Shown here: positions 1-64,000 of the stretch, piece by piece
Layout: each line of letters starts with the position of its first letter
Numbering within the stretch: the first letter of the stretch is position 1
Assembly: GCA_024451685.1 (NCBI GenBank)
Contig: JAMXCW010000009.1
Coordinates: 3,872 to 67,871 of the forward strand
Source of the DNA: Candidatus Bathyanammoxibius amoris
GTDB taxonomy: Bacteria; Planctomycetota; Brocadiia; Brocadiales; Bathyanammoxibiaceae
Direction: 5' to 3'
DNA length: 64,000 nt
Translations under genes and position numbers: made by a program
The notes under the pieces: generated by a model
Seen by the model: the letters and a program-made list of their open reading frames with translations, nothing else
Databases searched by the model: none
Told to the model about the DNA's origin: nothing

Positions 1-237
1 CTTGGGCCTATTCTTGAGTGCGGCAAGGGGGCACGGGAGGTGGTGCTTGTGGGGCCGACGGCCAGTCTCTACCCTGAGCCGTTTTTCAGGCGCGGCGTCA
101 CCATAATGGGCGGCATCCGCGTCACCGACGCCGACCGGGTAATGAACGTACTGACCGAAGGCGGCTCCGGGTATGATTTATTTGAGAAATCCGCCGACAG
201 GGTAATTATTAAAAAAAGTCCCGTAGCTGCTTACTAG
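1..237 (+). CDS. C-terminal fragment of a DUF364/Rossmann-like (putative metal-chelation) domain protein; the 5' end lies outside the window
   Basis: The frame is open from base 1 (LGPILECGKGAREVVLVGPTASLYPEPFF...GGSGYDLFEK) with a stop at 235-237. The family call rests only on remembered DUF364 C-termini. Confidence 0.5.
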   Translation, partial: LGPILECGKGAREVVLVGPTASLYPEPFFRRGVTIMGGIRVTDADRVMNVLTEGGSGYDLFEKSADRVIIKKSPVAAY

Positions 238-307
238 TGTAGCGCACTTTAAGAATGCTAGCTATCCACACCAGAAGCATACATACCCCCAGTGAGACCT
301 CCTTAAA

Positions 308-385
308 TCAACGACCATAAAGGTCGTTGTCTACCAGAAACATTTGAAATTAACGGTAGACAACGAGGTTTTACCTCGTTGAACA
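308..385. repeat. REPIN-like inverted doublet, family A
   Basis: Unit TCAACGACCATAAAGGTCGTTGTCTACC (308-335, itself a hairpin) and its inverted copy GGTAGACAACGAGGTTTTACCTCGTTGAACA (355-385) are separated by 19 nt. The same architecture recurs at 52820-52910. Confidence 0.8.
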
Positions 386-406
386 GATACCAAAAAGGGC
401 TTCGGG

Positions 407-1297
407 CTAAGGCACAAGGACGGATAATGCGGCGGGGACTACGGTGAATTTTTGTGGCAGCTTGCCGGCTAAATCACCGTCTATCTGATAGGTAATCTGT
501 TTCGTCTTTCCGGCGGGTTTCACCACCACCTCTTTGCCCCGCACGTACGTGGTGTCATAAAATCTGTCGGCAACCCAGAAGATTGCCCCCATCGCATATT
601 TTAACAGCTTCATTTTGCCGCTGTCCCTGAATATGAAGACGTCGAGCTCGCCGTCGTCAACCTTCGCCCGGTTGGTTATTACCATAGGCCCCGTATACCT
701 GCGGGTATTGCTTATAAAGACCGAACCCGCCCCCTCGCCCAGCGGCCTGCCGTCAACCTCCACCGAGAACCGCGGGTAGTCGTAGTTCCAGAAGGCCTTT
801 AATATAGGGATGGCGTAGGTAAGCGCAGAGATGCCGCCCATGCGGTTAGACGCGATTATCCGCACCACCTCCGCATCGAAGCCCACACCGGCCATAAGCA
901 CGAAATATTTGCTCTCATCCCTGCCAACGTCTATCCTCCGTGTGTTGCCCCCGGCGATTACGTAACAGGCCTGTACGTAGTCAAACGGCACCCTGAGCTC
1001 ACGTGCAAGCACGTTGGCCGTGCCCAGGGGGATGAGCCCAACGGGTATGTCCCTGCCGGAATTCAGGAGACCGTGCACCACCTCGTTTATCGTTCCGTCG
1101 CCGCCCATCGCCGCCACGGCTGAGCAGTCACGCGGCAGCTCGGCGGCAGCCCGCTGTGCGTCGCCACGCGTCGATGTCTTGAAGACGTCCACCTCGCAGC
1201 CCCGCTGCTCCAGTATCCCGACCACACGGGGCAGAATTTTTAGAGCATAACCGCCGCCCGCTATGGGGTTGACTATCAGCTTCAGCTTTTTCGTCAT
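407..1297 (-). CDS. Diacylglycerol/lipid kinase family protein (YegS/BmrU-like)
   Basis: MTKKLKLIVNPIAGGG N-terminus and a GGDGTINEV motif. The start is placed at the internal ATG (1295-1297) that gives the family-typical N-terminus; the 40 upstream codons of the ORF look like non-coding read-in. Confidence 0.85.
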   Translation of the reverse strand: MTKKLKLIVNPIAGGGYALKILPRVVGILEQRGCEVDVFKTSTRGDAQRAAAELPRDCSAVAAMGGDGTINEVVHGLLNSGRDIPVGLIPLGTANVLARELRVPFDYVQACYVIAGGNTRRIDVGRDESKYFVLMAGVGFDAEVVRIIASNRMGGISALTYAIPILKAFWNYDYPRFSVEVDGRPLGEGAGSVFISNTRRYTGPMVITNRAKVDDGELDVFIFRDSGKMKLLKYAMGAIFWVADRFYDTTYVRGKEVVVKPAGKTKQITYQIDGDLAGKLPQKFTVVPAALSVLVP

Positions 1298-1728
1298 GGC
1301 ATTTTGTTTCAGAAACAGGGTCACGTGCGAGCATCCGCAGTATCGCAGGGCCAAAGCCCTGCGGCACCCGCCTAACCCAATATCGGGCCGTATCTTAGGC
1401 CTGTCCGCCTCCGGCACGGCTTGCTCGACATGTAACGTGCGAGTTTATCTCGCACGTGCGACACAAGGTCACACGCTGCACCATCATGTACAAGCAGAGT
1501 AAACTCTGCCGCTACAAACAGACGTGGTGCGTTCATACGCACCCCGCGTTCCCCCACGATATACCGGGCAATTATAACACCTTTCTGCGGGAGGATTAAC
1601 TAATTCTTGCCCTCAGCCTTATGGACCGGGCCGGATGCCCGGAAACGTACTTTTTCTGCGGTTTGCCATTTTCTGTGGGATTTAGTCCTTATTGATTTCA
1701 CCATGAACATCTGATAACGTAGTTTCCT

Positions 1729-2376
1729 ATGAGCGATTCAAAGACACTTAAGAGGTACTATGATAAACTCCGCCAGAACTTCGGGCCGCAGCACTGGTGG
1801 CCGGGAGACGGCCCGTTTGAAGTGATGGTGGGTGCGGTGCTCACGCAAAATACCAACTGGGGGAACGTGGAGAAGGCCATAAACAACCTGAAAGAGGCCG
1901 GGGAGCTGAGTCCCACGGCAATATACAAGATGAGGCAGGACAAACTGGCCCGGCTCATCCGCCCCTCCGGCTATTTCAACATAAAGGCGAAGCGCCTGAA
2001 AGGTCTCATAAAATGGTTTGTCGACCGTTTTGACGGGGATATACAAAAAATGTTCTCGCAGGATTTGCAGGGCCTGAGAGAGGAACTCCTGTCGGTAAAA
2101 GGGGTGGGGCCCGAAACGGCCGATTCCATCCTGCTCTACGCCGGCAACCTGCCCAGTTTTGTGGTGGACACTTATACCTACCGCGTGCTGGTGCGGCATC
2201 AGCTTATATTTGAAGAGAGTACGTATGACGACATAAAATCGTTTTTCGAGGACAACCTGCCGGAGGATATTGCCATGTACAACGAATACCACGCGCTCCT
2301 TGTGCAGGTGGGCAAAAGGTACTGCAAACCACGGGAGCCGTCGTGCGAGGACTGTCCGCTTAATGAATTTCTATAA
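1729..2376 (+). CDS. Endonuclease III-like HhH-GPD DNA glycosylase family protein
   Basis: Helix-hairpin-helix LLSVKGVGPETADSILLYA and a C-terminal Cys cluster CKPREPSCEDCP. Confidence 0.75.
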   Translation: MSDSKTLKRYYDKLRQNFGPQHWWPGDGPFEVMVGAVLTQNTNWGNVEKAINNLKEAGELSPTAIYKMRQDKLARLIRPSGYFNIKAKRLKGLIKWFVDRFDGDIQKMFSQDLQGLREELLSVKGVGPETADSILLYAGNLPSFVVDTYTYRVLVRHQLIFEESTYDDIKSFFEDNLPEDIAMYNEYHALLVQVGKRYCKPREPSCEDCPLNEFL

Positions 2377-2408
2377 AACGAGACCTCTGAAAAATGCAAG
2401 GCAAAGCT

Positions 2409-2471
2409 GTCATTGCGAGGGGCGCAACCCCGTGGCAATCTCTGAGATTGCTTCGCTTCGCTCGCAATGAC
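2409..2471. repeat. 63-bp palindromic element, family B: GTCATTGCGAG...GCAATCTC arm abutting its inverted copy (gene-less version of the GIY-YIG cassette)
   Basis: Left arm 2409-2442 and right arm 2444-2471. The right arm is identical over 28/28 nt to the right arm at 31373-31400. Confidence 0.85.
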
Positions 2472-2541
2472 ACTAAGTAGTCCACATCAGGCGGATTGTG
2501 CTTTCTTTTGTATTTTCGCAGAGGGATCAAGACCTTAAAAA

Positions 2542-3846
2542 ATGACACAAAACATTTTAATCAAAAACGGCCGCGTAATCGACCCCTCCGCCAACCTCGA
2601 TGAACAGGTGGACATACTGATAGAGGACGGGGAAATCACCGGGGTCGGGGCTGATATAAAACCCCGGGGAGATACCGAGGTGCTGGACGCCCGCGGCTGC
2701 ATAGTCACCCCGGGTCTGGTTGACTGCCACGTCCACCTGAGGGAGTCAGGCAGGGAGGGGGAGGATTTTTTGGAGACAGGGAAGTCTAGAGAAACCGTCG
2801 CAAGCGGCACCCGTGCCGCCGCAAAGGGCGGGTACACCACCGTCATCTGCGAGCCGAACACCACGCCGCCCATAGACTCCCCCGAACGTGTGGACGAACT
2901 CCAGGAACGCATAACAAGTACGGGCCTTGTAAAGACTTACATAAAAGCATCAATGACACGGGGCATGCGGGGGGAGGAGCTGGTAGACGTAGCGAGGCTG
3001 AGTGGTCACCCGCTGGTAAAGGCCCTGTCCGAGGATGGCAACCCGATAATTGAAAAGGAGCTGATGGATGAGGTCTGCCGGTCTGCCGCCGAGAACAACT
3101 TGGCGTTAAGCTGCCACAGTGAAGACTCAGGCTTCACCCTCTCTAAAAGGAGCAGGAGGGTCGGCTTCAGACCTGGAGAGGATTTTCAAAACGAGCCCAA
3201 TTTCATCGCGCGCGACATCCTTCTGGCGGAGGCGCATCATGCGCAGATACACATCTCGCACGTGAGTATGAGAGATTCTCTGGACGTCATACGCCGGGCG
3301 AAGACCCACGGCCGTACACGTATCACGTGTGAAGCAACGCCGCACCACCTTCTCCTTGAAGACGGTTTCAGGGACCCCCTCGGCCTGCGCGCCGTCGTCA
3401 ACCCTCCGCTACGTCCGAAGGAGGACAGAATGGCCTTACTGGAGGCGCTAAAGGAGGGTATAATAGACGCAATTGCCTCTGACCACGCGCCGCACAGGGA
3501 AGAGGACAAGAAGGCCGGCGCCCCCGGCCTTATCGGACTGGAGACCACGCTGGGACTGGTGCTCACAGGGCTTGTGCGGCCGGGTATAATCTCGCTCATG
3601 CACGCGGTCAGGATGATGTCAACGGCGCCCTCCGCCATCTTCCACCTGAACGGCGGCTCCCTGGAGAAGGGGGTTGCAGGGGCGGACGTCAGCATAATAG
3701 ACCCCGGCGCGGAATGGACGGTGGATACCGGTAAATTCGAGTCTCTATCCAGAAACTGCCCCTTCGAGGGATGGAAGCTCCACGGCCGGTCAGTGGCGGT
3801 AATAGTCGGCGGGCGGATTGTGATGAGGGACGGGGAACTCGTATAA
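2542..3846 (+). CDS. pyrC: Dihydroorotase (amidohydrolase superfamily)
   Basis: VDCHVHLRE metal-binding motif, HISHVS and ASDHAPH motifs; 434 aa. Confidence 0.8.
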   Translation: MTQNILIKNGRVIDPSANLDEQVDILIEDGEITGVGADIKPRGDTEVLDARGCIVTPGLVDCHVHLRESGREGEDFLETGKSRETVASGTRAAAKGGYTTVICEPNTTPPIDSPERVDELQERITSTGLVKTYIKASMTRGMRGEELVDVARLSGHPLVKALSEDGNPIIEKELMDEVCRSAAENNLALSCHSEDSGFTLSKRSRRVGFRPGEDFQNEPNFIARDILLAEAHHAQIHISHVSMRDSLDVIRRAKTHGRTRITCEATPHHLLLEDGFRDPLGLRAVVNPPLRPKEDRMALLEALKEGIIDAIASDHAPHREEDKKAGAPGLIGLETTLGLVLTGLVRPGIISLMHAVRMMSTAPSAIFHLNGGSLEKGVAGADVSIIDPGAEWTVDTGKFESLSRNCPFEGWKLHGRSVAVIVGGRIVMRDGELV

Positions 3847-3848
3847 TA

Positions 3849-4367
3849 ATGCACATAATAATAGACGGATATAACCTTATCTTTGCCGTTCCTGAACTCG
3901 TAGAGGTCATGGACAAAGGGAAAATGGAGACGGCCAGGGAGGTCCTGCTGGCGGCGCTGTCAGATTATGAGGGCAAGAGCCGTCAGAAGGTCACCGTGGT
4001 ATTCGACGGCAGGGATAAGGAGGGCGATGAATACATGGCCATTTCACAGAAGCAGCACCACGGGGGTGTAAACGTCATCTTCTCAAAGGGTACCACCGCC
4101 GATGAGGACATAAAGGATATTATCAACTCCTCGCCCAATACGAAAAATATGTGCATAGTTACCTCGGACAAGAGTATTATCCAAACGGCCAGGTCTTCAG
4201 GCTGCAAGCTCGCCGAACCCGGAGAGTTTTATAAAAAGATAACACCGGCCCCCAAAAAAGGGCGCGCCTCGACGCGCGGCGAACCACTGGTTAAGTACCG
4301 GGAAGTACCTGAAGAACAGGTGGATTACTGGCTAAAAGTGTTTAAGGCGAAACGGGAAAAGGAATAA
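3849..4367 (+). CDS. NYN/YacP-like (PIN-related) RNA-binding or nuclease domain protein
   Basis: The internal ATG at 3849 gives MHIIIDGYNLIF, the typical YacP N-terminus. It starts 2 nt after the pyrC stop. Confidence 0.65.
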   Translation: MHIIIDGYNLIFAVPELVEVMDKGKMETAREVLLAALSDYEGKSRQKVTVVFDGRDKEGDEYMAISQKQHHGGVNVIFSKGTTADEDIKDIINSSPNTKNMCIVTSDKSIIQTARSSGCKLAEPGEFYKKITPAPKKGRASTRGEPLVKYREVPEEQVDYWLKVFKAKREKE

Positions 4368-4376
4368 GGCGCCACG

Positions 4377-4793
4377 GTGACATCAGACTCTGACCATACC
4401 CGTATAAAATTGCTGCGCTGGCTCCCCGCCATAATATGGGCCGCCGTCATATTCTGGTGCTCTTCGAGGTCCACCTCTCCCATACCCCTTATACCCATTC
4501 CTCATGCGGACAAGGGCATCCACTTCACGGAGTTCTTCATCCTTTGCTACTCGATATGTCATGCGCAGGGGCCATCCGGCCAAAATTTTAGAAGAATCAT
4601 GTGGCGTGCCGTATTAATGACTTCCGTCTACGGTGCCCTGGACGAATACCACCAGAGCTTCACGCCCGAGAGGACGCCGGAGGTGGCGGACTGGATGGCC
4701 GACACCACCGGTGCGGTCGTCGCGGGTTTTGTATGGCTCACAAAGCAAGGTCAACCATCAGACCTCTCCAGGAGTGACAGTCATGTTCCTTAG
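4377..4793 (+). CDS. VanZ-like family membrane protein
   Basis: GTG start, 4 predicted TM segments, and YGALDEYHQSFTPERTPEVADWMADTTGA, typical of the VanZ family. Confidence 0.65.
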   Translation: MTSDSDHTRIKLLRWLPAIIWAAVIFWCSSRSTSPIPLIPIPHADKGIHFTEFFILCYSICHAQGPSGQNFRRIMWRAVLMTSVYGALDEYHQSFTPERTPEVADWMADTTGAVVAGFVWLTKQGQPSDLSRSDSHVP

Positions 4794-5208
4794 ACTTTTT
4801 TTGCTGTTTACAATCGTGCCCCTGATAGAGTTGTATCTTTTGCTCAAATTGGGGGGCTATATCGGCGCCGTTGCCACGGTCGGGGTGGTAATAGGTACGG
4901 GGATAGCGGGCGGGCTGCTGGCAAAGAGCCAGGGGCTGGCCGTCCTCCGTCAGGCGCAAGGGGAATTAGACCTGGGGAGGATACCCGCCGAAAGCCTCTT
5001 TGACGGGGCACTTATATTGTTAGCAGCCACGATGCTTATCACCCCCGGTCTTATAACCGACTGCCTCGGCCTGTTACTCCTCATACCCTGGACCAGACGG
5101 AGGTTCAAATCCTGGCTCAGGAGAAAACTCGAGGAAAAGATCTCGCGCGGCGAAATACGTGTCTATACTCATTTCGGAGACTTTGGTGGTGACAGGGGTT
5201 CCGTATGA
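4783..5208 (+). CDS. fxsA: FxsA family cytoplasmic membrane protein
   Basis: ATG at 4783 gives MFLRLFLLFTIVPLIELYLLLKLGGYIG, the canonical FxsA N-terminus. It overlaps the vanZ end by 11 nt. Confidence 0.8.
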   Translation: MFLRLFLLFTIVPLIELYLLLKLGGYIGAVATVGVVIGTGIAGGLLAKSQGLAVLRQAQGELDLGRIPAESLFDGALILLAATMLITPGLITDCLGLLLLIPWTRRRFKSWLRRKLEEKISRGEIRVYTHFGDFGGDRGSV

Positions 5209-5870
5209 ACGCTTTTAAGATGCCCGGAGACATAAGGGCCGTTATGCTCGACATGGACGGGGTGGTGATAGACGGTATGCCGTATCACCAGAGGGCGTGG
5301 AAAGAGGCATTTGCCACGGTGGCGATGGAGGTCACAGACACCGACATATACCTGAAGGAAGGCATGGACCAACTGGAGACCGTTGTAGAGCTTTGTGGGG
5401 GAAAGGGGGTCTCTATGAGCGACGAAGACATGAGAAAGGTAATCGACCTCAAGAACCATATCCTCAATTCCATATTCAAGGTCCGTCTCATCCCCAACAT
5501 TAAAGAATTTCTCTCCCGGCTTAAACACCTTGGGCTTAAACTGGCGCTTGTAACCGGCACGAATGAGGACGTCGTGGATAGGATTCTTCACGAGGAAAAG
5601 GCCTTGAAAGACTACTTTGACGTGGTGGTGACGGCAGCTACCGCCTCGCACAAAAAGCCCGACCCCGAACCCTACCTGAAGGGCGTGGAGCTCTTAGGGA
5701 TTGACAAAGAACACTGCCTGGTAATAGAGAACTCCCCGGCCGGTATCACGTCCGCCAAGCGGGCGGGTCTCGTGTGCCTGGCCCTGACCACGTCCCTGCC
5801 CGGGAAACACCTGAGCGAGGCCGACGGCATCTTTCCGGGCCTGGAAGAGGTTTCAAGGCTTTTTGATTAA
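5205..5870 (+). CDS. HAD-superfamily hydrolase (beta-phosphoglucomutase-like subfamily IA)
   Basis: DxDG motif MLDMDGVVIDG, LVTGT, KKPDPEPY and ENSPAGI motifs. It overlaps the fxsA stop by 4 nt. Confidence 0.8.
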   Translation: MNAFKMPGDIRAVMLDMDGVVIDGMPYHQRAWKEAFATVAMEVTDTDIYLKEGMDQLETVVELCGGKGVSMSDEDMRKVIDLKNHILNSIFKVRLIPNIKEFLSRLKHLGLKLALVTGTNEDVVDRILHEEKALKDYFDVVVTAATASHKKPDPEPYLKGVELLGIDKEHCLVIENSPAGITSAKRAGLVCLALTTSLPGKHLSEADGIFPGLEEVSRLFD

Positions 5871-5995
5871 AAATACCGTTACTTAATTTACCGGGCCGTT
5901 CCAGTATCCGGGACACACCCGTTGACACAACCCGCCTTCTCATGTATCCTCGAAGCATCCATCTGTTACCTGCTGTCTTTTAGGAGAACCGGACC

Positions 5996-6478
5996 GTGAC
6001 GATAAACAACAATTTTACGATAAAACTCTGTTGCGCAATTGCCGTCTTATCATTCTTGACGTTATTGCTGCTGCCGTATAATCCGACCAGCGCCCAGCAC
6101 ATAGACGTCTTCAACATACCCAGGGAAGATGCCAAAGAAAAAACGTTGGAAGACGTACCCGAACTGGCAGAGGTGGAGGTTACCGACTCCTATACTTACA
6201 AGGTTATGGTAAAAAAAGAACGCCTCGACGATGGCACCGTCTTTGCAAGAGAACTCGAAATCACGGCGCTCTCGGACGAGGAAAAGCCCCCGTATCACTG
6301 GGGTCAGGTGGATTACTACGACCGGAGGAATATCACGCAGAGGCAGGTGCGTAAGACAGATTTTGCCAAGTGTTTCAGGACGCGGACGGGCGTATTATAT
6401 TACCTGCCTAACAGTAAAAAGGTGGTGGACTGGGGCCGCTGGACCATGTGGGACTGTCGCCCGAGCAACGCACCGTAA
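5996..6478 (+). CDS. Hypothetical secreted protein
   Basis: GTG start 9 nt after AGGAG, with an N-terminal hydrophobic signal-like segment. No recognisable domain. Confidence 0.45.
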   Translation: MTINNNFTIKLCCAIAVLSFLTLLLLPYNPTSAQHIDVFNIPREDAKEKTLEDVPELAEVEVTDSYTYKVMVKKERLDDGTVFARELEITALSDEEKPPYHWGQVDYYDRRNITQRQVRKTDFAKCFRTRTGVLYYLPNSKKVVDWGRWTMWDCRPSNAP

Positions 6479-6523
6479 GCAGCCGGCGCCTTACATATAT
6501 GCCCGGACCTTTTTGACTCAGGA

Positions 6524-7366
6524 GTGTACACTCACCCTGACGGAGACCCTGTGGTGAGGAATTTTTGCTTTATATGCCTCGGTATCCTTATCGTAATCCT
6601 TACACTGTTCCTGTGGCCGCATTCTTTCGCGGACAATGAACGGGGCCTGCTTGAGTCGGTCATAGAGGGCCGGGCACGGGTGATAGACCTCACGTATCCG
6701 TTAAACGGGAAAAACCCTTACTGGCCGGGTCCCCGGTACCGGCCTTTTAAGTACGAGGTGATTTCCAGGCTTGAGACCGATGGGGTATATTCCGGCAGCT
6801 ACTCCACCCCCGAACACCTGGGCACACACGTGGACGCGCCCAACCACTTCGGACTCAATCAACCGTCCGTGGACCAGTTGCCCCTCGACCAGCTCATGGG
6901 TCCCGCCGCGGTAATAGACATACGTAAACAGGCGGCCTCAGACCCGGACTACCGGCTCTCCGTGGACGATATCAAGAAATGGGAGGCGCAAAACGGCCGT
7001 ATACCGAATGGCGCCATAGTGCTCATGCACTCCGGCTGGGGGGAGAGGTGGGCAGATGGTGACAGGTACAAGAATGCAGACCCCTCCGGAACCCTGCACG
7101 CTCCCGGCTTTTCAGAGGAAGCCGCACTCTTACTCGCCGAAGAGAGGGACGTAAAGGCCATCGGGGTTGACACGCTGAGCGTGGACAACGGGCCGTCCAA
7201 GGACTACCCCGTGCATCACGTGTTTAATTCCAGGGGCAGGTGGATGCTTGAGAACCTTGACAACGTAGGAAAACTCCCACCCAAAGGAGCCATGCTTATC
7301 GTGGCGCCCATAAAGATAGAAGGCGGCTCAGGCGGCCAGGCCCGTGTCTGGGCTATCACCCCTTGA
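6524..7366 (+). CDS. Cyclase family protein (kynurenine formamidase-like)
   Basis: HLGTHVDAPNHF metal-binding motif and an N-terminal membrane anchor or signal. The start is uncertain (GTG 6524 or GTG 6554). Confidence 0.7.
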   Translation: MYTHPDGDPVVRNFCFICLGILIVILTLFLWPHSFADNERGLLESVIEGRARVIDLTYPLNGKNPYWPGPRYRPFKYEVISRLETDGVYSGSYSTPEHLGTHVDAPNHFGLNQPSVDQLPLDQLMGPAAVIDIRKQAASDPDYRLSVDDIKKWEAQNGRIPNGAIVLMHSGWGERWADGDRYKNADPSGTLHAPGFSEEAALLLAEERDVKAIGVDTLSVDNGPSKDYPVHHVFNSRGRWMLENLDNVGKLPPKGAMLIVAPIKIEGGSGGQARVWAITP

Positions 7367-7468
7367 ATTTCTATACGCTTTTGTGTAACCTTTTATTCTT
7401 GAGGGTACGAATATTTATGGCAAGAAACAATTGGTTGTAAGAGGCCAGGAAACAAAGAGGAAAACGTT

Positions 7469-7909
7469 ATGACTATGAAAAGACACGCAATATTTCTATG
7501 CTCGCTGGCTCTGGGCGCGGTGGTCAGCATGTCGTCGCCCGCCCTCGCCGCCCAGATATGGGTCAAGAATGACATCCCCATGGACCCTACCGAGGGTATG
7601 CCCGTGGTTGTGGCCATGTACGCGGATAAGGATTTTATCGGCCGTCAGATCATACCCGGCAATACACTGATGCTCAGCGACAGAAACATAACCTCGTTCG
7701 TGGTCAGCGCCGGCGACTATGAATATCACGTAAAGGTCCCGAAGGACAAGGTCATCAAAAAGACGATAGCGTTTACGGACATCAGGGACAATAAGCTGCC
7801 GGAAGGGTATTCGGTAAGAATAGAAAGCGGCAAAATAGAAGGTGACCAGATATTAAAGAGCGACAAAGAGGCCGACGAATATATAGAGAAGGAGAGCAAG
7901 ACGGAGTAA
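7469..7909 (+). CDS. Hypothetical secreted protein
   Basis: Signal peptide MKRHAIFLCSLALGAVVSMSSPALAA, with an RBS AAGAGG upstream. Confidence 0.5.
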   Translation: MTMKRHAIFLCSLALGAVVSMSSPALAAQIWVKNDIPMDPTEGMPVVVAMYADKDFIGRQIIPGNTLMLSDRNITSFVVSAGDYEYHVKVPKDKVIKKTIAFTDIRDNKLPEGYSVRIESGKIEGDQILKSDKEADEYIEKESKTE

Positions 7910-7985
7910 CCGCGTATAGGGACTTTCACGCGGCCTGTCCTTCAACGCTTCGAGACGGACGGACGTAGATATCGGCGCAGATAAA

Positions 7986-8025
7986 GCCCCTGGGGAGCCC
8001 GCCTCTCCAGGGGCCTTGTCTTTCG
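7986..8025 (+). terminator. Candidate intrinsic terminator after the 7469-7909 gene
   Basis: 11-bp stem GCCCCTGGGGA/TCTCCAGGGGC (7986-7996 / 8004-8014) followed by the T-rich CTTGTCTTTCG. Confidence 0.4.
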
Positions 8026-8217
8026 TATTAATCATGGCGCGCCACACATCCTTCCTAAGGGCTTGCACTCGTCTGCAATACGCATAGAATAAAGATAAAG
8101 GAAGTCTGCGTAGTGGTGTAGGCCTAGGTAATCCTTCGCCGAAGGTGTCCTTAGCTGCCGGCGATGGGACACCGAAGGCTCGACCGCTACAGGATGTAAG
8201 ACTAAGGAGGAACAACC

Positions 8218-8469
8218 ATGACCGAGGTAAAGGTATATACAAGTTCAGGTTGTGGCTCATGCAAACAGGTAAAGAAATATTTGCAAAAGGCAGACATTGA
8301 ATTCAAGGAACTTGACATATGCAAGGACGAGGAGGCCATAGAAGAACTGAAGAGGCTGGGGGCTATGACGGTGCCTTGTATCGTTGCAGGCGAGATGGTC
8401 ATCAGGGGTTTTGATAAGACCAAGCTGGATGAACTCATTGCCTGCCTGACTGCCGATGTATGTACATAA
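8218..8469 (+). CDS. Glutaredoxin-like (thioredoxin-fold, YruB/NrdH-like) protein
   Basis: 83 aa with a CGSC active site near the N-terminus, a TVPCI motif, and a strong RBS AAGGAGG. Confidence 0.8.
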   Translation: MTEVKVYTSSGCGSCKQVKKYLQKADIEFKELDICKDEEAIEELKRLGAMTVPCIVAGEMVIRGFDKTKLDELIACLTADVCT

Positions 8470-8502
8470 CCTGATAGGATATAAGGCGTATGTTTAACGC
8501 CG

Positions 8503-8532
8503 CGTGCCAGCGTAAGGCTGGCACGTTTTTTT
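8503..8532 (+). terminator. Rho-independent terminator
   Basis: Perfect 9-bp stem CGTGCCAGC/GCTGGCACG (8503-8511 / 8517-8525) followed by T7 (8526-8532). Confidence 0.75.
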
Positions 8533-8675
8533 ATGTCTTTTGCGGGGGCGCGACAGCCCTCCTTATTTAAACCGGTGAGCCGCGTCAGAGCACGCACTTG
8601 ACACCCGCCTTCCCTGTATTAAAATTATAATTATAATGATGCGTGAGACCTGATACTTGTTCCGGAGCCGCGGCG

Positions 8676-9785
8676 ATGAAGCCCAAAGTATATTTCATAG
8701 AAACCAGGACGGGCGAGGCCCTTGAAAGCCTTGCTGAAAAGACAAAAAAACTGTTCGACTCCGTCAAGTTTTCTTCGACTGTCAAGCGGGGAGACCTGGT
8801 CGGCGTAAAGACCACGTTCGGGGAGAAGAACTGCATCGGCTACCTGAAACCGCCGGTGGTGCGCGCCGCCGTGGATAAAATACGCTCTACGGGGGCCAAG
8901 CCGTTTGTGATGGAGACAAACACGCTCTACATCGGACAGAGGACGAACGCCGTCAACCACCTGCTCCACGCCAATAACCACGGGTTTACGGTGGAGACGG
9001 TCGGCGCGCCCATAATCATCGCCGACGGCCTGATGGGCGAGAACGACTACACCATGCCCCTCGACCTGCCCGGCGGTCTCTGCAGGATGGCGCATATCGC
9101 GGGCGGGGCCAAGGCCGCACAGGGCCTTGTGTTCCTGACCCACGTCACGGGGCACATGCTTACCGGCATGGGCGCCACGCTGAAAAATATCGGTATGGGT
9201 CTCGCCTCCCGCGGCGGGAAACTGGCCATGCACTCCGGCGTAGTGCCCCAGATAATAGAGCCGGACTGCACGGCCTGCGGAATCTGCGCCGAGTTCTGCA
9301 GCCCCAGGGCCATCACCATAAAGGACTACGCCATTATCGACCCGAAACAGTGTATCGGCTGCGGCGAGTGCCTGGCGGTCTGTCCCTTCGAGGCCGTGAA
9401 GATTGACTGGGGCGAAGACACCGAGAACGTGCAGAAAAAGATAGCCGAATACTGTGTGGCCATACTAAAGGGCAAGGAGAAAAAGTCCGTATTCTTCAAC
9501 TTTATAATACACGTGACCGAGCAGTGCGACTGCATGGACAAGGCCTACAAGGCGGCCTTTGACGATATAGGCATACTCGCCTCACGCGACCCCCTTGCCG
9601 TTGACAGGGCCGCAGTTGACATGATACGCGAGTCGGTGGGCGAGGACTTTTTCCATAAGAGCTGGCCCGACATTGACTACACCATACAGATGGACCACGC
9701 CGAGAAGATAGGGCTGGGCTCAACGGACTACGAGCTTGTGGACGTTAGCGGCAGCGGCAAAAAACACGCGGCGGCAAGACGCTAG
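8676..9785 (+). CDS. DUF362 domain protein with a 2x[4Fe-4S] ferredoxin insert
   Basis: MKPKVYFIETR N-terminus (ATG 8676) and two CX2CX2CX3CP motifs (CTACGICAEFCSP, CIGCGECLAVCP). Confidence 0.75.
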   Translation: MKPKVYFIETRTGEALESLAEKTKKLFDSVKFSSTVKRGDLVGVKTTFGEKNCIGYLKPPVVRAAVDKIRSTGAKPFVMETNTLYIGQRTNAVNHLLHANNHGFTVETVGAPIIIADGLMGENDYTMPLDLPGGLCRMAHIAGGAKAAQGLVFLTHVTGHMLTGMGATLKNIGMGLASRGGKLAMHSGVVPQIIEPDCTACGICAEFCSPRAITIKDYAIIDPKQCIGCGECLAVCPFEAVKIDWGEDTENVQKKIAEYCVAILKGKEKKSVFFNFIIHVTEQCDCMDKAYKAAFDDIGILASRDPLAVDRAAVDMIRESVGEDFFHKSWPDIDYTIQMDHAEKIGLGSTDYELVDVSGSGKKHAAARR

Positions 9786-9828
9786 CCGTTAGCACAAACC
9801 CACCCGCGCAGGCGCACGCCTTTCCTTC

Positions 9829-10635
9829 AGCCTGATAAATCAGGCGGCTACAATGTTGGTTGTAAATAGACCGGGCAACTACAAGGGTGTTATTGGGCGA
9901 TTTGATTTGTAGCCGCCCCATTTATGGGGCGAAGATAAATAGCCTGATAAATCAGGCAGCTACAGTGTTGGTTGTAAATGGCCCGGGCAACTACAATGGT
10001 AGTTATGCTTTTGGGTTTGTAGCTGCCCCATTTATGGGGCGTTTGTATTGATAGCCTGATAAATCAGGCAGCTACAGTTTGTAAAACTGTTCAAATTCTA
10101 TTATTTCTTTAACAGGATTGTTCTTAATATATTCTCTAATCTTGTTCAGGGCTTTCTCGTTTCTAATGACATGTTCATAGTAGTTGGGTTGCCAGACCCT
10201 AAATCCTGCTTCTTTACTTACTTGAGCTTTCAGCCGCCGTACTATCTCACCCAGTGGAATGGAACAACCATTTAAAATTATAATTAGATGTAAATGGTTG
10301 GGCATGATACAAAAGTAGTCCACCTCTGTACCTTCAATACGATATAGCCTCTTCATAGCTGCCCTAATAATACCTTCAAGGCCTACAAGGTGTGGTTTAT
10401 TGTGTCTAGAACAGATGGTTACAAAGTAGGGGCCGTTAGCGGAGTAGTTGTAATGCTTTAATCTGATGTCTTTAATGTTTTTCATTAGTCTTGTTGTCTA
10501 ATTTGTTTGTAGCTGCCCCATTTATGGGGCGTTTGTATTAATAGCCTGATAAATCAGGCGGCTACAAGGAAAATAAATGTAGCTGCCCCATTCATGGGGC
10601 AAAAATAAATAGCCCGATAAATCGGGCAGCTACAG
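9829..10635. mobile_element. RAYT gene embedded in clusters of its cognate REP hairpins (family C)
   Basis: H1 = AGCCTGATAAATCAGGCRGCTACA at 9829, 9941, 10053, 10543 and 10611. H2 = TGTAGCYGCCCCATTTATGGGGCG at 9908, 10018, 10508 and 10578. The GCTACA/TGTAGC tails are mutually complementary. The transposase stop codon lies inside the third H1 copy. Confidence 0.8.
10072..10485 (-). CDS. REP-associated tyrosine transposase (IS200/IS605-like Y1 transposase, RAYT)
   Basis: HUH motif in PNHLHLIIIL, plus YYEHVIRNEKALNKIREYIKNNPVK. It is visibly more AT-rich than its neighbours. Confidence 0.85.
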   Translation of the reverse strand: MKNIKDIRLKHYNYSANGPYFVTICSRHNKPHLVGLEGIIRAAMKRLYRIEGTEVDYFCIMPNHLHLIIILNGCSIPLGEIVRRLKAQVSKEAGFRVWQPNYYEHVIRNEKALNKIREYIKNNPVKEIIEFEQFYKL

Positions 10636-10670
10636 TGTTGCTGGCAAACTGAACGGGCGATTACAACTGA

Positions 10671-13556
10671 TTATACCCCCGTAATCACGAAGGGTTTTTC
10701 GGTGCTGAGGCCCTGGTCGTCGTAGGCGACTATGCGTACAAGGTTCAGCCCCCTGATTATGGGTATCCGGGCGGTGAAGTCGCGCTCGCTGGTGCGGTTT
10801 TTGTTGTATTCATAAAAAACCTTGGCGTCGTTCACCATGACGTACACACCCCTTACGTCCTGGTCGTCTTCCACGTGGAACTCGATGTCGACGTCGCCGC
10901 TTCTTGTTGTGAGCACGCCTTCCTTTAGCGTTATTATGGGCGGCCTTAAGGGTAGGAACGATACGGGTATGATATCCCTGACCGCTTCATTATGCTCCGG
11001 GGCGTATCTGTAGACCTCACTGACGTCTTGTGCCTTTACCCAGCCCCTGTAGCCGCCGCTTAGCGGCACGCGGTACCAGCCGTCCGCCTGCCCGTCGGCC
11101 TTGATTACACTCTCGGCAAGGAGCGGCGCAAGCACGGGCGATAGGTCTGACCTGCCGCCATATACACGGGCGCCCTTGCCGGATATCTTGAGCGCAGTGT
11201 GATACGGTTTTATGTCGACGTCGATGTGTTTCTTCTCTATGGGGAGCAGGAGCTTGCTGAAGAGGTTGACTCCCAGGTTGATGTCGGCGATGACCACTTC
11301 GAGCCTGAGGTCATCAGGCGGTATCTCGCTAATGGAAATGTCAAACGTTGCGGTCTTTTCGCCATTGGTCCGGAGCATTCCCTGTTTCAGCCTGGGGTTG
11401 TGTATGGTTATTCCATCGGGGTTCAGCGCCTTGAGCATAACGACCGTGTCCCTGGAGTTGCCCTCACCTATGTTTTTGACCGACAGCGCGAGCCTGACGT
11501 TTTCGCCCGCCTCAATAAGACCGTCGCCCGCGCTACCCGTGCCGTCCAGGACCTGAAAGGAATACGCAAAGACGGGAGTGGGCTGTGCCCAGGTAGTAAT
11601 CCACGCCATGAGGTATTCCGGCGTATAGTCGTTGTCCTCGGTGAACTTGACGACCATCTCGTCCCGCCTGTCGAGCGAGTCCTCCGGCACGTTTACCTTC
11701 AGGGTGTAAGATTCGCTCCGGCCCGGGGCTATCTCGCCGATAGGGAATTCGAGGCCGTCAAAGACCGGGTTGGTAGAGGTGCTCCTGCCCAGCACCCTGT
11801 AGAGCGTGCCGTCGCCGCGGTTCTCCACGGTGACGGCGACGTCAATTGTCCCCCCCGCGTCTACCTCGTTAATTTCCTTGTCAAGGTTTATCCTGGCCAC
11901 CGGTGCCGGCACGCCTTCAGGCAGCCCCGATGACCAGTCTATCCCCTGCCCTTTCAGTGCCTGTACTATCTTCTTTTCTTGCTCCTTCTGCGCCCGCCGC
12001 AGGACTCGCTCGCAGACGTTCCACCTCACACCGCCACCGGCCAGGCCCCCCTCCTCTATGAGTCTCACTGCCAGCCGCACCGGATAGTCACGCGCGGGGT
12101 CCGGCCTGCCGGTTGAAACACCCTCATCGAGGTAAACAAGACTGGCAGAGGGCTTTTCCTCACCGGTGGGCCTCTCTATCCTTTCCCGTATGAGCCCCTC
12201 GTTCAGGTAGTGTACACGCCGGGTAAGCGTGGGGTTGTCCCCGTCGACCTTTATCGGTATGAGGAGCACGTTAGGCGCAAGCCCGATGAATTGGATGTAT
12301 CGCCCGCCGGGGGTGTAATATTTGGCCGTCGTCAGCTTGACCGCATACTTTCCCTTCAGGCCGAAGACCTGCTGGATACATGCCTTGCCGAAGGACTGCT
12401 CGCCCATCACGACCGCCCTGTCGTTTTCCTTAAAAGCCGCGGCCAGTATCTCCGCGCCCGACGCGCTGCCCTCGTCGATCAAGACCACCAGAGGATAACC
12501 TTCTTCTCTATTGCCGGAGGGCCGCGCCCTTACAAATTTCGGGTACCCCTTTCCCGAACTTACCTTTATATTCAGGATACCGGATGAAAGCAACAGGTCC
12601 CCTACGCGTATGATTTCATCCAGCACCCCACCGTAGTTCCCACGAAAATCTATAACCAGGCCGTTCAGGTCGGCAGTCTTTTTCAGCCCTTCCAATGCAT
12701 CAAGCGTGGACTTAAACGTACCGTCCTGAAAGTTGCTTATCCTTATGTACCCGACGTCGCCCTCTAACATAACGGACGTGACGTTTTTCACCGTGACACG
12801 CTCCCGTTGCAGAGTGTAACTAGTTACTATGCCGTCTCTTACGATGGAGAGTGTCACTTTCGTACCTTCGGCGCCGGTGAGCCTTTCCAGGGCCTCCCTG
12901 AGGCTCATCTTCCGCGCGGACTCCCCGTCTATCTCGATGATCCTGTCCCCCGGCATCAGCCCCGCGCGGTAGGCGGGAGAGTTTTCATAAACCTCAATAA
13001 TCGCAAGGGCGCCCTCCCTGAACTCGATATCCATCCCCAGCCCTATGAAGCTGCTTGCGCCCAGGCTCTCGGCCCTCTCAAAGTCTTTTGGCTGGTAAAG
13101 CTTGCAATACGGGTCAAATCCTCTCAGTATGCTGCTCAGCGACGCAAACTCCAACTCCCGGAAGGGCACGGTACACTTTCCGCTTGACTCGATAAAGCGC
13201 AGGATATCCTTCAACATGTCCCTGAGGTCCGCCCAATACTCAATGCCGCCAATCCCAAAGACCTCTTCGCTCCCGTCCACCTGGACCCTCACCGCGTGCG
13301 TGTCCACCGAGGCCCTTAAATTGGGAACAACCCTCTCCACCCCCCTCATCGCGTCGCGCAGCACCTCGTGGACCTTCAGGCTGTTAAAATCTATGTAGTA
13401 CCTTCCGATGCAGGAAAAGACCGCGTTAACCATGTGACCCTCCGGTAAACCACTCTGGCCGGGGACGCCGGTTGACGCAACACCCGTTGCGGATGAAAGC
13501 AGCAGAGAGGACAGGAGGGTTATTGTAAGGCAGAACGATCTGATGTAATTCCGCAT
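10671..13556 (-). CDS. S41 family C-terminal processing peptidase with PDZ domain and a long C-terminal extension (SH3b-like and Ig-like modules)
   Basis: PDZ GLMPGDRIIEIDGE, and S41 motifs FRGNYGG, GSASGAEILA and FGKACIQ. The start at ATG 13556 gives a signal peptide MRNYIRSFCLTITLLSSLLLSSA. Confidence 0.85.
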   Translation of the reverse strand: MRNYIRSFCLTITLLSSLLLSSATGVASTGVPGQSGLPEGHMVNAVFSCIGRYYIDFNSLKVHEVLRDAMRGVERVVPNLRASVDTHAVRVQVDGSEEVFGIGGIEYWADLRDMLKDILRFIESSGKCTVPFRELEFASLSSILRGFDPYCKLYQPKDFERAESLGASSFIGLGMDIEFREGALAIIEVYENSPAYRAGLMPGDRIIEIDGESARKMSLREALERLTGAEGTKVTLSIVRDGIVTSYTLQRERVTVKNVTSVMLEGDVGYIRISNFQDGTFKSTLDALEGLKKTADLNGLVIDFRGNYGGVLDEIIRVGDLLLSSGILNIKVSSGKGYPKFVRARPSGNREEGYPLVVLIDEGSASGAEILAAAFKENDRAVVMGEQSFGKACIQQVFGLKGKYAVKLTTAKYYTPGGRYIQFIGLAPNVLLIPIKVDGDNPTLTRRVHYLNEGLIRERIERPTGEEKPSASLVYLDEGVSTGRPDPARDYPVRLAVRLIEEGGLAGGGVRWNVCERVLRRAQKEQEKKIVQALKGQGIDWSSGLPEGVPAPVARINLDKEINEVDAGGTIDVAVTVENRGDGTLYRVLGRSTSTNPVFDGLEFPIGEIAPGRSESYTLKVNVPEDSLDRRDEMVVKFTEDNDYTPEYLMAWITTWAQPTPVFAYSFQVLDGTGSAGDGLIEAGENVRLALSVKNIGEGNSRDTVVMLKALNPDGITIHNPRLKQGMLRTNGEKTATFDISISEIPPDDLRLEVVIADINLGVNLFSKLLLPIEKKHIDVDIKPYHTALKISGKGARVYGGRSDLSPVLAPLLAESVIKADGQADGWYRVPLSGGYRGWVKAQDVSEVYRYAPEHNEAVRDIIPVSFLPLRPPIITLKEGVLTTRSGDVDIEFHVEDDQDVRGVYVMVNDAKVFYEYNKNRTSERDFTARIPIIRGLNLVRIVAYDDQGLSTEKPFVITGV

Positions 13557-13583
13557 AGTTAGTATAGTCCGTATCGTTTTACA

Positions 13584-14399
13584 TTGCCTTGCGATGTGCC
13601 TGGTGATAGAATTTGTCTCGTGATACTCGATGAAATCTACAAACACAAACTCCTTGAACTTTCCCGGTGCAAGGAGCGACGTCCCCTGGAACAACTTGAG
13701 GCGGCCCTCCCTAACATGGCCGGCACCAAGGACTTAGAGGGCGCGTTGAAGACGTCCAGCGGTCTCGGGCTGATAGCCGAGGTGAAGGCGGCCTCGCCGT
13801 CAAAGGGCATTCTGCGTCACGATATGAATCCCTCGCAAATCGCTTTAGAGTACCAAGAAGGTGGCGCCACCGCAATATCTGTTCTTACTGACGAAAAATT
13901 CTTTCACGGAAGACTTGCTCACCTCGAAGACGTTAGAAGGGTGGTAAGGCTGCCCCTTCTTCGCAAGGACTTTATCATAGACGAGTACCAGCTCGTTGAG
14001 GCCAGGACGAGCGGCGCGGATGCCGTACTCCTTATTGCGGCTATTCTCGATGAGAAAAAACTGGAGGCGCTTCTGAGCAGTGCCGGCCGGTTGGGCCTCA
14101 ATTGCCTGGTGGAGGTGCATACGGAGGGAGAGCTTAAAAAAGTGCTCGATACGCCGGCGACATTAGTAGGGATAAACAACAGGGACCTCCATACGTTCAA
14201 GACCGACCTCGAGACCACCATCAGACTCAGGCCGCTTGTTCCTGAGGACAGGACGGTCGTCAGCGAAAGCGGTATCAAATCGAGGGGTGATGTAAGGCGT
14301 TTAGAAGACGCAGGGGTAGACGCAATACTCGTGGGAGAGGCCCTGGTACAGTCAGAAGATATTGAGAGAGATATAAGGGAGCTTATGGGATGGGACTGA
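13584..14399 (+). CDS. trpC: Indole-3-glycerol phosphate synthase
   Basis: LIAEVKAASPSKG, ISVLTDEKFFHG, LRKDFIIDEYQ and NNRDL motifs. The start is uncertain (TTG 13584 or GTG 13620). Confidence 0.9.
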   Translation: MPCDVPGDRICLVILDEIYKHKLLELSRCKERRPLEQLEAALPNMAGTKDLEGALKTSSGLGLIAEVKAASPSKGILRHDMNPSQIALEYQEGGATAISVLTDEKFFHGRLAHLEDVRRVVRLPLLRKDFIIDEYQLVEARTSGADAVLLIAAILDEKKLEALLSSAGRLGLNCLVEVHTEGELKKVLDTPATLVGINNRDLHTFKTDLETTIRLRPLVPEDRTVVSESGIKSRGDVRRLEDAGVDAILVGEALVQSEDIERDIRELMGWD

Positions 14400-14406
14400 A
14401 ACGCGG

Positions 14407-14727
14407 CTATTCCTTGTAACTAGGCCCTACGAAGAGCTTACAAAGGCATATCCCGTCATTTTCCAGCTCGTTCTTAGAATAGATACAGGGGCAGACAATC
14501 TTGGAATCCTCTTTGGGATTACCGCTGAGTACCCTGCAGGGGCAGTATTCACCACCCGCTTTTATTTTTCTTATGGCGATACCGCGGATTATCGTGTTGG
14601 CAACATCGGTCTCGGGATTAAACAGGTAGGGAGTGGTCTCCAACCATTTTTCCAATCTCCCCCTTACCTCACGTTCAACTTGTTCGAGTGTTTTTCCATT
14701 TTCTGTGCTGGTTATCATTTTTTCCAC
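14407..14727 (-). CDS. Ferredoxin:thioredoxin reductase catalytic-subunit-like protein
   Basis: CPC...CPC...CLC-KLF cysteine pattern, like the FTR beta subunit, but with CLC where plant/cyanobacterial FTR has CHC. Confidence 0.6.
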   Translation of the reverse strand: MEKMITSTENGKTLEQVEREVRGRLEKWLETTPYLFNPETDVANTIIRGIAIRKIKAGGEYCPCRVLSGNPKEDSKIVCPCIYSKNELENDGICLCKLFVGPSYKE

Positions 14728-14903
14728 TGTTGGTTGCGCCCCCCCCTAGGTTTGGTTAAGAAATACAAGTTTAGCATAAACCCACATCTTTTCAAGTCAA
14801 AAAGTTCAGGCCTCGCAGAATCAACATGTAGCAGGTATATCATAAAAGACCACAACATATTGAATGACAAACATTTATTTATATAAACATTGATGTTTCT
14901 TTG

Positions 14904-14931
14904 TTGACGTTTAGCGGACTTTTGCTATAAT
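14904..14931 (+). promoter_or_regulatory. Sigma-70-type promoter for parB
   Basis: TTGACG (14904-14909), 16-nt spacer, TGcTATAAT extended -10 (14923-14931). It lies in an AT-rich spacer. Confidence 0.55.
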
Positions 14932-14956
14932 CCCTCCATTCGAGGGGCGGCTCAGA

Positions 14957-15835
14957 TTGATGCCGGAGGTAAAAGAGATTATGTTGGACAGGGGAAAACT
15001 AGGCAGGAGCCTAGACTCGCTCCTCGGAAATATTGCTGAGGTAGAACCAACCGATAGTATCCTGCAGATTAGTCCGGAAAGCATTCAACCCAATCCTCAT
15101 CAGCCGCGAAGGGAATTTTCACCACAGGCCATAGGCTCGCTTGTAGAATCTATACGAGAACATGGCATGCTCCAGCCGATACTGGTCCGGCCAGCCAAGG
15201 ACGGTTACCAGCTCCTGGCGGGAGAGAGGAGGTGGCGCGCCGCAAAGGAACTCGGGTTGGGCAGTATACCCGCCATTGTGAAGGAGGCCACGTCAAAGCA
15301 ATCCCTGGGGATTGCATTAGTAGAGAACCTGCAGCGTGAGGACCTGAACCCCATAGAGAGGGCCAAGGCCTTCTGGGAGCTTATGGAGGTCTTCGGGCTT
15401 ACACAGGAGCAGGTTGGAAAGTATGTCGGCATGGACCGCTCTTCTGTTGCTAACACCCTGCGGCTGTTAGAATTGTCGATAGAAATCCAGGAGCATGTTT
15501 CACGTGGAACAATCTCACAAGGGCATGCCAGGGCATTGCTCGCGGCCAAGGGTGAATCGCTTCAGCAGAGATTGTGTCAGAGGGTAATTGACGAGGGGCT
15601 TACGGTAAGACAGACGGAGGCCCTGGCCGCCAGCGTAAGTAAAAATGCCCGGCGGAAGCGGCAAAATGGCAGAAATGGCAACAACCATAATGCCCGTGAA
15701 CATGAAGACAGATTGAGCATGGCCCTGGGGACAAAGGTTCAGATACGCCACAGCGGCAGTAAAGGTAAGGTGGTCATCCACTTCAACGGAAATCCCCAGT
15801 TTGAAGACCTTATGAGCCGGCTCTGTGGGGGATAG
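14957..15835 (+). CDS. parB: Chromosome partitioning protein ParB/Spo0J
   Basis: IQPNPHQPRREF, LAGERRWRAAKELG arginine patch, HTH region and a C-terminal dimerisation segment. Alternative ATG starts at 14960 and 14981. Confidence 0.9.
   Translation: MMPEVKEIMLDRGKLGRSLDSLLGNIAEVEPTDSILQISPESIQPNPHQPRREFSPQAIGSLVESIREHGMLQPILVRPAKDGYQLLAGERRWRAAKELGLGSIPAIVKEATSKQSLGIALVENLQREDLNPIERAKAFWELMEVFGLTQEQVGKYVGMDRSSVANTLRLLELSIEIQEHVSRGTISQGHARALLAAKGESLQQRLCQRVIDEGLTVRQTEALAASVSKNARRKRQNGRNGNNHNAREHEDRLSMALGTKVQIRHSGSKGKVVIHFNGNPQFEDLMSRLCGG
15496..15511. promoter_or_regulatory. parS centromere-like site inside parB
   Basis: TGTTTCACGTGGAACA matches the consensus TGTTTCACGTGAAACA at 15/16 positions. 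Confidence 0.75.
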
Positions 15836-16090
15836 ATAGAAGCGTCCCACCCTGTTTAAGGATGAGTGTCGTTTACCGGGCGGGTGTCACACCGTAACTT
15901 CTTTGACAGGCAGTGGTTATAGACAATACCAATCTGGTGGCCTTGCGTTACCTGGGCGCTTTGCCACCAGACGGCCTTCCCTGCGCCCGTCGTAACAGAT
16001 CTATCCCGATGGCCGGTTTCTCGTTCTCGTCTTAGTCTTAAGCGGTGAGTGCGCTAGATGAAGCGGGGTCAAAAATGATCACGACGCGTT

Positions 16091-16783
16091 TTATACATCA
16101 CCCTTGCATACAGGACAAACAGAAATGCATATACCGCAGAGGGAGTCCTCTATCCCCAAACTAATACCAAATTCCAGGGCCTTCTTCCTGCACGTGTAGA
16201 CGTCCAGCAACTCCTCACGCGGCATGCCGACACGCCACTCCCTGTCCCTTATGGCGTTGACCGGGCAGGCTTTCACGCACTCCACGCAACTATTGCAGTT
16301 GCCAACACTTACAGCAATTCCCGTCTCAAGTGGCATGTCCGTCAGCACGGTCCCTAACCGCACCCCGGGGCCATATGTCGAGGACACAAACAGGGACGAC
16401 TTGCCTATCCATCCGAGTCCCGCAAGCGTGGCGGCCGTCTTATGTGGGAATTTTCCGTCAAACCATTTAAGATACTTTTTGCGTCCCGTGTCCTCGATGG
16501 TAGCTTGCACTATTTGAGCCCTGTAACCTGCGGACCTTATCATGACCTCCACGCCGTGCCCTATCCGGTTCAGGAGGGCGTTCTTCTCCCTGTACTGGAG
16601 ATAGTAGGCCCAGTTCGGCCCGTTATGTATGGACTCTATTACCTCAAGCGGCAGGCTGCAGGCTATGGATATGGCGTAGGGGAAACCCATGGTCCCCGGG
16701 AGGTCGAGGCCCCGGAGTCTTGCAAAACCGACCAGTGATGCCCCCTGTTCGTATATGTATTGTCTTATAGTATGCTGAACCAT
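16091..16783 (-). CDS. 4Fe-4S double-cluster protein, epoxyqueuosine-reductase (QueG)/reductive-dehalogenase-related
   Basis: CNSCVECVKACP and CGICISVCP motifs, with a QueG-like N-terminal half. Confidence 0.55.
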   Translation of the reverse strand: MVQHTIRQYIYEQGASLVGFARLRGLDLPGTMGFPYAISIACSLPLEVIESIHNGPNWAYYLQYREKNALLNRIGHGVEVMIRSAGYRAQIVQATIEDTGRKKYLKWFDGKFPHKTAATLAGLGWIGKSSLFVSSTYGPGVRLGTVLTDMPLETGIAVSVGNCNSCVECVKACPVNAIRDREWRVGMPREELLDVYTCRKKALEFGISLGIEDSLCGICISVCPVCKGDV

Positions 16784-16828
16784 CGCGTACAGAGTTTGTT
16801 TTCGCGCGTACGAAAGACTCTAGTAGGT

Positions 16829-16910
16829 GTCGTTCTGAGGGAACGAAGTGACCGAAGAATCTGACAATGCGTGTCAGATTCTTCTCCCCCTCAGGCGGGC
16901 CACAATGACA
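16829..16910. repeat. Palindromic doublet, divergent variant of family B (GTCRTTSTGAGG...GAAGAATCTGACA and its inverse)
   Basis: Arms 16829-16866 and 16872-16910 are inverted complements around the loop ATGCG. Confidence 0.7.
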
Positions 16911-16960
16911 CACGTGAGTAACACATCAAGTCTCGCAATACTTTCTTGTAAAGCGCTGCT

Positions 16961-18583
16961 TCATTTCATCAATGATTGAATGCGGGGGCGGAAATCCTTT
17001 GCCAGGCGGCCCAGCGTGGGCGAGATATCGTCTTCGTCGATTATGGCGTCTATCAGATAGAAGTCTTTGCTGTTGGTTGCCGTGCGGAGTGCTTTTGTAA
17101 AGTCTGTTGAGGTAGAGACTTGCGTGCCGTTTCCCCCAAGGCTCCTGGCCAGACCCACGTAGTCCCATGGGTGGACGTGGAGATAATCCCTCTCCTTGTC
17201 CAGCACCTTAAGTGTAGCAAAGCTGCTGTTGTCAAACACAATGACGATAGGGTTGAGGCCCATCTTCTTTGCGGTTGAAAGTTCAACCCCCGTCATCTGG
17301 AAACACCCGTCGCCCACCAGCACAACGGGTCTCCGGGAGGGCAGGGCCAGTTGGGCGCCTATTGCGCCGGGTGTGGCGAAGCCCATGCTCGCGTAGTATG
17401 CGGGTCCGATAAAGATGTCCGTCTTCAATTCAACAGAGGCAAACAACGGGTCGCCAACGTCGCTAATTACCAGGTGTTTGTTCGTTAGAAAATTGTTCAG
17501 CTCATCGATGATAGTTGCTACAGTGAGCTTCTTTGCTGCACGTGCCTTCTTCTTTCTGACGGTCTCTTTCCTCGGGGGTTTAAACGAGCGCCTTTTTAGT
17601 GTCTTTGTCTTTAACAGGCCCTTCATCACGTCTTGAAGGTTTACGTCCTTGTAGCAGTGGTGGCTCACACATACCTGCTCCGAGGTCGCCTGTATTATGT
17701 GTGGTGTGTAGGAGGCGAATACATCCGCCACGCCGAAGTCTATGGGTAACGAGCCGAGTGAGAGTATGCAGTCAGACCCCTCAACATAGTCCCTTACGTG
17801 TTTTGGGCTGAGCTTGCCGATATAATTGCCGATGAAATTCGGGTGACTCTCGGGTAGTACGGATTTGCCCAGAAGGGTTGTGGCCACGGGCATGTTCAGT
17901 TTTTCTGCCAGCCTCGCCAGGTCTTTCATCAGACCAAAGCGTTCAATCTCGACGCCTGCGTATATGACCGGACGGCGACTGGTGTTGAGTCTGTTGATTA
18001 TCTCCCCAAGGGCCTCTTTCAGTACCGGGTCCTTGTTGCCGGTCTTCTCGCGTTTAGTGACGCACCTGGGCGGCGCATCGACATTGACCATATCCCTGGG
18101 TATCTCAATGTAGCCCGGACGGGAGAGTTTTTTTGTGGTATCTATTACCCTGTCTATCTCAGAAATAGCGCTTAGTTCGTCGTTCAGGACGGCCGTGGAT
18201 GCCGTAACCTCTTGGTATATCTTGTGTTGTGACTCGTAGCGCTTTACCCTGTGATGGAAGAGCGCGTCCGGATCTCTACCGGCTATCTCAGGGGCGCCGG
18301 TCAGCACGATGACGGGAGATTTTTCCGCGTAGGCGAGGGCGATGGGGTTGACCATGCTTAACGCGCCGACACCCTGGGTGACGATTGCCACTCCCAGTCC
18401 TTTGAGGCGTGCATAGACGTCGGCGGCATAACCGGCGGAGGGTTCGTTCGTCATCACCACCGTCTTCATCCCGCACCTCTCCTGAGCCGCATAAAGGGGC
18501 AGGATGAAGTCGCCGGGGATGCCGAAGGTGTACTCCACCCCCTCCTCCTTCAGCCTCTTGAATATGTAGTCCGCGATGCGCAC
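16961..18583 (-). CDS. Thiamine-diphosphate-dependent 2-keto-acid decarboxylase family protein (indolepyruvate/pyruvate decarboxylase-like)
   Basis: GTG start, N-terminus MRIADYIFKRLKEEGVEYTFGIPGDF, and TPP motif GDGCFQM...NSSF. Confidence 0.8.
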   Translation of the reverse strand: MRIADYIFKRLKEEGVEYTFGIPGDFILPLYAAQERCGMKTVVMTNEPSAGYAADVYARLKGLGVAIVTQGVGALSMVNPIALAYAEKSPVIVLTGAPEIAGRDPDALFHHRVKRYESQHKIYQEVTASTAVLNDELSAISEIDRVIDTTKKLSRPGYIEIPRDMVNVDAPPRCVTKREKTGNKDPVLKEALGEIINRLNTSRRPVIYAGVEIERFGLMKDLARLAEKLNMPVATTLLGKSVLPESHPNFIGNYIGKLSPKHVRDYVEGSDCILSLGSLPIDFGVADVFASYTPHIIQATSEQVCVSHHCYKDVNLQDVMKGLLKTKTLKRRSFKPPRKETVRKKKARAAKKLTVATIIDELNNFLTNKHLVISDVGDPLFASVELKTDIFIGPAYYASMGFATPGAIGAQLALPSRRPVVLVGDGCFQMTGVELSTAKKMGLNPIVIVFDNSSFATLKVLDKERDYLHVHPWDYVGLARSLGGNGTQVSTSTDFTKALRTATNSKDFYLIDAIIDEDDISPTLGRLAKDFRPRIQSLMK

Positions 18584-18707
18584 GTTGTGGTCTCCCCAAT
18601 CTTAAGCTCTATATATTATCATTGCCGTGCATATGGTGTCAAACCGGTAAAAAATATTAAAGGCGTCTTATTTTTTTCTGCAAAGGGCAAACAAAAAATA
18701 CAGGTCG

Positions 18708-18736
18708 TTGATTCCGGTTGACAAAAGTATTATATT
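18708..18736 (+). promoter_or_regulatory. Possible sigma-70 promoter of the hydrogenase operon
   Basis: TTGATT (18708-18713), 17-nt spacer, TATATT (18731-18736). Confidence 0.3.
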
Positions 18737-18793
18737 GTGTGTGACGTTCCGTGACCCGATGCGGGGCCGTACACGAAAACCGGGGAGGTACGA

Positions 18794-19894
18794 ATGGAGA
18801 AATCCATATACGAAGAGTTCCTGGAAAGGGGTCTCACCCGCCGCGACTTCCTGGGTTTCTGCGCCGCGATGGTTGGAACGCTGGCCCTCCCCTGGGATGC
18901 GGTGGCGAAGGTCGAGAAGGCCCTGAAATCCTCCAGACGGCTTCCTCTCATATGGCTTGAGCTGCAAAGCTGCACGGCCGATACCGAGTCTTTCCTGCGC
19001 GCGAGCAATCCTTCCGCGTCTCAACTTATCCTCGACGTCCTTGCGATAAACTATTCAGAGACCCTTATGGCCGCGGCGGGCCATCAGGCTGAAGAGGTAT
19101 TGTGGAAGACGGTTGAAGAGGAAAAGGGAAAGTATGTCGCGGTCATAGAGGGTTCCATACCGACCGCGGACGGCGGTGTCTACTGTACCATCGGCGGGGA
19201 GACGGCCCTTGAGAGGACCAAAAGGGTTTGTAAAGATGCCGCGGCGGTTGTGAACGTCGGAACGTGCGCATGTTTTGGCGGTCTTCCCAGTGCAAGGCCC
19301 GACCCTACGGGGGCGAAGAGTGTCGAAGAGGCCATCCCCGGCGTTCGGAACCTGATTAACCTGCCGGCCTGTCCGGTAAACGTGGTAAACGTCTCGGCCA
19401 CACTTGTCCACCTGTTGACGTTCGGCGGCATTCCGTCAAAGGACCGGTTACATCGGCCGCTGTTCGCCTACGGCAGGAGGATACATGATTCTTGTGAGCG
19501 GCGCGGTTCCTACGACGCGGGGTATTTTGTGGAGAAGTGGGGCGACGAGGGTCACAGGAGGGGCGGGTGTCTGTATAAGATGGGGTGCAAGGGCCCTGCG
19601 ACCTTCCATAACTGCCCCAAAGTACGCTGGAACGGCGGCACGAGCTGGCCGGTCGGCAGCGGACATCCTTGTATTGGTTGCGCCGAGCCGAATTTCTGGG
19701 ACAGCATGTCGCCTTTTTATGAACACCTGCCGACTGTACCCGGTTTCGGCGTGGCGACCTCGGTGGACAAGGTCGGCGCGGGGCTGGTAGCGGCGACTGC
19801 CGCCCTGTTCCTGCTCCATGGCGCGGGGAGCTGGGTCAGGGATAGAATCATACGAAAACAGGAAGAGAAGGAAGAAAAAGAAGGCCAAGAATAG
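18794..19894 (+). CDS. [NiFe] hydrogenase small subunit (group 1, Tat-exported, C-terminal membrane anchor)
   Basis: Twin-arginine signal TRRDFLGF, Fe-S cysteine ligands (CTADTES, GTCACFGG, CPVN, HDSCERRG, CLYKMGCKGP, HPCIGC) and a C-terminal TM helix. Confidence 0.9.
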   Translation: MEKSIYEEFLERGLTRRDFLGFCAAMVGTLALPWDAVAKVEKALKSSRRLPLIWLELQSCTADTESFLRASNPSASQLILDVLAINYSETLMAAAGHQAEEVLWKTVEEEKGKYVAVIEGSIPTADGGVYCTIGGETALERTKRVCKDAAAVVNVGTCACFGGLPSARPDPTGAKSVEEAIPGVRNLINLPACPVNVVNVSATLVHLLTFGGIPSKDRLHRPLFAYGRRIHDSCERRGSYDAGYFVEKWGDEGHRRGGCLYKMGCKGPATFHNCPKVRWNGGTSWPVGSGHPCIGCAEPNFWDSMSPFYEHLPTVPGFGVATSVDKVGAGLVAATAALFLLHGAGSWVRDRIIRKQEEKEEKEGQE

Positions 19895-19934
19895 GAGGAA
19901 GTCTCTGTTTAAAATTTAATAAAGAAGAAGAGAT

Positions 19935-20678
19935 ATGGAAAAGACACACGCTCCCGAAGAAATCATACAAAAGACGCGTGCCCGTTTTACGCGCATCGCC
20001 AAAGACCCGTCTTCTGAAAAGAGGTTCCCCGTCGGCCTGGAGAGCGCAAAACACCTCGGGTATGATGCGGACGAAATAGATTCAATGCCGGATTCTGTAA
20101 CCGAGTCCTTTGCGGGTGTTGGTTGCCCAATTGCCCTTGGCCCGATAAACGAGGGAGAGACGGTGCTTGACCTTGGCTGCGGTGCAGGACTTGACAGCCT
20201 TCTTGCGGCACGCAGGGTGGGCCCGGAGGGGCGTGTCATAGGGATTGATATGACACCCGATATGGTGCGCAAGGCAAGTGAAAACGGCCAGAAGCTTGGG
20301 GTAGAGAACGTAGAATTTCGGCAAGGTTCGGCGGAGCAACTGTCTCTGGGAAATACCTCAGTCGATATCGTCCTTTCAAATGGTGTTATAAATCTCTGTC
20401 CCGATAAAGGACGTGTCGTTTCGGAAATTTATCGTGTCCTTCGCCCCGGAGGGCGTCTCTACGTGGCAGACATTACCCTTGAGGATGGGGTAGACCAGGC
20501 CACGGTAGAAAAACTCGGCACATGGTCCGACTGAATATGCGGTGCGATACCAGGAAGGTCGTTCCTGGAACTACTGAAGCAGGCGGGATTCGTCGATGCC
20601 CGGATGATTGGTAAGACGGTCTACCGCACCTCACGTTATACGGTAGGGGCCACGTTCATGGCCGGAAAACCGGAGTAG
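19935..20678 (+). CDS. ArsM/UbiE-type SAM-dependent methyltransferase, probable selenoprotein (TGA 20532-20534 read as Sec)
   Basis: SAM motif VLDLGCGAGLD, then SNGVINLCPDK and LRPGGRLYVADI. The ORF stops at ...GTWSD-TGA, but the same frame continues ICGAIPGRSFLELLKQAGF...MAGKPE to TAG 20676-20678, which completes the family-typical C-terminus. Confidence 0.65.
20550..20568 (+). other. Candidate bacterial SECIS hairpin
   Basis: CCAGGAA-GGUCG-UUCCUGG starts 15 nt after the UGA. The loop contains GGUC, as in the E. coli fdhF SECIS (recalled from memory). Confidence 0.5.
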
Positions 20679-20737
20679 CGGAGCACGTCATGACACGGCG
20701 TTTTAATAAAAGAAGTTAAACCCGAGGAGGAAGAAAA

Positions 20738-22447
20738 ATCACAAGAGTAGTCGTAGACCCGGTAACCAGGATTGAAGGCCATCTGCGGATAGAGGTGGAG
20801 GTAGACCCGGAGAAACACCTTGTCACAGACGCCTTCTCGTGTGCCACTATGTTCCGCGGCATAGAGATAATCCTTAAGGGCAGGGATCCCAGAGACGCGT
20901 GGCTCTTTGCGCAGAGGATATGCGGCGTCTGCACCGTGGTCCACGCCATGGCGTCAATACGCGCGGTGGAGAATGCCCTGGATATCCGTATCCCTCCCAC
21001 CGCCCGTCTCATAAGAAATATAATTACGGCCACACAGTTTGTCCACGACCATACGATCCACTTCTACCACCTGCATGCCCTGGACTGGGTGGACATTACC
21101 TCTGCGCTCAAGGCCGACCCCGCCGGGACCGCCACACTCGCAGAGTCTATCTCAGACTGGAGCCCGTCCGGAACGGCCTACTTCAGGGGTGTGCGGGACA
21201 GGCTCAAGAAGTTTGTGGGGAGCGGGCAGATGGGGCCGTTCTCGAACGCCTACTGGGGACATCCCGCGTACAAGCTACCCCCGGAGGCAAACCTGCTTGC
21301 CGTGGCCCATTATCTTGAGGCCCTGGAATGGCAGAAAGATTTTGTAAGGATACACGCGATCCTGGGCGGTAAGAACCCGCACCTCCAGTCGCTCATCGTG
21401 GGCGGCGTATCTGTCCCCGTTGACCCGAATAGCGAGGACGCCCTGAATGCCGGCACCATCGCTACCATAAGAGACCTGGCCGTGAAGGCCCGGGATTTTG
21501 TGGAAAAGGTCTACCTGCCCGACTTGCTGGCGATTGCCTCGTTCTATAAGGAGTGGGGGGTGATAGGAAGGGGTGTCGGGAACTATCTATCGTACGGCGA
21601 ATTCCCCATGAGCGACAACCCGCGGGACGTGTATATACCCGCCGGGATAATTCTTGAAGAAAATCTGGGTAAGGTACACACGGTTGACCAGGAAAAGATA
21701 GCTGAATACGTGACCCGTTCATGGTTTGAGTACTCCGGGGGCGACAAAGAGGGCAGGCACCCGTTCAAGGGGGAGACGAAGCCGCGGTATACCGGGCCAA
21801 AACCTCCTTACAAAGAGATTGGCACGGACGGCGAGTACAGCTGGTTAAAGGCCCCGCGGTATGAAGGGAGGGTGATGGAGGTAGGACCGCTTGCCAGGAT
21901 GCTGGTTGCCTACGCCTCAGGCCATGAAAGGGTAAAGGGGCTCGTAGACGGCGCGCTCAAGACCCTGGACGTCCCGGCCGAGGCCCTGTTCTCTACGCTG
22001 GGCAGGACGCTTGCGCGGGGCGTGGAAACGGTGGTTCTGGCCGAGAAGATAATTGACTGGACGGATGAACTGGCCGTGAACATGGGCAGGGGCGAAATTC
22101 AGATACACGCCGGTGAGCGGTGGGACCCGTCGGAATGGCCTGCCGAAGCGATGGGTTACGGTCTCCACGAGGCCCCCCGCGGCGCGCTGGGACACTGGAT
22201 ACACATAAAGGACAGAAGCATCCACAACTACCAGTGTGTGGTCCCAAGCACCTGGAACCTGGGGCCGAGAGATGACAGGGGACAGATAGGCCCCGTGGAA
22301 AAGGCCCTTATTGGTACACCGGTGGCGGACCCGGCACAACCCCTGGAGATATTGAGGACCGTGCATTCTTTTGACCCCTGCATGGCATGCGGTGTTCACC
22401 TCTACGACACCCGGGGAAAGGAATTGAATTTCGTAAAGGTGGGATAG
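20738..22447 (+). CDS. [NiFe] hydrogenase large subunit (group 1); start probably the non-canonical ATC at 20738
   Basis: RICGVCTVVH N-terminal Ni-binding motif and C-terminal DPCMACGVH plus a 15-aa cleavable tail. The conserved ITRVVVDPVTRIEGHLRIE is encoded upstream of the first GTG (20795) with no ATG/GTG/TTG in frame. GAGGAGG lies 7 nt before the ATC. Confidence 0.85.
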   Translation: MTRVVVDPVTRIEGHLRIEVEVDPEKHLVTDAFSCATMFRGIEIILKGRDPRDAWLFAQRICGVCTVVHAMASIRAVENALDIRIPPTARLIRNIITATQFVHDHTIHFYHLHALDWVDITSALKADPAGTATLAESISDWSPSGTAYFRGVRDRLKKFVGSGQMGPFSNAYWGHPAYKLPPEANLLAVAHYLEALEWQKDFVRIHAILGGKNPHLQSLIVGGVSVPVDPNSEDALNAGTIATIRDLAVKARDFVEKVYLPDLLAIASFYKEWGVIGRGVGNYLSYGEFPMSDNPRDVYIPAGIILEENLGKVHTVDQEKIAEYVTRSWFEYSGGDKEGRHPFKGETKPRYTGPKPPYKEIGTDGEYSWLKAPRYEGRVMEVGPLARMLVAYASGHERVKGLVDGALKTLDVPAEALFSTLGRTLARGVETVVLAEKIIDWTDELAVNMGRGEIQIHAGERWDPSEWPAEAMGYGLHEAPRGALGHWIHIKDRSIHNYQCVVPSTWNLGPRDDRGQIGPVEKALIGTPVADPAQPLEILRTVHSFDPCMACGVHLYDTRGKELNFVKVG

Positions 22448-22448
22448 T

Positions 22449-23105
22449 ATGGGCCCGAAGGTCGAGAAAAGGGTGGCGACGTATGTATGGGAACCGGTGG
22501 TAAGGTGGGCCCACTGGTTGATTGTCGTATGTATACTTGTGCTCGCCGCGACCGGGTATCTTATAGGAAACCCCGTGCTGCTCACCGGAAGTGGCGCGCT
22601 CATCATGAGCCACGTCAAGTTCATACACGTTGTTACCGCGCTGGTGTTTTCGACCGCCGTTTTTGTCCGGATTCTCTGGCTCTTCGTGGGGAACGAGTAC
22701 GCGAGCTGGAGGGGCCTGATACCCGTAGACGCCGAGAGGCGGAAGAACGCCCTGGAGACGCTGAAGTGGTACTTTTTCCTCAAGATGAGGAGCCCCGGCT
22801 CTATCGGCCACAACGCCCTTGCCGGCATGGCGTATGCGGCGATTTTTTTGCTGTGTCTTGTAGAGATATACACGGGCCACGTCCTTTACGAGATGCACGG
22901 GAGCGGCGGTGTCGGCTGGGCGGTGGCGGTCTTTGGCGCCCAGGAGATTAGATTCGTCCATCATTTCCTGACGTGGGTATTTTTGATGTTCCTCGTCCAC
23001 CACGTCTATTCCGTGTTTCTGTGCGCCATGAGCGAGAGAGACGGGCTTGTAGAGGCCATGTTCGACGGTTACAAGTTTATTGAGGAAGAGAAGCTTCCGA
23101 GATAA
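22449..23105 (+). CDS. Ni/Fe-hydrogenase b-type cytochrome subunit
   Basis: 4 TM helices with conserved His residues and a WEPVVRWAHWL N-terminus. It starts 2 nt after the large-subunit stop. Confidence 0.85.
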   Translation: MGPKVEKRVATYVWEPVVRWAHWLIVVCILVLAATGYLIGNPVLLTGSGALIMSHVKFIHVVTALVFSTAVFVRILWLFVGNEYASWRGLIPVDAERRKNALETLKWYFFLKMRSPGSIGHNALAGMAYAAIFLLCLVEIYTGHVLYEMHGSGGVGWAVAVFGAQEIRFVHHFLTWVFLMFLVHHVYSVFLCAMSERDGLVEAMFDGYKFIEEEKLPR

Positions 23106-23150
23106 TCAAGGGGCATACGCCGGAGGCGCACAGGCCCGACCGCAAGTATC

Positions 23151-23426
23151 CTACCTGAACAAGCCGATGACGAGGTTTATGAGGACCCAGAATAACCCGT
23201 TGGCGCCGCACACCATGCCGGCGTAGGCGAGGTAATGGCCTCTGAGCGGATACGCGCGAGTTGCCCTCATCCCAAGATAGCCGGTAATTATCGCGCCGAC
23301 CGCAAGGAGTATCTGAATCACCATGATGGCGACGTGTACCATCAGGAAGAAGAGGATGAGGGACAGCACGCCCATAGCGAGGGAGATAATGGCAAAGATT
23401 GACCATCCCGGTTTGTAGTACTCCAT
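23151..23426 (-). CDS. Small integral membrane protein (DUF4190-like)
   Basis: 91 aa with 3 hydrophobic helices. No catalytic motif. Confidence 0.45.
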   Translation of the reverse strand: MEYYKPGWSIFAIISLAMGVLSLILFFLMVHVAIMVIQILLAVGAIITGYLGMRATRAYPLRGHYLAYAGMVCGANGLFWVLINLVIGLFR

Positions 23427-23653
23427 GGTTTATGGCTCCACCGTAGAGGGTAGTAGGAAAATCTGCACGAATCTTACAACGCCCCACCGGCGAAATCAAA
23501 CATTATTCATGAATACATTACCTCGCTCAGAATGACGTCGATTAACCAAACAGGTAGGTCATAGCCTCACCATGGCCGCACATTAATTTATCTGTCTCCT
23601 ATATTCATCATTGTCAAGACGTGGCCTTAACCTACCCCTCTGTCATTCTGTGT

Positions 23654-23706
23654 GTAGCGTGGCAGCTTGCTGCCACGTTCAACGTTGGAGCAAGCTCCAA
23701 CGCTAC
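23654..23706. repeat. Palindromic doublet, family D (GTAGCGTGGCAGCTTGCTGCCACG / CGTTGGAGCAAGCTCCAACGCTAC)
   Basis: Two internal hairpins enclosed by a GTAGCG...CGCTAC outer stem. It is preceded by a family-B-like GTCATTCTG fragment. Confidence 0.7.
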
Positions 23707-23712
23707 ATCAAA

Positions 23713-23740
23713 TCAACGACTGTAAAGGTCGTTGTCTACC
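23713..23740. repeat. Solo family A unit
   Basis: TCAACGACTGTAAAGGTCGTTGTCTACC. Confidence 0.75.
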
Positions 23741-23854
23741 GGGAACGTTTTTTGAAGATGTAGGGATAATTCATGTTACGCTAGAGAGGGGATTAGCTTT
23801 AGCGACAACGTCCTCAACAGTATTTTGTTTTTTGTGGCGGTTTTCGTGCAGCTA

Positions 23855-24592
23855 TCAGGGAGCAAGGAGCAGTTTTGTGTCGCTATCGTCGAAGACGCAG
23901 CTGTGGCCCGTTACGTCGGTTTCTTCTTTGTACCTGCCGTAGGCAGTTACCTGCCCCACGGGCACGCCGAACGTCTGGAACCAGGGTATCCAGGAGGGTT
24001 TCTCCGGGCCGGCGCCCGTTATCACCGGGCCCAGGTTGTGGAGGTTTATGCCCTTCAGGGCCTGCCATACCACCCAGTGGCCCATGCTGTGGCCTACTAT
24101 CTTAATACTCTCCTCGTACCGGCAGTTTTCCTTACTTAATTCCGCCTTTGTGCGCTCGATAAGGTCGTCACGCGCAATGATGTGTTTTCTCAGTATCCCC
24201 GCGACCCGTCGTACGTCCGCGCCGAAGAGGGTGGTGTAGTGAAGGAAGTTGCCCCACGTGAAGCCGGGACAGTTATGGTTCAGGAAGAACACGTCCTCGT
24301 CCTTCTCTTCTTTAGTGGTCTCGACGTGGAAGAGGCGTGTCGGGCTGTCCGGGGTTGAGGCCCTCTTGGTCTCCTCCGTGCAGGTTATCCGGATGCCGCC
24401 CAGTTGTCTCTGTTTCTTCTTATTCAGTAATATCTCATAGAGGGCGAAGATGGTGAATATACCGGGAGGGCAGCCCGACTGCCGTTCTATTTCCGCCGCC
24501 CGCCGGGCGTCGAAGTCGCAGATATCCTCTTCATGAGGGGTGTCGGAATCGGTCAGGTCTAGCCTCAGTCCAGGTACTATATAGATGGCCAT
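23855..24592 (-). CDS. Hypothetical protein with a lipase-like GxSxG nucleophile elbow
   Basis: A VGHSMGHWVV motif in the C-terminal third. Otherwise no family is recognised. Confidence 0.4.
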   Translation of the reverse strand: MAIYIVPGLRLDLTDSDTPHEEDICDFDARRAAEIERQSGCPPGIFTIFALYEILLNKKKQRQLGGIRITCTEETKRASTPDSPTRLFHVETTKEEKDEDVFFLNHNCPGFTWGNFLHYTTLFGADVRRVAGILRKHIIARDDLIERTKAELSKENCRYEESIKIVGHSMGHWVVWQALKGINLHNLGPVITGAGPEKPSWIPWFQTFGVPVGQVTAYGRYKEETDVTGHSCVFDDSDTKLLLAP

Positions 24593-25036
24593 TTTTCTTC
24601 TCGATTACCTCTAATTCTTTTTTCCCTTCCTTGACGTGGGCCTCGCCGGGGATGGGGCGGTGCCGTCCCGCTTGAAACCGGTATTTTATATGATAGAATG
24701 GCTGTAGTCAAAAATGATTATGGGTTTCTAACAGGGAAGGGATTTTTGGAGTTGCGGATTTTCCAAAAGATATTGACTGAGACTGTCTTCATCCCTTTTG
24801 ACCTTTCCGTACGGTTCCCGTCCGCGTTGCCGCCGTTTTCCTTCCAGGGTTTCACCTGAATGCCCGTCTGAACCCCCTGGTCCGGGGGAATCTCGCCGGG
24901 GCATTTTCATGCCCGACCTCTGATATTAAAACCTCTGCAAAGTCCAATATTTTGGAGTTCTTTTCCAGAAGCGGGTCTCCGCCTGAGGCGGACGGGACTC
25001 CATAAGAGGATACTTTTTCAGGGGTCTCGCGTCAGG

Positions 25037-26080
25037 ATGTTCTACAATCTTAAAGAGACAGGGGGTTTTCGTGTGAAGACCTTTTACATAGTTGGGTTGT
25101 TTTCAGTTGTTTTACTGTGCGGGTGTGCGGGCAGGCCCGCGGCCGGGCCTTACGTGTCAGAGTCAGGGTCAGAGCCTGACTCCCCCAGAGCGCAGAGACG
25201 GTTTGAGTTCTTGTATTCGGCGGATATTGCGAATATCCCAATGGCCGCAAAGGACGTCCGGATATGGTTCCCGGTACCGCAGTCCGATAAGAACCAGAGA
25301 ATCAGCCGCCTGGAGATAAAGACCCCGGAAAGTTACGGGGTCCACACCGGGCCTGTGTATGGCAACAAGATAGGCTACATACACGTGACAGGCGCCCCGC
25401 CGCCAAGCATCCCCGTATCGCTCAGTTTTGAGGTGACACGCTACGAGGACCGGGGAGGCAACAGCCCTTCACCGCCCGGTGGAGACGTTCACAAATTCCT
25501 GCAACCCTCACGCCGCGGCGCCATAACCCCGGAGGTAAGTAAGGCCGCCTCAGGCATTGAGGATGTCTGGGCGGTACCTCAGGATAGACTGAAAGCCGCC
25601 TACCAGTACGTTATAGACAATATGGAGTATAAGAAGGAGGGAACGGGATGGGGCCATGGCGACACCGCCTGGGCCTGCAGGGTGGGATACGGAAACTGCA
25701 CCGACTACCATGCCCTCTTCATCGCCCTGTCTCAGGCCATGGGGGTTCCCGCCAATTTTGAGATTGGCTTTTCACTGCCTTCCGGCGAGACAGAGGGCAC
25801 GGTCGGGGGTTATCACTGCTGGGCACATTATTATATCCCGGAAGAGGGATGGGTCCCGGTTGACGTCTCCGAGGCCGACAAGCGCCCTGTTTTTAAAGAC
25901 TACTTCTTTGGGGCGCACGACCCCAACAGAATAAAATTCACCATGGGGCGCGACATCATACTTGAGCCGAGACAGAAGGGCGGGCCGCTCAATTATTTTA
26001 TCTACCCTTACGTTGAGGTGGATGGCATCCGGCACGAGGACATGACCCTGCGCATCAGTTTTAGAGACATTAGTGAATAA
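25037..26080 (+). CDS. Transglutaminase-like cysteine peptidase domain lipoprotein
   Basis: Lipobox LLCGC, and a Cys-His-Asp core (GNCTDYHALF, YHCWAHYY, VPVDVSEAD). The alternative GTG start at 25073 has a better RBS. Confidence 0.75.
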   Translation: MFYNLKETGGFRVKTFYIVGLFSVVLLCGCAGRPAAGPYVSESGSEPDSPRAQRRFEFLYSADIANIPMAAKDVRIWFPVPQSDKNQRISRLEIKTPESYGVHTGPVYGNKIGYIHVTGAPPPSIPVSLSFEVTRYEDRGGNSPSPPGGDVHKFLQPSRRGAITPEVSKAASGIEDVWAVPQDRLKAAYQYVIDNMEYKKEGTGWGHGDTAWACRVGYGNCTDYHALFIALSQAMGVPANFEIGFSLPSGETEGTVGGYHCWAHYYIPEEGWVPVDVSEADKRPVFKDYFFGAHDPNRIKFTMGRDIILEPRQKGGPLNYFIYPYVEVDGIRHEDMTLRISFRDISE

Positions 26081-26205
26081 CCCGGCATTACACCCGTCAC
26101 AGTAGCAGTAGTAGTGGTATGTATAAAAGCCGTTGCAATGGGTTCGGCTTGGGGTAAAATAACTCTGCGTCGTTTCCCGGTAACAAATCTCAGAGGGGGA
26201 TATAT

Positions 26206-27387
26206 ATGGGCCCGCCTTGTGTCATCCTCAGTGCCTGCAGGACCCCAATAGGTGCCTTAAACGGTTTTCTCGGCCCTCTCCCGGCCACTATGATGGGTGC
26301 CATCGTCGTTGAAGAGGCCATAAAGAGGGCGGGTATAAAACCGGAGGATGTAGACGAGGTCATAATGGGGAACGTCCTTTCTGCCGGACTGGGTCAGGCA
26401 CCGGCCAGACAGGCTGCCCTGGGCGCGGGACTGCCGCCGGCGGTTTCCACCCTCACGGTGAACAAGGTCTGCGGTTCGGGACTGAAAGCTGTCATGCTCG
26501 GCGCGCAGTTGGTGTCTAGCGGTGAGGCGGGGATGGTGGTGGCCGGGGGTATGGAGAATATGAGCCGCTCGCCATATATACTGGACAGGGCACGCATCGG
26601 CTACCGGCTGGGACACAGTTATCTCATTGACAGTATAGTCAGGGACGGCCTGTGGGACGTATATAACGACTACCATATGGGTACCGCTGCCGAGCAACTG
26701 GCAGAGAGGTACAAGTTCTCGAGGGAAGACCTTGACGACTTCGCCGTCCAGAGCTACGAAAAGACCCTGCGGGCACAGCAGGAAGGCCGCTTCGACCACG
26801 AGATGGTGCCGGTGGAAGTACCGGGGGAGGACGGGGTGCCGGTTGTTATCAAGGAGGATGAATGTCCCGCGCGGTTTGACAGGGAAAGGATGTTTACGCT
26901 GCCGCCGGCGTTCAAGAAGGACGGAGGGCTTACACCCGGAAATTCATCTGCGATTAGTGACGGTGCGTCTGCCCTGGTGCTGACCTCGGAGGAGAATGCC
27001 AAAAATCTCGGCCTCAAGCCTATGGCCAGGATAGTAGCACATACCGAGGCGGGGCTGCAGCCTGAACTTTTTTCTATGGCTCCGGTTACGGCCATAAAGG
27101 AGCTTATGAACAAGACGGGGCTCAGCATCGATGATATCGACCTGTTCGAGATAAACGAGGCCTTTGCCTCCACAGCCCTTGCCATCACCCAGGAGCTCGC
27201 GATAGACCCCGGCAGGCTCAACGTAAAGGGCGGCGCAATCGCCCTGGGCCACCCGATAGGCGCCAGCGGCGCGAGGATTCTTACCACACTCCTGTATGCC
27301 ATGAAGGAACGTCAGGTGCAGAAGGGCCTGGCCGCTCTTTGTATCGGAGGAGGTGAGGCCGTGACAGTGGTGGTAGAGGCGGTGTAG
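26206..27387 (+). CDS. Acetyl-CoA C-acetyltransferase (thiolase II)
   Basis: VNKVCGSGLKAV, NEAFA, GHPIGASGARIL and CIGGGEAV motifs. Confidence 0.9.
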   Translation: MGPPCVILSACRTPIGALNGFLGPLPATMMGAIVVEEAIKRAGIKPEDVDEVIMGNVLSAGLGQAPARQAALGAGLPPAVSTLTVNKVCGSGLKAVMLGAQLVSSGEAGMVVAGGMENMSRSPYILDRARIGYRLGHSYLIDSIVRDGLWDVYNDYHMGTAAEQLAERYKFSREDLDDFAVQSYEKTLRAQQEGRFDHEMVPVEVPGEDGVPVVIKEDECPARFDRERMFTLPPAFKKDGGLTPGNSSAISDGASALVLTSEENAKNLGLKPMARIVAHTEAGLQPELFSMAPVTAIKELMNKTGLSIDDIDLFEINEAFASTALAITQELAIDPGRLNVKGGAIALGHPIGASGARILTTLLYAMKERQVQKGLAALCIGGGEAVTVVVEAV

Positions 27388-27467
27388 TATAAGACTATGG
27401 AATTCTGTATTATGATTGGTAGTTGTATAGAATTTGGTTTTGTCCGCATTTATTATGGAGATACGTG

Positions 27468-28319
27468 ATGGAGATTAAGCGCGTAGGTGTAGTGGGCAGC
27501 GGGCAGATGGGCCAGGGCATCGCTCAGGTGGTAGCTACGGCCGGGATGGAGGTAATTCTTACCGACCTGAGCGAGAAGCTTCTTAAAAGGGCCATGGAGC
27601 ACACCTCGTGGGGTATCCACAAGCTCATCGAAAAGGGCGTCCTGAAACCTGAACAGCAGGATGAGATATTGGACAGGATAACGGGTACCGTCAACCTGAA
27701 GGATATGCGCGGCGCGGACGTCATCATCGAGGCGGTCAGTGAGAACGAGTCGTTGAAGCTGGAGCTGTTCGCTATGCTCGACCCGATGTGCCCGCCGGAG
27801 ACCATCTTTGCCTCAAACACGTCATCAATACCTATTGCGAGGCTGGCGGAGGCCACCATGAGACAGGAACAGTTTGTGGGAATACACTTCATGAACCCCG
27901 CGCCTGTGATGGAACTGGTGGAGATAATTCCGGGCCCCAAGACCTCGAAAGAGACCCTTGCCGTTGCAAGGTCGTTGTGTGAGCGGCTGGGTAAGACCGC
28001 AATAGAGGTGAAGGACTCCCCCGGCTTTGTAGTCAACAGGATACTGGGGCCGATGATAAACGAGGCCGTCTATCTCCTGCAAGAGGGGGTCGCCAGTAAG
28101 GAAGACATCGATAAGGCCATGAAACTGGGCACAAAACACCCCATCGGCCCCCTGGCCCTGGCGGACTTTGTGGGCCTGGACACCTGCCTGGCCATAATGG
28201 AGATCCTTCACGAGCAGATGAAAGACTTCAAGTATAAGCCCTGCCCGCTCCTGAAGGAATACGTGGGGGCCGGGAAGCTGGGCGTGAAATCGGGGGAAGG
28301 GTTTTATAAATATAAATGA
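27468..28319 (+). CDS. hbd: 3-hydroxybutyryl-CoA dehydrogenase
   Basis: The internal ATG gives MEIKRVGVVGSGQMGQGIAQV (NAD fold), plus GFVVNRIL and HPIGPLALADFVGLD. Confidence 0.9.
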   Translation: MEIKRVGVVGSGQMGQGIAQVVATAGMEVILTDLSEKLLKRAMEHTSWGIHKLIEKGVLKPEQQDEILDRITGTVNLKDMRGADVIIEAVSENESLKLELFAMLDPMCPPETIFASNTSSIPIARLAEATMRQEQFVGIHFMNPAPVMELVEIIPGPKTSKETLAVARSLCERLGKTAIEVKDSPGFVVNRILGPMINEAVYLLQEGVASKEDIDKAMKLGTKHPIGPLALADFVGLDTCLAIMEILHEQMKDFKYKPCPLLKEYVGAGKLGVKSGEGFYKYK

Positions 28320-29164
28320 GGCTTGGTGAATTCACCATACATAGCTGCTCCGACGGTCTCTTTCGCCTCGACGGCGGCGCTATGTTCGGGATTGTGCCCC
28401 GTGTGCTGTGGGAGAGGACAGACCCGCCGGACGACAAAAACAGGATTCTCCTCGCCCTTCGCTCTTTACTCATTCAGACGGGAGAGGTCAACATCCTGGT
28501 AGACACCGGTATCGGGAGCAAGGGTGACCAGAAATTGCGTGACATCTATATGATTGACAGGAACCCGCCGCTTGAGGGCGCGCTTGCTGCACACGGCCTT
28601 ACACCGGGAGACATTGATATTGTTATAAACACCCACCTCCATCTGGACCACGCCGGGGGCAACACCTGTACCGGGGACGGCGGCGGCATCGTCCCGGCCT
28701 TCCCCGGCGCGAAATACGTTATCCAAAAGGGCGAGTGGGAAGATGCCGCAAACCCGGACGAGAGGAGCAGGGGGTCTTACATAGCCGAAGACTTCCTGCC
28801 GCTTGAGGGTTTTAAGGGGGCGATAGAGTTTATAGACGGAATGGAGGTTGAGGTCGTTACCGGCGTATCCGTCATGGTAACGGGCGGGCACACGCCCTTT
28901 CACCAGTGTGTAAAGGTGGAGTCCGGGGGAGAAGCGGCACTCTTTCTGGCCGACTTGGTACCCACTGCCAGTCATCTGCCCCTGCCTTACATGATGGCCT
29001 ATGACCTTGTCCCGCGTGATACACTCAGGGCGAAAAAGCACCTCCTCAAGCGGGCCGTAGAGGAAGAGTGGCTGGTCGTGTTCCAGCACGACCCAAGGGT
29101 AGAGGCCGGGTATCTGCGGATGGAGGGCGAGAGGCCGGTGTTGCGGGAGGAGGTCAAGCTCTGA
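28316..29164 (+). CDS. MBL-fold metallo-hydrolase
   Basis: HLHLDHAGGN motif. It overlaps both neighbours (4 nt with hbd, 1 nt with the crotonase). Confidence 0.8.
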   Translation: MRLGEFTIHSCSDGLFRLDGGAMFGIVPRVLWERTDPPDDKNRILLALRSLLIQTGEVNILVDTGIGSKGDQKLRDIYMIDRNPPLEGALAAHGLTPGDIDIVINTHLHLDHAGGNTCTGDGGGIVPAFPGAKYVIQKGEWEDAANPDERSRGSYIAEDFLPLEGFKGAIEFIDGMEVEVVTGVSVMVTGGHTPFHQCVKVESGGEAALFLADLVPTASHLPLPYMMAYDLVPRDTLRAKKHLLKRAVEEEWLVVFQHDPRVEAGYLRMEGERPVLREEVKL

Positions 29165-29934
29165 TGGGGAATCAACTTGTAGATTGTGTGGTAAAAGACG
29201 GTGTAGCCATAGTGACGTTTAACAACCCTCCGGTAAACGCCCTTTCCTCGCGGGTGATGAACGAACTGGATAAGACGTTGAGTGAACTGGACGACGTCAG
29301 GGTCATCGTCATTACAGGTGGAGGGAAGCTGTTCAGCGTGGGTGTCGATATAAAGGAGCTGGCCGGGATCTCGTCCGGCGAAGAGGCGAGGCGTTTTAGC
29401 GAGGGCTGCCATCGGGTGTTTGGCAGGCTTGAGAGTTCTAAGCGTCCGGTCATTGCCGCCGTTAACGGCCACTGTCTGGGCGGTGGTCTGGAACTTGCCC
29501 TTTGCTGCCACATAAGGATAGCGTCCGAGAACGCGCATCTGGGGCTGCCGGAGATAAACCTGGGCATCTTCCCCGGCGCCGGCGGCACACAGCGCCTTCC
29601 CAGGGTGGTGGGCAGTGCCAAGGCATTTGAGATGATACTGACGGGTGAACCCCTGAACGCCGATGATGCCTTCGCCTGCGGGCTTGTAAGCCGTGTGACC
29701 AGGCTGGAGTCGCTTATGGACGAGGCCCTCTTTCTTGCAAAAAGGATTGCCGCTAAACCGGGCCGTGCCGTTTCCCTTGTAGTCGAGGCCGTGGAGAGTG
29801 GGTGCAACATGCCCCTTGAACTGGCGCTTGAACTGGAATCAAAACTCTTTGGCGACGTCTTTACGACCGGGGACAGTAAAGAAGGGCTTAAGGCCTTCCT
29901 GGAAAAGCGCCCCCCCAAGTTTAAGCATAGATAG
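29164..29934 (+). CDS. Enoyl-CoA hydratase (crotonase family)
   Basis: ATG 29164 overlaps the upstream TGA. AAVNGHCLGGGLELALCCHIRIA and GLPEINLGIFPGAGGTQRL motifs. Confidence 0.85.
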   Translation: MGNQLVDCVVKDGVAIVTFNNPPVNALSSRVMNELDKTLSELDDVRVIVITGGGKLFSVGVDIKELAGISSGEEARRFSEGCHRVFGRLESSKRPVIAAVNGHCLGGGLELALCCHIRIASENAHLGLPEINLGIFPGAGGTQRLPRVVGSAKAFEMILTGEPLNADDAFACGLVSRVTRLESLMDEALFLAKRIAAKPGRAVSLVVEAVESGCNMPLELALELESKLFGDVFTTGDSKEGLKAFLEKRPPKFKHR

Positions 29935-30065
29935 ACGGGAAGGGTAAATAAAAACTTTACGTAAAGAGCTATGCCCCTACGTTTGGATTTGCCTCACACC
30001 CGCATAACGACATCAATTTTGCGGGGTTTTTCAGAGATTACAAATAACTCAGGGACCGGCTGTTA

Positions 30066-30845
30066 ATGAACATAATTGCCTGCGCAAGGCAAGTGCCTGC
30101 ACTTGAATCCACTATCAAACCACAGTCCTCTCCCCCGTTTATTGACAGTTCCGGCCTGACGTATATGACCAACCCGTTCGATGAGTTCGCGGTTGAGGAG
30201 GGTATACGGATAAAGGAGAGGCTGGGAGGGGGTGAATTGACCGTGGTGGCGGTGGGGCCTGAGGATGCTGACCAGATGCTGCTAAACGCGCTCGCAATGG
30301 GCGCGGACAGGGCCGTGCATGTAAACGTTAAAGAAGAAATTACGCACCGGCTGGACTCTTTTACGGTCGCGTCCCTGCTCAGGGATGCGATTAGTGAGAA
30401 AGGGAAGGGGTTTGATATCATCTTGTGCGGGAAGGAGGCCGTTGACGACCGGCAGGGCGCGGTGGGGATAGAACTGGCCGAGCTTCTGGGGCTGCCCCAC
30501 GTGGCGGCGGTGACCGGGCTGGACATAGATTTGGAGACAAAAAGGGCCACAGCCCGCAGGCAGATTGAAGCGGCGTGGGAGATTGTCGAGTGTCAACTGC
30601 CCGCGGTGATTACCTGTCACAAGGGCCTGAACGACCCGCGCTACCCGCCGCTGCCGGGAATTATGAAGGCGCGCGCGAAACCGCATGAAGACATAACAGA
30701 CCCGAAAATGCCGGCGGCGAAACTATTACTCACAAGACTTGAAAATCTGCCCCGGAGACAGGCAGGCAGGAAGCTGGAGGGGAACGTCCCGCAGGTGACC
30801 GGGGAGCTCCTGCGCCTGCTGCACGACGAGGCCAGGGTGATTTAG
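30066..30845 (+). CDS. etfB: Electron transfer flavoprotein beta subunit
   Basis: MNIIACARQVP N-terminus, NPFDEFAVEE and ILCGKEAVDD motifs. Confidence 0.85.
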   Translation: MNIIACARQVPALESTIKPQSSPPFIDSSGLTYMTNPFDEFAVEEGIRIKERLGGGELTVVAVGPEDADQMLLNALAMGADRAVHVNVKEEITHRLDSFTVASLLRDAISEKGKGFDIILCGKEAVDDRQGAVGIELAELLGLPHVAAVTGLDIDLETKRATARRQIEAAWEIVECQLPAVITCHKGLNDPRYPPLPGIMKARAKPHEDITDPKMPAAKLLLTRLENLPRRQAGRKLEGNVPQVTGELLRLLHDEARVI

Positions 30846-30896
30846 TTCTTACGGTGAATTGGTGTGCAGGGACGGGTTTTTGAATCGTGCCTGAGG

Positions 30897-30959
30897 CAGA
30901 CCCCCCATTTGTGGGGCGGGCCTGTCCGTGGGCGGACAGACCTAAAGGTCTGTCCCTAC
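30897..30959. repeat. REP-like hairpins (an H2-like family C variant plus a family A-like variant)
   Basis: CAGACCCCCCATTTGTGGGGCG (30897-30918) and GGACAGACC-TAAA-GGTCTGTCC-CTAC (30934-30959). Confidence 0.55.
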
Positions 30960-31025
30960 GAGAACCGTAGAACTTCATAAATAGGTTTAATAGCTTGCGT
31001 CTCGAGGTACGCAATATTGCTTAAT

Positions 31026-31400
31026 GTCATTGCGAGGGACGAAGGCCCGAAGCAATCTCGGAGGTTTTTTGGGTAATTGTCTAATGGGAAGCAAGCAATA
31101 TTACGTCTACATAATGACCAACAAAAGAAATACTGTTCTTTATACCAGGGTAACGAACAACCTGAAAAAGCGGACTTATGTGCATAAAAACAAGTTGGTT
31201 AACGGCTTCACCAAAAAGTACAACGTGGGTAAATTGGCGTACTGTGAGGTCTTTGATAGTGTGGAAACTGCAATACGCAGGGAGAAACAAATCAAAAGCG
31301 GCTCAAGACAAAAGAAGGTGGCTTTAATAAACAGGGTTAACGGAGAATGGAGGGATTTGTACGAGGAAATATGAGATTGCTTCGCTTCGCTCGCAATGAC
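31026..31400 (+). mobile_element. GIY-YIG nuclease cassette bounded by family B inverted repeats
   Basis: Left arm GTCATTGCGAGGGACGAAGGCCCGAAGCAATCTC (31026-31059) and right arm GAGATTGCTTCGCTTCGCTCGCAATGAC (31373-31400). The AT-rich ORF lies between them, and its stop codon overlaps the right arm. Confidence 0.75.
31084..31374 (+). CDS. GIY-YIG (URI-domain, COG2827-like) nuclease family protein
   Basis: YYVYIMTNKRNTVLYTRVTNNLKKRTYVHKN...GFTKKYNVGKLAYCEVF...AIRREKQIKSGSRQKK. The YIG element is degenerate (YTR). The alternative ATG at 31024 reads through the repeat arm. Confidence 0.85.
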   Translation: MGSKQYYVYIMTNKRNTVLYTRVTNNLKKRTYVHKNKLVNGFTKKYNVGKLAYCEVFDSVETAIRREKQIKSGSRQKKVALINRVNGEWRDLYEEI

Positions 31401-31518
31401 GGTTTGAGGTTAAGGTGATTTACTGTGTGGGTGAGATATTGTATACGGGGGCCTCTTTTGTTTATTAGCTTTGCAACTAAAACCAGTCTGCATCCAGAGG
31501 CACACTATGTTATTTTGT

Positions 31519-31556
31519 GTCATTGCGAGTCCACCTCAGGTAGACGAAGCAATCTC
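31519..31556. repeat. Solo family B arm
   Basis: GTCATTGCGAGTCCACCTCAGGTAGACGAAGCAATCTC. Confidence 0.75.
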
Positions 31557-31591
31557 ATGGATGCCTGTTAGAAGGTTTGGAAGATAAAAAT

Positions 31592-32590
31592 ATGCCACAA
31601 GAAATCCTGGTCATAACAGAGCAGAGGGGCGGAGAGTTTAAGAACGTAAACCTTGAGGTCATCGGGGAGGCGCAACGCCTCTCAGATGCCTGCGGGCTGG
31701 GTTTCAGCGTCTTTTTGTTGGGCCATAAGATTGATGAGCTAACCGGGCCCCTGCTCAATTATGGTGCCGGTGAACTTCTGGTGGCGGATTCTGAGATTTT
31801 GAAGGAGTACAATAACCAGGTCTATACGCACGTCCTGGCGGGTGAAATCTCCGGGCGTGAGAAAAAACCCGCGGCCATCCTCCTTCCCGCCACCGCAACC
31901 GGCAAAGACCTGGGCCCCCGGCTGGCGGCCCGGCTTGGAGGCGCCTATATCGCCGACTGTATCGCGCTCGATATAGACGGCGATTATTTGTTGGAGGCAA
32001 GGCGTCTTGTGTATGGTGGCAGTGTCATCGCCACAGTGAAGAGTGTCTGTCCCGAATCACAGGTCGCCACGCTCAGGCCAAATACCTTCGACAGGGCGGA
32101 GATTATTACTGATAAAGAAACCGCCGTTACCGGGATAAAGGCCGGACCACCGCCCAACCTGCGGACGGTCCTTAAAGAGGTTGTGTACGAGAAAGAACGC
32201 GGCATGGACATCGCCGAGGCCAGGGTGGTCATCTCAGGCGGCAGGGGCATGAAGGGGCCTGAGAACTACGGTATACTCGAGGAGCTGGCGGGCCTTCTAG
32301 GCGGAGCGGTGGGCGCCTCAAGGGCCGCGGTGGATGCGGGCTGGAGACCCGCGGACACACAGGTGGGCCTTACAGGTAAGACGATTGCCCCTGAGCTATA
32401 CATAGCCTGCGGCATCTCCGGCTCCCCGCAGCACCTGGCGGGGATGATGTCGTCCAGGTGTATAGTCGCCGTAAACAAAGACCCCGACGCGCCCATCTTC
32501 AAGGTGGCCGATTACGGCGTAGTAGCGGACCTGTTTGATGTAATTCCCCTGATGATAGAGGGGCTAAAGAAGAAGAATAATAAGGAGTAA
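31592..32590 (+). CDS. etfA: Electron transfer flavoprotein alpha subunit
   Basis: MPQEILVITEQRGG N-terminus and the C-terminal FAD motif YIACGISGSPQHLAGM. A TTG at 31577 is an alternative start. Confidence 0.85.
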   Translation: MPQEILVITEQRGGEFKNVNLEVIGEAQRLSDACGLGFSVFLLGHKIDELTGPLLNYGAGELLVADSEILKEYNNQVYTHVLAGEISGREKKPAAILLPATATGKDLGPRLAARLGGAYIADCIALDIDGDYLLEARRLVYGGSVIATVKSVCPESQVATLRPNTFDRAEIITDKETAVTGIKAGPPPNLRTVLKEVVYEKERGMDIAEARVVISGGRGMKGPENYGILEELAGLLGGAVGASRAAVDAGWRPADTQVGLTGKTIAPELYIACGISGSPQHLAGMMSSRCIVAVNKDPDAPIFKVADYGVVADLFDVIPLMIEGLKKKNNKE

Positions 32591-32626
32591 TTGGCCTTAA
32601 ATAACTCTTTTACGGAGCGAGCTTCC

Positions 32627-32887
32627 ATGTTAAGAAAACTACACAGAATAGTGGCGATAGTCTTTACCCCGTTCCTGCTGATTACTCCCATAACCGGCAT
32701 TATACTGCTCTTCAGAAAGACCGGACTTTACGGCGATGAGACAAAAAACCTGTTGCAGGGTATGCACAACTGAGAGATTGCCGCAAACTATGTAGGGATA
32801 ATACTGGCGCTGGGGCTTATTTTTATAGTCGCGACCGGCCTGGTCATGTTTATCCAGTATTGTTCAAGACGGGACAGGATATTTTAG
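32627..32887 (+). pseudogene. Small 2-TM PepSY-TM-like membrane protein interrupted by an in-frame TGA (32771-32773)
   Basis: MLRKLHRIVAIVFTPFLLITPITGIILLF...LLQGMHN-TGA-EIAANYVGIILALGLIFIVATGLVMFIQY. The second helix follows the stop in the same frame, down to TAG 32885-32887. Confidence 0.35.
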
Positions 32888-32956
32888 ATACAGGTTGTCT
32901 TCTGCAAGTGGCTGATGTGCGGCAATGCTGTTCATGACAAGGGTGTATATATTTTC

Positions 32957-34993
32957 CTAACTACCAGACAGCAGCTCTATTATGTCTACCACCTTCACGT
33001 CCTCTCTGTCTCTTGTCTTAAGGCCGTTTGACAGCATGGTCAGGCAGTAGGGACAGGCGGTGGCTATGATATCGGCCCCGGTCTCAAGCGCCTGGTCGGT
33101 GCGCATCTCGTTAAGATTCTTGCCAATCTTCTGTTCCATCCACATATGCCCGCCGCCGCCCCCGCAGCAGAAACTCCTGCACCTCGTGAGTTCCATCTCC
33201 TTAAAATGTCCCGTGTCGACGAGATGGCTGATTATCTCTCTCGGCTCATCGTAAATAATATTGTGCCGGCCGAGATAGCAGGGATCGTGGTACGTGACGG
33301 TCTTGCCCGCGAGGCCAGCCTCGGTTTTTTTGGTGAGCAGGTGTTTAGTCTGAGCAAGGTTTTTAGCGATGAATTCGGTGTGGTGCAGCACATTAAAATC
33401 CCCGCCGAACTGGGGGTATTCGTTCTTAAGGGTGTTGAAACAGTGGGGGCAGCAGGTGACTATGTCTTTTACGTTGTATTTCTCAAGGAGTTCAATGTTT
33501 TGTCTTGCGAACTGCTGGAAATCCATCTCGTCGCCGAACCTCCTGAGCGGGTCGCCGCAGCATATTTCTTCCGCGCCCAGGATGCCAAAGTCTACCTTCA
33601 TCTCTTTTAAAACCCTGGCAAAAGCCTGTGTCGTCCGGCTGTTCCTGTCGTCAAACGCACCCGCGCACCCTACCCAGAATAATAATGGGGTCTCTGTCCC
33701 GCCGCCCTCCGAGAGCCGTTTTATCCCAGAAAGCCCCTCCGTCCAGTCCTCTCTCCGAGCGTTATCGAGACCGTACGGGTTTTTCCGGGTGCATATCTTC
33801 TTGATAGTCCCTGTAACCTCGGCGGGGTATTTACCCTCCATTAGTCCGGGTCCCCTGCGCAGGTCTATTATCTTTTGCAGGTGTTCTATGTTTACCGGGC
33901 AGTGCCGCACGCAGGCACGGCACGTCGTGCACGCCCATATCTCCGCGTCGCTTATCTTCCCGCCGGGGAGCCGCCCGGCCATGTCCTCTTCCATCTGCGA
34001 CCTGATGTCCAGGATGATTTTCTGGGGTTTCAGGGGTTTCTCCGCCAGTGTGGCCGGGCACTGGGCATCGCACCTGCCGCATCTCATACAGGCGTCCACG
34101 TCCAGTAGCTGTTTCCATGTAAAATCCTCCGGGCTCAGCACGCCGAAGACCTGCGTTTCCGTTTCTACGTCCCCGGCGGCCTCCGTCTCAATATCCGGCA
34201 GGTCAAGCGGTTTGAGGGCGCCTTCCGGCTGAGCTGAACGTAGGAATATGTTCAGCGGCGCCGTGAATATATGCAGGAGTTTTGAGTACGGTATGTAGGC
34301 GAGAAAGACCATCGCAAGCGTCATATGGAGCCACCAGAGGGCGGTGTGTATCGCAAGCAGTTTGTCCGTCGTAATCGTGCCGGCGGGGCCGTCGCCCCCT
34401 GAGAAGACGGCAATAATGAGGAGTGAATAGGCGTACCCCACCGGGGAGTATATGGCCCACACGGGTTGAGTGGCGGCTATCCTTGCCCCTTCGACCAGGA
34501 AACCTGTGATAAGTATAACCAGCAGCAGGCCCAGGACGATGGCGTCGTCCCGCCGGTTTTCCAGAAACTCTTCCTCGGACAGATAGTGTCTGTAGGCGGC
34601 AAGCAGTACGCCGACGAGAAATAATGCCCCGAAGACGTCCAGGGTGAAGGAGTAGCAGAGATAGAAATTGCCGTAGAGTATCTTCCATCCCAGATGCAGT
34701 TGCAGGGCGATAAGACACGTGCCGATAAACAGCACGGTGAAGCCGAAGAACATAAGGGCGTGGGTCACGCCGGGAAAGGTCTCACGGAGTATTTTGCGGT
34801 GTCTGAAGATCGTCCATAAAGTGGACGTCAGGCGGCTGGAGAGCTGGCCGAACGGGTCTTCTTTCCGGCCCGCGGACCACAGCCTGACGCGCCGGTACAT
34901 GCCGTATAAGAAGATGACGAGTGCGAGGGCAAAGACCGCATAGAGCAGCGTGTGATGCCCGACATTCCAGTAAATCTCTCTCGTGGGGGTCAT
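32957..34993 (-). CDS. Membrane-bound Fe-S oxidoreductase (cytochrome-b-like TM domain + 2x[4Fe-4S] + two CCG domains), ETF:menaquinone oxidoreductase type
   Basis: About 6 N-terminal TM helices, CMRCGRCDAQCP and CTTCRACVRHCP motifs, and CCG motifs ICCGDPL and FCCGGGGGH. Confidence 0.8.
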   Translation of the reverse strand: MTPTREIYWNVGHHTLLYAVFALALVIFLYGMYRRVRLWSAGRKEDPFGQLSSRLTSTLWTIFRHRKILRETFPGVTHALMFFGFTVLFIGTCLIALQLHLGWKILYGNFYLCYSFTLDVFGALFLVGVLLAAYRHYLSEEEFLENRRDDAIVLGLLLVILITGFLVEGARIAATQPVWAIYSPVGYAYSLLIIAVFSGGDGPAGTITTDKLLAIHTALWWLHMTLAMVFLAYIPYSKLLHIFTAPLNIFLRSAQPEGALKPLDLPDIETEAAGDVETETQVFGVLSPEDFTWKQLLDVDACMRCGRCDAQCPATLAEKPLKPQKIILDIRSQMEEDMAGRLPGGKISDAEIWACTTCRACVRHCPVNIEHLQKIIDLRRGPGLMEGKYPAEVTGTIKKICTRKNPYGLDNARREDWTEGLSGIKRLSEGGGTETPLLFWVGCAGAFDDRNSRTTQAFARVLKEMKVDFGILGAEEICCGDPLRRFGDEMDFQQFARQNIELLEKYNVKDIVTCCPHCFNTLKNEYPQFGGDFNVLHHTEFIAKNLAQTKHLLTKKTEAGLAGKTVTYHDPCYLGRHNIIYDEPREIISHLVDTGHFKEMELTRCRSFCCGGGGGHMWMEQKIGKNLNEMRTDQALETGADIIATACPYCLTMLSNGLKTRDREDVKVVDIIELLSGS

Positions 34994-35604
34994 GAAAAGA
35001 TATTATAGCCTCAAAGGCGTTTAACGGACATTCTTAATTGCTCGTGTTGTAGTGTGACCTCTAGAAAAGGCCCTGCATTTTAAAACCTACCCGGGAGAAA
35101 AATATAAAAGCGTCTATTCCTGTAATCTTTCCTTTACACTGAAAATCCTTGCCCCGGGACATACGTAATATACGTAATTTCAGCTTGATAAAATACGCTA
35201 AAGACGTAACACTTCTATTGTTATCAATGGTGAGATGGTGGCATGGACAATGTGTTTCTGAAGTTTGAAGATAATCCGGAGGCGGAACGGGGGGAGAGGT
35301 GTTGAAGGGACTATCGCCATTCCAGGGCTACTGATTGCAGCTACAAATCCTGTAGCTAAATCTACAGAATTTGTAGTATGCATGGTGTCCCGGTTTAAAG
35401 CAGGTCGTTCTACCGGTGGCAGGGCGTTACAAGTAAGTAATGATGCGCCAGTATGATACGGTTGCCGATGTGGCGTCATAAATGCGCTTTTAGCGTATTT
35501 GTATCCACGATATCATTTGGTACGTTTTTTGCAAGGGTGTACTTTGTGAGATGTACGTCATTCATGATGCCGTTGCTGTATTTCGGAGAAGGGAGAAAAC
35601 AACA

Positions 35605-37923
35605 ATGACGTTCAACCTAAAGTACGTGTGGGTGATGGTTGTATCGTTTCTTTTTGCCGTTTCAGCTTTTGCAGCGGATTACCAGGGAAGTTTAACCTCA
35701 CCGGATTCTAGTCCTGACGTCGAGGTGACAGTAGCGACTCAGGGCGACCGGTGGTGGAGTAACGTAGAAATTAATCTAAAGAATGCCGCGGTATATCCGC
35801 TGGATTTTACAGACGGCACGATAGAATTTGATACACCTGCCCATGTGGGCAGCGTTTGGGGCGATTTCCAGCCCCTGTCGTACCCGTCTAACATAGCGGT
35901 AAATTCGGCACAAGGCGGCGGCGACTTTCATAATGTTGTGGTGTTGACTTTTCCCAGCGGTTCCTGGGTGAATACAACGCTACCGGCCGGCGGTAGCATT
36001 ACCATAAAGTTTGGCCTTTCAGCCGGAGTTAGTCCTTCGGATCTCAAGAATGTCAAAGTGTTCTTAGGTAATGTGCTACCACCAGGGGGAAGTGACGGCA
36101 TGATTAACCTGGTTGCGCCCGGTATGCCCGCAGGCGATGTCAGCGGTAAGCGTCCAAACGTAGACATCAAAGGTCCTAACGGTTATGAGACATCCGTTAG
36201 TTTGAATTGGCAGGAAAGAAGGACGGTGGACAATTTAGTTTATGGTGATTATACAGTCTATGTTAATGACGTGGGCGTCTATCAAGCTCAACCGGCAGAG
36301 CAGCGCATCTCGCTCAGTACATCTCAGAAGACGGCGGATGTCACCTGGCAATATGTAAGGCCTATACCGGCTGAAGTATCCATTGTGATGCCAGAGGCAC
36401 CTTTATCGGGGTTAACGGCACGAGATATTTATTTACAAAACGTGACTACCGAAGCTCAGAGGAACGTTCAGGCCGGGTGGGGGGAGACAACGGGAGTTAG
36501 TGACCTGACATCGGGCGATGGCTACAAGGTGTGGACACAGTCCTTCAGTGCGAACGGTATCGAGTACACTCCGAATTACACGGAAAAGAATCCACTTGAA
36601 TTTTTGGCCTCATCAAATAACCCCGCTACCGCCACGCTTAGCTATGACGAGGAGGCGATATACTCCGACGTTGCGGTTAACGTAGAGGTAACCGGGTTGC
36701 CGGATAGCTCAGCGGCGGTCACGGTCACGTTAACGGGGACTGACGGCACCGTTTACACTCATCAAGTCTCGTCAGGTGCCCACGCCTTTGATTACGTGGC
36801 GGTGGGCCAATACAATGTGGCAGCCAGTGATTATGAATCTGGTGGTGAGGTATACCGTGCGTCGATTACGAATCCTTATAACATCAGCGAGAGTATTACC
36901 ATTCCCATTCAATACAAAAGCGGCGAGGGCTCTGGAAACGGAAACTTCTATGCGCCTTATGTTGATCTGACGTTAAACGTTCGCTGGGATCCGGCAACAG
37001 GCGGGATGGCCCCGGTTGATCTTGCAGGGCTTATGACGGAGTCTGGTGTAAAACATTTAGTTCTTGCCTTTGTGGTTGCGTCAACTGATGGGTCACATGA
37101 ACCGGCCTGGGGTGGTTATGCAGAGTACGCCGTGGCCCAGGGATTCGGCAGGGAAACGATCCAGGACGTAAGAGTGCAAGGCGGGGACGTGATTATTTCA
37201 TTTGGCGGCTTTCTTGGGACGTATTTGTCTCAGGCGTGTACGAACGTGCCGGAATTAGTAAATGCCTACAAAAAAGTCATCAACATGTACAATGCGCAGC
37301 ATATCGATTTTGACGTTGAAGGTACGCAGGTCGCCGACGTGGTGGCAATGCAAAGGATGGTTGATGCGCTCGTCTTGATACAAGGGGAGTATCCGAATCT
37401 GAAAATCGGTTTTACCTTACAGGTTGCGCCAAAGGACGGGTTAAATCCGGCCGGTGCGGCAGTACTGAGAGACGCCGTTAATAAGGGCCTGCGATTTGGC
37501 CTGGTGAATTTAATGACCATGGATTATGGTGGATGGAACACCGATTATCAGCCGGATAAAATGGCGCAGCATGCCATGGACTCGGCGCAAAAGACGTTTG
37601 AATACTTAGGGACGCTGTATCCCAACAAGGCTGATGGTGAAATCTGGTCGTTAATAGGACTTACACCAATGATTGGTGTGAATGATGTTTGGTACTATAG
37701 TAACGTGCCGTCACCAGCACCTGAACGATTTACACTAAACGACACGGACACGATTGTTGAGTGGTCTAAGGACAAAGGAATTAAATTTTTGTCAGGCTGG
37801 TCATTAAACCGTGACCACCCGTGTGACAGTACATGGGCGAATAACCACTGTACCGGTGCCGTTGACGGCCAGAGAATGCAACAGTATGATTACGAGTTTG
37901 CAAGGCATTTTGTTGGGTTTTGA
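35605..37923 (+). CDS. Secreted multidomain protein with a C-terminal GH18 (class III chitinase-like) domain
   Basis: Signal peptide MTFNLKYVWVMVVSFLFAVSAFA, N-terminal beta-rich modules, and the GH18 catalytic signature HIDFDVEG. Confidence 0.65.
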   Translation: MTFNLKYVWVMVVSFLFAVSAFAADYQGSLTSPDSSPDVEVTVATQGDRWWSNVEINLKNAAVYPLDFTDGTIEFDTPAHVGSVWGDFQPLSYPSNIAVNSAQGGGDFHNVVVLTFPSGSWVNTTLPAGGSITIKFGLSAGVSPSDLKNVKVFLGNVLPPGGSDGMINLVAPGMPAGDVSGKRPNVDIKGPNGYETSVSLNWQERRTVDNLVYGDYTVYVNDVGVYQAQPAEQRISLSTSQKTADVTWQYVRPIPAEVSIVMPEAPLSGLTARDIYLQNVTTEAQRNVQAGWGETTGVSDLTSGDGYKVWTQSFSANGIEYTPNYTEKNPLEFLASSNNPATATLSYDEEAIYSDVAVNVEVTGLPDSSAAVTVTLTGTDGTVYTHQVSSGAHAFDYVAVGQYNVAASDYESGGEVYRASITNPYNISESITIPIQYKSGEGSGNGNFYAPYVDLTLNVRWDPATGGMAPVDLAGLMTESGVKHLVLAFVVASTDGSHEPAWGGYAEYAVAQGFGRETIQDVRVQGGDVIISFGGFLGTYLSQACTNVPELVNAYKKVINMYNAQHIDFDVEGTQVADVVAMQRMVDALVLIQGEYPNLKIGFTLQVAPKDGLNPAGAAVLRDAVNKGLRFGLVNLMTMDYGGWNTDYQPDKMAQHAMDSAQKTFEYLGTLYPNKADGEIWSLIGLTPMIGVNDVWYYSNVPSPAPERFTLNDTDTIVEWSKDKGIKFLSGWSLNRDHPCDSTWANNHCTGAVDGQRMQQYDYEFARHFVGF

Positions 37924-38021
37924 GAGATGAAGTGTAGGTTAAGCGACCAATAAATATATGCTGGTAATTGGTCGTTGGACTCTCACAAAAAAGACACTTC
38001 CGCTGAGGTCTCAAGGCTTAG

Positions 38022-39362
38022 TCAGCGCATGCCTTTTTCCACCTCTCGAAGTGTCTCCTCAAATATGGCCAGCGCCTTATCGGCATCCTTCTTTGTGATG
38101 GTCAGCGGGGGAGAGAAGCGGATTGAGTTGCGCCCGCAGTCCAGGAGCAGGAGACCTTTCCGGAAGGCCCCTTCAACGACCTTGTTCCTTTCTTCTATCG
38201 CCCGTTTTTTTGTATTTTTGTCGGTGACCATCTCGACGGCGATCATAAGCCCCTTGCCCCTCACGTCGCCGATAAGACGGCTGGTGGCGCTTATCACGTG
38301 CAACGCTTTTATGATATAGTCGCCCATCTGTGCCGCGTTTTTTATCAGGCCGCCTTTAAGGAGGTCTATTGTGGCGAGCGCCGCGCTGCAGCTTACCGGA
38401 TTGCCGCCAAAAGTGCTCGCGTGGGCGCCCGGCGGCCAGTCCATTATCTTGCCGCCCGCCACAGTCGCCCCGAGCGGCATGCCGGAGGCGATACCCTTGG
38501 CCAGGCATATTACGTCCGGCGTCACGCCGAAATGTTCGATGGCCAGCATCTTGCCCGTCCGCCCCATCCCCGACTGGACCTCGTCGGCCACGAACAGTAT
38601 ACCGTACTTCTTGCAGAGCTTCTTGAGTTCCTGGTGGAACTCCTTCGGCGGCACGATGTAACCGCCCTCGCCCTGTATGGGTTCGACGAATACGGCCGCC
38701 ACCTCCTCCGGGTGCACGTGGGTTGCGAAGAATTCCTCTTCAATCCATTTGACGCAGGCAATCTTGCAGCCGGGATAGGTCAGTCCGTAGGCACAGCGGT
38801 AGCACTCGGCATAGGGCACGTGTACCACCCCCGGCATAAGCGGCGCGAAACCCTTGCGCAGGACGGGCTTACTGTTGGTGAGCGAGAGCGCGCCCATGGT
38901 CCTGCCGTGGAAGGCGTTTAAGAAGGCGAGAAGATAAGGACGTCGGGTGTGGTGGCGCGTGAGCTTTATGGCGGCCTCGATTGATTCCGCGCCCGAGTTG
39001 CTGAAAAACACCTTCTTGGGAGACGGCCCCGGACAGACGGCGTCAAGCCTCTCGGCAAGCGCTATTTGCGGGGGGTTGTAAAAGTCCGCCCCGGACATGT
39101 GGAGCAGTTCCTTTGACTGCCGGGTAATGGCCTTTACTACCTCCGGGTGGCAGTGTCCGGTGCTGGTAACGGCTATCCCGGCGGTAAAGTCCAGGTATCT
39201 GTTGCCGTCTACGTCCTCAACCATGGCACCGCTTGCCCCTTTTACCATCAGGGGGTAGACCTTGCCGGATGAGGGCGAGACGTATTTCCGGTCCTTCCTT
39301 AACAGCTCTCTCGCCTTTGGCCCCGGCGGCGGTACTTTTATAAATGGATATTCTTTAGGCAT
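38022..39362 (-). CDS. Class III PLP-dependent aminotransferase (4-aminobutyrate/acetylornithine aminotransferase-like)
   Basis: FVADEVQSGMGRTG, with the PLP lysine in DVICLAKGIASG; the N-terminus is typical of GabT. Confidence 0.85.
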   Translation of the reverse strand: MPKEYPFIKVPPPGPKARELLRKDRKYVSPSSGKVYPLMVKGASGAMVEDVDGNRYLDFTAGIAVTSTGHCHPEVVKAITRQSKELLHMSGADFYNPPQIALAERLDAVCPGPSPKKVFFSNSGAESIEAAIKLTRHHTRRPYLLAFLNAFHGRTMGALSLTNSKPVLRKGFAPLMPGVVHVPYAECYRCAYGLTYPGCKIACVKWIEEEFFATHVHPEEVAAVFVEPIQGEGGYIVPPKEFHQELKKLCKKYGILFVADEVQSGMGRTGKMLAIEHFGVTPDVICLAKGIASGMPLGATVAGGKIMDWPPGAHASTFGGNPVSCSAALATIDLLKGGLIKNAAQMGDYIIKALHVISATSRLIGDVRGKGLMIAVEMVTDKNTKKRAIEERNKVVEGAFRKGLLLLDCGRNSIRFSPPLTITKKDADKALAIFEETLREVEKGMR

Positions 39363-39381
39363 GTGCCTCTACCATATATTT

Positions 39382-39440
39382 TGTAGTTGCTTGATTTGTC
39401 AAGCCCACGTACACAAGCCCCATAAATAGGGCAGCTACAG
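39382..39440. repeat. Family C REP pair in inverted orientation
   Basis: TGTAGTTGCTTGATTTGTCAAGC (39382-39404, H1-like reverse complement) and GCCCCATAAATAGGGCAGCTACAG (39417-39440, H2 reverse complement). Confidence 0.6.
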
Positions 39441-39476
39441 AATGCGGCAAACTGCGTCGGGTCGCACTATGCAATA

Positions 39477-39989
39477 TCACTCTTTGGCCTTAAACAACAG
39501 CCAGTTCTTCTCGCCGGGTATCTTACCGCCGTGAATCTTTATGAGGAAGTAGGTGCCGCGGAGCCTTTTGCCGTTGAGCGTGAACTTTAGCTCCGTGTCT
39601 CTCTTTTCCTCCAGAAGCCCCAGGGCTCCCGCGTCCCATATCTCAACGGTGCCGGCCCCGTAGTTCCCCACGGGGATCTCGCCCTCAAAATCTATGTAAT
39701 CTATGGGATGGTCTTCTGTCTGGACGGCCAGGCGTTTTACGCCGGGTTCTTGCGGCGGGCCTTTGGGGACTGCCCAGCTCCTGAGGACTCCTCCTATCTC
39801 AAGTCTCAGGTCCCAGTGCAGCCGCCTCGCGTGGTGCTCGTGTACGACGAATCTCTTTTTGCCGGTTTTTAGATGCCCGCCATCAGGTTCCGGAGACTTT
39901 GAGAAATCCCGTCGTTTCCCGTACTCCTTTAAGTCCCCCTCGCCGCCCTTGCCACCCTTCACCGGACCTGGCTCACTCCATGGCCTCAA
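39477..39989 (-). CDS. Stand-alone LigD-type 3'-phosphoesterase (DNA polymerase/ligase N-terminal) domain protein
   Basis: KEYGKRRDFSKSPEP, FVVHEHHARRLHWDLRLE, WAVPKGP and EDHPIDYIDFEG motifs. TTG start; a GTG 27 nt downstream is also possible. Confidence 0.8.
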   Translation of the reverse strand: MRPWSEPGPVKGGKGGEGDLKEYGKRRDFSKSPEPDGGHLKTGKKRFVVHEHHARRLHWDLRLEIGGVLRSWAVPKGPPQEPGVKRLAVQTEDHPIDYIDFEGEIPVGNYGAGTVEIWDAGALGLLEEKRDTELKFTLNGKRLRGTYFLIKIHGGKIPGEKNWLLFKAKE

Positions 39990-40473
39990 TCATCCAGGGA
40001 ATTTCCTCATCGCCGAACCTGATGGACGCATCCTCGACAAGCGTCTCATACTCGCCGCGGAAAAAGTCCTCATGTTTCTTCTCCATCTTGGCCAGCTTCT
40101 CAAAGACCTTTTTGGAATCCGGGTCGGCGGTCTTTTCTTCCGCCTTCCTGTAGAACTGGTAGGCCCTTTCCTCTGCCTCGTATATGATCTTTACAACGTC
40201 TTGAAGGGCGGCGTCTTTGGGAGGTTCTTTCACCATCCTCTTTACGCGCTTCTTGTTCAACTCCGATATGTCAGGCTCGTGCCCTACCAGATGCTTGTAC
40301 CAGTTGGTCAAGATCTTCCGGTGCTCCTCTTCGGTATCGGCCATGACGCTGAGCTTCAGGCATGCGCCCTTATCGGGCAACTGTGACGCGATGGAACGGT
40401 AGAGATCCCTGGCCTTTATCTCTTGAATGATGGCCGACTCGATTATGTCCAGGACCTCTTTAGTGGGTTTCAT
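39973..40473 (-). CDS. Ferritin-like/rubrerythrin-family domain protein
   Basis: Four-helix-bundle-like sequence with paired E...ExxH-type motifs (EEEHRK, EKKHEDFF). Confidence 0.55.
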   Translation of the reverse strand: MKPTKEVLDIIESAIIQEIKARDLYRSIASQLPDKGACLKLSVMADTEEEHRKILTNWYKHLVGHEPDISELNKKRVKRMVKEPPKDAALQDVVKIIYEAEERAYQFYRKAEEKTADPDSKKVFEKLAKMEKKHEDFFRGEYETLVEDASIRFGDEEIPWMIEAME

Positions 40474-40554
40474 ATAAGGCCTCTTTTCGGACGTTGGGCA
40501 TATGTCTGAAGTAACAGGACATATTTCTTCCTATACATGACCGGGGGGGGCGCG

Positions 40555-40971
40555 CTAATCTCCCAGAAGCGCCTCCAGGTCGGCGACGTGCTCCTCCTCG
40601 TCGGCCAGGAAACCTTCCAATATGTTCCGGCTTGTGGGGTCGCCTTCCGCGTCAACCACCTTTATCCATTCCCTGTAACTCACGACGGCATCCTGCTCGG
40701 CCTTCAGATTCACTTTTATCATATCCACACCCTTTTTCGGCACATCAGGGGGATTGGGTTTTGTGGTGGGCATACCGCCCAGGGCGGCTATCCTCTCGCC
40801 CAGTTTGTAGGCGTGGTCCATCTCCGTAAAGCTCAGCTTCTTGAGAAGCTCTTTGACGCACTCGGCGTTGGAGCCCTTGTACAGGTAATGGTGCTGCATA
40901 TACTGTACGAGCGCTGTCATCTCTTCGGTAAGGGCCTTATTCAATATATCTATAATCTTCTTATTGTCCAT
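40555..40971 (-). CDS. Bacterioferritin/ferritin-like domain protein
   Basis: ILNKALTEEMTALVQYMQHH, EMDHAYKLGERI and ADEEEHVADLE motifs. Confidence 0.7.
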   Translation of the reverse strand: MDNKKIIDILNKALTEEMTALVQYMQHHYLYKGSNAECVKELLKKLSFTEMDHAYKLGERIAALGGMPTTKPNPPDVPKKGVDMIKVNLKAEQDAVVSYREWIKVVDAEGDPTSRNILEGFLADEEEHVADLEALLGD

Positions 40972-41162
40972 CTATTCTGCTCCCCTCTTGAATTATCTTT
41001 CGGTTTTTTAGCCCGTGGCACGACCCAAGTATCTACAAAAGATTTAATAAACGCCGCTCTGAAGACAAGACCTAAGTGTCGGCTATGCGACGACCTTACG
41101 ATGGGAAAATTATATCCCCACGCGCATATTATTACAAGCTGTTTCGTTCAGCTGGCCCGTTG

Positions 41163-42134
41163 TTACTCAAACAGGTATCCCTTGATAAGAGACGGGATGG
41201 TCGGGCTGATCTGGAAACGAACGGCCCACTCCTCCCCGAAACTGTCCGGTCTGACAGGCGTGTAATAACCACTCAGCCAAAGCTTTACGGGGGTCTCACC
41301 GACCTTTATCATCTTTGCGACGTTAAGGCCAACGGGAAAGGTCACCTTATCGTCATCGTCAACAGTCCAGTCAATGAGTACATCTGGATTACCCAGGCCG
41401 ACCTGCCACTCTCCGGGTAAGAAAAGCTGAACGAAATACTGTAAGTCTGTCAAGCTGACGTGCTCATCGGCCCATCCGGCGTAGGACCACTGCTGTTGCG
41501 CAAGAAGGCCGATGAACCCCCTGTCTCCGATGTAGCCAAGGAAGCCGGCGGGACCTGCCGACCACTTTCCAGCTCCCAGACGTTTGTCGCTGGCCGTCGG
41601 AAGGGTGAGTATAGGTCCAAACCCCCAGAGAAAACTACGTGCCGCAGAAGGAGCGAGGAGAGACAAAATGACCGTATCACCCATCCCACCCACATGGTCG
41701 AAATCCAATTTCGTGGTGCCGTCCTCGTCTAAGAAGCCCGATGGGGCCGCCTCTCCGAGTACAAAAGAGGCGGTTGGACGATTGATCAGGTTCCACTCCT
41801 TTGTTAACTTGAGGGGGAGCACGGGCTGGAATACCATTATGTCTGCGTCCTTGGTACCGTCTGCCAGTTTTCCTTCGCTCCAGATGTGGTTGTACTGCAC
41901 CGTAAGGTACCACAGGTCTGAGACGGGATTGTTCATTTCTTTGTTAATTTCGGTCAGAGACTTATTTTGCTGTGTTGCTGCGGGGGAGCCGGCGTCAGCG
42001 GACGCCTCACTCTTGCCCGGCGGCTTAGTCGGGGCCGAAGCCGGTCCCGCGGGCTCTTCAGCTGAGACGGCTGAAATAATCGACGTAACTACGGCAACAC
42101 AGAGAACAGTGATAAAAAACGGTGCTTTATTCAT
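41163..42134 (-). CDS. Putative outer-membrane beta-barrel protein (MetA-pathway/transporter-like)
   Basis: Signal peptide, alternating beta-strand pattern and a C-terminal aromatic residue (…GYLFE). Confidence 0.45.
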   Translation of the reverse strand: MNKAPFFITVLCVAVVTSIISAVSAEEPAGPASAPTKPPGKSEASADAGSPAATQQNKSLTEINKEMNNPVSDLWYLTVQYNHIWSEGKLADGTKDADIMVFQPVLPLKLTKEWNLINRPTASFVLGEAAPSGFLDEDGTTKLDFDHVGGMGDTVILSLLAPSAARSFLWGFGPILTLPTASDKRLGAGKWSAGPAGFLGYIGDRGFIGLLAQQQWSYAGWADEHVSLTDLQYFVQLFLPGEWQVGLGNPDVLIDWTVDDDDKVTFPVGLNVAKMIKVGETPVKLWLSGYYTPVRPDSFGEEWAVRFQISPTIPSLIKGYLFE

Positions 42135-42168
42135 CTCACTTTATCCCTCCCAAGGGGAGCTTGCCCGT

Positions 42169-43371
42169 TTAGTCCAATTTCTTAATCGCGTCCGGGCCGC
42201 CTTCCGGGTACTTAATCAGGTCTGCCAATTCTTTCGCAGCCCCTTCAGGTGTTGGAGTGACGTTTACCCTGACCCATCCCTTTGGAAGCGCACCTTCAAG
42301 CACAATCTTATTTAAATCAGCCGTCACCCAGGACGTGGCCGGATTATATGAAACTATTTTGTTTTTCTCAACATCAATCACATTAAACATTGGCTGGAAG
42401 TAGTAGACCGAGTTGTTAAGGTCTACCAGGGTCTTCCAAACAGTCATCGAGGGGTTTGTCCCCCATGGGACCTGCATGGATTCAAGTATAGAAAGGGCCG
42501 TTCTAAGCGCGGCATTCATGCTGTCCGGCTCTGGTGAAAGCCTTGCTATCTGGTATGCGCGCGCGAACCGGCTTGGGGGTGACCAGTCTCCGGGGATGCC
42601 GCCGAAGCCCGTCCCGTTCATAGTGACGCCGTCGAACTTAGCTGCCGTACCTTCCGTAGTAACATAGTCGAACTGTTGGGCGTAGAGTACCTGCCAGTCG
42701 AAAGGAGGCGAATTGGTTATTACCGGGCCGGAATCGGGATAAATGTTCTGTTTCCCCTTGACCCACTCAACCACGGCCGAATCACCTTTTTTATCCCTCA
42801 AGACTATATGAAGGGGAGAAATTACGAATAAGCCGTCATGACCCGGCATGTACATCGGCATGGCATTTATTATAACCTGTACCTTTTTAAGCCTTTCCAG
42901 CGCATCCGAAACACTGCCGGCCGTGGCAAGCAGGTAGTTTGTTACCTCCATAATTCCTAGTGCGGGCCTGGGGTCTGCCGGGTCGTATCTGGGGTATTCG
43001 GTGAACTGAGGGAGATAAAAATAGCCCGTATACAGACCTTCGTCATTGACCCCGTCGAAAATCGCCGAGTTTCCCAGCCACGTCTGCCCCAGAAAGTTGT
43101 GCCCGGTAGTCCAGGTCAATGCCTTGATTTTCTGGCCTCCATGAAGTACGGTTAGGTCGGTGGTATTCTTGTCGCTCACCTTCCCCAGGCCAAAAATACC
43201 CCCCGAGCTAAGTGGAAAATCCATTGTGCGCGCCGTGGCCGTATAGCCGTTACCCGAAACCCCGACATTAGAACACCCCAGGGCGGGCCGGCCCCCGAAA
43301 AGCATGAAAATGCCCAGTAGAACCGACAGTGACATCAGATATCTTTCTGAGCTGCTGGAGATAATGTACAT
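42169..43371 (-). CDS. Choloylglycine hydrolase/linear amide C-N hydrolase (Cys-Ntn) family protein, secreted
   Basis: A signal peptide ending ALG is followed by the CSNVG nucleophile Cys context, plus RTMDF. Confidence 0.7.
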   Translation of the reverse strand: MYIISSSSERYLMSLSVLLGIFMLFGGRPALGCSNVGVSGNGYTATARTMDFPLSSGGIFGLGKVSDKNTTDLTVLHGGQKIKALTWTTGHNFLGQTWLGNSAIFDGVNDEGLYTGYFYLPQFTEYPRYDPADPRPALGIMEVTNYLLATAGSVSDALERLKKVQVIINAMPMYMPGHDGLFVISPLHIVLRDKKGDSAVVEWVKGKQNIYPDSGPVITNSPPFDWQVLYAQQFDYVTTEGTAAKFDGVTMNGTGFGGIPGDWSPPSRFARAYQIARLSPEPDSMNAALRTALSILESMQVPWGTNPSMTVWKTLVDLNNSVYYFQPMFNVIDVEKNKIVSYNPATSWVTADLNKIVLEGALPKGWVRVNVTPTPEGAAKELADLIKYPEGGPDAIKKLD

Positions 43372-43495
43372 GTCCTCCTCCTTCCATGAAAAGAACCGCC
43401 TTTACCTGCTATAATAGTTTAAGATTGGAGTCGTGGGTTTTTCAGGGCCTTAAGTTACGCCCCTGATAGCGAAAAGGTCAAGGTAAATTTGCAAC

Positions 43496-43524
43496 TTGAC
43501 TTGAAGACGGGTAAGGGTAATAAT
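43496..43524 (+). promoter_or_regulatory. Possible sigma-70 promoter of the sensor kinase/regulator pair
   Basis: TTGACT (43496-43501), 17-nt spacer, AATAAT (43519-43524). Confidence 0.3.
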
Positions 43525-43575
43525 GCCTGTATTGTCCGTGCTCTTTCTTCCTAAGGGCAGGGAGGGGAAAAGGTT

Positions 43576-45048
43576 GTGAAAAATAATAGTTCCCATCAAG
43601 GATCTCATCCTCCGGAGCAAAAGCCCCCCACAGCGGTAAGGTACAGGCTGATGTGGGTAATTCCCGCGACATTTGCACTTTTTACCATCGCATCGGGTTA
43701 TTTTGCCTTGAGTTTCAGCAAATACTTCTTCCTCCCACCCAGGAGTCCCAGCTACGAGGGTGTCGGCACATTATGGATACTGTTAGGGATATTTTCCCTG
43801 GCGGGTCTCGCCGCAATCTCAGGTGCGATGATAGCCTACGCCATAACCGAACCCTTAAAGAAGCTGAGTAAAAGGGCCGAAATGCTTGCGCCCGGCAGGG
43901 ACATCAAAGCCCCGGACGAGTTGTCGCTCCTGAGCAAGACAATAGAAGAGGTGTTCTCCTCGCTGGACCATTACATGGAGGAAGGCAAATTGATGGAGGT
44001 GCTTTCCCAGGGAGCGGTAACACTCGACGGGGAAGGCAGGGTCACACATATAAACAGGGTAGCGGAAAGGGCGCTGGACACGAGTTTTGAAGAGGCCGAG
44101 GGCGCTCATTTCCGCGATATATTCCTGGAAACCCCTGAAAACACGATATTCTTAAACCTCATAGATAACGCCGTAAAAGACAACAGCACCCAGATTTTTG
44201 AAGACATGGAGGTCAACAAGAAAAAGGGTTCTGTAAAACTAAACGGCAGGATAACCCCGAAAGCCGACGATACCGGCAGGCCCGCAGGGCTTGTCATTAC
44301 CTTCCAGGACCCGACCGAGGCAGAACACATACGGGACTGGATAAGGCAGGCGGACCAGATGGCAGGACTTGGCACAATGGCCGCGGGCTTTGCCCACGAG
44401 ATAAGAAACCCACTGGCATCTATCCGTGGGCTGATGGAGCTTATCAGGGAGGATTTAGATGAGACAGACCCCAAGAGGAGATACGCGGACACCATTATCG
44501 GCGAGGTGGACCGCGCGAACAAGCTTGTAGAAGAGGTGCTGGACTTCGCCCAGACGGAGTCTGCCGCGCCCGAACCAGTGGACGTAAACAGCCTCCTCCG
44601 ACAGGCAATAAGTGTGAGCAAATACCATATACCGGAAAAAGAGGTCACCGTGTCAGAAGACCTGGAGAAAGGACTGCCACTCGTCCTCGCCCGGCCGGAG
44701 AAACTAACCCAGGCCTTTGGAAACCTCCTTGTTAACGCGATAGCAGCGACACCTGAGGGCGGAAGTGTCCGCGTAAGCAGCACCCTGGAGGATGGCACCC
44801 CGGGTTTTAACGAGGGGGCTGTGCAGCCAAAAAGGCTCATAGTCCGCTTTTCCAATACCGGTTCATTCATACCACCGGAAGATATAGAAAGGGTATTCCT
44901 GCCGTTTTTTACCACCAAGTCCGACGGCACGGGCCTCGGGCTGCCTATAACCCACCGTATCGTATCCGCCCATGGGGGGAAGATACGGGTGGAAAGCGGC
45001 AGAGACAAGGGCACAACCTTTGAAGTCGAGTTACCAACTTTCGCATAG
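43576..45048 (+). CDS. Sensor histidine kinase (2 TM, PAS, HisKA, HATPase_c), PilS/NtrB-like
   Basis: H-box FAHEIRNPLASI, N box NLLVNAI and G box GTGLGLPI. Confidence 0.85.
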   Translation: MKNNSSHQGSHPPEQKPPTAVRYRLMWVIPATFALFTIASGYFALSFSKYFFLPPRSPSYEGVGTLWILLGIFSLAGLAAISGAMIAYAITEPLKKLSKRAEMLAPGRDIKAPDELSLLSKTIEEVFSSLDHYMEEGKLMEVLSQGAVTLDGEGRVTHINRVAERALDTSFEEAEGAHFRDIFLETPENTIFLNLIDNAVKDNSTQIFEDMEVNKKKGSVKLNGRITPKADDTGRPAGLVITFQDPTEAEHIRDWIRQADQMAGLGTMAAGFAHEIRNPLASIRGLMELIREDLDETDPKRRYADTIIGEVDRANKLVEEVLDFAQTESAAPEPVDVNSLLRQAISVSKYHIPEKEVTVSEDLEKGLPLVLARPEKLTQAFGNLLVNAIAATPEGGSVRVSSTLEDGTPGFNEGAVQPKRLIVRFSNTGSFIPPEDIERVFLPFFTTKSDGTGLGLPITHRIVSAHGGKIRVESGRDKGTTFEVELPTFA

Positions 45049-45059
45049 GTTTTTAAGAC

Positions 45060-46427
45060 ATGACAGACAAGATACTTATAGTTGATGACGAACAGTCAAT
45101 ACTGTTCTTTATGAAAGAGGCCTTGACCAAGAAGGGCTATCAGGTCGACTCCGCCACCAGCGCCGAGACGGGCATCTCGAAGGTAAAACAGGACGCGTTC
45201 AGCCTCATTGTGCTTGACGTACGGCTGCCGGGTATGAGCGGTATAGATGCGATAAAGAAGTTTCGCGGGCTGGACCCCCACGTCCCCATAATTATTATGA
45301 CCGCCTATGGAAACAGAGACCTGGCGATAAGGGCAGTCCGGGAGGGGGCGTATGACTTCTTTACCAAGCCGATCAAACTGGACGAATTCCTGATAGTCCT
45401 CAAGCGGGCCTTAGAAAAGAGACGGCTCGAACTGGAAATCTCCCGGCTGGAAGAAAGGATTGAGAAGAAGTACAAGTATGAGAACATCATAGGTTCCAGC
45501 GGCGTCATGCAAGAGGTCTTCACCATAGTGCACAAGGTCGCTGGAACCGACTCGTCCGTCATCATATACGGCGAGAGCGGTACGGGAAAGGAACTCATCG
45601 CCCAGGCCATCCACGCACAAAGCACAAGGCGTGAAGAGCCGTTCGTGAAACTTAACTGTGTGGCCATACCTGAGGGCCTGCTGGAGAGTGAACTCTTCGG
45701 GCATGAAAAGGGTTCTTTCACCGGTGCCGTTGCACAAAAGAAAGGAAAATTCGAGCTGGCCAACGGCGGCACCATATTCCTGGACGAAATCGGCGACATG
45801 ACCCTTGCCACCCAGGCAAAGATACTGCGAGTGCTCCAGGAGAGGGAGTTTGAGAGGGTCGGGGGCACAAAGACCGTTCAGGTTGACGTGAGGATAATCG
45901 CCGCAACAAACAAGGACCTGCAAAAGGCCGTGGAGCAGAAACAATTTAGAGAAGACCTGTACTTTAGGCTAAACGTAGTGCCTATCTATCTCCCGCCACT
46001 GAGAGAAAGAAAAGAGGACATCCCCCTCCTGGTGGAACATTTCCTCAAAGGGGTCGGCGAAAGGGTAAAGAAACACATTAGCGGCGTTACCCCCGATGCC
46101 GTTGACATGCTTGCGGCCTATAACTGGCCGGGAAACGTGAGAGAATTAGAGAACTGCATTGAACGCTCGGCCGTGGTCTCCAACGGAGACTGGATTACCA
46201 AGGACTGTTTGCCGCTTTACATAGTTACCGGAGAAAAGGCCGAATCGTTAAGTAAAGGCTCAATAGAAGAAATACTGAGCTCTACAGAAAAGAGACTGAT
46301 ACTCGACGCACTGTCGCAGTCCGGTGGCGTTCAGGCAAAGGCCGCCAGGCGCCTGGGCATTACCGAAAGAAGCCTGTGGCACAGGATAAAAAAATACAAT
46401 ATAAAGATACCCGGACACGGCAAATGA
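45060..46427 (+). CDS. Sigma-54-dependent Fis-family response regulator (NtrC/PilR-like)
   Basis: Receiver domain (LVLDVRLPGMSG), AAA+ GESGTGKEL, GSFTGA (GAFTGA variant) and a C-terminal HTH AARRLGITERSLWHRIKKY. Confidence 0.9.
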   Translation: MTDKILIVDDEQSILFFMKEALTKKGYQVDSATSAETGISKVKQDAFSLIVLDVRLPGMSGIDAIKKFRGLDPHVPIIIMTAYGNRDLAIRAVREGAYDFFTKPIKLDEFLIVLKRALEKRRLELEISRLEERIEKKYKYENIIGSSGVMQEVFTIVHKVAGTDSSVIIYGESGTGKELIAQAIHAQSTRREEPFVKLNCVAIPEGLLESELFGHEKGSFTGAVAQKKGKFELANGGTIFLDEIGDMTLATQAKILRVLQEREFERVGGTKTVQVDVRIIAATNKDLQKAVEQKQFREDLYFRLNVVPIYLPPLRERKEDIPLLVEHFLKGVGERVKKHISGVTPDAVDMLAAYNWPGNVRELENCIERSAVVSNGDWITKDCLPLYIVTGEKAESLSKGSIEEILSSTEKRLILDALSQSGGVQAKAARRLGITERSLWHRIKKYNIKIPGHGK

Positions 46428-46652
46428 TAACCCCGGAGGTGTTTCCTGTAGTAAGCGGGCCGCTGTTATAGTATAATTTTGCGCATATAACCCTCAACCA
46501 GCTAACATGCTTTGCCACACGAGGCTTTCACGTTCGGGGTTTAGACGGCGTTTCCGACTTAAAAACACGTATGCCCCCGAAGAGCCACATTGAAGATGGG
46601 GCAATAGAGTGAGGGTTTTCATGGTGCCGTCCGGTTTGGAGGTTAGATAGAA

Positions 46653-48353
46653 GTGCTTCTTGGTGAAAAATTAATAAAGGAAGGCCTTGTAACGGAAGAA
46701 CAGCTCGAGGTCGCCCTCAGAGAGCAGAAAAGTACCGGTGTGCTGCTTGGCGAGGTGCTTCACACCTTGGGGTTCGTAAGCCAGGAGGTTATTACAGAAA
46801 TCCTTGCCCGGGACGCGGGGGTGGAATGCATAAAACTTAAAGAATATGAGTTCTCCGATGAGGCTATAGGGCTTGTACCGGAGGCCTTCGCCCGCAGGCA
46901 TAAGCTTGTCCCGATGTCGGTAAATAACGGGACCCTCAAGGTTGCCATGGCAAACATTTTTGACGTCGCCGTTATAGACGAGCTGCAGGACCTGACTGAA
47001 TATTACGTCGAGGTTGCGGCAAGCACAGAGAACGATATCACTGAGGCGATAAGCCGTTGCTACGGCACCGGGGGGACTGCGGCGGTAGAGGCCTCGGATA
47101 TCCAGGTCGACGGCCAACCCATCGAGTCCCTTATAGAAGAGAACATAAGGCTGGCCGAGACGCAAATAGGCAGAGAGGGAGACGCGGCGGACCTTACCGT
47201 CGTTGCCCCGATTATAAATCTCATAGACCTGCTTATAACCTACGCGGCCAAACAGGATGCCACGGACCTGCACATAGAACCGGACGAAAAGATAATTAGA
47301 ACCAGGTACAGGATAGACGGCATCCTGCATCAGGGCCCGTCCATTCCGAAGGAACTGCTGTCCCCGATCACGGTCAGAATAAAAATCATGTCCGGCATGA
47401 ACATCTCGGAGGCCAGACTCCCCCAGGACGGCAGGATAAAATTCCAAATGGGTGACAAAGTCATGGACTTAAGGGTCTCCAGCTTTCCCACCACGTTTGG
47501 AGAGACCATGGCCATGAGATTGCTTGACAAAGAAAAGCTGGTGAGGGGGCTCGAGAGCCTGGGCTTTTCTGAAAGCAATCTGGCAATATTCAAAAAGGCC
47601 ATAGACAGACCCCACGGTATCATCCTTTCCACGGGGCCTACCGGCTCAGGTAAGACCACCACTCTGTACTCCACCCTGACCTATCTCAACAGTCTGGAGA
47701 GAAAGATAATCACCGTGGAAGACCCTGTAGAATATGAGTTGCCCATAATACGTCAGTCGCAGGTTAACCCGAAGGCCGGGCTCACCTTTGCCGTCGGGCT
47801 CAGGTCAATATTGAGACAGGACCCTGACGTGATATTTGTCGGTGAGATAAGGGATGGTGAGACAGCGGAGATGGCCGTGAGGGCTGCCCTGACGGGCCAC
47901 CTGGTCTTCAGCACCCTTCACACCAACGATGCGGTTGGCGCCATACCCAGATTAATGGACATGGGGGTTGAACCGTTCCTCCTGTCCTCCTCGCTGGTTG
48001 CCGTTATAGCGCAAAGACTCGTCAGGACCATCTGCAAGCGTTGCAAGGAAGAAATAACTGCGGACCCGTCACTGGTGGACCTCCTGGGAGACGAAGAAGT
48101 AACTCGCGGCATGAAATTCTATCACGGTAGGGGCTGTGCTTACTGCAGGGGCACGGGCTACCGGGGCAGGATCGCCGTTATTGAAATGCTCAGCGTAACT
48201 TCCACAATAAGCGATCTGATAATAAAACGTGCCGACGGCAACACCATCAAGGTGACAGCCGTAAAAGAGGGACTCAAGACCCTCAAGGAAGACGGTATCG
48301 AAAAGATTGCGCAGGGTATTACCACGATAGAGGAGGTCCTTAAGTTGTTCTAA
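46653..48353 (+). CDS. GspE/PilB family type II/IV secretion ATPase
   Basis: N-terminal GSPII_E_N-like domain, Walker A GPTGSGKTT and a tetracysteine motif CKRC...CAYC. GTG start. Confidence 0.9.
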   Translation: MLLGEKLIKEGLVTEEQLEVALREQKSTGVLLGEVLHTLGFVSQEVITEILARDAGVECIKLKEYEFSDEAIGLVPEAFARRHKLVPMSVNNGTLKVAMANIFDVAVIDELQDLTEYYVEVAASTENDITEAISRCYGTGGTAAVEASDIQVDGQPIESLIEENIRLAETQIGREGDAADLTVVAPIINLIDLLITYAAKQDATDLHIEPDEKIIRTRYRIDGILHQGPSIPKELLSPITVRIKIMSGMNISEARLPQDGRIKFQMGDKVMDLRVSSFPTTFGETMAMRLLDKEKLVRGLESLGFSESNLAIFKKAIDRPHGIILSTGPTGSGKTTTLYSTLTYLNSLERKIITVEDPVEYELPIIRQSQVNPKAGLTFAVGLRSILRQDPDVIFVGEIRDGETAEMAVRAALTGHLVFSTLHTNDAVGAIPRLMDMGVEPFLLSSSLVAVIAQRLVRTICKRCKEEITADPSLVDLLGDEEVTRGMKFYHGRGCAYCRGTGYRGRIAVIEMLSVTSTISDLIIKRADGNTIKVTAVKEGLKTLKEDGIEKIAQGITTIEEVLKLF

Positions 48354-48359
48354 AGCCCT

Positions 48360-49595
48360 ATGCCACCTTACAACTACACTGCCATAGACGACTACGGGAA
48401 GACCGTAAAGGGGACGCTTGGAGCAGGAGACGAAGAAGAACTTGCGACGAAGCTGTCCGAAATGGGCTACTATCTCCTCACTGCCACCGAGTCCGGAAAA
48501 GGAAAAAAGAAGGCGGCGAGGGAGCGAAAGACCTCCAGGGGAGCAATCTACATAGGCAGGGTAAAGTCAAGCGAAGTAATAACCTTCACCCATCACCTTT
48601 CCACAGTACTCTCGGCAGGCATCCCCATCATCCAGGGTCTTGATGACCTGGTTGAACAAACACAGGACGCACGGTTCAAAAACATACTTGCAGAAGTGAG
48701 AGATGACGTGCAGGGGGGGAGCAGCCTCTCAAACGCCATGGCAAAACACCCGAAGGCCTTTCCCGAACTCTACATAAACCTCCTCAAGGCCGGTGAGGCC
48801 TCCGGTGAAGTAGACAGGGTCCTCACTGAAATAGCGTCGTTCCTGGAGTGGCAGGAAGATATGAAGGCCAACATTAAACAAATAACCATTTACCCCGCCA
48901 TCGTTTTTGCTGCAATCGTCCTGCTGGTGGGATATCTTTTTGCCTTTGTCTTTCCAAAGTTCATCAAGATTCTTGAACAGTTAGACGTACCCCTGCCGCT
49001 TCCCACCGTTATAGTGATAGCCGTAAGCAGCTTTACACAGAGTTACTGGTACTTAATCCTTATAGGTATAGGAGGGGTGATAGGCACCATAAACATCATC
49101 GTACGGTTCCCATGGGGGAGATACGCCTTTGATAGATTTAAATTGAGTATACCCATTTTCGGGACATTGCTGCGCAAGATAGCCCTCTCGCGTTTTGCTC
49201 ACTTCCTGGCCCTGCTTTATTCCGCCGGTGTAGACATCCTTCAGGCCCTGGCAGTGGTGGAGAAGGTCGTTGGAAACGAGGTCATAGCCAGGGTGATACG
49301 CAACGCGCGGGAGCAGGTAAAGGCGGGCCACCGGCTCTCTGAACCGCTGAGGGCAAGCAAGGAGTTCCCGCCCATGGTGGTAAGGATGGTAGAAATCGGC
49401 GAGATAAGCGGTCAGCTAGACAAGACCCTGCAAAAAGTAAGCGAATTCTACGACCGGGAGATTCCACAAACGGTCAAAAAGGTTTTTGCCGCCTTTGAGC
49501 CCATTATGATAGTGTTTTTGGCCGGGATAGTCCTCCTGGTGGCCATTTCTATGTATCTGCCCCTGTACAGCTCTCTGGGCAAGCTCGGACATTAA
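48360..49595 (+). CDS. GspF/PilC family platform protein
   Basis: Two repeats of the T2SF domain and 3 TM segments; 411 aa. Confidence 0.9.
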   Translation: MPPYNYTAIDDYGKTVKGTLGAGDEEELATKLSEMGYYLLTATESGKGKKKAARERKTSRGAIYIGRVKSSEVITFTHHLSTVLSAGIPIIQGLDDLVEQTQDARFKNILAEVRDDVQGGSSLSNAMAKHPKAFPELYINLLKAGEASGEVDRVLTEIASFLEWQEDMKANIKQITIYPAIVFAAIVLLVGYLFAFVFPKFIKILEQLDVPLPLPTVIVIAVSSFTQSYWYLILIGIGGVIGTINIIVRFPWGRYAFDRFKLSIPIFGTLLRKIALSRFAHFLALLYSAGVDILQALAVVEKVVGNEVIARVIRNAREQVKAGHRLSEPLRASKEFPPMVVRMVEIGEISGQLDKTLQKVSEFYDREIPQTVKKVFAAFEPIMIVFLAGIVLLVAISMYLPLYSSLGKLGH

Positions 49596-49633
49596 GGCGG
49601 TCTCGCACCCTCGATTTTATTCGGGAAGGTTTT

Positions 49634-51181
49634 ATGGCAAAAAGCGTCCCTGTAATAGGAATGGAAGTAGTCCAGCGGCAGTCGACACTACAGATCAAGC
49701 TGGTGGAGATGACAAGCTCGGCGGAAAAGCTGGAAGTAACGGACTTTGTAATAGAGGAACTACAGGGGGGGTTAAAGCTTGTTGGTCCACGATTAAGTAA
49801 AATATTGCAGGAACGAGGGTTCAAAGCAAAGAGCATTAACGCCATCATACCGTATCCGTCCATCGATTATCACCAGGTCTCCTTACCGCCAATGTCCAAA
49901 CGCGACACGCGGATGGCGGCAGACAGGGAGGCCAGAAAGGACCTGAAGTTTCCCGCCGATGAACTCGTTTTTGACTATGAAGTAGTGGGAGAATCTGAAG
50001 AGAAGGGCTTGCAAAAAATAGAGCTCGTTGTGGCCAGGGCACAGTCGAAGGACATGGCGGAGCTGTTTTCAATAGCCGGTGAATCCCGCCTGAAGCTGAG
50101 CTCTTTAACGGTAGTGCCTGCCGCGCTGCGTAACCTGTTCTGGATGAGGGGAGGGGCGGGAGACGAAACGGTGGCAATGGTCCATGACGGTGGCGAAAAG
50201 GGAACGATAGTAATCTTCTACCAGGGGAATCTACGGTTTCCCCGGGAGTTTCCACTAAGGCGCGGCTCGGAGGCCGACGTGTCCGCAGAACGTACCGGTC
50301 GCCTGGTGGCGGAACTAAAACGCTCTCTTCTGTTTGCAAAACAACAGGCAAGAGGACTTACGGTAGAAAAAATACTGCTTCTGGGCGAGAGGGCCCAACC
50401 CGACGCCCTTGCGAACGCGATATCCTCCGAGACCGGCATACAGACTGAAATATATGCCCCCCTGGATCTCGATCTCTCGCCCCTTGGCGACAGGGTCGGT
50501 GAGTTCAGGGAGTCACTCTCCACGCTGGCAATCCCGCTGGGGCTGGCATGGAACGGACACGAACACTCCACGCTGAACTTGATGTCGATGCAGTTGACCG
50601 AGCAAAGGAAATCCTCTCTGGCAAAGAAGATTTTAATTGCGGCCAGCATCCTGCTTATCATATTTCTTGCCGGAGACTACTTCCTGTTACGGCATAAGGT
50701 GAAGCCATATAAAGAAGAGCTTCAGGGATTGAACCGCGATATCGCCTCGCTCAGACCTCAGACTCGCGACATGCAGGAAATAGAAAAAGAGAGAGGGTTA
50801 CTGGGAACCCGGCGTGTCTTTCTGGGCAAGATGCTGGGTCCCGTGTCACCCTGGAGTGAGATTCTAAGGACTATCAGTCTATGCGTATCTGACGAGATGC
50901 TCCTTGATTCAGTTGACATAAAAGAGGACGAAAAGGGCTGGAGACTTGAAATCCGTGGAGAGGTCGTCGGCTCAGACGCCGCCTTCGTGCAGAGGGTATT
51001 TAGGGAATTCTTTTCCAGGTTGCTGACAAATCCGTCTCTAAGCGATGGAGTGGTAGAATCTTTCACGATAGGTCCAACCGCTGTGGCAGGGGGTGCGAGA
51101 GGAACGCTAGCGAGTAAACTCGAATTTACGGTAGCCGCACAAATAATGTCTAAGGAGCCCAAAGGTGGCACTAAAGAATAG
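49634..51181 (+). CDS. PilM-like actin-fold domain fused to a TM + PilN-like coiled-coil domain
   Basis: N-terminal ~330 aa are PilM-like (VIGMEV..., LTVVPAALRNLF), followed by TM LAKKILIAASILLIIFLAGDYFLL and then a coiled coil. Confidence 0.5.
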   Translation: MAKSVPVIGMEVVQRQSTLQIKLVEMTSSAEKLEVTDFVIEELQGGLKLVGPRLSKILQERGFKAKSINAIIPYPSIDYHQVSLPPMSKRDTRMAADREARKDLKFPADELVFDYEVVGESEEKGLQKIELVVARAQSKDMAELFSIAGESRLKLSSLTVVPAALRNLFWMRGGAGDETVAMVHDGGEKGTIVIFYQGNLRFPREFPLRRGSEADVSAERTGRLVAELKRSLLFAKQQARGLTVEKILLLGERAQPDALANAISSETGIQTEIYAPLDLDLSPLGDRVGEFRESLSTLAIPLGLAWNGHEHSTLNLMSMQLTEQRKSSLAKKILIAASILLIIFLAGDYFLLRHKVKPYKEELQGLNRDIASLRPQTRDMQEIEKERGLLGTRRVFLGKMLGPVSPWSEILRTISLCVSDEMLLDSVDIKEDEKGWRLEIRGEVVGSDAAFVQRVFREFFSRLLTNPSLSDGVVESFTIGPTAVAGGARGTLASKLEFTVAAQIMSKEPKGGTKE

Positions 51182-51767
51182 ACTGGGGGGTCTGGGAAAG
51201 CTTTCCAGACACGTTCGGATATGGCTGCTGGGAATTCCCATCATTGTAGCCGCAGGTTTAATCTATTTCATGGTGGTAAAGCCGAAGGCCGGAGACATAG
51301 AAAACATGCGAAGGGACATAAGCCAGGTACAATCGATGGTCAGGGCAGAACGTCAACTACTGGCAACCTTTGCACCCCTCAGCAAAGAAGAACAGGGACT
51401 GATAAAGGTAACAAAAAGGAGTATCAACGCCTTTAAGGAAAAGCTGCTTACGAGAAATGAGATATACGCGAGGGTGACGCAGAAAGCCAGAAGCTGTAAT
51501 ATAACCGGTATATCAATCGACCCTAACTACGTACCCCCGCCGGAAAAAGAAGGAGAAGAAAAGAAAGAAAACGTCGCAACATATGCCGATATAGAGGCTG
51601 ATATGTCTTTGGTAAAACTAATCTTTTATTCAAAGCTTAAAAATCTTGGCTGTTTCCTCACCGGTGTCGAGGAAAAAAAGATTATATTGTTAAAATCTCT
51701 CACCATAACCAGAAAGCTTCCCGAACCAACTATAGAGATCATCTTCAGGGTGTTTGCAAAGGAATAG
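51165..51767 (+). CDS. PilO-like bitopic membrane protein
   Basis: N-terminal TM IWLLGIPIIVAAGLIYFMVV followed by a coiled coil. It overlaps the upstream gene by 17 nt. Confidence 0.35.
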   Translation: MALKNRLGGLGKLSRHVRIWLLGIPIIVAAGLIYFMVVKPKAGDIENMRRDISQVQSMVRAERQLLATFAPLSKEEQGLIKVTKRSINAFKEKLLTRNEIYARVTQKARSCNITGISIDPNYVPPPEKEGEEKKENVATYADIEADMSLVKLIFYSKLKNLGCFLTGVEEKKIILLKSLTITRKLPEPTIEIIFRVFAKE

Positions 51768-51821
51768 AGAAATAAAGATAATACCGGTAGGGACGGCCAT
51801 CCGGGCTGCCCCGATGGCCCT

Positions 51822-52718
51822 GTGGAGTTGTTGACAATTATGACGGACTCATCCGCCACTACAACACGTCTGGCGGAGGCCTACAAACTGCTCTCACCCT
51901 GCAGGCTCTGCCCCAGGAACTGCAAGGTAATGCGGCTTGAGGGCCAAACAGGCTTTTGCGGGATAGGACGGGAGGCGGTGGTATCCTCCTACGGGCCCCA
52001 CTTCGGGGAGGAAAGACCCCTGGTGGGCCGCCACGGCTCCGGGACTATATTCTTCGCGGGCTGCAACCTCGGCTGCCTGTTCTGCCAGAACTACGACATA
52101 AGCCACCTCCGCTCGGGCAAAGAGGTCTCGACCGAATATATCGCCTCTACAATGCTGGCCCTGGAAGAACGCGGATGCCATAACGTAAACTTTGTCACAC
52201 CCACCCACGTAAGCCCCCAGATTATGGAGGCCACCCGGATTGCCCGCAAAAAGGGCCTGAGTGTGCCGACCGTCTATAACTGCGGCGGTTATGAGTCGGT
52301 AGAGACACTCAAACTCCTTGAGGGCACAATAGATATTTACATGCCGGACGCGAAATACGCCCATCCCCGCTGGGCGGAGAAATTCTCAAGGGCCGGGGAC
52401 TACCCGGAGGTGATGAGGGCCGCGCTGAAAGAGATGCACCGGCAGGTGGGCGACCTGGTCATAGAGGACGGCGTCGCCGTAAGGGGTCTGCTGGTAAGAC
52501 ATCTTGTCATGCCCAACAACGTCGCCGGCAGCAGGGAAATCATAGACTTTATCGCCGGAGAAATATCACCGAGTACATACATAAATATAATGGACCAGTA
52601 TTATCCCTGTTACAAGGCCGGCGAGTTTTTTGGCGAGATAGACCGCCGCATCACCCGCGAAGAGTTTAACGACGCCTACACCTACGCCCGGGAGAAGGGC
52701 CTCAGACTCGCGGAGTAG
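51822..52718 (+). CDS. Radical SAM protein (PflX/COG1313-like activase homolog)
   Basis: CNLGCLFCQN CX3CX2C-type motif and an N-terminal CRLCPRNC. An ATG at 51840 is an alternative start. Confidence 0.75.
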   Translation: MELLTIMTDSSATTTRLAEAYKLLSPCRLCPRNCKVMRLEGQTGFCGIGREAVVSSYGPHFGEERPLVGRHGSGTIFFAGCNLGCLFCQNYDISHLRSGKEVSTEYIASTMLALEERGCHNVNFVTPTHVSPQIMEATRIARKKGLSVPTVYNCGGYESVETLKLLEGTIDIYMPDAKYAHPRWAEKFSRAGDYPEVMRAALKEMHRQVGDLVIEDGVAVRGLLVRHLVMPNNVAGSREIIDFIAGEISPSTYINIMDQYYPCYKAGEFFGEIDRRITREEFNDAYTYAREKGLRLAE

Positions 52719-52741
52719 GAACATGTTGCGGCGTACTTTTT

Positions 52742-52768
52742 GTCATTGCGAGCAAAGCGAAGCAATCT
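52742..52768. repeat. Solo family B arm
   Basis: GTCATTGCGAGCAAAGCGAAGCAATCT. Confidence 0.75.
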
Positions 52769-52819
52769 AGACTGTAACGTCGGGCACGGAGACCCGACGC
52801 TACAAAAACTTCCATTAAG

Positions 52820-52910
52820 ACAACGACCGTAAAGGTCGTTGTCTACCGGAGACAATTTCCTTCCTGCGGATGGAATCCTGGTAGACAAAGAGGTTTTACC
52901 TCGTTGAACA
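52820..52910. repeat. REPIN-like inverted doublet, family A
   Basis: ACAACGACCGTAAAGGTCGTTGTCTACC (52820-52847) and the inverted GGTAGACAAAGAGGTTTTACCTCGTTGAACA (52880-52910), 32 nt apart. Confidence 0.8.
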
Positions 52911-52930
52911 GTGAATGTTTAACACCTGAG

Positions 52931-52964
52931 TCAACGACCGTAAAGGTTGTTGTCTGCATCTACC
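52931..52964. repeat. Degenerate solo family A unit
   Basis: TCAACGACCGTAAAGGTTGTTGTCTGCATCTACC. Confidence 0.6.
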
Positions 52965-53373
52965 CGGAAAGATGTGATTTGCTACTGCACGGCCTGCAAA
53001 AAATCTTCCCGATTAAACGTTCCCTTGGAGAGGATTTTTGTAGTTTGTATAGCGCATCTTAACGCGCCATACGAATCCAGCTAATAAACCGGCCGGGGAA
53101 TAACGCTGATAAAATAATGCTTCTTGACAACAGCTTTTATTAGAAGATAGACTTTTACAAGGAATAAAACTGTATGGCAGTATAGGATGCAGCCACACCA
53201 GGCAGTCTACAAAGATTCGGCACACCCTGCAGGCTTGACACACCCAAATAGATTCGGCATTCTCAGCAGATTTGATACGCCCTGTAGATGCCACACGAAA
53301 GATGCAAGATTTGTTAACCGATTTTGTTTTTCGTTGAGGGTCTCAGTGATTCTCAAACGGAAGGAGCAGGGAC

Positions 53374-53880
53374 ATGAAACGAAATCAAGCAAGACAGAAA
53401 ACAAGACACCTCCTTTTTATAGCAAGCGTAACGATATTATTTTTCATAGGTCTAGGTCCTGTCGCTAAGAGTAAAGCAGGCACATTGCTGCAAGATGCAC
53501 AAGCACATCTCGCAATTGCAGAAAAAGAATCTCCTTACCTTGTTGCGCAAGGTCCTCGGACACAACAGCAAGCAGGCCGGCGATTTAGACAGGAACAAAA
53601 AAAGGTCCGTCAGCAGCACAAGCAGCAAAAAAAGGCGGAACGTCAGCAGCGTATGCAGCAGAAAAAGGCGGCCCGTCAGCAAGCGAAACAACAGGAGCAG
53701 GCGGCTCACCAGCAAACGAGACAGCAGAAAAAGGCGGCCCGTCAGCAAGCGAAACAACAGAAGCAGGCGGCCCGTCAGCAAGCGAAACAACAGAAGCAGG
53801 CGGCTCGCCAGCAAGCGAAACAGCAGAAACAGGCGACCCGTCAGCAAGCTAAACAGCAGGAACAGGAGGTGCCTCAGTAA
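53374..53880 (+). CDS. Secreted low-complexity Gln/Lys/Ala-rich repeat protein
   Basis: RBS AAGGAG, a signal-like N-terminus, then 8 tandem 11-aa units QQAKQQKQAAR. Confidence 0.5.
   Translation: MKRNQARQKTRHLLFIASVTILFFIGLGPVAKSKAGTLLQDAQAHLAIAEKESPYLVAQGPRTQQQAGRRFRQEQKKVRQQHKQQKKAERQQRMQQKKAARQQAKQQEQAAHQQTRQQKKAARQQAKQQKQAARQQAKQQKQAARQQAKQQKQATRQQAKQQEQEVPQ
53611..53877 (+). repeat. Tandem repeat, 33-nt period x 8
   Basis: CAGCAAGCGAAACAACAGAAGCAGGCGGCCCGT and variants. All three forward frames and one reverse frame stay open across it. Confidence 0.85.
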
Positions 53881-54020
53881 TCTAAACCGTAGCGACAGGG
53901 TTTGTGTTGGCAGGGCGGACGCCGTCGTTGAGGCTTTCCTTCTTCACGTCCGATGCGGAGATCGGACGTTACAAAAACATATACATTACGAGGGTAAAGC
54001 GGCAGACAATTCCACACGAC

Positions 54021-55091
54021 TTACCCCTCTACCAGCTTTTTCATTCCCTCTGTGGTGGGGTTTTTGACGACGCCCTTTTCGGTGATGATTGCCCTGATGT
54101 TCCCGGCGGGGATGACGTCGAAGGCGGGGTTAAAGACGTTGACGCCGTCGGGGGCGATGCGGTGGCCGGTAATGTAGGTGACCTCGTCGGGTGAGCGTTC
54201 CTCGATGGGTATGTCGGAACCTTTGGAGATTTTCATGTCAAACGTGGATATGGGCGCGGCCACGTAGAACGGAACCTTGTGTTCTTTTGCTATTATAGAG
54301 AGGCCGTAGCTGCCTATCTTGTTCGCGGCGTCCCCGTTGGCGGCTATCCTGTCAGAGCCCACCACCACGGCGTCTATCTTTTTTTCCGCCATTACGTGTG
54401 CGGCCATGTTGTCGCAGATAAGCGTCACGTCGAGGCCGGCCTCGAGCAGCTCCCATGACGTGAGCCGGGCGCCCTGAAGCAGCGGCCGGGTCTCGCACGC
54501 GAAGACCTTGTCCACCTTGCCCTGCGCTTTTGCGGCGTATATGACGGCCAGCGCCGTGCCGTAACCGCCGGTAGCCAGTCCACCGGCGTTACAATAGGTC
54601 ATAACCGTGCTGCCCCTGGGTATAAGCGCAGCGCCGTGCTCGCCTATCTTTTTCGAGGAATCCCTGTCCTCTTCCAATATCTCCAGGGCCTCTTTAAACA
54701 GGAACTCCTTTATCGTCTCAACGGGTTCGGTGTGGAACGCCTGTGCCACGTGTTCCATCCGCTCAAGTGCCCAGAACAGGTTTACCGCCGTGGGCCTGGC
54801 CGTGCCGAGATACGTTGTTACCTCCTGCAGTTTGAGAAAGAAGTCGTTAAAGTTGTCGGCATGTACGTTGCGGATGCCAAGGAAGACGCCCATGGCCGCG
54901 GCGATACCTATTGCGGGCGCCCCGCGCACCCTCAACATCTTTATGGCCTCCCACAGGCACTCCTTGTTGTCACAGTAAATAAACTTGAATTCTCCAGGCA
55001 GCAGGGTCTGGTCGATAAGCTTTACCCTGCCGTCCGCGCCGCCTTCCCATTCTATAGTGGGTATAGACACCTGCCCTTTGCTCTTCTCCAT
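54021..55091 (-). CDS. mtnA: S-methyl-5-thioribose-1-phosphate isomerase
   Basis: LIDQTLLP, VRGAPAIGIAAAMG and GADRIAANGD-like (GSDRIAANGD) motifs. Confidence 0.9.
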   Translation of the reverse strand: MEKSKGQVSIPTIEWEGGADGRVKLIDQTLLPGEFKFIYCDNKECLWEAIKMLRVRGAPAIGIAAAMGVFLGIRNVHADNFNDFFLKLQEVTTYLGTARPTAVNLFWALERMEHVAQAFHTEPVETIKEFLFKEALEILEEDRDSSKKIGEHGAALIPRGSTVMTYCNAGGLATGGYGTALAVIYAAKAQGKVDKVFACETRPLLQGARLTSWELLEAGLDVTLICDNMAAHVMAEKKIDAVVVGSDRIAANGDAANKIGSYGLSIIAKEHKVPFYVAAPISTFDMKISKGSDIPIEERSPDEVTYITGHRIAPDGVNVFNPAFDVIPAGNIRAIITEKGVVKNPTTEGMKKLVEG

Positions 55092-55096
55092 CTCTA

Positions 55097-55633
55097 TTAG
55101 TCTTCCGCACCCAACTCTCGTTTGACCTCTTCGGAGCGCTTCTTTACGTCTTCGGCAAGCCTCTTCTTGTAATCCTCCAGTTTCTGCCTGAGGGCGGGGT
55201 CTTTTATGCCAAGTATCTCGGCCGCCAGTATGGCCGCGTTGTGCGCCCCCGCCTTGCCAAGCCCGGCAACGGCCACGGGCACCCCCGCCGGCATCTGAAC
55301 CATAGAATACAGCGCGTCTGTCCCGCCGAGCGGCGGGTTAACTACGGGTACGCCGATGACCGGCACCGTCGTGAGCGAGGCAAGCACTCCCGGCAGCGCC
55401 GCGGCACTTCCGGCACCGGCTATTATTACCTCATAACCATTTTTTTCAGCACCGGCGGCGTACTCGTGCGCAAGCTGAGGCGTCCTGTGACAGGAAATGA
55501 CGTCCACGTCAAATTTTAACCCGAACTCCTTTAGAGCCTTAATGGTCTCCCGCATCGTATCAAGGTCCGAGTTGCTGCCCATAACAACCCCAACCCTCTT
55601 CCTGGCCGATTTGTCTGATGAAATCCCGGACAT
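55097..55633 (-). CDS. purE: 5-(carboxyamino)imidazole ribonucleotide mutase
   Basis: VGVVMGSNSDLDTM, SCHRTPQ and AGSAAALPGVLAS motifs. Confidence 0.9.
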   Translation of the reverse strand: MSGISSDKSARKRVGVVMGSNSDLDTMRETIKALKEFGLKFDVDVISCHRTPQLAHEYAAGAEKNGYEVIIAGAGSAAALPGVLASLTTVPVIGVPVVNPPLGGTDALYSMVQMPAGVPVAVAGLGKAGAHNAAILAAEILGIKDPALRQKLEDYKKRLAEDVKKRSEEVKRELGAED

Positions 55634-55634
55634 G

Positions 55635-56417
55635 CTATTTCTCCATCACGTTTAATGGATTTGAAACCTCTCCGTACCTTTCGATAAAGCGGCGCAAAAA
55701 TAGGGCCAACTTGTCTAAGGCCCTGTCCGTTTTACCACGGATACGCAACAAGTGTATCAAATCCGGAGGGTTCTTCATAAGATAAAAGATTACGCTTAGA
55801 GGTTTAATATCCCCTTCTCCGTCTACCAGGTTGTGGCCCTTTAATTCATCATCCTGCTCATCGGATACCACCTTCAAGGCCAGGAAAGGAGTCCCGGCGG
55901 CCATAGCCGCCTCGGCAACACCCGTTCCCTCCATGTCAACGGCCACGGCAGAGGTGGCATCACCGATACGTTTCTTTGACGCGGGCTGGGCGACCGTATC
56001 TACTGTAAGGAGGTCCCCGCAGCGAAACTCAAGACCACTCTCATCTGCCAGCTTGCGGGACAGGTCGACCAGACCTCGGTGACACGGATAACCGGCCGCC
56101 GTACCACCGGATCCCCCCACAACAGGGTAATCAAGCACTTTGCCGGCTATAATCAACTCCCCCGTGCGTACCCTGTCCCTGACACCACCGGCAAGCCCCG
56201 CACATATGACGGCATCCACGTTAAACGTCTTCAGCAGACTCTCTGCAGCCCTTCTCGACCTTTCCCTGCCGATGCCGCTCTTGACAAGCACGACAGGCTG
56301 CCCGTCTACACGCGCATAATAAAACGTAAATCTGCCTGCCGGAAGCCCGCTGGATGGCCCCAATTTTGCCCTGAACGATTCCATCTCCCGCGGTAATGCG
56401 AATATTAACCCAATCAT
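55635..56417 (-). CDS. PNP_UDP_1 nucleoside phosphorylase-family protein, HpnG-like (hopanoid-associated) or MTA/SAH nucleosidase-like
   Basis: SGIGRERS, AVDMEGTGVAEAA, and a C-terminal extension of the kind I recall in HpnG. It lies 3.6 kb from hpnH and shc. Confidence 0.5.
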   Translation of the reverse strand: MIGLIFALPREMESFRAKLGPSSGLPAGRFTFYYARVDGQPVVLVKSGIGRERSRRAAESLLKTFNVDAVICAGLAGGVRDRVRTGELIIAGKVLDYPVVGGSGGTAAGYPCHRGLVDLSRKLADESGLEFRCGDLLTVDTVAQPASKKRIGDATSAVAVDMEGTGVAEAAMAAGTPFLALKVVSDEQDDELKGHNLVDGEGDIKPLSVIFYLMKNPPDLIHLLRIRGKTDRALDKLALFLRRFIERYGEVSNPLNVMEK

Positions 56418-56700
56418 AGGGAGACTTTTCTCAATTTTATGCCTTCTGGACCCATATGACTAAGTAAATCAAGCAGATTCCAGCGGTTTTTGCAATATTA
56501 TTTTCTCTTAAATATTTTCTTGTCTCAGGTTACATTATATGGTAAACGGGTTTTGCGTGTGCTCGCCCGTTGCGCAAGATTAAGACTGGAAAGAATAAAA
56601 AATTTATACTAGAAATATGTCGGTTTGACGTTATAATCTATGCGCTTCCTGTGGGGGTTACCGTAGTAGTCTATAACCTGTTATGCCGAGGGGTGGTAAG

Positions 56701-59700
56701 ATGAGAAGATACCTGCACGTTTTTGCGTCGCTTGCGTTGTTTTGTTCCCTGCTTAGCTGTGCCGCCATTCCGCTGGATGAACCAATCACGTTGGGCCCGA
56801 ACGCCATAAAGGTCCCGTCAACCCAGACCTGGACAAAAACAGATGTAGCCGTAATTGAGGGCCAGTATATGCACATAGAGGCCCAGGGTAAGATAGAGAT
56901 ATCTAAATGGACCTACCTCGGCCGGGACTACGAATATATAGTAAAACCAAACGGTACATACGATTTTTCCGAAAAGGTAAAGCACAACCAGTTCCCGCTG
57001 GCTGCGGCCGTATCCGGGCCTGCGCCCTGTTACGCCCTGATAGGTAAGGTTGGGGAAAACGGTGACATATTTCTTATAGGCCGTGACGCCGTTATCGAGG
57101 CCGACGGCACTGGAGACGTCTATCTGGGCGTAAACGATTTTGACGTAGAAGACAACAGGGGCGATTTCTACGCAAAGATTGACATATATAATGAACTACC
57201 CCGGCAATTTGTCGTAAAGGACACCAGAAAGATTGAAGAAGGGGGAAAAGGCGCGCAGGGCAAACCCGTAGAGGACCCGAACGTATTGATCGTCTACATT
57301 GATGGTTTAAACTACGAGGTCTTCATGGAAATGGCTTACAAGGGTTACATGCCCAATCTAAAGAAGCACTTCATTGACGGGGGCATAGGCTTCCCTTATT
57401 CTTTTACGGTTTTTCCCAGCACAACGTGGACGAGTACGGCCTGTTTCCTCTCCAGCAACTTTAGCGATCTCACCGGCATTAAGTCGGACGCCTATCTCGA
57501 CAAACGTGTCAACCAGATAAGGCATTTCTTTACTCCATACGGCCCGGTGACCGCTGCGAGGAGGATGAAGCCCGGAACCGTGGGCGACATAGTTGACGAA
57601 AGCCCGAGGAGAGAGGTACTGCCGACAATCTTCGATAGAATGCAGGATGCCAAGGTGCCGATGCATTCAACCGTGCTGCCGGTACTGTTCGCACAACAAC
57701 CGTTCTTCTATGACCAATCACTCTCGGAAACCCTCCGCATCGCGGGCAGTCATCAGATAAAGCCCAAATTCGACGCGGTTAATACCCAGTTTGCCATAGA
57801 TTACGTCATAAAGCAGAAATTCAAGATAATGTACGTCTGGCTCCCGGGCGCGGACGAGCGTTCTCACGAATCGCCCAGAGGCGAGTGGGGCGAGGCGAGA
57901 AAGCAACTCTACCTGATAGACAAACAATTCGGCAAGATGATTGACAAGTTGAAACTCGAAGGCATGTACGACAAGACCTACATGTTCCTCTACTCCGACC
58001 ACGGCCACGTGGGCGGCAAGGACTTTATAAACCAGAGCTTCGACGTGACAAACGACTTCTTCTACAAGAGCATTATGGACGTCGACGGAAACGGTGAACT
58101 GGACGAAGACAGCGGCATGGGGTTCAATGTGCAGTGGGTTGAGCACGATGAGTCCCTTCACAGAGAGCATATCGACAAGAGCAAAGAGGACTTTATGGCC
58201 ACCGGCAGCATGGGCTATGGCTGTGCCGTGGTATATCTGCCGTACAAGCACAAGTCTTCAAGGAATTTCGACACAACCAACAGCTACTACGACCTTACCC
58301 ACTACCAGGTATATCCGACCATGAAGCCTGTAAACATCCTGAACAGGCTCCTGAAGATAGACTTGTCGGAAGAGAACAAGTTCCCGGGGCTGGTCTCTAA
58401 CAAACCGATTGACCTGATCACTGTGCCGGTAACCAGGGACAATAACACAACCCTGGTCATGGACGGTCATGGGCTTCAGGCCCTCATAGAAATGAGGAAG
58501 GCCGGGAACGGCAAACGTGACTTTGAGTATCGCTACAGGGTCGTTACCGATTTTGATCAGGACCCTGACGGCAACAACACCTACAACACGACCGGGTCGG
58601 TGGCTAAGACATACACTACCTATGTAGCGACCGTGTCAGAGGCCGGGACGCCCCCCGCTGATGAAACGACCGGGGCAGAGGTTGCGACACCCCCCGCCGA
58701 AGAAACGACCGTGTCAGAGGCCGGGACACCCCCCGCCGAAGAAACGACCGGGGCAGAGGTTGCGACACCCCCCGCCTATGGAACGACCGTGACAGAGACC
58801 GTGACAGAGACCGTGACAGAGACCGTGACACGCTCCACCGGTGCAATGGTCGAAGGCCCCATGCGCTACACAAGTTCAGACTCATTTATGCAGCACATAA
58901 ATAAGGATTTAAGCTGGTTCAACGAGTTCCATTCGGGCCGGGAGTGGCTGGAAGCCACAAAGGACACCGAATATCCTGACGCCGTAGTGTACTTTGCGCA
59001 CCATACAAAATGGGATGAGTCTATTGATAACATCCAGGCCAGGTTTGCGCCGGACTTTACAGTGACACCCAAAAGGGGCTGGAGCTTCCAGACGGACGAA
59101 AGGCTTGCGACAGACCACGGTTACCCGTTTTTCGAGAGTGTGAGGGTTCCGCTTTTCGTCGCCGGGCCAAACATCAAAAAAGGCGTCGTTAACAACACGC
59201 CGCACCTGAATCTGGATGTGGTGCCGACCGTGCTGGATATCGCAGGAGTGGAATATGAGAAGGACGAGCTGGACGGGAAGACCATCCTGGATATCTATGA
59301 GGAGGAGGTTCAGGAGGGTCCCGTATTCGTGCGTGACGATAGAGTAGGGTTCTACACGGACAACGGTATTCCCTTTTATTATCCACCGAAAGTTGCCAAG
59401 ACAGGTTATAACATGCACAGCCTGAGAAACCCGTACGACCTCCACTATCTTGCGGCAAACACGGTCCTTGCCTGGAATACACCGGGTGTCAAGGTGGTGG
59501 ATACCATTGCCGATGTCATTATTCCCGGCGACAAGGTAAGACCGCTTGATACCGCCACAACCGCGCTCGGGGACGGCTTCAGGAGGGATGAACCTAACAG
59601 TCTTTTCGTAAAGCGGACTTCCCAGTTCGTTGAGGCCCTGAGGATAAAACAGTTCAGCATTTCTGACGGCGTCAGCATGATACTCTTCCAGTTTTACTTA

Positions 59701-60042
59701 ACACAGAACAACTACCACAGGGCAATGCTCCTTATAGACTGGATACAGGACGTCGGTGGAGATATAAACAGGGGGCTCGGTTGGCCGGTCCATAAGGGCA
59801 GAAAGGGCTTACTCCCCGGGCAGGTACTTAACGCTCCGATTGACGGCATGCAATTCGTACTGGACAATACCGTGAGGAGAGTAGTCGAGGCAGGCACCAG
59901 GTTGGGCTACCGGGTCATCTTCGGCGTCGAACACACCATTGGCGCCGCCCATAACTCCACGGTAAAGAAGACCTGGAAAACGCCCGAGGTAGTGGGCCGG
60001 TCGGACGACAGCCCGTTTAAGTTGCTTGATGTTGCGGAATAG
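56701..60042 (+). CDS. Lipoprotein with an N-terminal PA-IL/LecA-like lectin domain and a split alkaline-phosphatase-superfamily (nucleotide pyrophosphatase/phosphodiesterase-like) domain
   Basis: Lipobox SLLSC. Lectin-like GQYMHIEAQGKIEIS...LIGKVGENGDIFLIG...VYLGVNDFDVEDNRGDFYAKIDIY. AP-superfamily motifs VYIDGLNY, FPSTTWTS, YSDHGH and ATDHGYPF. An ORF-track start at 56683 is also possible. Confidence 0.7.
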   Translation: MRRYLHVFASLALFCSLLSCAAIPLDEPITLGPNAIKVPSTQTWTKTDVAVIEGQYMHIEAQGKIEISKWTYLGRDYEYIVKPNGTYDFSEKVKHNQFPLAAAVSGPAPCYALIGKVGENGDIFLIGRDAVIEADGTGDVYLGVNDFDVEDNRGDFYAKIDIYNELPRQFVVKDTRKIEEGGKGAQGKPVEDPNVLIVYIDGLNYEVFMEMAYKGYMPNLKKHFIDGGIGFPYSFTVFPSTTWTSTACFLSSNFSDLTGIKSDAYLDKRVNQIRHFFTPYGPVTAARRMKPGTVGDIVDESPRREVLPTIFDRMQDAKVPMHSTVLPVLFAQQPFFYDQSLSETLRIAGSHQIKPKFDAVNTQFAIDYVIKQKFKIMYVWLPGADERSHESPRGEWGEARKQLYLIDKQFGKMIDKLKLEGMYDKTYMFLYSDHGHVGGKDFINQSFDVTNDFFYKSIMDVDGNGELDEDSGMGFNVQWVEHDESLHREHIDKSKEDFMATGSMGYGCAVVYLPYKHKSSRNFDTTNSYYDLTHYQVYPTMKPVNILNRLLKIDLSEENKFPGLVSNKPIDLITVPVTRDNNTTLVMDGHGLQALIEMRKAGNGKRDFEYRYRVVTDFDQDPDGNNTYNTTGSVAKTYTTYVATVSEAGTPPADETTGAEVATPPAEETTVSEAGTPPAEETTGAEVATPPAYGTTVTETVTETVTETVTRSTGAMVEGPMRYTSSDSFMQHINKDLSWFNEFHSGREWLEATKDTEYPDAVVYFAHHTKWDESIDNIQARFAPDFTVTPKRGWSFQTDERLATDHGYPFFESVRVPLFVAGPNIKKGVVNNTPHLNLDVVPTVLDIAGVEYEKDELDGKTILDIYEEEVQEGPVFVRDDRVGFYTDNGIPFYYPPKVAKTGYNMHSLRNPYDLHYLAANTVLAWNTPGVKVVDTIADVIIPGDKVRPLDTATTALGDGFRRDEPNSLFVKRTSQFVEALRIKQFSISDGVSMILFQFYLTQNNYHRAMLLIDWIQDVGGDINRGLGWPVHKGRKGLLPGQVLNAPIDGMQFVLDNTVRRVVEAGTRLGYRVIFGVEHTIGAAHNSTVKKTWKTPEVVGRSDDSPFKLLDVAE
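58630..58830 (+). repeat. In-frame tandem repeats: 39 nt x 4, then 12 nt x 3.75
   Basis: TVSEAGTPPA(D/E)ET / TGAEVATPPAEET alternate at 58630-58785, then ACCGTGACAGAG (TVTE) repeats at 58786-58830. Confidence 0.9.
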
Positions 60043-60045
60043 AGG

Positions 60046-61041
60046 ATGCGTGTACCTGTAAAACTTGGCACATCTCTTACGGGCTACCTTCTGAAGAACA
60101 GACTGGCGTCCAGGGAGAAGTTCCCCCTGGTGCTCATGCTTGAGCCAACCCACCTGTGCAACCTGTCGTGCAAGGGCTGCGGAAGGATCATAGAATACAG
60201 TGACAACAGCGACCTTCTTTCGGTAGAGGAGTGCCTCGGTGCGGCAGAGGAGTGCGGGGCGCCTGTAGTTACGGTCACCGGCGGCGAACCGCTCCTTCAC
60301 CCGCAGGTAGACGAGATAGTTAAAGGCCTGGTGGACATGGGCCGGTACATCTACCTCTGCACGAACGGCTTACTGCTTACCGGCATCCTGGACAAATTCG
60401 AACCAAGCTCACATTTTAATATCAACGTCCACATAGACGGGCTTGAAGAGACCCATAATGCGATAACCTTGCACGAGGATTCATTCAAAGAGGCCGTAGA
60501 GGCCATAAAAGAGGCAAAGAAACTCGGCTTCAGGGTCTGCACCAACACCACCCTCTACCTGGATACCAAGCCCGAAGAGATAGAGGAGCTGTTTGCATAT
60601 CTGGAAGGGATAGGGATAGACGGGATGCTGGTCTCCCCCGGGTTTGGCTTTGTACACAGTAGTGACGACATATTCCTGACCCGGGAACAGATTCAAAAGC
60701 GGTTCGGTTTCATATACGAGCTGTCAAAGCGGTACAGACTCCTCAACACCCCTCTGTACCTGAAATTCCTGACCGGCCAGAAGAAACTTAAGTGCACCCC
60801 GTGGGGCAACCCCACCCGCAACACGCTCGGCTGGAAGAGCCCCTGCTACCTGATTACCGACAAACACTACCCCACGTATAAGGAATTGATGGACAATACC
60901 GACTGGGAATACTATCGCTCCGGCAAGGACCCCAGGTGCAAGAACTGCATGATGCACTGCGGCTTTGAGGCAAGCGTGATACTGGAAGGTATTAACGGCA
61001 TTTCCGACATGATGGAGATGGCCAGGTGGAGCTTTACATAG
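60046..61041 (+). CDS. hpnH: Adenosylhopane synthase, radical SAM protein HpnH
   Basis: FPLVLMLEPTHLCNLSCKGCGRI, GAPVVTVTGGEPLLH, CTPWGNPTRN and CKNCMMHCGFE motifs. It starts 4 nt after the upstream stop. Confidence 0.9.
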   Translation: MRVPVKLGTSLTGYLLKNRLASREKFPLVLMLEPTHLCNLSCKGCGRIIEYSDNSDLLSVEECLGAAEECGAPVVTVTGGEPLLHPQVDEIVKGLVDMGRYIYLCTNGLLLTGILDKFEPSSHFNINVHIDGLEETHNAITLHEDSFKEAVEAIKEAKKLGFRVCTNTTLYLDTKPEEIEELFAYLEGIGIDGMLVSPGFGFVHSSDDIFLTREQIQKRFGFIYELSKRYRLLNTPLYLKFLTGQKKLKCTPWGNPTRNTLGWKSPCYLITDKHYPTYKELMDNTDWEYYRSGKDPRCKNCMMHCGFEASVILEGINGISDMMEMARWSFT

Positions 61042-61072
61042 CTTACAGTTTCCCTGTCTAAGGGAACACGCT

Positions 61073-63118
61073 TTAACCTACCTCTGTCTTTTCTCTCAGA
61101 TTCCTATAGCGGCCCAGGGCCATCAGCGGGAAATAATTGCGGTACATGTGATACTCCAGATAGAAGAACTTTGGGAAACCGACTGCGTTCCACTCGTCCT
61201 CGTCCCAGGAACCGTCGTCTTTCTGGGTGCTAATCAGATACTCGACGCCCTTCTCCACTTCGGGGGATTCCACCTCGCCGGCTGCAAGGAGTCCCATCAG
61301 GGCCCAGGCGGTCTGCGACGGCGTTGCAGGCCCTTTTCCCTTAAACGCGGGGTTATGGTAACTTGTGCATCTCTCGCCCCAGCCGCCATTGGATAGCTGC
61401 ACGCTCTTCAGCCATGCCACCCCCCTCTTTACGTAGTCCTTGTCCATATCCTCACCTACGGAGACAAGCCCCGTCAACACCGACCACGTGCCGTATATAT
61501 AATTGTTGCCCCAGCGGCCGAACCAGGAGCCATCTTTTTCCTGCTCCTTCTTGAGAAACTCTACCGCCCTGGTCACCGCCCTGTGGCCCATGTCAAACCC
61601 GACCCTGCCGAACCAGTCAAGACACCTCCCGGTGACGTCACTTGTGGAGGGGTCCAGTATCGCACCGAAGTCTGCGAATGGAACATGATTTAGGAACTGT
61701 TTGTCGTTATCCTTATCAAAAGCCCCCCATCCGCCGTCGTTGCACTGCATCCCCAGGAGCCACTTTGTGCCCCTCAGGAGCGCCCCTTCCTTCTTCGCCC
61801 CCGCCTCCAGCAGTGCGATGCGCTGAAGGCCCATCAGCACCACGGCAGAGTCGTCCGTATCGGGAAACCACTCGCAGGCATACTCGAAATACCAGCCGCT
61901 AGGTTCCACTTTAGGATTCTTTATACACCAGTCACCGTGGTTCCGCACCTCTTTAGTGAGGAGCCACTTACCCGCTTTAAGCAGCGCCGGATGATTCCTC
62001 AACAGGCCTGAATCATGGAGCGCTATAACCGCCCAGCCGGTATCCCACACCGGCGAGGTGCACGGCTGCATGCGGAGGCTGTCTTCCTCCTCTATCTTAA
62101 GCTGTTCCACCTCCCGGAGCTGCCTCTTTATCTCAGGATGGTCATTGGGATAACCCAGGGCCTTCAGAGCGAATATGGTGTTCATAATCCCCGGCCAGAT
62201 GGCGCCTAGCCCGGCGGATTTCTCCTGCCTCGACAGTATCCAGTTTGCCGCCCTTTTCACGGCAATTTCCCTCAGGAAGTGGATGGGCCGCTTCTGGTAG
62301 CGTTTAGCCAGACTGTCCAGGGTTATAAAGAAGTTGTACCACGTGAGGGCGGGCCGTTCTCTTTCTATCTCATCCTTGGAGGTTTCTTTGGGTTCGGTGT
62401 AGAGTTCGTCTATGTTTACACCAACGTCCACAGAATAATCCCGCGCCTGCACAATCGTCAGGGGGACCACGATGCATCTGGACCAGTAGGACATCTCGTA
62501 TATATTAAACGGCAGGATGGAGGGAAGGAGCATCACCTCGACCGGCGCGGCAGGGGCCCACCTGGGATCAAGCTGTTTGAAGATAGTGAGGTATATCCTC
62601 ATGAAGGCGTTGCACTTCATAACCCCGCCGAGCCCCAGGATACATTCCCTGGCCTTCCGCATCGAGGGCGCATCCGCGGAGTGGCCGGCAAGTTTGAGCG
62701 CGAAGTACGCCTTTACGGACACGCTTATCTCGCTGGGCCCGTTGGCGTACATGTTCCACCCGCCGTTGGGGAGCTGTTTGCCGAGTATATAATTGACCGC
62801 CTTCTTCTGCTGGGTTTTATCCACTTCTCCGCCTGACGCGGCCAGGAGGTGCATGAGCAGGATGTAATCAGACGTTAGTGACGAATCCGCCTCCAGTTCA
62901 CCAACCCAGTGTCCGTCGTCCTTCTGAATGCCCAGAAAATAATCCTGTGTCTTTTGGATGGCGTCTTTAAGCCCTGACGGGGGTATCTCAGACGGAAAAT
63001 CCCCGGGCACGTTATAGGCGAACCTGTCCATAACGGTCAGCGGGATTCGGCCGTTTGTCCTTATGCCCTTGAAACGCATGTTAATCCTGTCAAGGAGTCT
63101 GGGAACGAGTTTATCCAT
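61073..63118 (-). CDS. shc: Squalene-hopene cyclase
   Basis: Catalytic DTDD in WFPDTDDSAVV and multiple QW repeats (QCNDGGWGAF, QLSNGGWGE, QKDDGSWDE, QEKDGSWFGRWG); 681 aa. Confidence 0.95.
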   Translation of the reverse strand: MDKLVPRLLDRINMRFKGIRTNGRIPLTVMDRFAYNVPGDFPSEIPPSGLKDAIQKTQDYFLGIQKDDGHWVGELEADSSLTSDYILLMHLLAASGGEVDKTQQKKAVNYILGKQLPNGGWNMYANGPSEISVSVKAYFALKLAGHSADAPSMRKARECILGLGGVMKCNAFMRIYLTIFKQLDPRWAPAAPVEVMLLPSILPFNIYEMSYWSRCIVVPLTIVQARDYSVDVGVNIDELYTEPKETSKDEIERERPALTWYNFFITLDSLAKRYQKRPIHFLREIAVKRAANWILSRQEKSAGLGAIWPGIMNTIFALKALGYPNDHPEIKRQLREVEQLKIEEEDSLRMQPCTSPVWDTGWAVIALHDSGLLRNHPALLKAGKWLLTKEVRNHGDWCIKNPKVEPSGWYFEYACEWFPDTDDSAVVLMGLQRIALLEAGAKKEGALLRGTKWLLGMQCNDGGWGAFDKDNDKQFLNHVPFADFGAILDPSTSDVTGRCLDWFGRVGFDMGHRAVTRAVEFLKKEQEKDGSWFGRWGNNYIYGTWSVLTGLVSVGEDMDKDYVKRGVAWLKSVQLSNGGWGERCTSYHNPAFKGKGPATPSQTAWALMGLLAAGEVESPEVEKGVEYLISTQKDDGSWDEDEWNAVGFPKFFYLEYHMYRNYFPLMALGRYRNLREKTEVG

Positions 63119-63156
63119 GGTGAAGTAGTATCTACCCCGGGGGTTTTTGTAACCTT

Positions 63157-63441
63157 TTAGCGTTCATACGCACTGACGGCATCCAAAGTCATCCAGATTT
63201 TCATGGCGATAATTACAATGAATAAAATAATGTAACGAATATCAAAGATACTGTCACCGGCCAATAACCACATTGCCAGAGAACTACCAAGGGCAATAAC
63301 GAGGGCGGTGATTGCACCTATCCTGTAATACGGACTAGCCCATAGAAATATTAGATTACCGAGCCCGGGAAAAAGCGTGAGCCAGGTAACAAGGAGCATT
63401 ATTATAAATTTTACAAACCCGACTCTCAACACCTTTTCCAT
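63157..63441 (-). CDS. Small 3-TM membrane protein, paralog 1 of 3
   Basis: 94 aa. It shares FxKFxIMLLVTWLT, PYYRxGAITAL and KIWMTxDAxSA with the next ORF, and starts 38 nt upstream of shc. Confidence 0.55.
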   Translation of the reverse strand: MEKVLRVGFVKFIIMLLVTWLTLFPGLGNLIFLWASPYYRIGAITALVIALGSSLAMWLLAGDSIFDIRYIILFIVIIAMKIWMTLDAVSAYER

Positions 63442-63548
63442 GTAACACCTCCAGCCTGTGTGTGACCCTTATCCATGCGCACCCCTTTAAGCCACGCCGC
63501 GAGTGACGCTGTCAATGCTGTCCCGGGGCGGGGTGTGCTTTCTAATCA

Positions 63549-63839
63549 CTAATCAAAGAACGCGCTTATGGCGTCTATCGTCATCCATATCTTCAAGGCG
63601 AAAACGATGACAAATGCAATATAAACCGCGACGTCGCCAAGACCTACAAGGCCTATGCCCGCCAGGATTATTATAACCAGAAAACACGTAACGGAAATGC
63701 CGAGGGCAGTGATGGCCCCGGACCTGTAATACGGGAAAGGCCACAGAAACAACAGGTTAGCCAGTCCGGGAAAAGTAAGCCAGGTTACAAGAAGCATTAT
63801 CAGGAATTTCCCGAACCCGACGTTTGTTCTATGCCCCAT
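63549..63839 (-). CDS. Small 3-TM membrane protein, paralog 2 of 3
   Basis: 96 aa, with clear similarity to 63157-63441 along its whole length. Confidence 0.55.
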   Translation of the reverse strand: MGHRTNVGFGKFLIMLLVTWLTFPGLANLLFLWPFPYYRSGAITALGISVTCFLVIIILAGIGLVGLGDVAVYIAFVIVFALKIWMTIDAISAFFD

Positions 63840-63884
63840 CTGACGCCTCCAATCTTAAGCGCGAAATACTGCCTGCGCTACCTG

Positions 63885-64000
63885 TTAAGTTACACCACAC
63901 GGAGAAAATCCGCTGGAGACTCTAACCACAGCTTGTGTTCTTCTATAGGGGACAAAGGCCGTGATGGCATCCAGTGTCATCCATATCCTCATACCCATAA
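63885..64000 (-). CDS. Small membrane protein paralog 3 (C-terminal part only; continues beyond the window)
   Basis: The reverse-strand reading gives ...GMRIWMTLDAITAF..., followed by a 24-aa tail and TAA at 63885-63887. Confidence 0.4.
   Translation of the reverse strand, partial: MGMRIWMTLDAITAFVPYRRTQAVVRVSSGFSPCGVT

Follow-up and report, generated by a model that had tools for sequence, protein, structure and literature searches.

The window, the whole 64-kb stretch of DNA that was analysed, stems from a planctomycete of the Brocadiales and carries, in between the genes for the small and the large subunit of a [NiFe] hydrogenase, a gene for a predicted ArsM-like S-adenosylmethionine (SAM)-dependent methyltransferase with an in-frame UGA codon (Table 1). 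Its open reading frame (ORF) starts with an ATG at 19935, comprises 199 codons and ends in ...VEKLGTWSD, directly followed by the TGA triplet at 20532-20534. Past this triplet, 47 sense codons continue in the same frame (ICGAIPGRSFLELLKQAGFVDARMIGKTVYRTSRYTVGATFMAGKPE) up to a TAG at 20676-20678, beyond which another in-frame stop is encountered after four codons. The full read-through coding sequence consists of 246 sense codons and one UGA. The extension begins with ICGAIPGRSF, ends with MAGKPE and contains no separate start codon. An earlier note on this DNA had given the end of the ORF, the 47-codon continuation, the TAG and the position of a hairpin downstream of the UGA, all of which were correct on recheck. 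It had also stated that ordinary gene callers would truncate the gene, and the product is indeed stored in the databases with 199 residues (entry P0001). No credible candidate for another selenoprotein gene emerged when all TGA junctions within frames of the window were scanned. Elsewhere in the window UGA functions as an ordinary stop codon; for example, the TPP enzyme gene at 16961-18583 ends in TGA and is full length compared to its ortholog in the syntenic relative L178. An alternative genetic code was therefore ruled out, because UGA terminates other well-conserved genes of the window.

Table 1. Features of the methyltransferase locus and adjacent hydrogenase genes (columns: feature; positions in the window; strand; size or basis of assignment).
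[NiFe] hydrogenase small-subunit gene (hydS)	18794..19894	+	TIGR00391 hydA, 417 bits
Predicted ArsM-like SAM methyltransferase, putative selenoprotein, full read-through CDS	19935..20678	+	247 residues
ORF as given by ordinary gene callers, cut at the UGA	19935..20534	+	ORF list
In-frame UGA, proposed Sec200 codon, motif W-S-D-U-I-C-G-A (UxxG)	20532..20534	+	alignment to Cys224
47-codon C-terminal extension 3' of the UGA	20535..20675	+	dN/dS, model of homolog P0013
SECIS-like hairpin, 7-bp stem CCAGGAA/UUCCUGG, apical loop GGUCG	20550..20568	+	fold, comparative tests
[NiFe] hydrogenase large-subunit gene (hydL)	20738..22447	+	NF007778/NF007550, 600-614 bits
Hydrogenase b-type cytochrome subunit gene	22449..23105	+	TIGR02125, 138 bits, over cut-off

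Profile searches were performed with the 247-residue product, in which Cys was put in for the UGA-encoded residue. The product matched the class I methyltransferase families Methyltransf_31, Methyltransf_25 and Methyltransf_11 of Pfam (E = 2e-35 for Methyltransf_31). The top NCBIfam matches were three selenoprotein models with an ArsM domain, NF041537 (ArsM/AhpD), NF041536 (ArsM/DUF2284) and NF047649 (methyltransferase/UXPK-star), which are attributed to Haft & Tolstoy 2025 in a passage of PMC13188914. Their scores of 268, 257 and 239 bits are far under the curated cut-offs of 510, 575 and 460, and the matches span profile positions of approximately 12-250 of 345, 459 and 283, respectively. 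The whole methyltransferase domain of these models is matched, with the selenocysteine (Sec) at the same UxxG site, whereas the window protein ends at residue 247, has a single Sec and is devoid of an AhpD, DUF2284 or UXPK tail. The next-best NCBIfam match, the arsenite methyltransferase model PRK11873 (NF008823), scored 225.6 bits and did not reach its cut-off of 263. Moreover, Phmmer searches against solved structures returned the ArsM enzymes of Chlamydomonas and Cyanidioschyzon and human AS3MT as best matches (E from 4e-32 to 4e-23; E = 3.6e-32 for 5evj). The AlphaFold model of the full-length homolog P0013, which is 63% identical to the window protein and has an overall pLDDT of 90.7, likewise had ArsM/AS3MT as its top Foldseek matches (E about 1e-15 to 1e-18, TM 0.6-0.7). 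The fold and the GxGxG SAM site are shared with these enzymes (CmArsM 4fr0/4fs8/6cx6, CrArsM 5evj, human AS3MT 8xt7), from which the window protein differs by lacking the C-terminal domain (247 residues compared to 320-390). Judged by these sequence comparisons, the gene product would be a single-domain, ArsM-like but not canonical ArsM, SAM-dependent methyltransferase.

The alignment to solved ArsM covers residues 50-226 and is free of gaps relative to CmArsM (chains 4fr0/4kw7). In this alignment, the UGA-encoded residue 200 falls on Cys224, a position common to both proteins and occupied by Sec in the window protein according to the reading proposed here. That Cys224 and Cys72 are functional cysteines of ArsM is confirmed by PDB entries that bear the names 'C224A' and 'C72A'.

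A protein search with the product yielded 7,046 homologs. Nearly all of the best 120 of these 7,046 have lengths of 195-202 residues and span 77-81% of the read-through query, and they therefore have the same end point as the window ORF; coverage of at least 97% was found for only four of these 120. Database proteins with 97% identity to the window product come from Candidatus Brocadiales sources. At the nucleotide level, 163 homologous loci, drawn from collections of genomes and metagenomes, were aligned together with the window, which provided 164 codons at the Sec position. Of these codons, 121 were TGC or TGT, 39 were TGA and three were TGG, and one locus was misaligned. The 14 further ortholog loci that were reached through truncated orthologs all displayed TGA (14/14). 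TGA is thereby found at the Sec200-aligned codon in 53 related loci from several phyla, and it is kept in the Brocadiales orthologs at 62-97% identity. The proposal that the TGA occupies the site of the conserved Cys in the motif W-x-G-C-I-A-G-A was borne out by both the codon counts and the CmArsM alignment, and the motif itself is present in Cys homologs (e.g., LWTGCIAGAL, AWAGCIAGAL). Residues other than Cys, which the earlier note had regarded as evidence against Sec when present in close homologs, do occur, namely Trp (TGG) in three of the 164 loci (L001, L002 and L003) and Gly in two database proteins, but a Cys codon was found in 121 of the 164. The alternation of Cys codons and TGA at this position is the classic Cys/Sec signature.

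The region downstream of the UGA displays the characteristics of translated sequence. An in-frame tail of 46-50 codons follows the TGA in all ortholog loci of which the contig reaches far enough, which speaks against a genuine end of the homologs at this position. The first 45 tail codons were open and free of indels in 11 representative relatives, and dN/dS over the 45 codons past the UGA ranged from 0.04 to 0.17 among Brocadiales-type orthologs. Substitutions in the tail are mostly located at third positions; for example, three, two and 23 substitutions were found at the first, second and third codon position, respectively, relative to locus L168. The dN/dS values and the third-position bias therefore indicate that the region is translated in this frame. 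In the AlphaFold model of P0013, the tail contains a helix (residues 205-215) and two strands (218-231 and 234-242) with pLDDT values of 89-96. The tail thus would complete the methyltransferase fold by adding its last helix and two C-terminal beta-strands, in agreement with its previous description as the C-terminal segment that such methyltransferases normally have. Since the tail is predicted to be an integral part of the fold, the 199-residue product would be an incomplete domain.

That the TGA is a genuine stop, leaving a 199-residue fragment or pseudogene followed by 47 untranslated codons, agrees with the annotation by gene callers and public databases and with the lack of Sec machinery genes in the window and the 19 related loci scanned, but is scarcely credible in view of the recurrence of the TGA at this site in 53 loci that belong to several phyla, the indel-free open frame under purifying dN/dS values in 11 relatives, and a tail that is without a start codon and completes the fold by its last helix and two strands, a pattern that a pseudogene would not retain at 62-97% protein identity.

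The hairpin described in the earlier note, with its 7-bp stem and GGUCG loop 15 nt downstream of the UGA, was confirmed. Its loop begins 22 nt past the UGA, and the stem is perfectly paired, with a folding energy of -9.5 kcal/mol when folded alone. Hairpins of at least 7 bp starting 6-29 nt downstream occur at 12-13% of window positions, and equally of the UGA triplets of the window, while the fold of the 75-nt segment was no better than that of shuffled sequences (z = -0.48). A scan of positions 19000-22000 against Rfam with E up to 10 gave no match to a SECIS family and chance-level matches only. Taken alone, the hairpin is weak evidence, and because single-sequence folding was not significant, comparative tests were used instead. 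A stem of at least 5 bp that starts 6-30 nt past the UGA was detected in all 34 distinct TGA forms, whereas 53 of the 108 distinct Cys forms were without such a stem. Stems of at least 7 bp were found in 27/34 TGA forms as compared to 9/108 Cys forms (Mann-Whitney p = 3e-15 for the TGA versus Cys comparison, a value that is indicative only, as the sequences are phylogenetically related). The hairpins of the TGA forms are of three sequence-unrelated types belonging to three clades, at a comparable distance from the UGA and all with G-containing loops.

Within the clade of the window gene, the stem is 95% paired over 12 distinct sequences, with changes from A-U to G-U pairs only and no double compensatory change. 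Four-fold degenerate sites inside the stem contain only bases compatible with pairing (Pro CCR, Gly GGR, Leu CUG), whereas three or four bases are used at comparable four-fold sites outside of it. The stem overlaps with the conserved peptide PGRSFLE, and its conservation is therefore partly due to coding. In the sister clade, which comprises Chloroflexota, Actinomycetes, Dormibacteraeota and Gemmatimonadota, pairing of the stem amounts to 96%, compensatory changes are seen at three of its pairs, and none of 500 shuffles attained the covariation score. Conservation of the hairpin in orthologs, on which the Sec proposal had been made to depend, is thus apparent for the window clade, and a hairpin is present in all TGA forms. 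The three TGG relatives have kept the hairpin as well, and the hairpin alone is therefore no proof of current Sec decoding; judging from these relatives, it can apparently outlive such decoding.

The likeness to a SECIS element was assessed on basis of the features of the Escherichia coli fdhF SECIS and the bSECISearch criteria. Similar to the fdhF element, the window hairpin is a stem-loop within the coding sequence immediately 3' of the UGA and has an apical loop containing G and U, which reads GGUCG in the window and is a GGUC tetraloop in relative L175, with the loop located approximately 20-25 nt from the UGA. It differs from the fdhF element by a shorter stem (7 bp), a loop that is some 4 nt further from the UGA, no bulged U that could be identified, and the lack of an Rfam match.

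The genes selA, selB, selD and that for tRNA-Sec were not found within the 64-kb window, where ARAGORN detected no tRNA at all, and Sec machinery genes, including tRNA-Sec, were likewise not found within 19 related loci. Among neighbouring genes of families prone to be selenoproteins in the related loci, YHS (L170), CMD and DUF1573 (both L175), none contained an in-frame TGA. The one survey of Planctomycetes that was found names four genomes with a full set of Sec machinery genes; Kuenenia, which was part of its genome set, is not among them (PMC4807772). The outcome of the search for Sec machinery genes and the survey's result for Kuenenia would also suit a UGA that is read through with insertion of a standard amino acid, by a near-cognate tRNA-Trp or a suppressor, the hairpin merely slowing termination, and the same holds for the hairpin-bearing TGG relatives and for the Gly at this site in two database proteins. 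Such a read-through is nevertheless very improbable, as the site carries Cys in 121 of 164 loci and corresponds to a catalytic As-binding Cys in solved ArsM, the closest curated profiles represent selenoproteins whose Sec occupies this UxxG site, and the distance and G-containing loop of the hairpin fit the description of bacterial SECIS elements. In addition, TGG and GGA are each one base away from TGA, as expected for rescue of a Sec gene where a lineage has lost Sec decoding, and the TGG relatives may be read as recent rescues by a single A-to-G transition.

The selenoprotein reading put forward in the earlier note is supported by five independent lines, namely the alignment to Cys224, the Cys/TGA alternation, the conservation of the TGA and the tail, the selection on the tail and the TGA-specific hairpin. 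On these comparative grounds, the gene very probably is a functional selenoprotein gene with Sec as residue 200. According to this model, the UGA would not be read as a stop during translation, and the hairpin, with its G-rich apical loop, would act as a bacterial SECIS that recruits the SelB-GTP-Sec-tRNA(Sec) complex, presumably through binding of SelB. Sec would then be inserted at residue 200 and translation would continue to the TAG at 20676. If selenium or SelB were missing, release of the 199-residue product would be expected; its Rossmann-type fold would be short of the last helix and of two C-terminal strands, and it probably is inactive. The selenolate of Sec200 would be placed where ArsM has Cys224, an As(III)-ligating cysteine, and may serve to bind a soft metalloid, or to activate it, so that it can be methylated with SAM as the donor. 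The default guess for the substrate would be arsenite, with selenium or tellurium species as alternatives, and Cys202, Cys155 and Cys64 may assist Sec200 in the window clade.

Selenoproteins of this kind have been reported before. Passages of PMC13188914 and PMC9312934, citing Fomenko et al. 2007 in Science, name Sec-containing arsenite S-adenosylmethyltransferase as an experimentally verified prokaryotic selenoprotein with a UxxG motif, and a 2016 survey by Peng found Sec-containing arsenite methyltransferase in 39 organisms (PMC5029168). The statement in the earlier note that the family is not new thus holds, as it has been known since 2007 and NCBIfam selenoprotein models for it exist. The window protein resembles this family in that its only Sec belongs to a UxxG motif and aligns with the conserved Cys, in that a hairpin follows directly downstream, and in that Cys homologs make up the majority. 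It differs from it by the displacement of the other cysteines (V62/C64, G150/C155) and by the location of its gene in a Brocadiales planctomycete, inside a hydrogenase operon. Proteins that contain Sec and all canonical cysteines, and thereby resemble the classical form, are encoded in L150, L160, L162 and L163, which belong to a different clade.

The displaced cysteines bear on the function of the enzyme. Of the three catalytic or As-binding cysteines of ArsM only one is kept, as the UGA codon. In the CmArsM alignment, Cys72 and Cys174 correspond to Val62 and Gly150 of the window protein. The Cys174 equivalent of the SNC motif is missing (SNG in the window protein), the nearest cysteine being Cys155, five residues later, and the Cys72 equivalent of the GCG motif is missing as well, with Cys64 located two residues later. 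Cys202 is found two residues from the canonical Cys224 site. The designation 'ArsM-type' that had been given to the enzyme consequently stands for fold and homology, but does not extend to the two other catalytic cysteines, which are not at their canonical positions. Because the Cys72 and Cys174 equivalents are displaced, arsenite methylation by the window protein is putative, and arsenite as its default substrate amounts to roughly an even call from the sequence comparisons.

A serious contender, falling somewhat short of an even chance, is that the protein, although a selenoprotein, does not methylate arsenite and acts on selenium or tellurium species, thiols or selenols, or mercury, or operates as a selenol methyl relay. 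When 42 distinct Sec-type read-through products were aligned, a single Cys/Sec column, that of Sec200, proved to be conserved, and two Sec-type orthologs are entirely free of cysteine. Gly occupies the Cys174 position in 35 of the 39 TGA forms, the ArsM C-terminal domain is lacking, and the score is below the PRK11873 cut-off. In favour of arsenite, ArsM/AS3MT proteins are still the best sequence and structure matches, and published work classes the Sec forms as arsenite methyltransferases. Moreover, Cys64, Cys155 and Cys202, which lie near the canonical sites and could rebuild an As(III) site, are conserved in the window clade (pattern VCGC*C), so that its members may possess a metalloid site with several ligands.

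With regard to the genomic setting of the gene, a conserved functional link between the methyltransferase and the hydrogenase was rejected: orthologs at 62-81% identity are found in unrelated gene neighbourhoods, and L178 is without the insert. In L178, hydS and hydL are 86-87% identical to those of the window (86% for hydS) with no methyltransferase between them, and in another relative hydS overlaps with hydL. An ortholog at 97% identity displays the same hydS-methyltransferase order as the window. In the window, the methyltransferase gene is separated from hydS by 40 nt and, counted from its TAG, from hydL by 59 nt, and neither gap contains a promoter-like site or a credible terminator-like site; the gene is probably co-transcribed with hydS and hydL. 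The profile alignment of hydL begins at residue 3, and its start codon probably is the ATC at 20738, which is preceded by GAGGAGG 8 nt upstream in an arrangement that is also found in L178. An imperfect 26-nt direct repeat, which includes the Shine-Dalgarno region, flanks the methyltransferase insertion. Because L178 lacks the insert and the orthologs at 62-81% identity reside elsewhere, the placement within the hydrogenase operon is a recent, lineage-specific insertion.

A further-reaching reading takes the Gly150 Sec-type subfamily as a distinct enzyme class and adds UGA decoding that modulates hydL. In such an enzyme class, a lone selenolate may replace the three-thiol metalloid site of ArsM; since this selenolate is the only conserved Cys/Sec residue and some orthologs are free of Cys, another substrate or a Se-methyl relay would follow. 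With the gene inserted into a [NiFe] uptake-hydrogenase operon and co-transcribed with it, selenium-dependent decoding of the UGA could in addition modulate expression of the downstream large subunit with its putative ATC start. As a whole this reading is improbable; if it does hold, the gene would also supply evidence of Sec decoding in the order Brocadiales, the first to be met in this analysis.

The conclusion that the window gene is a mis-annotated addition to the known family of Sec-containing ArsM-like proteins is well supported. What is new about it is local and modest: the gene occurs in a Brocadiales host and has been inserted into an operon for a [NiFe] hydrogenase, and its product has lost the other cysteines of ArsM. 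As Sec-containing ArsM homologs already are an established family, the finding extends the known picture and does not change it. The literature searched contained nothing relevant on the use of Sec in Brocadiales or anammox bacteria, including any report of Sec decoding in the lineage of the window, which the gene implies. The gene and most of its best 120 relatives are stored as truncated products of approximately 197-199 residues, and function predictions and selenoproteome counts are therefore biased in Brocadiales, Chloroflexota, Actinomycetota and other lineages. Finally, the existence of a Sec-type subfamily that has a single one of the catalytic thiol positions of ArsM raises the question of which substrate these enzymes methylate.

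The read-through products of the Sec-type ArsM-like subfamily, to which the window methyltransferase belongs, were aligned (42 products, loci L004-L175), and the Sec position emerged as the only conserved Cys/Sec column, every cysteine column being occupied in at most 55% of the products. Two orthologs, one from a Candidatus Tripitaka californicus MAG (L167) and one at locus L172, contain no cysteine at all, and a glycine occupies the position of ArsM Cys174 in 35 of the 39 TGA forms. A small separate clade (L150, L160, L162 and L163) also carries TGA at the Cys224 position, whereas it differs from the clade of the window protein, which has Gly150 at the corresponding site, in retaining the canonical ArsM cysteines, i.e., one in the GCG-motif region as well as the Cys174 equivalent. 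The hairpin of this clade is of its own type (GUUCC / CGUGGA / GGAAC), and these four loci probably represent the classical Sec-ArsM of the literature.

Several relatives show another residue at the Sec position. TGG, encoding Trp, is found at this site in L001 (position 1569), L002 (1459) and L003 (691), all of which have kept the downstream hairpin; in L001 and L002 the equivalents of Cys64 and Cys202 have also been lost (Asn, Ser). Moreover, the database proteins P0029 and P0068 display Gly at the Sec site, which could reflect either a GGA codon or a TGA translated by table 25. The TGG and Gly variants look like Sec genes that were rescued by a single-base change.

In L170 a YHS-domain gene lies directly 5' of the methyltransferase ortholog, and the ortholog in L175 has a DUF1573 gene and a CMD/AhpD-like gene in its vicinity. 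All three families include known selenoproteins, and no in-frame TGA was seen in the L170 and L175 copies.

Within the hydrogenase region, no ATG, GTG or TTG was found 5' of the essential N-terminal RIEGH motif encoded by hydL, the [NiFe] hydrogenase large-subunit gene of the window (region 20690-20800). An in-frame ATC is located at 20738, 8 nt past GAGGAGG, and the alignment to the NCBIfam models begins at residue 3 of the product started there. The same combination of Shine-Dalgarno sequence and ATC is found in the syntenic relative L178, and the equivalent codon in L179, another hydrogenase relative, is ATG. Judged from these sequences, the ATC looks like a conserved non-canonical start. 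The maturation genes hycI-hypA-hypF-hypC-hypD-hypE lie directly 3' of the cytochrome b gene in L178, and none of the six was found across the 64-kb window.

Features of the hydrogenase region and of ortholog neighbourhoods
Feature	Sequence	Position	Strand	Remark
Imperfect 26-nt direct repeat flanking the insert	window	19876-19901 and 20708-20733		73%; takes in Shine-Dalgarno region
ORF in stretch corresponding to maturation genes (23100-25000)	window	23077-23499	minus	NCBIfam: no match
ORF in same stretch	window	23855-24592	minus	NCBIfam: no match
hydS-hydL spacer	L178	11114-11341		228 nt
hydL start region	L178	11316-11345		
hycI to hypE	L178	13696-19241		
hydL codon equivalent to the window ATC	L179	3695		
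YHS-domain gene	L170	5601-5957		
DUF1573 and CMD/AhpD-like genes	L175	2557-3795 and 12086-12427		

At the hydS-hydL junction, the methyltransferase gene represents a lineage-specific insertion, which is present in the window and in the contig carrying the 97% ortholog (L177). The gene is absent from the junction in L178, whose hydrogenase subunits are 86-87% identical, and likewise from L179. The L178 spacer contains two GC-rich hairpins, one of which is followed on its 3' side by a T-run and is terminator-like; the presence of these hairpins suggests that the hydS-hydL junction is insertion-prone in the lineage.

Follow-up and report, generated by a model that had tools for sequence, protein, structure and literature searches.

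An ssn-like GIY-YIG nuclease gene within inverted hairpin repeats, a probable member of the Ssn/SRM family in an anammox-order planctomycete

We have analyzed a 64-kb stretch of DNA (the window from here on) from an anammox-order planctomycete and found, between etfB and etfA, a cassette that very probably belongs to the Ssn/SRM family, that is, a single-domain GIY-YIG nuclease gene lying within inverted copies of its cognate hairpin. Comparison with related genomes suggests that this cassette behaves as an old, slowly moving unit that has been gained at and lost from different sites. Such a pattern is compatible with mobility; Ssn as its driver is unproven, and so is the description of the cassette as an "autonomous element". 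The pairing of gene and hairpin and the activity of the enzyme were already known (Chenal et al., Nat Commun 2025, PMC11893778), as were the repeats in the form of CGTC-type REPs (Di Nocera et al., BMC Genomics 2013, PMC3733652), and an earlier note on this DNA, which knew of no mechanistic description of such an element, was mistaken on that point. What is new here is the evidence on the boundaries, the gain and loss at orthologous sites, the correspondence between nuclease clades and hairpin types, and a repeat subtype that had been missed. The Ssn/SRM pairing is recent (2025) and the locus extends the family to anammox-order Planctomycetota.

The Ssn proteins are single-domain GIY-YIG proteins of ~94 aa, classified as CDD cd10448 (GIY-YIG_unchar_3), and their hairpin repeats are named NTS in Neisseria (CGTCATTCCCGCGMAVGCGGGAATCYRG) and SRM in general (PMC11893778). 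Ssn binds the repeat solely as ssDNA, does not cut dsDNA and cleaves a few nucleotides 5' of the repeat. For cutting, what matters most is the GTC preceding the palindrome, and for binding the C right after it; mutation of Y6, Y17 or E64 abolishes the activity of SsnA (PMC11893778). SRMs were found near 71% of the homologue genes and on both sides in 42%. The role shown in Neisseria is the restriction of transforming ssDNA, and the authors themselves raised the analogy of NTS-ssnA-NTS with an insertion sequence or a REP/RAYT pair (PMC11893778). The CGTC-tagged REPs had been described before as short extragenic palindromes, mostly arranged as head-to-head dimers, with no enzyme then known (PMC3733652).

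The components of the cassette and its surroundings are the following:

30066..30845, plus strand: etfB, the upstream neighbour (insertion-site context)
31026..31400, plus strand: whole arm-to-arm cassette, 375 bp, made of left hairpin unit, leader, ssn-like ORF and right hairpin unit
31026..31059, plus strand: left arm, a long-type SRM/CGTC-REP unit, GTC-ATTGC-GAG-GGACGAAGGCCC-GAA-GCAAT-CTC
31084..31374, plus strand: ssn-like gene, a 96-codon, single-domain GIY-YIG nuclease ORF
31373..31400, minus strand: right arm, a minimal 26-nt unit plus TC, GTCATTGCGAGCGAAGCGAAGCAATCTC on the minus strand
31519..31556, plus strand: third unit, whose apical loop contains a further small hairpin TCCACCTCAGGTAGA, just upstream of etfA
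31592..32590, plus strand: etfA, the downstream neighbour (insertion-site context)

The general layout of the units is GTC-ATTGC-GAG...GAA-GCAAT-C. The halves of the left arm read GTCATTGCGAG-N12-GAAGCAATCTC (31026-31059, plus strand) and those of the right arm GAGATTGC-N9-CTCGCAATGAC (31373-31400, minus strand). The earlier note had described an AT-rich GIY-YIG ORF between inverted arms, and both the arrangement, with units at 31026-31059 (plus) and 31373-31400 (minus), and the base composition (40% G+C in the ORF against 58% in the neighbouring genes) were recovered in our analysis. It had also placed the left arm correctly, but gave its spacer as 15 nt when it is 12 nt. The TGA stop codon (31372-31374) does overlap the right arm (31373-31400), as had been noticed, and the stop codon adjoins the right arm as well in homologues from Campylobacterota, Dehalococcoidales and Desulfatiglandales. 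A scan for promoters and terminators gave no signal above chance, and the Rfam scan of the whole 64-kb window at gathering thresholds detected no family.

The 96-aa protein is matched by Pfam PF01541 over residues 5-77 (E 8e-14), with no further domain found. None of the NCBIfam models matched it, no phage matches were found, and the sole match in a PDB sequence search was a distant UPF0213 protein, 1zg2 (BH0048), at E 7e-4. As the SsnA reference for comparison we used the N. gonorrhoeae orthologue and not the N. meningitidis protein. A tblastn search of a plasmid collection with the window protein gave a match (E 7e-18) in two N. gonorrhoeae chromosomes; these 2.17-Mb chromosomes are mislabelled as plasmids in the collection. 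The 94-aa ORF found there is surrounded by 12 canonical NTS copies in 1.5 kb and is 43% identical to the window protein, with a pairwise E value of 2e-27, well within the homology threshold of the published work (E < 1e-10). Its Y6, Y17 and E64 align with Y9, Y20 and E67 of the window protein, so that the three catalytic residues tested in SsnA are all kept; the full set of kept residues is Y9, Y20, R30, H34, E67 and N86 (alignment A1). In another homologue, 45% identical, a canonical NTS adjoins the start codon, and no homologue was found in the N. lactamica and N. mucosa genomes that we reached through their NTS loci. The host genome contains one small GIY-YIG gene according to a PF01541 search; the second match, a 630-aa ORF, we take to be UvrC from its length.

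Similar units are dispersed through the window and the rest of the host genome, an assembly of 2.07 Mb in 27 contigs that is ~95% complete. Each 11-mer half of the arm is present 6 times in the window, against ~1 expected, and none of 100 shuffled sequences reached 6. We carried out a genome-wide census of GTC-tagged hairpins, with the reversed sequence as control, and so completed the arm count suggested earlier. The units of the window outside the cassette region and the two stem types in the genome are:

2409..2471: gene-less head-to-head doublet, formed by a long unit at 2409-2442 (plus strand) and a 26-nt unit at 2444-2471 (minus strand)
16829..16910: diverged doublet of the sister unit type, with ATTCT/AGAAT stem
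52742..52769, plus strand: solo minimal unit GTCATTGCGAGCAAAGCGAAGCAATCTA
ATTGC/GCAAT stem type: 23 copies in the genome, 0 in the control
ATTCT/AGAAT stem type (sister): 28 copies in the genome, 1 in the control

The right unit of the doublet at 2409-2471 is identical to the right arm of the gene at 28 of 28 positions, just as first reported, and the single arms elsewhere were likewise located, at 31519-31556 and 52742-52769. The diverged doublet at 16829-16910 exists, but it had been assigned to the same arm type and carries the sister ATTCT stem instead. The units are extragenic: ORFs of at least 150 aa cover 80% of the genome and contain one of the 23 ATTGC units and five of the 28 ATTCT units. 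Twenty of the 23 ATTGC units do not adjoin the gene. We found no cognate gene for the 28 ATTCT-type units in the host genome; a congener (G002) has one.

About five head-to-head doublets, with the tags facing outward, are found in the host genome, and each consists of a long unit (31-34 nt), bearing an extra apical hairpin (GGGG...CCCC or similar), and a minimal 26-nt unit GTCATTGCGAGCGAAGCGAAGCAATC. This same asymmetry is seen between the two arms of the gene, supporting the earlier proposal that the gene-less doublets are related to the cassette. In the relatives, ~30 of the 36 listed head-to-head doublets pair a long with a 26-nt unit, with spacers of 16 or ~29 nt. Overall the units measure 26-36 nt, head-to-head dimers predominate and the tag is NGTC, usually TGTC or CGTC. 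Short, extragenic, NGTC-tagged and paired head to head, they have the defining features of the CGTC-tagged REP superfamily.

The window unit retains the critical determinants of the published system, namely GTC on the 5' side of the stem, ATT...AAT at its base and C right after it. We searched with the published SRM pattern, HGTCWYN(0-2)YYVSBRHN(0-5)WNVSBRGN(0-2)RNCYNB, and obtained 0 matches in the window and 16 genome-wide against 13 in the reversed control, none of them real units. The window unit fits the 5' HGTCWY and 3' RNCYNB flanks of the pattern, not the inner stem. Since the pattern finds no window unit and yields no enrichment, the ATTGC and ATTCT types are subtypes that it misses, and the reach of the system has therefore been underestimated.

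In order to compare arms and proteins, we analyzed 31 loci with homologues, taken from relatives and from other phyla, with a strict hairpin detector and a maximum-likelihood protein tree. At least one GTCA-tagged hairpin was present within ~100 nt of the gene at 28 of the 31 loci, and at 17 there were hairpins on both sides in inverted orientation. All 14 ATTGC-armed proteins fell in one clade (support 96/89), which includes three Brocadiales families, Campylobacterota, Dehalococcoidales, the cyanobacterium Microcoleus and Desulfatiglandales. In the sister clade the left arms are of the ACCCT and the right arms of the ATTCT type, and the more distant branches have ATGCTGAA-type arms or the canonical NTS ATTCCCGC. 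From this comparison, the protein clade follows the stem sequence of the arms and not the taxonomy of the host. The match of clades and stems offers ready natural pairs of enzyme and site for mapping specificity, of interest for the proposal to employ Ssn enzymes as ssDNA tools. Two clade-specific segments of alignment A1, MTNK/LASK and SGSRQKK/KWNRKWK, are candidates for the part of the protein that reads the stem.

The changes in stem sequence between clades always preserve the pairing, and this is the best evidence for the hairpin. Folding energy is poor evidence: with nearest-neighbour DNA parameters, single units gave -2.7 to -4.9 kcal/mol with z values that were not significant; the doublet at 2409-2471, folded as ssDNA, gave -20.9 kcal/mol (z -5.3). 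Synonymous sites are saturated between phyla and the arms are nevertheless near-identical, indicating that the arms are themselves under constraint. In a comparison of 41 genomes of the order, the median number of ATTGC units was ~21 in those with an ATTGC-clade gene and 2 in those without it (Mann-Whitney p 0.0008), with the exception of several relatives that have 25-90 units and no detectable cognate gene. The host range is patchy across phyla, and the copy number goes from 0 to 30 within one order.

The etfB-etfA site differs greatly among related genomes. The gap between both genes is ~6 nt in two other genera of the family (G004 and G006) and 52 nt, free of units, in G008, while in the host genome it extends over 746 nt and holds the full cassette and the third unit. 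In the congener G002 a single unit identical to the left arm of the window is followed directly by the etfA leader, and the sequence after this unit is orthologous to that after the 31519-31556 unit. In another congener, G003, the left arm is followed by the last 27 nt of the ORF (ggagggatttgtatgaggaaatatga, nine codons) and by the right arm. This allele is an internal-deletion derivative of the cassette, in line with the earlier suggestion that the gene-bearing element gives rise to gene-less derivatives. The same kind of polymorphism was found at other loci. In G013 a cassette sits between two genes whose orthologues in the host genome are separated by an 85-nt unit-free spacer, and the cassette site of G001 is also unit-free in the host genome. 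Orthologous sites occupied in one genome and empty in another, the check originally proposed, were thus found in three cases (etfB-etfA, G013 and G001).

The boundaries of the cassette were delimited by comparing copies at different loci. Between the window copy and three copies of G008, the similarity runs solely from outer GTCA tag to outer tag (window positions 31025-31400, or 742-1117 of the extract used, at 79-84% identity), and the cassette is 375 bp long in the host genome and in two of the G008 copies. This bears out the proposal that the gene and its two arms form one unit. Outside the tag there is usually a T at the left end and an A at the right end, which simply prolong the palindrome. 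No target-site duplication was seen at 17 elements; the intergenic spacers between genera are too diverged for a comparison of target sites at the level of bases. We found no recent near-identical copies either: the G008 paralogues are 79-84% identical and a single gene copy is present in the host genome, so that nothing points to recent movement. Between the host genome and G008 the dS was 1.2 for the gene and 0.93 for etfB, and this similarity indicates a long residence and not a recent transfer. The window copy has been at the etfB-etfA site since before the genus diversified.

The complete genome of another member of the order (G026) has at least 14 loci with the same 199-nt arm-to-arm derivative, in which the last ~45 codons are kept. 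These derivatives lie within a ~575-nt composite flanked by ~112-nt direct repeats, and therefore the amplified unit is larger than the cassette. Two further candidates were discarded. Joints between left and right arms in metagenomes, considered as possible excision products, proved to be doublets belonging to different loci or organisms, and the "two copies" of G040 were on 100% identical contigs, an assembly duplicate.

By analogy with the characterised enzymes, the 96-aa protein would bind the unit solely when it is single-stranded and folded, recognising the ATTGC/GCAAT stem, the GTC 5' and the C 3' of it, and would hydrolyse the bound strand on the 5' side of the GTC tag, a few nucleotides away from it. 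We infer this substrate specificity for the ATTGC clade as a whole. Since the arms are inverted, the predicted cuts would fall just outside the cassette and on opposite strands. The other units of the genome and the head-to-head doublets would be further target sites, and cleavage at the arms might let the cassette and the doublets be copied to new sites. To our knowledge, hydrolytic cleavage is the only activity of GIY-YIG enzymes, and we know of no strand-transfer activity among them. Since a GIY-YIG hydrolase is unable to join strands, any such copying would depend on replication or repair by the host. A host-level role, such as cutting incoming repeat-bearing ssDNA as in Neisseria, may likewise be inferred from the analogy.

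How far this amounts to mobility can be weighed against the features of transposons. Inverted ends at non-orthologous sites and empty orthologous sites were both found; a target-site duplication or recent near-identical copies were not. That SRM-ssn-SRM cassettes are truly autonomous elements of ~375 bp, with a hydrolytic GIY-YIG ssDNA nuclease as their sole protein and the gene-less doublets as their non-autonomous derivatives, is for us a tentative reading. If true, the CGTC REP superfamily would gain its long-missing mobilising enzyme, and there would be a prokaryotic transposon class that relies on host replication and repair for joining. The comparative evidence makes it testable whether a bare hydrolytic nuclease mobilises CGTC-type REPs.

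It is possible, although we would not favour it, that the gene codes for a domesticated nuclease of the host, one that has dispersed target sites and does not mobilise itself; it would trim repeat-bearing ssDNA in transformation, repair or replication, for example, and its gene would relocate solely by ordinary recombination between repeats or by horizontal transfer. The restriction of transforming ssDNA demonstrated in Neisseria fits this explanation, and so do the single gene copy of the host genome, the lack of any visible target-site duplication and the near-housekeeping divergence given above. The dN/dS among the Brocadiales copies was 0.05-0.17, and the strong purifying selection on the gene also fits. 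Recombination between two direct units, besides, could account for the G002 allele. A domesticated nuclease is harder to reconcile with a conserved unit whose ends coincide exactly with the outer tags in several unrelated places, with cassettes inside tight operons (etfBA and the gene pair of G013) at sites that are empty in other genomes, and with the patchy host range and the variable copy number.

A doubtful alternative is that the window copy is a decaying relic, inactive through a G22R change, and that the units are fossils with at most RNA-level effects, as mRNA hairpins, on the etfBA transcript. Residue 22, in the YIG motif, is Arg in the window protein (AGG, 31147-31149) and Gly in at least 90% of the homologues, and metagenome contigs of related populations have G at 31147, giving Gly at this residue. 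Because of this change in the YIG motif, the window copy is possibly impaired. The loss of the gene from the etfB-etfA site in the congeners G002 and G003 also agrees with decay. Against it, the ORF is intact, with every catalytic residue tested in SsnA present, the dN/dS is low across the family, and G22R is a single-base change. Instead of an impaired allele, it could represent a rare variant or an error of the assembly. Taken alone, the window copy is an ordinary, perhaps weakened, member of the Ssn/SRM family.

We regard as improbable that the gene is a homing-type selfish gene, in which case the doublets would pre-exist as a REP family and the nuclease would cut empty doublets and be copied in during their repair. 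Classical homing endonucleases exist among the GIY-YIG enzymes, and the gene-less doublets, with the same arrangement of long and 26-nt units as the arms, do look like empty homing sites. However, the G003 allele keeps the last nine codons of the ORF, which indicates the loss of the gene from a full cassette and not an uninvaded site, and the host genome has ~5 empty doublets for one gene copy. Furthermore, the characterised Ssn enzymes do not cut dsDNA and the window protein has no separate DNA-binding domain. Finally, a chance juxtaposition of a small GIY-YIG gene and an unrelated abundant repeat, to which the 20 of 23 units away from the gene might lend some colour, is refuted by the recurrence of the gene-arm layout (28 of 31 loci) and the match of arm type to protein clade, and the pairing has been established statistically for the Ssn family (PMC11893778).

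Among the known systems, the likeness is closest to Ssn/SRM: a single-domain GIY-YIG protein (94-96 aa, conserved Y/Y/E, 43% identity to the Neisseria orthologue), inverted flanking hairpins with tens of extra copies in the genome, and repeats with GTC as the tag on the 5' side, ATT...AAT at the base of the stem and C on the 3' side. The window units differ from NTS in having GC in the inner stem, a GAG/GAA internal loop and a variable apical hairpin, where NTS has CCCGC/GCGGG. The host is also different, an anammox-order planctomycete, and the copy has the G22R change. With the CGTC-REPs, which include Neisseria dRS3 and Rickettsia RPE, the units share the size of 26-36 bp, the extragenic location, the terminal (C/T)GTC tag, the prevalence of head-to-head dimers with conserved spacers (16 or ~29 nt) and the lack of a nearby transposase (PMC3733652). 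The 2013 paper reported no enzyme, whereas the window dimer encloses a GIY-YIG gene, and the tag of the window type is more often TGTC than CGTC.

Other resemblances are more limited. The minimal GIY-YIG fold is shared with UPF0213/YhbQ and Slx1-type proteins, although the relation is distant (1zg2, E 7e-4) and we know of no repeat association for them. The GIY-YIG homing endonucleases are set apart by the single domain of the window protein, its lack of phage matches and the absence of dsDNA cutting in its characterised relatives, and we do not include it among them. As in IS200/IS605, the ends would be read as folded ssDNA hairpins and there is no target-site duplication; in those elements, however, both hairpins sit on one strand and the strand transfer proceeds through a covalent tyrosine intermediate, while the arms of the cassette are on opposite strands and its enzyme has no known joining activity. 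REP/REPIN-RAYT systems (REPtrons) also have a single-copy gene flanked by inverted hairpin repeats, a repeat that populates the genome as singlets and doublets, and a long vertical residence with occasional movement. Their enzyme is a Y1 HUH transposase and their tag GTAG, against a hydrolytic GIY-YIG enzyme and a GTC tag here, so the cassette falls outside the REPtrons. Searches of the literature for the repeat sequence, and for GIY-YIG together with REP or REPIN, returned nothing relevant. At a separate locus of the same window (10072-10485) there is a RAYT-like gene with GTAG REPs.

We analyzed the complete genome G026, from the same order, and found that a single truncated form of the cassette (SRM hairpin arm, ssn-like GIY-YIG gene and inverted arm) was dispersed in at least 14 copies (contig C1, loci L170-L183). 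This form is 199 nt long and consists of the left arm, the last ~45 codons and the right arm. Every copy is part of a larger composite repeat (~575 nt) that has direct repeats of ~112 nt. In one of them (L179) the cassette was reversed with respect to its own flanks. Tandem clusters were located near 1.336 and 1.396 Mb.

The genome of Ca. B. amoris carries 28 copies of an "orphan" sister repeat family, GTCATTCTGAG...GAAGAATC, to which the diverged doublet at 16829-16910 in the window belongs. No cognate ATTCT-clade GIY-YIG gene was found in this 95%-complete genome; the congener G002 has one, with ACCCT as left arm and ATTCT as right arm.

A classical REPtron was also identified in the window:

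9830-10634, classical REPtron, RAYT-like ORF between inverted GTAG-tagged REPs
10072-10485, minus strand, Y1/RAYT-like ORF of 137 aa, with a PF01797 match and the motif HLHLII

The inverted REPs on either side of the ORF are TGTAGCTGCCCCATTTATGGGGC and GCCCGATAAATCGGGCAGCTACA. As this REPtron lies in a window that bears Ssn/SRM, both repeat-enzyme systems, REP/RAYT and Ssn/SRM, are found in one genome.

In marine-sediment metagenomes (runs X2-X4), the summed contig depth of the 26-nt minimal unit, the short SRM type, was 4,000-7,000 versus 10-40 at the flanks (window 31369-31425), and therefore the organisms sampled there contain this unit, taken together, in very high abundance. Related metagenome contigs have G at 31147, where the window has A; by this single base the GIY-YIG copy of the window carries Arg in place of the Gly of the YIG motif.

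Other hairpins were present around the cassette. The etfB-etfA spacer in which it lies contains nested GC-rich hairpins at 30860-30965, with the CCCTAC ends of GTAG-type REPs, and in G002, G003, G008 and G009 the corresponding etfB-etfA spacer is filled with similar hairpins. Some SRM units (window 31530-31545; L003, L005 and G004 in relatives) contain, within their apical loop, a second, small hairpin of its own, either TCCGCCTCAGGCGGA or TCCACCTCAGGTAGA, which is also found free in adjacent spacers. The small hairpin therefore has the look of one nesting within the tips of others.

Two apparent cassette insertions in another genome, G040, were rejected as an assembly duplicate, because a comparison of 1.87 kb of the contigs (C12 and C19) gave 100% identity. 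Besides, PLSDB entries NZ_CP119140.1 and NZ_CP119142.1, catalogued as plasmids, are Neisseria gonorrhoeae chromosomes of 2.17 Mb each.
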